Below the pieces are notes generated by a model that was given only the letters and a program-made list of their open reading frames with translations, searched no databases and had not been told where the DNA came from. A stretch of DNA of 19,287 bases from assembly GCA_024276825.1 (NCBI GenBank), contig JAJRWI010000019.1:1-19287 (forward strand), given 5' to 3'. This document shows, piece after piece, positions 1 to 19,287 of this stretch (the first letter of the stretch is position 1; each line of letters begins with the position of its first letter). This DNA comes from an archaeon. GTDB lineage: Archaea; Asgardarchaeota; Thorarchaeia; Thorarchaeales; Thorarchaeaceae. The position numbers and the translations under genes were made by a program.

Positions 1-2301
1 AGAGATGTTATTCCGTTTCATCCAATTGCGAATTCGGGGCTCACGTTTTGCCATCCAATGATTTCCGGTCTGAAAATGACAGTCAGAGGGCAGATGACAT
101 CCAGAATAGAGAACTGCGCCTGCGCCCAATTCGAAGGCTCTCTGCGCAAACTTGACAGCAAACCTACCCGAGCACATAGCCCTAATCACTCGCGAGTTTG
201 TCGGATACTGCATTCGTGAAACACCAGCCAAGTCGGAGCCGCGATATGAACAAAATGCACATGCAAAAGCAATCACTTTCTTCTCGGGGTCCTTGGCAAG
301 AGCGGTTTCAATCTGGGCAAATATCTGGTTGTCAGTGAAGTTAGGCATGTATATTGCGCCTTTGGGACAATCGCCGGCGCATGTCCCGCATGCCCTGCAC
401 AGCGCTGAAACAACAGTGAACTTACCAGTGCCATCCTGCGTGATTGCACCATAAGGACATCTCTTCACACAGGTACCACATCGCGAACACAAATCCTGTA
501 GAATCTTGGCACTCAAGGCCTCTATTGGATATCGACCCATCTGCAGAATTACAGCAGCTCGTCCTGCAGCTGCGCTGGCTTGAATGACAGAGTCACGAAT
601 GTCCTTTGGCGATTCGGCACCACCACAGATGAAAACGCCTGCTGTACTTGTATCTACAGGGGCCAGCTTGGGATGAGACTCTATGTAGAAATGGTCCTCA
701 GTGGTTGATAGTGGGAAGGGGATATTGCCTGCAGTTCCTTCTGCGCCCATAGAGAGGATGACCATGTCAAACTCTTTCATCAGCAATTCATTATGCGTTG
801 TGTCCTCAACGGTTACACGAAGGTTCTTTGTATGTGGGAACTGTTGAATCTCGCCAACTCTTCCTCTTACAAACCTCACCCCCACTTGGCGTGCCAGCCT
901 ATATTGGTCCTCAAAGTATTTGCCATGCATTCTCAGGTCTTGGTAGTATATCACAACATCTGTTTCAGGATGGTGTTCTTTGATCAACAGAGAACACTTA
1001 ACAGATTCCGCACAACAATAATTGGAACAGCCCGTTCGTGTGGAGATATTACGGGAGCCAACGCACTGGACGATGGCAATCGATTTTGGCTCTGTGTGAT
1101 CACTAGGTCTTACAAGATGACCCTCTGTGGGACCTGCTGCATTAATTAGACGTTCGAATTCTAGCGTAGTGATGACATTTGGATATCGTCCCCAGCCCAG
1201 TCGTGGAATCTTTAATGGGTCAGCCATCTTGAAACCGGTTGCCACAATTATGACACCCACATCAAATTCAATGAACTGTTCCATATCCTCAGGCGTGACT
1301 GCTTTTTGCTCGCAACGATCAATACATTTTCCACAACGGATCAGGTCCATACCCAGACAGGCATCTGGATCAATCACAAAAGATGAAGGGACTGCCTGAG
1401 GAAATGGAATATAGATTGCCTTCCTCCAACTCAAGTTCTGATCAGTGCGATGGGGAACATCAATTGGACATACCTCCACACACTCACTGCATGCAGTACA
1501 TTTCTCGGGATCTATGAACCTCGGTTTTTGCCGAACCCTCACGTGAAAGTTTCCGACATATCCTGACACTTCTTCCAATTCAGCCATTGTATAGAGTCTG
1601 ATATTTGGGTGTTGATAGACATCTACCATCTTAGGGCCAAGAATACAAATACTGCAGTCATTCTGGGGAAAGACTTTATCGAGTATTGCCATGGTGCCCC
1701 CAATTGTGGGCTCCTTCTCAATCAGATAGACCAGGTAACCCATCTCTGCAAGATCATAAGCAGCTTGCATCCCTGCTACTCCCGCTCCAACCACCATTGC
1801 GGCCTGTGTGACATTCACATCTTGTTCGGGTTGTGGCTCAAGAGTAGAGGCTTTGGCAACCGCCATGGCCACCAATTCTTTGGCCTTCTCAGTGGCGAGT
1901 TCTGGCTCCTTCTGATGAACCCATGATACGTGTTCACGAATATTTGCCATTATGCAGAGATAGGGGTTAAGACCTGCCGCTTTGACAGCCTTTCGAAAAG
2001 TGGTTTCATGCATTGTTGGGGAACACGAAGCAACCACAACACGATTTAGGCCGTGCTCTGCAATTGCAGTCTGAATCTCTTTTTGGCCGGGGTCCGCACA
2101 TGTATACCGGTTCTGTTGAACAAACACGACACCAGGGAGAGTTTCTGCAAACTTGCAGACCTCATCAATATCAACAACTGCCCCAATATTCTTTCCACAT
2201 CGGCATGGAAAGACACCAATCCTCAATTCCTCGCCCCGATGGGAGATGGCAATTTCGGGACTGCTCTGTTTTGAAACTTGTTGTGAGTCTCCAGAGGTCA
2301 A
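1..2301 (-). CDS. hdrA: Heterodisulfide reductase subunit A-like flavoprotein fused to a C-terminal MvhD ([2Fe-2S] hydrogenase delta) domain; 3' end runs off the window
   Basis: Manual translation of the minus strand gives a continuous frame from TTG at 2301 (preceded by an in-frame TAA and a GGGTGTG SD-like motif) to base 1. HdrA motifs: IGVFPCRCGKNI, YTCADPGQ, VVVASCSP, NIREHVSWVH, FAD-binding VVGAGVAGMQAA, DKVFPQNDCSICILGPK, CTACSECVEVCP, QCVGSR, CSNYCC, GGAESPKDIRDSV, CSRCGTCVKRCP, CRACGTCAGDCP. MvhD motifs: FACAFCSYRGSD, MCSGR, GCHLPSDCHFQTGN. Confidence 0.95.
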   Translation of the reverse strand, partial: MTSGDSQQVSKQSSPEIAISHRGEELRIGVFPCRCGKNIGAVVDIDEVCKFAETLPGVVFVQQNRYTCADPGQKEIQTAIAEHGLNRVVVASCSPTMHETTFRKAVKAAGLNPYLCIMANIREHVSWVHQKEPELATEKAKELVAMAVAKASTLEPQPEQDVNVTQAAMVVGAGVAGMQAAYDLAEMGYLVYLIEKEPTIGGTMAILDKVFPQNDCSICILGPKMVDVYQHPNIRLYTMAELEEVSGYVGNFHVRVRQKPRFIDPEKCTACSECVEVCPIDVPHRTDQNLSWRKAIYIPFPQAVPSSFVIDPDACLGMDLIRCGKCIDRCEQKAVTPEDMEQFIEFDVGVIIVATGFKMADPLKIPRLGWGRYPNVITTLEFERLINAAGPTEGHLVRPSDHTEPKSIAIVQCVGSRNISTRTGCSNYCCAESVKCSLLIKEHHPETDVVIYYQDLRMHGKYFEDQYRLARQVGVRFVRGRVGEIQQFPHTKNLRVTVEDTTHNELLMKEFDMVILSMGAEGTAGNIPFPLSTTEDHFYIESHPKLAPVDTSTAGVFICGGAESPKDIRDSVIQASAAAGRAAVILQMGRYPIEALSAKILQDLCSRCGTCVKRCPYGAITQDGTGKFTVVSALCRACGTCAGDCPKGAIYMPNFTDNQIFAQIETALAKDPEKKVIAFACAFCSYRGSDLAGVSRMQYPTNSRVIRAMCSGRFAVKFAQRAFELGAGAVLYSGCHLPSDCHFQTGNHWMAKREPRIRNWMKRNNIS

Positions 2302-2334
2302 TTATGACACACCCAGGAATAACGCTCCTTTTTT

Positions 2335-2379
2335 GCATTGGAGCTTAACTCAATGCGCGTACCAAAAGGGAGTAATAAA
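2335..2379 (-). promoter_or_regulatory. Putative hdrA promoter: TATA-like TTTATTA (2373-2379) plus inverted repeat GCATTG-N10-CAATGC (2335-2356)
   Basis: TATA-like box on the minus strand about 70 nt upstream of the TTG start; the palindrome overlaps the expected transcription start site. Confidence 0.4.
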
Positions 2380-2450
2380 GGTTGAGAACGGATGTGCCGT
2401 TTTGTACATCAGCCCTCAGGTCAAGTCAGAGAAGAAACGCATTTTTACAG

Positions 2451-4439
2451 CTAATTATTGGAATGGTACATTTTTCGCCAGAAAATGACTGTACCAATGG
2501 AGATTGGAACTATACTAATTAAGAGTATGATGATTATTGTGTTTATTTTAGGGTTATGATCATATCCATCGGGTGCCAGATCGACATCGTAGTCTGGAAT
2601 TAGAGGGTCAAGGCCATCTATAAGTTCGAGTTGATCTCGCAGACCATCATTATCTGTGTCATCGGAAAGGGGGTTCATTCCTCGGGCGACCTCTTCAACA
2701 TCAGGCACACCATCAAAGTCGCCATCTGATGACCAAGGATCTGAACCATAGATGTATTCCTGATAGTTCGTTAATGTGTCATTGTCATAATCAGCAGCCG
2801 AGTCATTGACGAGCGGGTTAGTGAGAAATGTCACTTCCCAGTAATCGTCCATTGCATCCCCATCAGTATCATTCGTTGAGGGATCAAGGCCCATCATCAG
2901 TTCGCGAATGTTGTTCAGACCATCATGATCGAGGTCCTCAAGGGTGTCATCACGAAGAGGGTCCATTCCATACATGACTTCAACTCCATCAGCAATTGAG
3001 TCAGAGTCTGTGTCCGAGATGAAGATATCAGTGCCATAGAGCTTCTCCTCATCATCAGGAAGTAGGTCATGGTCCCAATCAAGTGGGGGATTTGGCTCAG
3101 GCCAAGAGTATTGGTCCTTATCGAGTGTTCCATCACCATCCGTGTCCGAGGTATAGTTCAAGTAGAGTTCTATATCCACGGGTTCATCATACAAGTTTGT
3201 GACTTGCACATACAAGGGGCCCAAAGGGATAATTGAGGGGGTTTGGATCGAAAATCTCTGCTCGGAAATCTCAATGGGGCCATATAATGTGTTTGTACCG
3301 TTGTGAAATGAGATGCGTACTGTTCCATTAATGGACTTTGATCCTGAAAGCTTAAGGGTCTGGGGATTAGATATCACAGTTCTTATGAAAGCCTGACCTT
3401 TGGGTTCTAGCGTCTGCTTTAGTTTGAATGAGGTTTCATGGCCATTTCCTTTTAACCCCAGATATACCGCAACAGACGCAGCTGCTTTGGCAAGATTGAG
3501 AGCCTGCTCCTTATCATAGCTCGTTGAACTCACAACATCTGCAGGAGCATTCTCAGGGTCAATTGTATGACCTCCCCTGACATTTATTGCAGGAAAGCCC
3601 TCATGCCAGAATGACCAGTGGTCTGTCTGAGTGGACCAGTCTTGAACTGAACTCATAACATCCATCCCTGTTCTTTGCATTGCAGCAACTAGTAGATCCG
3701 CCAGATACTTCGTTTCATGATAGCCATAAGTGAACATGTTGTTATATTCCGCAAGAAGGCGCTCATGTGGGTCTTGCAATGGGTCAACATATAGAAGTTC
3801 ATCAAAATTATAATATGCAATAACCTTCACGCCATTATCCTTCAGGTATTGTGCAACATCTTTAGAACCCCACATCGCTCGAAGCTGCTGCTGATCATCA
3901 AGAAACACTGTATTGTAGGAGAAGAATCCATAGTATATATCAATAGGCAGCCTGAATTGAGAAAGGATGCTGGCAATTGCAGAAACTACAGCACAACCAC
4001 CCGCATTCTGTTGAACTCCTATACCAGACTCATCACTATCAAGATGTGCTCCAAAGACAATTGCTCTCTTATCGGTGCCATATCCCCTCTGATGACCCAG
4101 CACAGAATAATGCGTGCCAACATAATCAGTTTCGATTCCAAGATCATTTAGGCGATCAATGAGGTAGGATGCCGCTGTATAGTAGTGAGTATTTGGATTC
4201 TTCATATAGCGATTTCCAAACCCCGCAATCTTTCCCAGAGGCTCGAGGAGTTCTGAGAGCGAGGCTATTTCCTCTGCAATATCCCACCAGTTCAGGTTAT
4301 TGTAAGGATGGGGCTCTATGATAACTTCTTGGGGAGGAGCAGTCTGGTTCTGAGGTGTGAACAAGAGAAGATATGATACTGTTCCGCTAGATATGATGAG
4401 GGCAAGTAATATCAATGCCGAGGTCCGTCTGGAACGCAT
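2451..4439 (-). CDS. Membrane-anchored M28 (Zn-aminopeptidase) fold protein with Ca-binding DxDxDG (TSP3-like) repeats; active site degenerate
   Basis: N-terminal hydrophobic anchor; M28-like motifs AIVFGAHLDS, NAGGCAVV, YYNFDEL, TDHWSFWHEGFPAI; a beta-rich middle domain; about 9 DxDxD repeats; C-terminal TM (TIIIILLISIVPISIGTVIFW) followed by RK. Confidence 0.85.
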   Translation of the reverse strand: MRSRRTSALILLALIISSGTVSYLLLFTPQNQTAPPQEVIIEPHPYNNLNWWDIAEEIASLSELLEPLGKIAGFGNRYMKNPNTHYYTAASYLIDRLNDLGIETDYVGTHYSVLGHQRGYGTDKRAIVFGAHLDSDESGIGVQQNAGGCAVVSAIASILSQFRLPIDIYYGFFSYNTVFLDDQQQLRAMWGSKDVAQYLKDNGVKVIAYYNFDELLYVDPLQDPHERLLAEYNNMFTYGYHETKYLADLLVAAMQRTGMDVMSSVQDWSTQTDHWSFWHEGFPAINVRGGHTIDPENAPADVVSSTSYDKEQALNLAKAAASVAVYLGLKGNGHETSFKLKQTLEPKGQAFIRTVISNPQTLKLSGSKSINGTVRISFHNGTNTLYGPIEISEQRFSIQTPSIIPLGPLYVQVTNLYDEPVDIELYLNYTSDTDGDGTLDKDQYSWPEPNPPLDWDHDLLPDDEEKLYGTDIFISDTDSDSIADGVEVMYGMDPLRDDTLEDLDHDGLNNIRELMMGLDPSTNDTDGDAMDDYWEVTFLTNPLVNDSAADYDNDTLTNYQEYIYGSDPWSSDGDFDGVPDVEEVARGMNPLSDDTDNDGLRDQLELIDGLDPLIPDYDVDLAPDGYDHNPKINTIIIILLISIVPISIGTVIFWRKMYHSNN
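2550..3146 (-). repeat. About 9 tandem acidic Ca-binding repeats (DxDxDGxxDxxE...G.DP), 20-24 aa period
   Basis: DTDGDGTLD, DWDHDLLPD, DTDSDSIAD, DLDHDGLNN, DTDGDAMDD, DYDNDTLTN, DGDFDGVPD, DTDNDGLRD, DYDVDLAPD in the translation. Confidence 0.85.
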
Positions 4440-4469
4440 AATGAATCAGGCTGTCGGAGGAAGATATCC

Positions 4470-4523
4470 ATAAAAAAGGTGCGAATCGAACAAGATTTTG
4501 ACTCATTGACAGCCCTTATATTT
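4470..4523. promoter_or_regulatory. Divergent promoter region with two TATA-like boxes
   Basis: TTTTTTAT on the minus strand (4470-4477) about 30 nt before ATG 4439; CTTATATTT on the plus strand (4515-4523) about 30-45 nt before ATG 4554/4569. Confidence 0.45.
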
Positions 4524-4553
4524 AACTTATCGGAGTAATCGTAATCCACAAAA

Positions 4554-5675
4554 ATGGATGGCGGTCAAATGGTAGAATTCGACAAATGCGTTCGATGCGG
4601 TTCATGCCTTAAGATATGCCCGATTTTCGAGGTAATCGGAGAGGAACAGTACTCGCCGCGAGGGAAGCTGTACCTGCTGCAGATTATGGACATGATAGAG
4701 AATGACAAGGAACTCGGCAAAGAGTTCAGAAGGCTTCTGTTTCAATGTACTCTCTGTGGAAGGTGTAGTGAGACCTGTTCATCAGATGTCGATCTTCTTA
4801 AGGTTTGGCACGAACAGAGAGGAAAGGCAATTCATGAGGCCCCAGAGGAGTTTGCATATCTTGATGCATTGAGAGATGCCCTTAGTGAAGTGAAGAACAT
4901 TTACGGCCTTGACCCTGAAGACAGAGCAGTGTTCTGGATGGATGAACTTGAGGACGAGTTCCCCAACCTCGAAGAACATGTATATTCAGAGGGAAAAACA
5001 GCAGAGGTGATGGTGTTCCTCGGATGCTTAATGTCGTTTCGTGGAAGCCAGATTGATGTAGTGAGAGGGCTAATATCATCATTGGAGAAAGAAGGCGTGG
5101 ATTATCTGCTCATGGGCGCAGAAGAGTTCTGCTGTGGGCATCCATTATATCTCACTGGTGATGATGCAGGAGCGAAGCAACTCAGGGATCATAACAGAGA
5201 TGTCATCCATAAGGCAAAAGCTAAGACTGTGGTCACCTGTTGCCCAGGATGCTTGATTCAATTATCAAAGTATCATGAGCTTGGAGATGTCGAGGCACTT
5301 CATCACACACAGTTCTTTGATCGCCTGCTTAAAACCACGCCAAAAACAAAGAGAAGCGAAGAGTTTGCATATCATGACCCTTGCGAGCTGCACAGAATTC
5401 TGGGCATCAAGAAGGAGCCCAGATCCCTTCTGAATAAGATGAAGGTCAACTTTCGTGAGATGGACCTAGCATGTTGTGGGGGTGGCGGGCTTTTGCGGAT
5501 GACTGATCCTAACCTCAGTGACAAGGTCATCCAGCTCCGCAAGGCTAAGGAGAGGATACAGGACACTACTGTTGTGACTGCTTGTCCGTCATGCAGAGAA
5601 CAGCTTCTGAGCGCTGGAAGCAAGACTGTGGATATTATAGAACTGCTTGCTGAAGCACTGGAGGATGAACAATGA
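4554..5675 (+). CDS. HdrD/GlcF/GlpC-like Fe-S oxidoreductase (two [4Fe-4S] motifs plus two CCG domains)
   Basis: CVRCGSCLKICP and CTLCGRCSETC ferredoxin motifs, SPRGK, FLGC..EFCCG..TCCPGC and YHDPC..ACCGGGG..TACPSC. The true start may be ATG 4569. Confidence 0.9.
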   Translation: MDGGQMVEFDKCVRCGSCLKICPIFEVIGEEQYSPRGKLYLLQIMDMIENDKELGKEFRRLLFQCTLCGRCSETCSSDVDLLKVWHEQRGKAIHEAPEEFAYLDALRDALSEVKNIYGLDPEDRAVFWMDELEDEFPNLEEHVYSEGKTAEVMVFLGCLMSFRGSQIDVVRGLISSLEKEGVDYLLMGAEEFCCGHPLYLTGDDAGAKQLRDHNRDVIHKAKAKTVVTCCPGCLIQLSKYHELGDVEALHHTQFFDRLLKTTPKTKRSEEFAYHDPCELHRILGIKKEPRSLLNKMKVNFREMDLACCGGGGLLRMTDPNLSDKVIQLRKAKERIQDTTVVTACPSCREQLLSAGSKTVDIIELLAEALEDEQ

Positions 5676-7015
5676 GGATACGTGATGTTGTTATTGGTGC
5701 AAATGCCTCAATGTACTATAGACTGAACTTCTCGAAGATCAGGGGAGTGTTTTATCCAAGGTCTGAACAAGAGGTCCTACAGATTGTTCTCAAGGCAAAT
5801 GAGCAGGGACTTGATATTACTCCTAAGGGTGGTGGTTCTGGTCTAAGTGGTGCATGTACAGGGGGTGATCGTGAGAGGTTCATGATAAGCACGCTTCAGA
5901 TGAGGGAGATTCTGACAATCTCGAAAGACCAGAGATATGTCGATGTCCAGCCCGGTGCTACGCCTAATGAGATTAATGATCTCTTGGAGCCGCTCAAGAT
6001 GAAATTCTATGTTGCTCCGAGCAGCCGTGACATTGCCACTGTTGGTGGGCTCATCAGCACCGATGGCGGTGGAAATGATACATGGGTCAATGGCACAATG
6101 AGGGACAACACCATTCGTGTGAAAATGATACTATATAATGGTGCACAGCTTGTTGTTGATTGGGATGGTGTCAGGTCAAATGACAAGTCCCTTGAAGAAA
6201 AACTGAACAGGGCAGGTATGACAATTCATGATGTGGCTAGTTCACATGGAACACTTGGAATTATCACAGAACTTCGTGTGAGAATCAAGCCTTTGGTTGA
6301 GGAAGAGTTGATTGGAGGGGTTGCCGAGTTTGATGACTATGACTCGCTTGGCCAAGCAATTCAGAGTCTGATAGATGCCAAGTTTCCAGTGAGATATGGC
6401 GAGGCTATAGTCCAGGCTCATGAGGATGTTCGTGGAGACCTCAGACTCCCCTTGTTAGTCCTTGAGTACCCAAGGGATGATGCATTACAAGAGAAGCTGA
6501 CGGCGATTGCAGACTTCAGACATTTGAGCAAGGAGGAGGTAGAATATCTCAAGGACACACGCATCAAGCTGCCAAAACGCAATCCCAAAGAGGGCATCCA
6601 GGTAGCACTCTTTGAGGGCTATGGACTTCATGGCAAGAGTCTGACCGAGATGAGTCATAGCATAACTGAAGTCAACGAACTCTTAATGGAAGACGGATTT
6701 CGCCCCTTTGCTAAGTACGGTCATGCCCCTAGCAAGTGGTATCTTGGCGACAATTCAGAGGCCTTTGGATTGGTCATGCATTCGAGAGAGATTCGACCAG
6801 AGGGAAGGTCAGGTAAGGAGATCTTCAAGACGGTCGCGCGAATTGTTGACAAATGCCTTGAACTCGGAATAACTCCCAAGCCAGAGCACAAGTGGCCATT
6901 CAGCGATGATGTGAAGAAGAAGAGAATTATGAAACTTCGCGATATCATTGGCGGCGGGTTTAACTCGTTCATCCTTGATGACAATGCAGGAGAGGTCCTT
7001 GGGAGCATGGTGTAA
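5672..7015 (+). CDS. FAD-binding oxidoreductase, GlcD / D-lactate dehydrogenase (PCMH/VAO) family
   Basis: PKGGGSGLSGA, VDVQPG, PSSRDIATVGGLISTDGGG, SSHGTLGIITE, and C-terminal GH...H...EH metal ligands; ATGA overlap with the upstream gene. Confidence 0.88.
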   Translation: MRIRDVVIGANASMYYRLNFSKIRGVFYPRSEQEVLQIVLKANEQGLDITPKGGGSGLSGACTGGDRERFMISTLQMREILTISKDQRYVDVQPGATPNEINDLLEPLKMKFYVAPSSRDIATVGGLISTDGGGNDTWVNGTMRDNTIRVKMILYNGAQLVVDWDGVRSNDKSLEEKLNRAGMTIHDVASSHGTLGIITELRVRIKPLVEEELIGGVAEFDDYDSLGQAIQSLIDAKFPVRYGEAIVQAHEDVRGDLRLPLLVLEYPRDDALQEKLTAIADFRHLSKEEVEYLKDTRIKLPKRNPKEGIQVALFEGYGLHGKSLTEMSHSITEVNELLMEDGFRPFAKYGHAPSKWYLGDNSEAFGLVMHSREIRPEGRSGKEIFKTVARIVDKCLELGITPKPEHKWPFSDDVKKKRIMKLRDIIGGGFNSFILDDNAGEVLGSMV

Positions 7016-7035
7016 GGCCGGATTACTTTCGGCCT
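7015..7035 (+). terminator. GC-rich hairpin directly after the stop codon
   Basis: AGGCCG-GATTACTTT-CGGCCT inverted repeat. Confidence 0.5.
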
Positions 7036-7048
7036 ACCCTCTTAGGGG

Positions 7049-7056
7049 TTTATATA
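7049..7056 (+). promoter_or_regulatory. TATA box of the cdc6-like gene (probably a leaderless or near-leaderless transcript)
   Basis: TTTATATA ending 23 nt before ATG 7079. Confidence 0.6.
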
Positions 7057-7078
7057 GTATCTTCCAGACATTGTTACG

Positions 7079-8221
7079 ATGATAATGGTCAGATCTCACA
7101 GAAGTCCCCGTGGCCTTTTCGATCCTTATTACGTTCCGGAGAGGCTTCTTCATCGTGATAGGGAGTTAGCGATGATTGATGGCGTGTATAGTGATTCTTA
7201 TGAAGACGAGTATGGAGTGAACTGTCTTGTCCATGGAATCACTGGTGTTGGCAGAACTGTGTTCTCACGATATTTTCTGACAAAGGTCATTCCTCAGAAG
7301 TTTGATGCACATACGGTCTATGTAGATGCCAGATACAAGAGTGTGACAGAAATTGTTTCAGAATTGAGTGATAAGATTCTATCCCTAGAAGAGAAACCTG
7401 TCACCATAGCATTTGACCTTGATCAATTGTGGATTCAGTTCAAGCGTGCAGCCTCAGCATCATCCAAAAGAACAGTGTTCGTCATTGACAATATTGATGA
7501 TGCTAATGAGGAGGTCTATGTAAAGCTTGCAAGACTCTCAAAGGAGATTAAGGCTAGCACGATAGGCGTATTGAACAGTCATGATTACAGATTTCTCACC
7601 AAGGTGCCTGCAAGCTCAATGGCATACGACTTTGAGATTGCGCTGGACATATTCACCCAGTCCCAACTATATGAGATAATCCGAATGAGGGTTGAGGACA
7701 CATTTCCGACAGGTCTCACAGAAGAGGCCATTAGATACCTATGCGACATCGTTACTGAGTTTGATGCCTCAAAGCCCAAGTCATCTATTGAGGCCTTGAA
7801 AGTTCTCTGGCCACTGGCTCAGAGTGGAAAGGACATTGACTCTGACGCAATCAGGGCGGCAACATCAAAGATTACATCCATCGCTCATGATCAGGAGTAT
7901 CTTGACATTGTTGATATAATCAGCATGAATGACTTCATGACCCTCCTCGTCCTTGAGGCCCTTGCTGAGCATCTGATGCGATATAAGACTGAGGCATATA
8001 TTGACAGACAAATATTGAACGAGCTGGTTGAAATCAAGTGTGAAGAGATGAGCATCAAATATGCCAAAGAAGACATCGACAAGAGCCTACAGACCCTAAT
8101 CTTTCAGAGTATTGTTTTTGAGTCAGGCTATTCGAGAGACCTACTTTATGTGCTGGTCCCACCAGAGATATTATACGACACAGCATTAGTGCTGAGGAGA
8201 GAGCTTATAAGAAGAAAATAA
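7079..8221 (+). CDS. cdc6: Orc1/Cdc6-family AAA+ protein, divergent paralogue with degenerate ATPase motifs
   Basis: Family N-terminal signature LFDPYYVPERLLHRDREL, Walker A-like GITGVGRT, TVYVDA, Walker B-like FVIDNID, FTQSQLYEIIRMRV (cf. Y..EQL.DIL..R), and a winged-helix-sized C-terminus. Confidence 0.85.
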   Translation: MIMVRSHRSPRGLFDPYYVPERLLHRDRELAMIDGVYSDSYEDEYGVNCLVHGITGVGRTVFSRYFLTKVIPQKFDAHTVYVDARYKSVTEIVSELSDKILSLEEKPVTIAFDLDQLWIQFKRAASASSKRTVFVIDNIDDANEEVYVKLARLSKEIKASTIGVLNSHDYRFLTKVPASSMAYDFEIALDIFTQSQLYEIIRMRVEDTFPTGLTEEAIRYLCDIVTEFDASKPKSSIEALKVLWPLAQSGKDIDSDAIRAATSKITSIAHDQEYLDIVDIISMNDFMTLLVLEALAEHLMRYKTEAYIDRQILNELVEIKCEEMSIKYAKEDIDKSLQTLIFQSIVFESGYSRDLLYVLVPPEILYDTALVLRRELIRRK

Positions 8222-8230
8222 AGGGATATT

Positions 8231-8254
8231 GAGTGGCCGGTTACCCGGCCATTC
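8231..8254. terminator. Hairpin between the convergent cdc6-like and gcvH-like genes
   Basis: GAGTGGCCGG-TTAC-CCGGCCATTC: 10-bp stem with one G.T pair. Confidence 0.55.
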
Positions 8255-8274
8255 TTCAAAATCCAAAGAATGTT

Positions 8275-8697
8275 CTATTGCTGCTTCTCTTCAATCTGCT
8301 TCTTGGCCCAGGCCTCTAGACCATCAGCACCTTGAAGTTCACCGACTTCACTATCGAAGTCCGTTGGTTCAATGACTGCAATCCAGCCCTCCCCATATGG
8401 ATCATCATTGAGAAGTCCCGGATTAGTTTTCAAGTTCTCATTGACTTCGACCAGTGTTCCAGTAAAGGGGGTCTTTATTGGACCAGTCCATTTCCCGCTC
8501 TCCATTGTGCCAATGCTCTTTCCAGCCTTGACAGCTTTACCAGCGGGTCTCAACCTTACGAACTTGATCTTGCCTGCAAGCTCTGCTCCGAAGGCAGTCA
8601 GACCAAGTCTAACTTTCCCGTTCTCCTTCTTGACCCAGAGCTGGTCATCGGTGTAATAAAGGTCGTCTGGAAAATCAAATCCTTCTACTTTGACCAT
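8275..8697 (-). CDS. gcvH: Glycine cleavage H-protein-like lipoyl carrier protein
   Basis: FPDDLYYT..QLWVK, RLGLT, lipoyl-Lys motif GTMESGKWTGPIKTP, EVNENL..NPGLLNDDPYGEGWI. Start placed at ATG 8697 because GGGTGA (SD-like) lies just upstream; the ORF track start is 8712. Confidence 0.92.
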   Translation of the reverse strand: MVKVEGFDFPDDLYYTDDQLWVKKENGKVRLGLTAFGAELAGKIKFVRLRPAGKAVKAGKSIGTMESGKWTGPIKTPFTGTLVEVNENLKTNPGLLNDDPYGEGWIAVIEPTDFDSEVGELQGADGLEAWAKKQIEEKQQ

Positions 8698-8739
8698 AGT
8701 GTCACCCAGCATCGAATAGAGGATGACTTACTTAAGTGA

Positions 8740-8992
8740 GTTTCGGATTGATTTGTATTATGGTTAAATAGAAGTAACATTAAGAGATAATTGAAGTCAT
8801 TTTTTGCAAAGGTCTTAGAAATTAGAAGTAATATGTTTTCAGGAGCTCTTTACTATTTGTCTAAGTAGCCATTTTGGAAGATGAATATATGTCGCAAGGA
8901 ATCTACATTTGAGTTCTTAATTTAAATTCACAATGTTTCAAAATGGGTAAGTTAGACCATTTTGTGAAATCATCATCACAGGAAATAAATAG
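8740..8992. other. AT-rich intergenic region with direct and inverted repeats (operator array or candidate replication origin)
   Basis: Hand count gives 51 G+C in 180 nt over 8761-8940. TAGAAGTAA occurs at 8769 and 8823; CCATTTTG at 8869 and 8957, with its reverse complement at 8939. Confidence 0.45.
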
Positions 8993-9026
8993 CACGCATG
9001 CATCCTGAGTAGTGGAGGGTACGTAA

Positions 9027-9506
9027 TTGGATATTACCGTAGAGAGAAGAGTAGAACAATCAGATCATGCTTTTTCTAGAAGCGAGAAGTTCGAGATCAA
9101 CAATATCGAGTTTACTGAGATCACTATTGATAGGAACAGGATAACTGCAAGGTCCAAGAAATGGTCCCAATTTGAACTACTGATCAGTTTCATTGGAGCT
9201 GCATGGATGGAGAGATGGAGACGGTTCGGTCTCAAAGTGTTGGTAATTGGCTTGGTGCTCATTTTAAGCCCTTACATGGCATCAATAATACCAGTCATAG
9301 GGCCATTGATCATCTATAGTGGATACATGATGATTATGCTGCTTATGATGATTGGTCTTATTCTAATATTGCTATGGGCACTACTCAAGAGAGAGGCATT
9401 GCTTCTTTACACTCCCGGAGGTACATTCAAGATAGAGGGCTCTGCTGGCTTCGTTGAGGCAGTCTGGCAAGAAGTCGTTAAGTATCAGAGAGAACGGGAA
9501 GTTTGA
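9027..9506 (+). CDS. Hypothetical two-TM membrane protein, possibly a PH-like fold interrupted by a TM hairpin
   Basis: TTG start with GGAGGG SD at 9014-9019; two hydrophobic helices flanked by basic residues; alternating beta-strand patterns on both sides and a C-terminal amphipathic helix. Confidence 0.75.
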   Translation: MDITVERRVEQSDHAFSRSEKFEINNIEFTEITIDRNRITARSKKWSQFELLISFIGAAWMERWRRFGLKVLVIGLVLILSPYMASIIPVIGPLIIYSGYMMIMLLMMIGLILILLWALLKREALLLYTPGGTFKIEGSAGFVEAVWQEVVKYQREREV

Positions 9507-9760
9507 ATGCTTCCCATTATTGTAGAATGATGAAAAAGTGAATTGTAATAGCATTATCTAAAAAGAAATCTAAACCGAGAGAGAAGACTAGCATTGTCAC
9601 TGGAGTGAAAAAGGACATCAAATTAAGGGGTTCCAAATGGAATCTACATCATGCCGTGAATTTTGGCTGGCGAAGAGTGCTGCAACGAATCATCCAAAGC
9701 CTCAGTGGCTTTTTGAAAAATGTGGTTCTTATTACCGAAGATGATGACAGTTATAGTGAG

Positions 9761-10516
9761 ATGAGTAATCGCAGGACCCTCGCAGGCATGGGATTCAGGA
9801 CTGCTGATGAGCTAGTCCGCCAGATGGTGGGGACCGGAACACCAGAGCTTGACGACCTACTGGGAGGGGGCCTTGAGGCTGGAATGATACATCTCTTTCA
9901 TGGGGACGGGGGGCTCCACAGGGACCTTCTCAGAATGGCGGTCCACATCCAGTTGCCCAAGGAGAGAGGTGGGTTGGACAGTCCCACAATCATCATTGAC
10001 AGTTGTAACATGATCAAGATTGAGGATGTCACCGACTATGCCTTCGAGTTCGAACTGGAGCCAGAGATTGTGATGGACAGAATATTCATAACGAGGGCGT
10101 TCAACTCATCCCAGACCTATGACCTTGTGATGAACCATCTAGAGTCATTCTTTGACAGGGTGCCTGCAAGGCTACTCATCGTATCGGGTCTGCCAGACCT
10201 GTATGTCTTGGAGCAGGTGTCGGGGGAGAGGCTCCAGGAGCTCACACATATGGCAACAAAGATAATGACGTTCACACTCCAACGCAGACTCTTCACGGTG
10301 GTCTCCGCTCAGGACGCGGGTCAACAGCCATATCATCCTGCAGGTGGAAAAGCACTGTCAAGCTGCGCTCAGATCCATGTGCATGTCAAAGAGGGAAAAC
10401 ACTACTTCAAGTATGTACTCGCCAAGCACCCACAGTATCCAGTGAAGAGGGCTTCACGAACAAAGCCAGTCAGATTCGGAGAAACCCTCCCCCTCTCATT
10501 CTTCCTCAAAGAGTGA
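9761..10516 (+). CDS. RadA/Rad51 paralogue, predicted ATPase-inactive
   Basis: GFRTADE..GTGTPELDDLLGGGLEAG, IQLPKERGGLDSPTIIIDS, MDRIFITRAFNSSQ and HPAGGKALS align with RadA/Rad51. Walker A is replaced by HGDGGLHRD and the Walker B Asp is lost (LLIVSG). Start moved to ATG 9761 (TATA-like CTTATTA at 9728-9734); ATG 9788 is also possible. Confidence 0.85.
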   Translation: MSNRRTLAGMGFRTADELVRQMVGTGTPELDDLLGGGLEAGMIHLFHGDGGLHRDLLRMAVHIQLPKERGGLDSPTIIIDSCNMIKIEDVTDYAFEFELEPEIVMDRIFITRAFNSSQTYDLVMNHLESFFDRVPARLLIVSGLPDLYVLEQVSGERLQELTHMATKIMTFTLQRRLFTVVSAQDAGQQPYHPAGGKALSSCAQIHVHVKEGKHYFKYVLAKHPQYPVKRASRTKPVRFGETLPLSFFLKE

Positions 10517-10524
10517 GGGGGAGG
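10486..10524. terminator. Inverted repeat at the junction of the convergent radA-like and giant-protein genes
   Basis: CCTCCCCCTC (10486-10495) and GAGGGGGAGG (10515-10524) form a perfect 10-bp stem. Confidence 0.45.
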
Positions 10525-10530
10525 AGGACC

Positions 10531-13500
10531 TTATTCTTCAGAGTCCACACCAAGACTCCGAATCAGTTCTTCCACGAGCTCTCTGGGCAAATCTTTCGCC
10601 TGTTCCATTATCGTGTCGATCTCATGAGCAGGCACACCTTTACGAATCAGGTCCTTTCGAAGTTCCTCCAGTTCGTATTGACTCAGCTTATCAGTCACTG
10701 ATACAGGTTCTTTGCCCTCCGTTATCTCAGGTTCAGGAGCCCTTTCCTCAATGACCTCATGAGTGGGTTCAATCTCCTCTTCTGTGAGGAGTATTGGTGC
10801 TTCCTCCTCTGGGGTGACCATTCCAACCTCTGCGATGGGTGCCTCGGTCTCGCCTGCCAGTCTTCTCAGAGCCTCAGCTCTAACAGACTCAAGAACCTCT
10901 TCAATGGTCTTGCCATCGCGCCTTGCGGCCCTAATGGCCTCCTGATGGATGACTTCTTTCACGAAGGCCGCTTGCTCGCTCATCTTCATCTTGGAGATGT
11001 CTGCCTTGAACTCGTCCAGCTCCTCACGACTCAAGTTAGTGAGTATTGCAAGCTGGATGAGAAGTTCTCCAATCTCGGGCACATCTACAGGCACTGACTC
11101 TTCTGGCATCTGATCCGGTGTCCTTGTAATCTCCATTCCTGCGTAGGTGTCATTGTATAAGTCAGCTAGCAGTTCAGACCTACTCTTGACATCGCTAATG
11201 GGCTTCGGAACCTTGCCCTTGTTCAATGCTCTTATCTGACCATTGATCTGTCGAAGTCTCTTGGGTATGCTGAAGTGTTTGGCCCATAGTACTGCAATTA
11301 AGAGTACCAAGAGTGAGAGAGGAGTGCCATAAGAGATTGCAGCACCCATTGTGTTTTGACTCTCAGTTGGTATTATTGTGATTGCCAGTTCCAGTGTTCG
11401 CCCCTCATAGTTGGCAAGAGTTATTGAGATGTATACTCTAACACTGTTCTGAGTCAGACCAACTGGAACAAGAGGTGCAGGTGCTTGAACTGTGATCTTG
11501 TATAGACCATCTTCACCAGCTGAACCATTGAACAAAATCACAATTGCTTCTTCTTCACTAGTTCCGATTAATTCTGCACCTGAGATTCTCACGCCAGCAG
11601 AAAGGTTCCATGTTTCAGTGTATAGGAAAAGAACATCCCTTGTATCACCATAATGCATCAATAATCGGCCATCAACAACATCAGGAGATGCAAAATTGAA
11701 ATTAGTCGGGCGCTCAATAACAGTGATCTCAATCTCCACAGTCTGGCTAACACGGTATATTAGTTCTAATGTGAGCCTCATCCTGAATGGATCTTCAGGC
11801 AATGCTTGGGGAATGAAATCATTTGCCTCAAAGAGTCGGATATCAGTGGAATCAAAGATGAAATAGTAAGTGCCATTCTGTAGGTCAATAAGGCCATACA
11901 AACTCTTAGAACTGCCAAGACCACCGCCCCAAATTGCAGTGATGTTTGTTGCTCCATTAAGGCCACCAACATAGCCATCTGAGCTATCAGTGTCATTGAA
12001 GAACAGTCGAATCATTATAGAATCGCCAAATGGCACCTGAAGGATGTCACTCTCAGAATCAACCTGATTGACTTCAGGAGTTATAAGCGACAGACTTGTA
12101 GGTACAGGCTCAATATTGATCTGCATGCCACCATTGCTTACTTGGAAGTTGTCCTTGGTAAATGAGATCACAAGAGTGTACTGACGAGTTGAGAGAAGAC
12201 TTGTATTGACAAAGACAGCATAATAGCCATTTCCCAAGTCTTCAGCTATACCCGAATATGTTGAATAGCTGTATATTGTGTCAGCACCCTTGATTCCTCT
12301 GATATTATGAGTGTCATTGTAGAAGAATAGAACATTGCCGCTCCAACCCCAATACACTGTGAGTGTGTTTGGACTGACAACCTGAGTTGGAATGAGCCGA
12401 ATAGTAAGGGTCAATGTTAAGACGGTTTCTGCAAGGTTGGGGTCCCCTGGGGTTGCATAGAAAGTCAGACCAAAGGTACCGTAAGTCAGAACTGATGTAT
12501 TAAATGATAACGACCAAAGTCCAGTTGAGGGATTGACTGTAAACGTGTAATTGATGCCAAAGGACTTGTAGGACCAGAGGATTGTTGCGTTTGTGATGGG
12601 TATTCCAGAAACGGTTTCATTGAATGTTAGTGTGAATGCGAGAATATCACCCCAGTATGCTTCCATCTTCGCTTCGGTTGGCGCCGCATAGTGTAGTGAG
12701 GTTTCTGTGGCAAGCAGAGTTATCTTGAATATTGTGCTCACCGGCACATAGTTTCGTAGATTTGCAGTAATTCGGGCACTGTAGGTAATGCCTGGCTCCA
12801 GAGTAGCAGTGGCCACAGATGGAAGTATTCCAAACCAGCTATTTGTTGTCGCATTGAGCTGCAGAGAATACTCGACTCCTTGGAATGTCATCACGACCCA
12901 ATTGACATAAGTTGGGTCAATTAACACGCTGTCGTTGTCAATCAGGTTCACAGAAACATCTATGGGATTTCCTCGTGGCACTTCAGATATGCTCTGAGGC
13001 TCCAATAGATTAATATCGCTAGGCAGTGCAAGTACAATCAGTGTCACCGTGGTCACTGCAACAGTGTATTTGTTCTTGTTTGCTGTAATTGTCACCACTC
13101 GGGTTCCACTATCAGCTAGTGATGTGTCTATGTATCCGTGATACTGTCCAGAAGAACCAATCTCCGTGAATGAGCCTGATGCTGTACCGTAAGTCCAAGT
13201 GACCGTGGCACCGGAAGTCAGATTTTCAAAGAGGAGATTTTCATAACTCACGATTATGTAAGCAGACTCTTTCCAGTACAGAGTGATTGAGGTTTCAGCA
13301 GGGGTCAACACGGTGTTGATGGGTACCACTGTAAATGATGGGGTCACTGTTGATGTTGTATAGTCTGACTTCACTGCAGTTATGTTGAGCGCCTGATTTC
13401 CAAAGGTAGTGAGATCTATGGTGTTGAAACTGATATTATAACGACCATCACCAATCAATGTCACTGTAAGGCCTTGTGGAACAACTCCCGTGTCCAAGTA

Positions 13501-16500
13501 GGTCACCAATAGAGTAGAACCATTGATACCAACATTATGGTCAAGGTCTCTATACTCCACAATGACATAAACATCGCCACTGACCTGCACAGATGATGGC
13601 TGAGGCGCATCGGCTTGCAGGTTCGCCCAGATTAGATCAACAGAGCCAGTGAGCGTGATTGCAGACCTGTTAGAATAATATGGAATCAATGATGGATTCC
13701 AACGAACTTCAAGGTCAAACTTGAAGTCTCCAATCGTCCCCAAGGCTGCAGTGTTTACTGTTATGGTGTAGTTGCCAGCATCAGAACCAGTGCCGCGTGT
13801 CAACCAATAGGAAACATTTTCCTCAAGTGGAATAGTCTGACAGTCAAAGAGAATGATTGCATTCTCTATTGGCTTGCCAGTGTCTTCATCAGTCAGTGTG
13901 AATGAGATTGTCATGTTATCTCGGATGGGAGTTGTGTCAATCTGCTTTGGTTCTATGAATATTGAGCGACCCCTTGTGGACACTTTCAGTGATGTTGAGT
14001 CATCTGTGTAATAAGGTGCAAGCAAGTCGTTCCAATCGACAACAATTGTCAGATTGAGGTTGCTTACCAAAGTGGCCCCAAGAACTGTGGAGTTTATTGA
14101 CACCTCAAAAATTGAGGAGGCTTCAGTCATGATAAAGTCGCCAGGGTTCAGTGGAACACCCTCACGATATAGTGTGATATCAGACACAGTGATTCCCGTG
14201 ACTAAGCTACCATTGACTCCATCAACAAAGGTGAAGGAGAATGTGAGATTGTCAAGATATCGAGGCTGAGTTGCGGGACTCACAATCTCAATATTTGCAT
14301 CTCTTTGAGATACGGTTACAGACACATTTCGAACTGCATTGTTATAATATGGAGCTCCACTCGACCACACTGCAGTGGCTTTCACATTGTAGGTTCCAAG
14401 GGAGGTAAATGCGGTGGACTCGAGGTAGATGTAGTAAATGCCTGCCGAGCCCTCTGTGAAGTAGTAGTCAACATTGAGGGTTAGAGGAACACTTGACTCG
14501 AGAGTTATGGTTGCCCCTGCAATGCCTTGATTCTCATCAGCATCCCAGTAGTAGAGCGTAAAGGTGGCATTCTCTCCATAAGGAGTCGGAATTGGTGCGT
14601 CCTGCAAATCAAGACTTGAAGCACGATTTCGTATTGAGAATTGTATATAGTGAACATCCCAATAGTAGTATGGGGACTGGAACACATAGCTCATATTAAC
14701 ATAGAGTGTGTAATTCTCATTCAAGAGGAGTGGTTGGCCATTGGTCTCTACTAGAAGCAGATAGCGTTGGAATGCAGGTTGCCAAGTGATTGAATAGACC
14801 CATGGTGTTCCAGTATCATTTAGAATACTAAAGAATGTGGTCGAACTCGAGTTGCCAATATTGTCGAGTGTGAGGACATCCTGATAATACAGTATTATTT
14901 CCATGGTGGTGCCATAGCCAATTAGGCCCACAGGCTCCGATGATAATAGTGTGGATCTGTATCGGACGTTAAATGGACGTACTGCTGTTGCATCAGACCT
15001 GTAATAGGTACCAGTGTATACTATAGTGACATTGATATCATAGATACCAGGGGTGGCAAAGTATCCTGAGTACAGTTCAACAACAAATGTGCCATCACCA
15101 CCAGGAGTTATCTGATAGTTGTTCGAAGGTATTGGGTTGCCAGAGTAATAGAGTGTCAAGGTGCCCTCGGGAATTCCAACCTCAATTGACCCTGCAATAT
15201 CAAGGTAGGTCACAGTAAATGTCACATTATCGCCAAATGGTGTTGGGGCGGGTGCTTGGAAGTTTGCCTGAGTGGCACGCATTGTGACAGTGATATAGAT
15301 GATCTGATGGGTCTTATTGCTATAGTAGGGCACACCAGCCCAAGTGACATTGATGTAGAATGCCTTAAGCCCGATGCCTCCAAACTGTGAGGTGTTGAAG
15401 GACAGAGTGAACAGTCGTGTTGCTGAGTCGTAGCTGATTGTTGGTGAAACAGTAAGGTTGGTTGTTATCGACAATGAGGCAGAGTTCTCAATTCTGGACT
15501 CAGGAGTGGTTGTTGAATCGACAAAGGCAAACGTGAACTGAGCAATCTCGCCATAGGCAGTGTTTGCAGGGCGTTCGCTTGATACATAGGTCACACGAGC
15601 GATGATTGATACTTTTGTTGATGTCGAGTCATCACGATAGTAGTTTGGAGTGTCGGGCCAGTTAATGTGGACAGTAATGTTTCTATCAGTGATGAGAGTT
15701 GAAGTTATTACTGTTGAGTTTATGATTATTTGGTAGAGATAGCCAGTTCCCACTTGTGTCATTGTGAAATCGGTGGGAGCTATGAGTGTCCCTCCATTAT
15801 ATATCGATACAAGATCCTTTGTTGCGCTCAAGGTAGAACCAGTTCCAAGATCGATGAAGGACACTTCAAAGACAACATTCTCAAGAAAGCTTGTTCGTGA
15901 TGGAGGAGTCACAATTTCAACATTTGTGGTCCTCCTTATAACCGTCAAGTCAATTGAGATTGATGCATTGTCATGATATGGAGAGCCTGCTGTCCAGTTA
16001 GCATAAACACTAATTATGGTGACTCCAAGACCATCCAAAGCGGTTGTGTTGACAGACAACTCATAGTATCCATTCCCAACGGCAGAATAGATATACTGAG
16101 AACCCAGTGTGAGCAGGGTTCCTGCCTTGTATACATATATCTGACCACCATCAATCCCTGATAACGAATCAGCATCTGAATAATAGACTGTGAAATTAGC
16201 ATAGTCAAGATATGGTGTTGGAATGGGAGACTCGGTTCGCTCCAATGATGATGCTCTATGTCTAAGTGTGTAAGTCACTGTCAAATCATCCCAGTAGTAG
16301 AATGGACTCTTGTCTGCATAGCTGAAGTTCAATTGCAGGTCATAGTTTACGCCAATCTGCAGACCTGGTTGGTTGTAAGTTTCAACAGTGAGTACATAAT
16401 AACCAAAGCTGGGTCGCCATTCGACTGTATATATCCAATTGCCAGGAGTCATAATCTCCAGAGTGACATCAAAAGTGTCATTTCCAATATTGGCCAATGT

Positions 16501-19287
16501 TATAATGTCTTGATAGTACAAGACTATTACTATCGATGAGTTGTAAGGAACAGCATCAATTGGTTCGGATGATAGCAGTGTAGTTCGATATCTGATGTTG
16601 AATGTCCGTGTAGCTGTGTCAGTGGGCATGTAGAACAGCCCAGTGGTGATCTCAACTGTGACGGGATAATAGCCAGGCTGTGGCTTGTAAGTGGTGTTAA
16701 GCGTTATGCTATACTCACCGTTTCCAATCTCAGTGACTAAATAGTAAATTGCAGGAATTGGGGATCCGCCATCATAAAGTGTGAGGGTTGCGCCTTCGAT
16801 TCCTCTAGAGGATGCACCTGCAATATCATTCCAGAACACAGAGAAAGTCACATTGTCCATGTATTGAGTTGGAGCTGGTGACTGATAGTCCAGAGTGGTC
16901 TGACGTGTTGTCACTGTGATTGTGATTGTACGACCTGTTTGGTTGGCATAGAATGGAGCACCTGCCCAAGTGACATTTAGAATGAAGACTTTCTGTCCAA
17001 CTGGAGCTCCAAACTGAGAGGTGTTGAATGATACAGTGAATAGTTTAGTTGGATCATTATATGTGATTGTGTAAGTAGTTAGATTAAGTGTGATTGTCAT
17101 TGAACTAGAGTTAGCTATGGGAACGTTTGAAGATCCAGTCACATCATCATAAGTGAAGGAAAAGGTAGCAATCTCGCCCCATGCAGTCTGTGTGGGGGGG
17201 TCTATTGACACCAGTGTGTCGCGCGGTAATATCCTGACTGACACTGTTTCGGTCCGATTGGTGTAGTAGGGTTCTGCGGTACGCGACCAGTTCACAAATA
17301 TTCTCATGTATATCAGGCCAGTCTTTCCGAACAATGTTGTATTGAACTCAATTGAATACTTGCCCCTGTCATTGATAGAATCAAGTTCAGTAATGTTGAC
17401 TTGGGTCAAGTCAACGGTTTCACCCACAAACTCCACACGGATAAACACGTTCCCTGTTGAGTTGTTGATTCCAGTACCATTTGATGCAGCGTAAAATATC
17501 ACATAAGTCATGTTCTCAAGATACGGCGTTGGTTCAGCAGATGTGTATAATGAGAGGGTAGCAGACTCCCCCACGATGTTCACCGTTGTTGTTAGGGTCT
17601 TGTTTTCATAGGTAGCAACGGGACCGGTCCAGTTGAAGTATATGGTGAAAGTCTGGAGACCCACACCAAATTGATTCGCGGGTACAGTGATAATATAGTA
17701 GCCGCCACCACGAACAGTGTCATTATCAAGATATGATATCACATTCAGGGTTCCATTCCAGACCCTGTGATAGACATACATTGACGCGATGCCTTCTCCT
17801 GAGTCAATATCGCCATAGAAGACATTGATGGTGATGTTGTCATTGTAGCTTGTCGGCTCGACTGCAGTGACCAGTCTGAAATCGGTATAATGTGTTCGTA
17901 TTGTTACAGAGATCGAGAATGTTCCGTTCTGATAGTTTGCCTTGTAGAATGTAAAGTTTACACGAAGGTTTTGAACTAGTGTGTCGTCAATCTCTGTTGG
18001 GAATGTGATTCTATACCTCTGATTGGCAGACTCGTAGACCACAGTGATTGGGTGTATCCAGTCACAATCCACGCTTGCACTTTCAACAGGCAGGTCGTGA
18101 TCGGTGTCCCAGTAATCAACATAAAAAACAGGATCATCGCCGACTGGGATGTCCAGTGCACCAACTGTTGGAATTGCATAGGTGTAAGCATCACGAATAA
18201 TGACCTTGAAAGAGAGTGTTTGCGGCGCATAACCGGACTTGTCAGCAGTCAAATTATAGAGATGCTCGCCTTTTGCAAGCCCTGTGACATTAATTGTGAC
18301 TTCGTAGACACCATTGCCCTTGTCAAGTACTGAAGCAATGATTATTCCTTCGGCTGTTATCGTGGCACCAGCAATTCCCTGCGCTCTGTCAATATCCGTA
18401 TAATTCAGAGTCACAACAAAGTTGGTTTCGTAAGGAGTTGTCACAGACCTGTCTGGTGAGGACAGCTCGCTACGAGCAGGCTGATATCTAAATGTGATAG
18501 ACATCTGTGTTTCAGCGTATCGACTGTCAGTTGGAGTAATAGTGAGAATGATTGTGTATGTTCCCTCGGGGAAGTAAGAGGCATCAAGTGTAAAGTTGTA
18601 TCGACCATTCCCAAGATTATAGAACTCCTTTATTGGGTAAGTGTAGGTGGAGTTCTGCACTGTGAATTCAGCCTGAATTAAAGCAGTCAGAGGATCACCA
18701 TAGTACTGCCCAGGCTCACTCACATTAACACGAACAACTATCTTGAAATCAGCGCCTGTTGGAAATATGAGGTCATTTGGTTCGTTTGCTACAACGGTTG
18801 TCAGACTGCGAATTGTGATAGTGAACTGGTAATTGGCAGGATTATCATAATTTCCTTTCATTACAACAGACAAAGTCACAGTTTCAATTCCAACAGACCA
18901 GGTTCGTGTATCAAGGTCAAATTGAAGGTCTATGGGATCAGTCTCACCCTGTGAGATGTATGTTGTTGGGGTGAATGTGAAACTTGATACATCCGACGCT
19001 GTCAACGTTGTTGATGTGTCAAGATCAGTGATGACAATTGTGAGTGGTGTGTAGTTCCCATAGGGCGTGACCATATCACCATTTACAGTTATTGATGTGT
19101 AGTGGTTTCTGATCTGAATGTCAAACTGGTAGTTGGACGGGTTGTCATAGTTTCCCGCCATCACAACTGACAGAGTCACGGTCTCGGTCCCTACTGCCCA
19201 TGTGCTCGTGTCGAGATCGAATATCAAGTCCGTGGGGGAGAGGTCACTCTGAGCACTATAGCTTGTTGGGGTGAATGTGAAGCTTGA
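10531..19287 (-). CDS. Giant single-pass surface protein with tandem Ig-like beta-sandwich repeats, one TM helix and a ~250-aa cytoplasmic domain; N-terminus lies outside the window
   Basis: The frame stays open beyond the track start at 19227 to the window edge (SSFTFTPTSYSAQSDLSPTDL). Recurrent ~100-115-aa units (R.T.L...P..TPY..N.TF...Y.D.D...GI.GA...G.G.Y.I..NT..L..G), many NxS/T sequons, TM AAISYGTPLSLLVLLIAVLWA at about 11281-11346, and a charged helical C-terminus. Confidence 0.92.
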   Translation of the reverse strand, partial: SSFTFTPTSYSAQSDLSPTDLIFDLDTSTWAVGTETVTLSVVMAGNYDNPSNYQFDIQIRNHYTSITVNGDMVTPYGNYTPLTIVITDLDTSTTLTASDVSSFTFTPTTYISQGETDPIDLQFDLDTRTWSVGIETVTLSVVMKGNYDNPANYQFTITIRSLTTVVANEPNDLIFPTGADFKIVVRVNVSEPGQYYGDPLTALIQAEFTVQNSTYTYPIKEFYNLGNGRYNFTLDASYFPEGTYTIILTITPTDSRYAETQMSITFRYQPARSELSSPDRSVTTPYETNFVVTLNYTDIDRAQGIAGATITAEGIIIASVLDKGNGVYEVTINVTGLAKGEHLYNLTADKSGYAPQTLSFKVIIRDAYTYAIPTVGALDIPVGDDPVFYVDYWDTDHDLPVESASVDCDWIHPITVVYESANQRYRITFPTEIDDTLVQNLRVNFTFYKANYQNGTFSISVTIRTHYTDFRLVTAVEPTSYNDNITINVFYGDIDSGEGIASMYVYHRVWNGTLNVISYLDNDTVRGGGYYIITVPANQFGVGLQTFTIYFNWTGPVATYENKTLTTTVNIVGESATLSLYTSAEPTPYLENMTYVIFYAASNGTGINNSTGNVFIRVEFVGETVDLTQVNITELDSINDRGKYSIEFNTTLFGKTGLIYMRIFVNWSRTAEPYYTNRTETVSVRILPRDTLVSIDPPTQTAWGEIATFSFTYDDVTGSSNVPIANSSSMTITLNLTTYTITYNDPTKLFTVSFNTSQFGAPVGQKVFILNVTWAGAPFYANQTGRTITITVTTRQTTLDYQSPAPTQYMDNVTFSVFWNDIAGASSRGIEGATLTLYDGGSPIPAIYYLVTEIGNGEYSITLNTTYKPQPGYYPVTVEITTGLFYMPTDTATRTFNIRYRTTLLSSEPIDAVPYNSSIVIVLYYQDIITLANIGNDTFDVTLEIMTPGNWIYTVEWRPSFGYYVLTVETYNQPGLQIGVNYDLQLNFSYADKSPFYYWDDLTVTYTLRHRASSLERTESPIPTPYLDYANFTVYYSDADSLSGIDGGQIYVYKAGTLLTLGSQYIYSAVGNGYYELSVNTTALDGLGVTIISVYANWTAGSPYHDNASISIDLTVIRRTTNVEIVTPPSRTSFLENVVFEVSFIDLGTGSTLSATKDLVSIYNGGTLIAPTDFTMTQVGTGYLYQIIINSTVITSTLITDRNITVHINWPDTPNYYRDDSTSTKVSIIARVTYVSSERPANTAYGEIAQFTFAFVDSTTTPESRIENSASLSITTNLTVSPTISYDSATRLFTLSFNTSQFGGIGLKAFYINVTWAGVPYYSNKTHQIIYITVTMRATQANFQAPAPTPFGDNVTFTVTYLDIAGSIEVGIPEGTLTLYYSGNPIPSNNYQITPGGDGTFVVELYSGYFATPGIYDINVTIVYTGTYYRSDATAVRPFNVRYRSTLLSSEPVGLIGYGTTMEIILYYQDVLTLDNIGNSSSTTFFSILNDTGTPWVYSITWQPAFQRYLLLVETNGQPLLLNENYTLYVNMSYVFQSPYYYWDVHYIQFSIRNRASSLDLQDAPIPTPYGENATFTLYYWDADENQGIAGATITLESSVPLTLNVDYYFTEGSAGIYYIYLESTAFTSLGTYNVKATAVWSSGAPYYNNAVRNVSVTVSQRDANIEIVSPATQPRYLDNLTFSFTFVDGVNGSLVTGITVSDITLYREGVPLNPGDFIMTEASSIFEVSINSTVLGATLVSNLNLTIVVDWNDLLAPYYTDDSTSLKVSTRGRSIFIEPKQIDTTPIRDNMTISFTLTDEDTGKPIENAIILFDCQTIPLEENVSYWLTRGTGSDAGNYTITVNTAALGTIGDFKFDLEVRWNPSLIPYYSNRSAITLTGSVDLIWANLQADAPQPSSVQVSGDVYVIVEYRDLDHNVGINGSTLLVTYLDTGVVPQGLTVTLIGDGRYNISFNTIDLTTFGNQALNITAVKSDYTTSTVTPSFTVVPINTVLTPAETSITLYWKESAYIIVSYENLLFENLTSGATVTWTYGTASGSFTEIGSSGQYHGYIDTSLADSGTRVVTITANKNKYTVAVTTVTLIVLALPSDINLLEPQSISEVPRGNPIDVSVNLIDNDSVLIDPTYVNWVVMTFQGVEYSLQLNATTNSWFGILPSVATATLEPGITYSARITANLRNYVPVSTIFKITLLATETSLHYAAPTEAKMEAYWGDILAFTLTFNETVSGIPITNATILWSYKSFGINYTFTVNPSTGLWSLSFNTSVLTYGTFGLTFYATPGDPNLAETVLTLTLTIRLIPTQVVSPNTLTVYWGWSGNVLFFYNDTHNIRGIKGADTIYSYSTYSGIAEDLGNGYYAVFVNTSLLSTRQYTLVISFTKDNFQVSNGGMQINIEPVPTSLSLITPEVNQVDSESDILQVPFGDSIMIRLFFNDTDSSDGYVGGLNGATNITAIWGGGLGSSKSLYGLIDLQNGTYYFIFDSTDIRLFEANDFIPQALPEDPFRMRLTLELIYRVSQTVEIEITVIERPTNFNFASPDVVDGRLLMHYGDTRDVLFLYTETWNLSAGVRISGAELIGTSEEEAIVILFNGSAGEDGLYKITVQAPAPLVPVGLTQNSVRVYISITLANYEGRTLELAITIIPTESQNTMGAAISYGTPLSLLVLLIAVLWAKHFSIPKRLRQINGQIRALNKGKVPKPISDVKSRSELLADLYNDTYAGMEITRTPDQMPEESVPVDVPEIGELLIQLAILTNLSREELDEFKADISKMKMSEQAAFVKEVIHQEAIRAARRDGKTIEEVLESVRAEALRRLAGETEAPIAEVGMVTPEEEAPILLTEEEIEPTHEVIEERAPEPEITEGKEPVSVTDKLSQYELEELRKDLIRKGVPAHEIDTIMEQAKDLPRELVEELIRSLGVDSEE
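13975..17230 (-). repeat. Tandem duplication of a five-domain block, about 542 aa (about 1.63 kb) period
   Basis: TAWGEIA (17181) and TAYGEIA (15555) are 1626 nt apart; the two DDSTS copies (15633, 14004) are 1629 nt apart. SFNTSQFG, NVTWAG, LLSSEP, YYWD, RASSL, PIPTPY and INSTV occur in the same order in both copies. Confidence 0.9.
18810..19287 (-). repeat. Tandem 100-aa (300-nt) high-similarity domain repeat
   Basis: SSFTFTPT...FDLDT.TW.VG.ETVTLSVVM.GNYDNP.NYQF.I.IR occurs twice, starting at 19287 and 18987. Confidence 0.9.

What the first reader, a model, noticed from the sequence alone, without database searches (positions are those of the whole stretch)
9761..10516. ATPase-dead RadA paralogue with FxxA filament motif and C-terminal PIP-like box: candidate recombinase-to-PCNA adaptor
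Seen: the protein lacks the N-terminal HhH domain and begins almost directly at MGFRTADE (FxxA at 9794-9805; cf. RAD51 MGFTTATE). Both Walker motifs are destroyed, and it ends in an extended tail TLPLSFFLKE (10484-10513). Known: FxxA mediates RadA/Rad51 polymerisation and is mimicked by BRCA2 BRC repeats; C-terminal QxxLxxFF-type motifs bind PCNA; inactive RecA-family proteins accompany mutagenic polymerases (bacterial ImuA, archaeal PolB2 operons). Inference: it docks on or caps RadA filaments and tethers them to the clamp, acting as a mediator or damage-tolerance adaptor. No polB2 is adjacent in the window.
Basis: partly seen in the sequence, partly recalled or inferred. Interest (0 to 1): 0.72.

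Follow-up and report, generated by a model that had tools for sequence, protein, structure and literature searches.

The report
Thorarchaeal iRadA, helper of PolB2 polymerase
This gene encodes an enzymatically dead copy of the archaeal recombinase RadA that belongs to the already described "iRadA" helper of the damage-tolerance polymerase PolB2; in this Asgard lineage it lies far from the polymerase genes and still carries RadA's own docking peptide plus a clamp-binding-like tail, so it may link that polymerase to recombination filaments and the sliding clamp.

Summary
Window 9761-10516 (+) encodes a 251-aa RadA-core protein with no HhH domain. Walker A, Walker B and the catalytic Glu are all lost. 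It has an N-terminal GFRTAD that aligns with the F97 polymerisation motif of P. furiosus RadA, and a tail TLPLSFFL. Both motifs are conserved in 101-112 of 112 Thorarchaeota orthologues, position by position.

The protein is not a new kind of adaptor. It is the Thorarchaeal iRadA, the inactive RadA subunit of the PolB2-PPB2-iRadA translesion "mutasome" (Makarova 2014; Timinskas 2025). The evidence:
- The genome carries a PPB2 (MGRT...) plus PolB2 (IVD active site) operon on another contig, with no iRadA beside it.
- In other Asgard and Thermoplasmatota lineages, the homologues of this protein lie beside PPB2-PolB2.
- A tree joins all of them, apart from RadA, with 100/100 support.

C-terminal PCNA-binding motifs in iRadAs are already published; the tail here is a Q-less, degenerate version.

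Two things appear new: the unlinked position, about 220-230 kb from the polymerase genes in Thorarchaeota, and the retained canonical FxTA docking peptide, which the 2025 paper does not mention.

Binding to RadA, PCNA or PolB2 is inferred, not shown. This scan has noted the same protein before in other Thorarchaeota genomes.

The parts
9761..10516 (+). iRadA coding sequence (251 aa plus stop): a RadA/Rad51 ATPase-core fold without the HhH N-terminal domain
   Evidence: ORF; Pfam Rad51, 57 bits; PfRadA, E 5e-18; AF2 model pLDDT 88, pTM 0.84; RAD51/RadA cores at TM about 0.8; tree
9722..9736 (+). Promoter-like element GTGGTTCTTATTACC. The TATA-like TTATTA at 9729-9734 ends 27 nt before the ATG.
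   Evidence: the same GTGG-N3-4-TTAT(T/A)A element lies at the same distance upstream of the orthologues in L016, L017 and L018. Seen in sequence only; there is no transcript evidence.
9791..9808 (+). GFRTAD (residues 11-16), the RadA-type FxxA polymerisation or docking motif, in a flexible N-terminal peptide
   Evidence: aligns with PfRadA F97-MRA; own RadA has GFETAD; F, T, A and D each in 111 of 112 orthologues; residues 1-14 have pLDDT below 50
9902..9925 (+). Remnant of Walker A: GDGGLHRD in place of GEFGSGKT
   Evidence: no G-x4-G-K-[ST] in any of 131 family members
9998..10006 (+). D80-S81-C82 in place of RadA D-T-E; the catalytic Glu is lost
   Evidence: alignment (IDTEN against IDSCN); (position 82 is Ala in 104 of 112)
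10172..10189 (+). Remnant of Walker B: LLIVSG in place of LLIVDS; the Asp is lost
   Evidence: position 142 is T, A or S; G143 is invariant
10484..10513 (+). C-terminal tail TLPLSFFLKE. T-L-P-L-S-x-F-L has PIP-box spacing (L at position 4, F at 7, L at 8) but no Gln. The model shows a short helix at residues 245-248.
   Evidence: conservation; same position as NTTLDYWF, QTSLNRYW and PTLDAYFL in PolB2-linked iRadAs; PIP boxes of the own genome
7079..8221 (+). Divergent Orc1/Cdc6-family AAA+ gene with Walker A GITGVGRT, a syntenic neighbour of iRadA. This is context and not shown to be functionally linked.
   Evidence: TIGR02928, 79 bits, below its cut-off; Sulfolobus Cdc6-1 2qby, E 3e-17; same gene order in three other Thorarchaeota genera; PMC4104785 and PMC11791011 report orc1/cdc6 enrichment near PolB2 operons

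Best explanation
The gene encodes the Thorarchaeal orthologue of iRadA. iRadA is the catalytically inactive RadA-family accessory subunit of the PolB2-PPB2-iRadA translesion-synthesis complex, the "PolB2 mutasome". Here it is encoded apart from the PPB2-PolB2 operon.

Shown here:
- It has a RadA ATPase-core fold without the HhH domain.
- It cannot bind or hydrolyse ATP in the normal way, because Walker A, Walker B and the catalytic Glu are gone.
- It forms one clade with iRadAs that are encoded beside PPB2-PolB2 in other Asgard lineages and in Thermoplasmatota.
- Its own genome has a PPB2-PolB2 operon that lacks an iRadA.

Inferred from the published AlphaFold models of other lineages: the RadA-type groove on its core receives a beta-alpha loop of PolB2. 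iRadA would thus sit in a PolB2-iRadA-(PPB2)3 complex.

Inferred from sequence:
- The C-terminal T-L-P-L-S-x-F-L tail is a degenerate, Gln-less PIP box that tethers the complex to PCNA. Thorarchaeal PolB2 itself has no PIP-like end.
- The flexible N-terminal G-F-x-T-A-D peptide is identical in pattern to the genome's own RadA polymerisation motif. It would insert into the free FxxA pocket of a RadA protomer at a filament end. That would bring the error-prone polymerase and the clamp to RadA-coated gaps or D-loops, much as RecA from a filament tip joins Pol V.

My confidence in the separate steps: iRadA identity about 0.85, PCNA binding by the tail about 0.55, RadA docking by the FxTA peptide about 0.4.
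For: Fold and lost catalytic motifs.

Own genome: PPB2 (91 aa, MGRTVRTF...) at C41:4550-4825 overlaps the start of PolB2 (756 aa; Pfam DNA_pol_B; active-site HGIVDS, that is IVD instead of DxD). There is no RadA-like gene within 4.5 kb upstream or 7 kb downstream.

Linkage elsewhere: profile A3 and the own PolB2 were searched in the same 201 Asgard genomes. In non-Thorarchaeota families the hits lie side by side. Examples are G053 C8:3248-3961 with 4281-6533, G023 C1:2394035-2394766 with 2395125-2397371, and G147, G040, G193, G107, G102 and G184. Reading seven such loci shows iRadA, then PPB2 (MGRT), then PolB2.

PPB2-centred loci: of 80 loci, 62 hold an iRadA-like ORF within 6 kb; the two Thorarchaeota-type loci do not.

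Tree: all 41 iRadA-like rows (Thorarchaeota, PolB2-linked Asgard, PolB2-linked Thermoplasmatota) separate from 18 RadAs with ultrafast bootstrap/SH-aLRT 100/100.

Phyletic pattern: the Asgard families with no PolB2 hit have only RadA-level A3 scores.

Tail: it occupies the position of NTTLDYWF, QTSLNRYW and NMSLDHYL in linked iRadAs. PCNA clients of the own genome end in Q[TS][TS]L.E[FYW][FL], and the replicative PolB ends in the Gln-less VTTLDDFF. The ends of Thorarchaeal PolB2 show no PIP. One PCNA gene is present.

Literature: iRadA clamp motifs, PolB2 docking in the iRadA groove and orc1/cdc6 neighbourhoods are described in PMC11791011 and PMC4104785.

Groove: the Phe-pocket residues of RAD51 (M158, I160, A192, L203; PMC4855620) map through PfRadA numbering (PMC5117717) to I77, I79, T111 and L122. 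I77 and I79 are invariant or nearly invariant in the orthologues. T111 is Ser or Thr and L122 is Leu, Ile or Val. The groove is therefore plausibly kept.
Against: - The gene is not in an operon with PPB2-PolB2 in any Thorarchaeota genome examined. Where both lie on one contig they are 222-232 kb apart (G069, G124, G098).
- No complex could be modelled, because only single chains can be folded here. No expression data exist.
- The tail lacks the canonical Gln and has Pro at PIP position 3.
- The window's copy has the shortest tail of the 112 orthologues (2 residues after the motif, where the others have 4-15, about half acidic). It also carries rare substitutions at otherwise conserved positions (H47 for Tyr, G50 for Arg/Lys).
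- The linker between FxTA and the core is 5 residues shorter than in RadA.
- The segment that is F-x-P in RadA and in other iRadAs is (M/I)-I-(K/R)-I in the Thorarchaeota clade. I recall that RadA segment as part of the Ala pocket, from memory only. The groove may therefore differ.
- A few fairly complete Thorarchaeota genomes show PolB2 without a detectable iRadA (G197, G005) or iRadA without PolB2 (G112).
- Long-branch attraction among inactivated RadAs could inflate the tree support.
Confidence: 0.75

Rival explanations
1. A neofunctionalised, stand-alone regulator of RadA filaments. After leaving the PolB2 operon, the Thorarchaeal iRadA would work like a Rad51 paralogue or RadB-type mediator or cap. 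It would dock through FxTA on RadA filaments, independently of PolB2.
For: - Unlinked in all Thorarchaeota genomes examined, with stable synteny elsewhere.
- Canonical G-F-x-T-A-D is kept under strong constraint.
- The Thorarchaeota clade has altered the F-x-P groove segment that other iRadAs keep.
- Some Thorarchaeota genomes carry two copies.
- The fold search recovers RAD51 chains from entries in which RAD51-paralogue complexes cap RAD51 filaments. This shows only fold likeness.
Against: - The Thorarchaeal PPB2-PolB2 operon has no other iRadA candidate. The other degenerate paralogue (L005) does not match the iRadA profile and sits beside a FEN1-like gene.
- Near-universal co-occurrence with PolB2 in the family (41 of 43 genomes).
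- Clade membership with operon-encoded iRadAs.
- The conserved PIP-like tail is shared with them.
Confidence: 0.15
2. The N-terminal FxTA peptide does not contact RadA. Instead it contacts the groove of iRadA itself. It would do so in trans, giving iRadA oligomers, or in cis as an autoinhibitory plug that PolB2's loop displaces.
For: - iRadA keeps hydrophobic Phe-pocket positions.
- The published models put a RadA-like beta-alpha motif of PolB2 into that groove, so a competing internal ligand is plausible.
- The linker is 5 residues shorter than in RadA.
- The peptide is disordered in the monomer model.
Against: - The motif matches the genome's own RadA motif almost letter for letter (GFETAD against GFRTAD).
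- Most PolB2-linked iRadAs do without a canonical FxxA. Loki-type ones have GF.(V/L)Y. A plug is therefore not a general requirement.
Confidence: 0.25
3. The conserved tail is not a PCNA-binding motif. It would contact another partner (PolB2, PPB2, RadA or an SSB/RPA-type protein) or pack back onto the core.
For: - No Gln at PIP position 1, Pro at position 3, and Ser at position 5 invariant. This is unlike the Q[TS][TS]L.E[FYW][FL] consensus of seven PCNA clients in the same genome.
- Most orthologues follow the motif with an acidic stretch, which is not a known PIP feature.
Against: - It lies at the same C-terminal position as much more PIP-like ends (NTTLDYWF, QTSLNRYW) in related iRadAs.
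- The own replicative PolB has a Gln-less VTTLDDFF end.
- The relaxed pattern is rare (18 of 2927 ORF ends) and enriched in PCNA clients.
- Published PCNA-iRadA models include a Lokiarchaeota pair.
- Thorarchaeal PolB2 lacks a PIP of its own.
Confidence: 0.3

Closest known systems
iRadA of the archaeal PolB2-PPB2-iRadA mutasome (arCOG04294/07763/08101; Makarova et al. 2014, PMC4104785; Timinskas et al. 2025, PMC11791011)
   Same: - RadA core without the N-terminal domain.
- Walker A, Walker B and the catalytic residues are lost.
- The genome encodes PPB2 (MGRT N-terminus) and PolB2 (DxD changed to IVD).
- A C-terminal clamp-binding-type motif.
- An orc1/cdc6-family neighbour.
- It groups with operon-encoded iRadAs at 100/100 support.
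   Different: - Not in the operon; it lies on another contig, and 222-232 kb away in related genomes.
- It keeps a canonical RadA G-F-x-T-A-D polymerisation motif, which the papers do not describe. The 2025 paper names loss of the N-terminal helical domain, which it says is involved in RadA oligomerisation, as the major difference from RadA.
- The PIP-like tail is degenerate (T-L-P-L-S-x-F-L).
- No Thorarchaeota entry was found in the held parts of the paper's supplementary tables.
Archaeal RadA / eukaryotic RAD51 recombinase
   Same: The same ATPase-core fold (TM about 0.8; PfRadA E 5e-18). The FxTA motif is at the homologous position. Several RadA signature stretches are kept (TG..LD.LLGGG.E, LP.E.GGL, RAFNS, P.GG).
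   Different: No HhH N-terminal domain and no ATP site. The NCBIfam RadA score is 78.5 bits against a cut-off of 259. The linker is 5 residues shorter, and there is an extra C-terminal extension carrying the tail.
E. coli Pol V mutasome (UmuD'2C-RecA-ATP)
   Same: An error-prone polymerase works with one RecA-family protomer, held through a filament-type oligomerisation contact, and acts with the sliding clamp. This is a likeness in how it works, as argued in PMC11791011.
   Different: The polymerase families differ (Y against B). Pol V uses the active RecA taken from a filament, not a dedicated dead paralogue. The clamp motif is on UmuC, not on the RecA-family subunit.
RadB and eukaryotic RAD51 paralogues (XRCC2, the RAD51C/D/XRCC3 complexes)
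   Same: Short RecA-fold proteins that assist or cap recombinase filaments. Weak sequence matches were found (XRCC2 E 8e-4, RadB 30 bits).
   Different: RadB and most RAD51 paralogues keep a P-loop. The genome has its own RadB-like gene (L003). Orthology to the RAD51 paralogues was not tested by phylogeny here.

Membership tests
iRadA (PolB2 mutasome subunit) | RadA/Rad51 ATPase-core fold lacking the N-terminal HhH domain | tested here: met
iRadA (PolB2 mutasome subunit) | ATPase residues inactivated (Walker A, Walker B, catalytic Glu) | tested here: met
   none of 131 members has a P-loop
iRadA (PolB2 mutasome subunit) | The same genome encodes PolB2 and PPB2 | tested here: met
   C41:4550-4825 (MGRT..., 91 aa) and C41:4825-7095 (756 aa, IVD)
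iRadA (PolB2 mutasome subunit) | Gene lies in or next to the PPB2-PolB2 operon | tested here: not met
   different contigs, or 222-232 kb apart, throughout the Thorarchaeota family. The feature is met for homologues in other Asgard families and in Thermoplasmatota.
iRadA (PolB2 mutasome subunit) | Common descent with operon-encoded iRadAs, apart from RadA | tested here: met
   (100/100 split; 60 rows, 253 columns)
iRadA (PolB2 mutasome subunit) | Physical complex with PolB2 and a PPB2 trimer | not testable with these tools
   Only single-chain prediction is offered. The published models cover other lineages.
PIP-box PCNA client | C-terminal Q-x-x-[LIM]-x-x-[FYW]-[FYWL] | tested here: inconclusive
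   L at position 4, F at 7 and L at 8 are present and conserved. The Gln is absent (Thr), and position 3 is Pro. The own PolB also lacks the Gln (VTTLDDFF). No binding test was possible.
Canonical RadA recombinase | P-loop, HhH N-terminal domain, and a score above the NCBIfam equivalog cut-off | tested here: not met
   (78.5 bits against 259). The genome has a separate canonical radA (L001).
RadB | Short RadA paralogue with an intact Walker A, and a score above the TIGR02237 cut-off | tested here: not met
   (30 bits against 172). The own RadB-like gene is L003, with GEAASGKT.

The most novel reading that the evidence does not exclude
In Thorarchaeota, and independently in some Thermoplasmatota iRadAs that carry DF(Q/I)(V/L)AKD, the dead RadA subunit would act as a three-way connector. 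Its groove would hold PolB2, its tail would hold PCNA, and its retained FxTA peptide would plug into the free pocket at the end of a RadA filament. The translesion polymerase would then be delivered specifically to recombination intermediates. This would be an archaeal, hard-wired counterpart of RecA-tip activation of Pol V, found in the lineage group closest to eukaryotes.
Probability: 0.3. Interest if true: 0.7.

Novelty: new variant of a known kind. Interest (0 to 1): 0.4.

Why it matters
PolB2 (Dpo2) is the polymerase reported to be required for damage-induced mutagenesis in Sulfolobus (as cited in PMC11791011), but its holoenzyme is known only from models. An iRadA that keeps RadA's own docking peptide gives a concrete, testable hypothesis for how the mutasome finds its substrate: by docking on RadA filaments.

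The Thorarchaeota case also shows that operon-based surveys miss iRadAs. Here the PolB2-PPB2 genes look like a two-gene system although a third subunit is encoded elsewhere.

For genome annotation, about 180 proteins now labelled "hypothetical" or "RecA/RadA recombinase" can be named.

Tried and rejected
Tools that gave nothing:
Orthologue contexts were taken from the genome search and the fetch from genomes instead.
A PPB2 alignment was used instead.
- Sequencing runs: none was listed for window 9000-11000, and no RNA holder was listed.

Leads that failed:
- A shared damage-response promoter motif. The Sulfolobus-type ANTTTC hexamer is absent upstream of iRadA in the window and in L016. It is not shared between iRadA and PPB2 upstream regions. 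A conserved TTACTTTCGG upstream of Thorarchaeal PPB2 is not found at iRadA.
- The Orc1/Cdc6-like neighbour has no homologue in the 80 PPB2-centred loci. Its link to iRadA rests on Thorarchaeota synteny alone.
- I tried to locate the iRadA-docking loop of PolB2 by alignment. The conserved F-P-Y-L stretch looks to me, from memory, like the decayed Exo II motif. The loop before S-R-D-[GK] could not be assigned without a complex model, so no claim is made.

Readings considered and rejected:
- A RadB or RadC identity.
- A pseudogene, excluded by strong conservation in 112 orthologues.
- The 303-aa reading from GTG 9605, which orthologue lengths and the promoter element argue against.
- The 234-aa degenerate paralogue L005 as the real iRadA. 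It has no iRadA-profile match and a different neighbourhood.
Full report
OBSERVATION. The ORF from ATG 9761 to TGA 10514-10516 encodes 251 residues. Pfam assigns the Rad51 family (57 bits, residues 22-213). NCBIfam RadA models score 77-78 bits, far below their cut-offs. The best solved relative is P. furiosus RadA (1pzn, E 5e-18). In that alignment F12-R-T-A pairs with F97-M-R-A, the known polymerisation motif. GEFGSGKT pairs with GDGGLHRD, IDTEN with IDSCN, and LLIVDS with LLIVSG. Walker A, the catalytic Glu and the Walker B Asp are therefore all gone. The linker between FxxA and the core is 5 residues shorter than in RadA, and there is no HhH domain.

CONSERVATION. A search of 5.8 billion proteins gave 181 relatives of 240-300 aa. 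Every one that carries an organism name is from Thorarchaeota, apart from one labelled Promethearchaeota. In 112 of them F12, T14, A15 and D16 are each kept in 111. L245 and S246 are kept in 112, P244 in 111, F248 in 110, T242 in 105, L243 in 103 and L249 in 101. No member has a P-loop. Orthologues begin about 10 residues before G-F. A conserved GTGG-N3-4-TTAT(T/A)A element lies 25-30 nt upstream of the ATG in four genera. The start is therefore 9761, and the FxxA motif is translated. The window's copy is slightly odd. Only two residues follow the tail motif, whereas other orthologues have 4-15, about half of them acidic. It also has His47 and Gly50 where 111 and 109 of the 112 have Tyr and Arg/Lys.

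STRUCTURE. An AlphaFold2 model built on 131 sequences has pLDDT 88 and pTM 0.84. Residues 1-14, which include FxTA, are disordered. The tail forms a short helix at 245-248. Foldseek returns RAD51 and RadA cores at TM about 0.8.

WHAT IT IS. More distant relatives (25-37% identity) come from Ranarchaeia and Loki-type Asgard archaea (those that carry an organism name). They share the lost motifs (LFYGD, V-S/T-G-L), a KHP motif and a C-terminal x-x-x-L-[DS]-x-[FYW]-[FLMI] end.

Notes from earlier follow-ups of this scan on other Thorarchaeota genomes pointed to "iRadA" of the PolB2 mutasome. I tested that lead in five ways.

(1) The literature. Makarova et al. 2014 describe inactivated RadA genes in predicted operons with PolB2 and arCOG07300. 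Timinskas et al. 2025 name the subunits PolB2, PPB2 (N-terminal MGRT) and iRadA. They model a PolB2-iRadA-(PPB2)3 complex in which a RadA-oligomerisation-like loop of PolB2 docks into iRadA. They also report PCNA-binding motifs at the C-terminus of many iRadAs, more often than in PolB2.

(2) The own genome. It is 2.94 Mb and 98% complete. At C41:4550-4825 it holds a 91-aa ORF starting MGRTVRTF, directly followed by a 756-aa family-B polymerase with HGIVDS (IVD in place of DxD). No RadA-like gene lies beside them.

(3) Linkage in other genomes. A profile of the family and the own PolB2 were searched in the same 201 Asgard genomes. Outside the window's family the two hits are neighbours. Examples are G053 C8:3248-3961 with 4281-6533, G023, G012, G147 and G040, and the weaker-scoring f22 genomes G193, G107, G102 and G184. 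In the window's family they are never neighbours. Where one contig holds both they are 232, 229 and 222 kb apart (G069, G124, G098). Seven neighbour loci read as iRadA, PPB2 (MGRT), PolB2. Of 80 PPB2-centred loci from named genomes (Loki-type, Hermod-, Hel-, Odin- and Hodarchaeota, Thermoplasmatota), 62 hold an iRadA-like ORF within 6 kb. The two Thorarchaeota-type loci hold none.

(4) Phylogeny. In a maximum-likelihood tree (60 rows, 253 columns, LG+C20), all 41 iRadA-like rows, including the Thorarchaeota clade and the PolB2-linked ones, are split from 18 RadAs with 100/100 support (quick versions).

(5) Phyletic pattern. The Asgard families without a PolB2 hit show only RadA-level scores to the profile.

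I conclude that the protein is the Thorarchaeal iRadA, encoded apart from its partners.

THE TWO MOTIFS. Tail. Seven PCNA clients or candidates in the own genome end in Q[TSP][TS][LI]x[ED V][FYW][FLI]. These are PolD DP2, FEN1, a second XPG-like nuclease, the Y-family polymerase, NreA, DUF72 and DUF2797. The replicative PolB ends in the Gln-less VTTLDDFF. PolB2-linked iRadAs end in NTTLDYWF, QTSLNRYW, NMSLDHYL or PTLDAYFL. The Thorarchaeota tail T-L-P-L-S-x-F-L sits at the same place and keeps positions 4, 7 and 8, but not 1-3. The relaxed pattern occurs at 18 of 2927 ORF ends, several of them PCNA clients. Thorarchaeal PolB2 ends (three examples) show no PIP, whereas Loki-type PolB2 ends in QKDLSCFI. 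One PCNA gene is present. The tail is therefore best read as a degenerate PIP box. Binding is inferred.

N-terminus. The own RadA has GFETAD, and iRadA has GFRTAD. Most PolB2-linked Asgard iRadAs lack a canonical motif; Loki-type ones have G-F-x-(V/L)-Y. Operon-linked Thermoplasmatota iRadAs have D-F-(Q/I)-(V/L)-A-K-D, and one relative has FRTANE. FxxA in iRadA is therefore not unique to Thorarchaeota. The 2025 paper does not mention it; its main text holds no occurrence of "FxxA", "Asgard" or "Thorarchaeota". The held parts of its tables list Loki- and Heimdallarchaeota operons but no Thorarchaeota.

Groove. Phe-pocket positions of RAD51 (PMC4855620) map through PfRadA numbering (PMC5117717) to I77, I79, T111 and L122. 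I77 is invariant and I79 nearly so in the orthologues. T111 is Ser or Thr and L122 is Leu, Ile or Val, so the groove is plausibly kept. The F-x-P segment that RadA and other iRadAs share is replaced in the Thorarchaeota clade. Its role as part of the Ala pocket is from my memory and was not tested.

MECHANISM. Shown: fold, loss of the ATPase, family membership, co-occurrence with an iRadA-less PPB2-PolB2 operon, and conservation of both terminal motifs. Inferred from published models: PolB2's loop occupies the iRadA groove. Inferred from sequence: the tail tethers the complex to PCNA, and the free FxTA peptide docks on a RadA protomer with an empty pocket at a filament end. This would recruit the polymerase to RadA-coated DNA, in parallel with RecA and Pol V. 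The rivals are set out in the Rival explanations section: a stand-alone RadA mediator, FxTA used for self-association or autoinhibition, and a tail that binds another partner.

CONTEXT. The gene order peptidase-like, CCG/Fe-S, FAD-binding, Orc1/Cdc6-like, GcvH (opposite strand), iRadA, giant surface protein (convergent) is kept in three other Thorarchaeota genera at 52-73% protein identity. The Orc1/Cdc6-like protein is divergent (TIGR02928 at 79 bits, below its cut-off; Sulfolobus Cdc6-1 E 3e-17) and has Arg for the Walker A Lys. The orc1/cdc6 enrichment near PolB2 operons is published. Here the association rests on synteny only, and no homologue lies in the 80 PPB2 loci.

NOVELTY. The family and its clamp motif are known. 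The unlinked position, the canonical RadA docking peptide and the degenerate PIP make this a new variant of a known kind. The same protein was noted before by this scan in other Thorarchaeota genomes.

LIMITS. The ultrafast bootstrap had not fully settled.

Noticed in passing
G000:C63, locus L001 1103-2223: The genome's canonical radA has a TATA-like TTTTATATAA, an ATG at L001 1141, then an in-frame TAG at 1165-1167 (codon 9). The frame stays open through the HhH domain into the core, but there is no ATG, GTG or TTG for 97 codons after the TAG. Possible readings are read-through or a recoded TAG, a sequencing error, or a non-canonical start after a GGAGGT at 1178-1183.
   Followed up: partly
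G000:C63, locus L005 391-2085 (- strand): A second degenerate RadA-family paralogue (234 aa, Walker A GPNKAPLT, RadB-like at 49 bits) abuts, on the same strand, a second XPG/FEN1-like nuclease (329 aa) that ends in the canonical PIP box QTTLEVWF. This may be a separate nuclease plus dead-RecA module.
   Followed up: partly
G000:C63, locus L002 1381-2424 (- strand): A second full-length RadA (347 aa, with HhH domain and intact GKARAGKT). It has FRSG in place of FxxA and a C-terminal extension containing QDAILKYL, a canonical-looking PIP pattern.
   Followed up: no
window 7079-8221 (+): A divergent Orc1/Cdc6-family AAA+ protein with Walker A GITGVGRT (Lys changed to Arg), syntenic with iRadA in four Thorarchaeota genera. 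It could be a damage-response regulator like Sulfolobus Orc1-2. Untested.
   Followed up: partly
G000:C81:59955-60773 (L025) and G000:C49:62082-62969 (L021): A DUF72 protein and a DUF2797 protein both end in canonical PIP boxes (QTSLDEYF, QSSLEEFF). DUF72 is one of the families reported as enriched near PolB2 operons (PMC11791011).
   Followed up: no
window 9027-9506 (+): A 159-aa ORF with predicted membrane segments lies between gcvH and iRadA. It has no counterpart at this position in the three syntenic Thorarchaeota loci (L016-L018), so it may not be a gene or may be strain-specific.
   Followed up: partly
L008 about 4420-4435; L027 and L028 about 125-150 nt upstream of PPB2: A conserved TTACTTTCGG-type element lies upstream of the PPB2-PolB2 operon in three Thorarchaeota genomes. 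It contains the ANTTTC hexamer, which I recall from memory (no paper on it was read here) as a feature of Sulfolobus damage-response promoters. It is not found upstream of iRadA.
   Followed up: partly
L030-L106 (PPB2-centred loci): In Loki-type Asgard loci both PolB2 (QKDLSCFI) and iRadA (NTTLDYWF) carry PIP-like ends. iRadA is usually separated from PPB2 by 1-4 kb of unrelated genes rather than being directly adjacent.
   Followed up: partly
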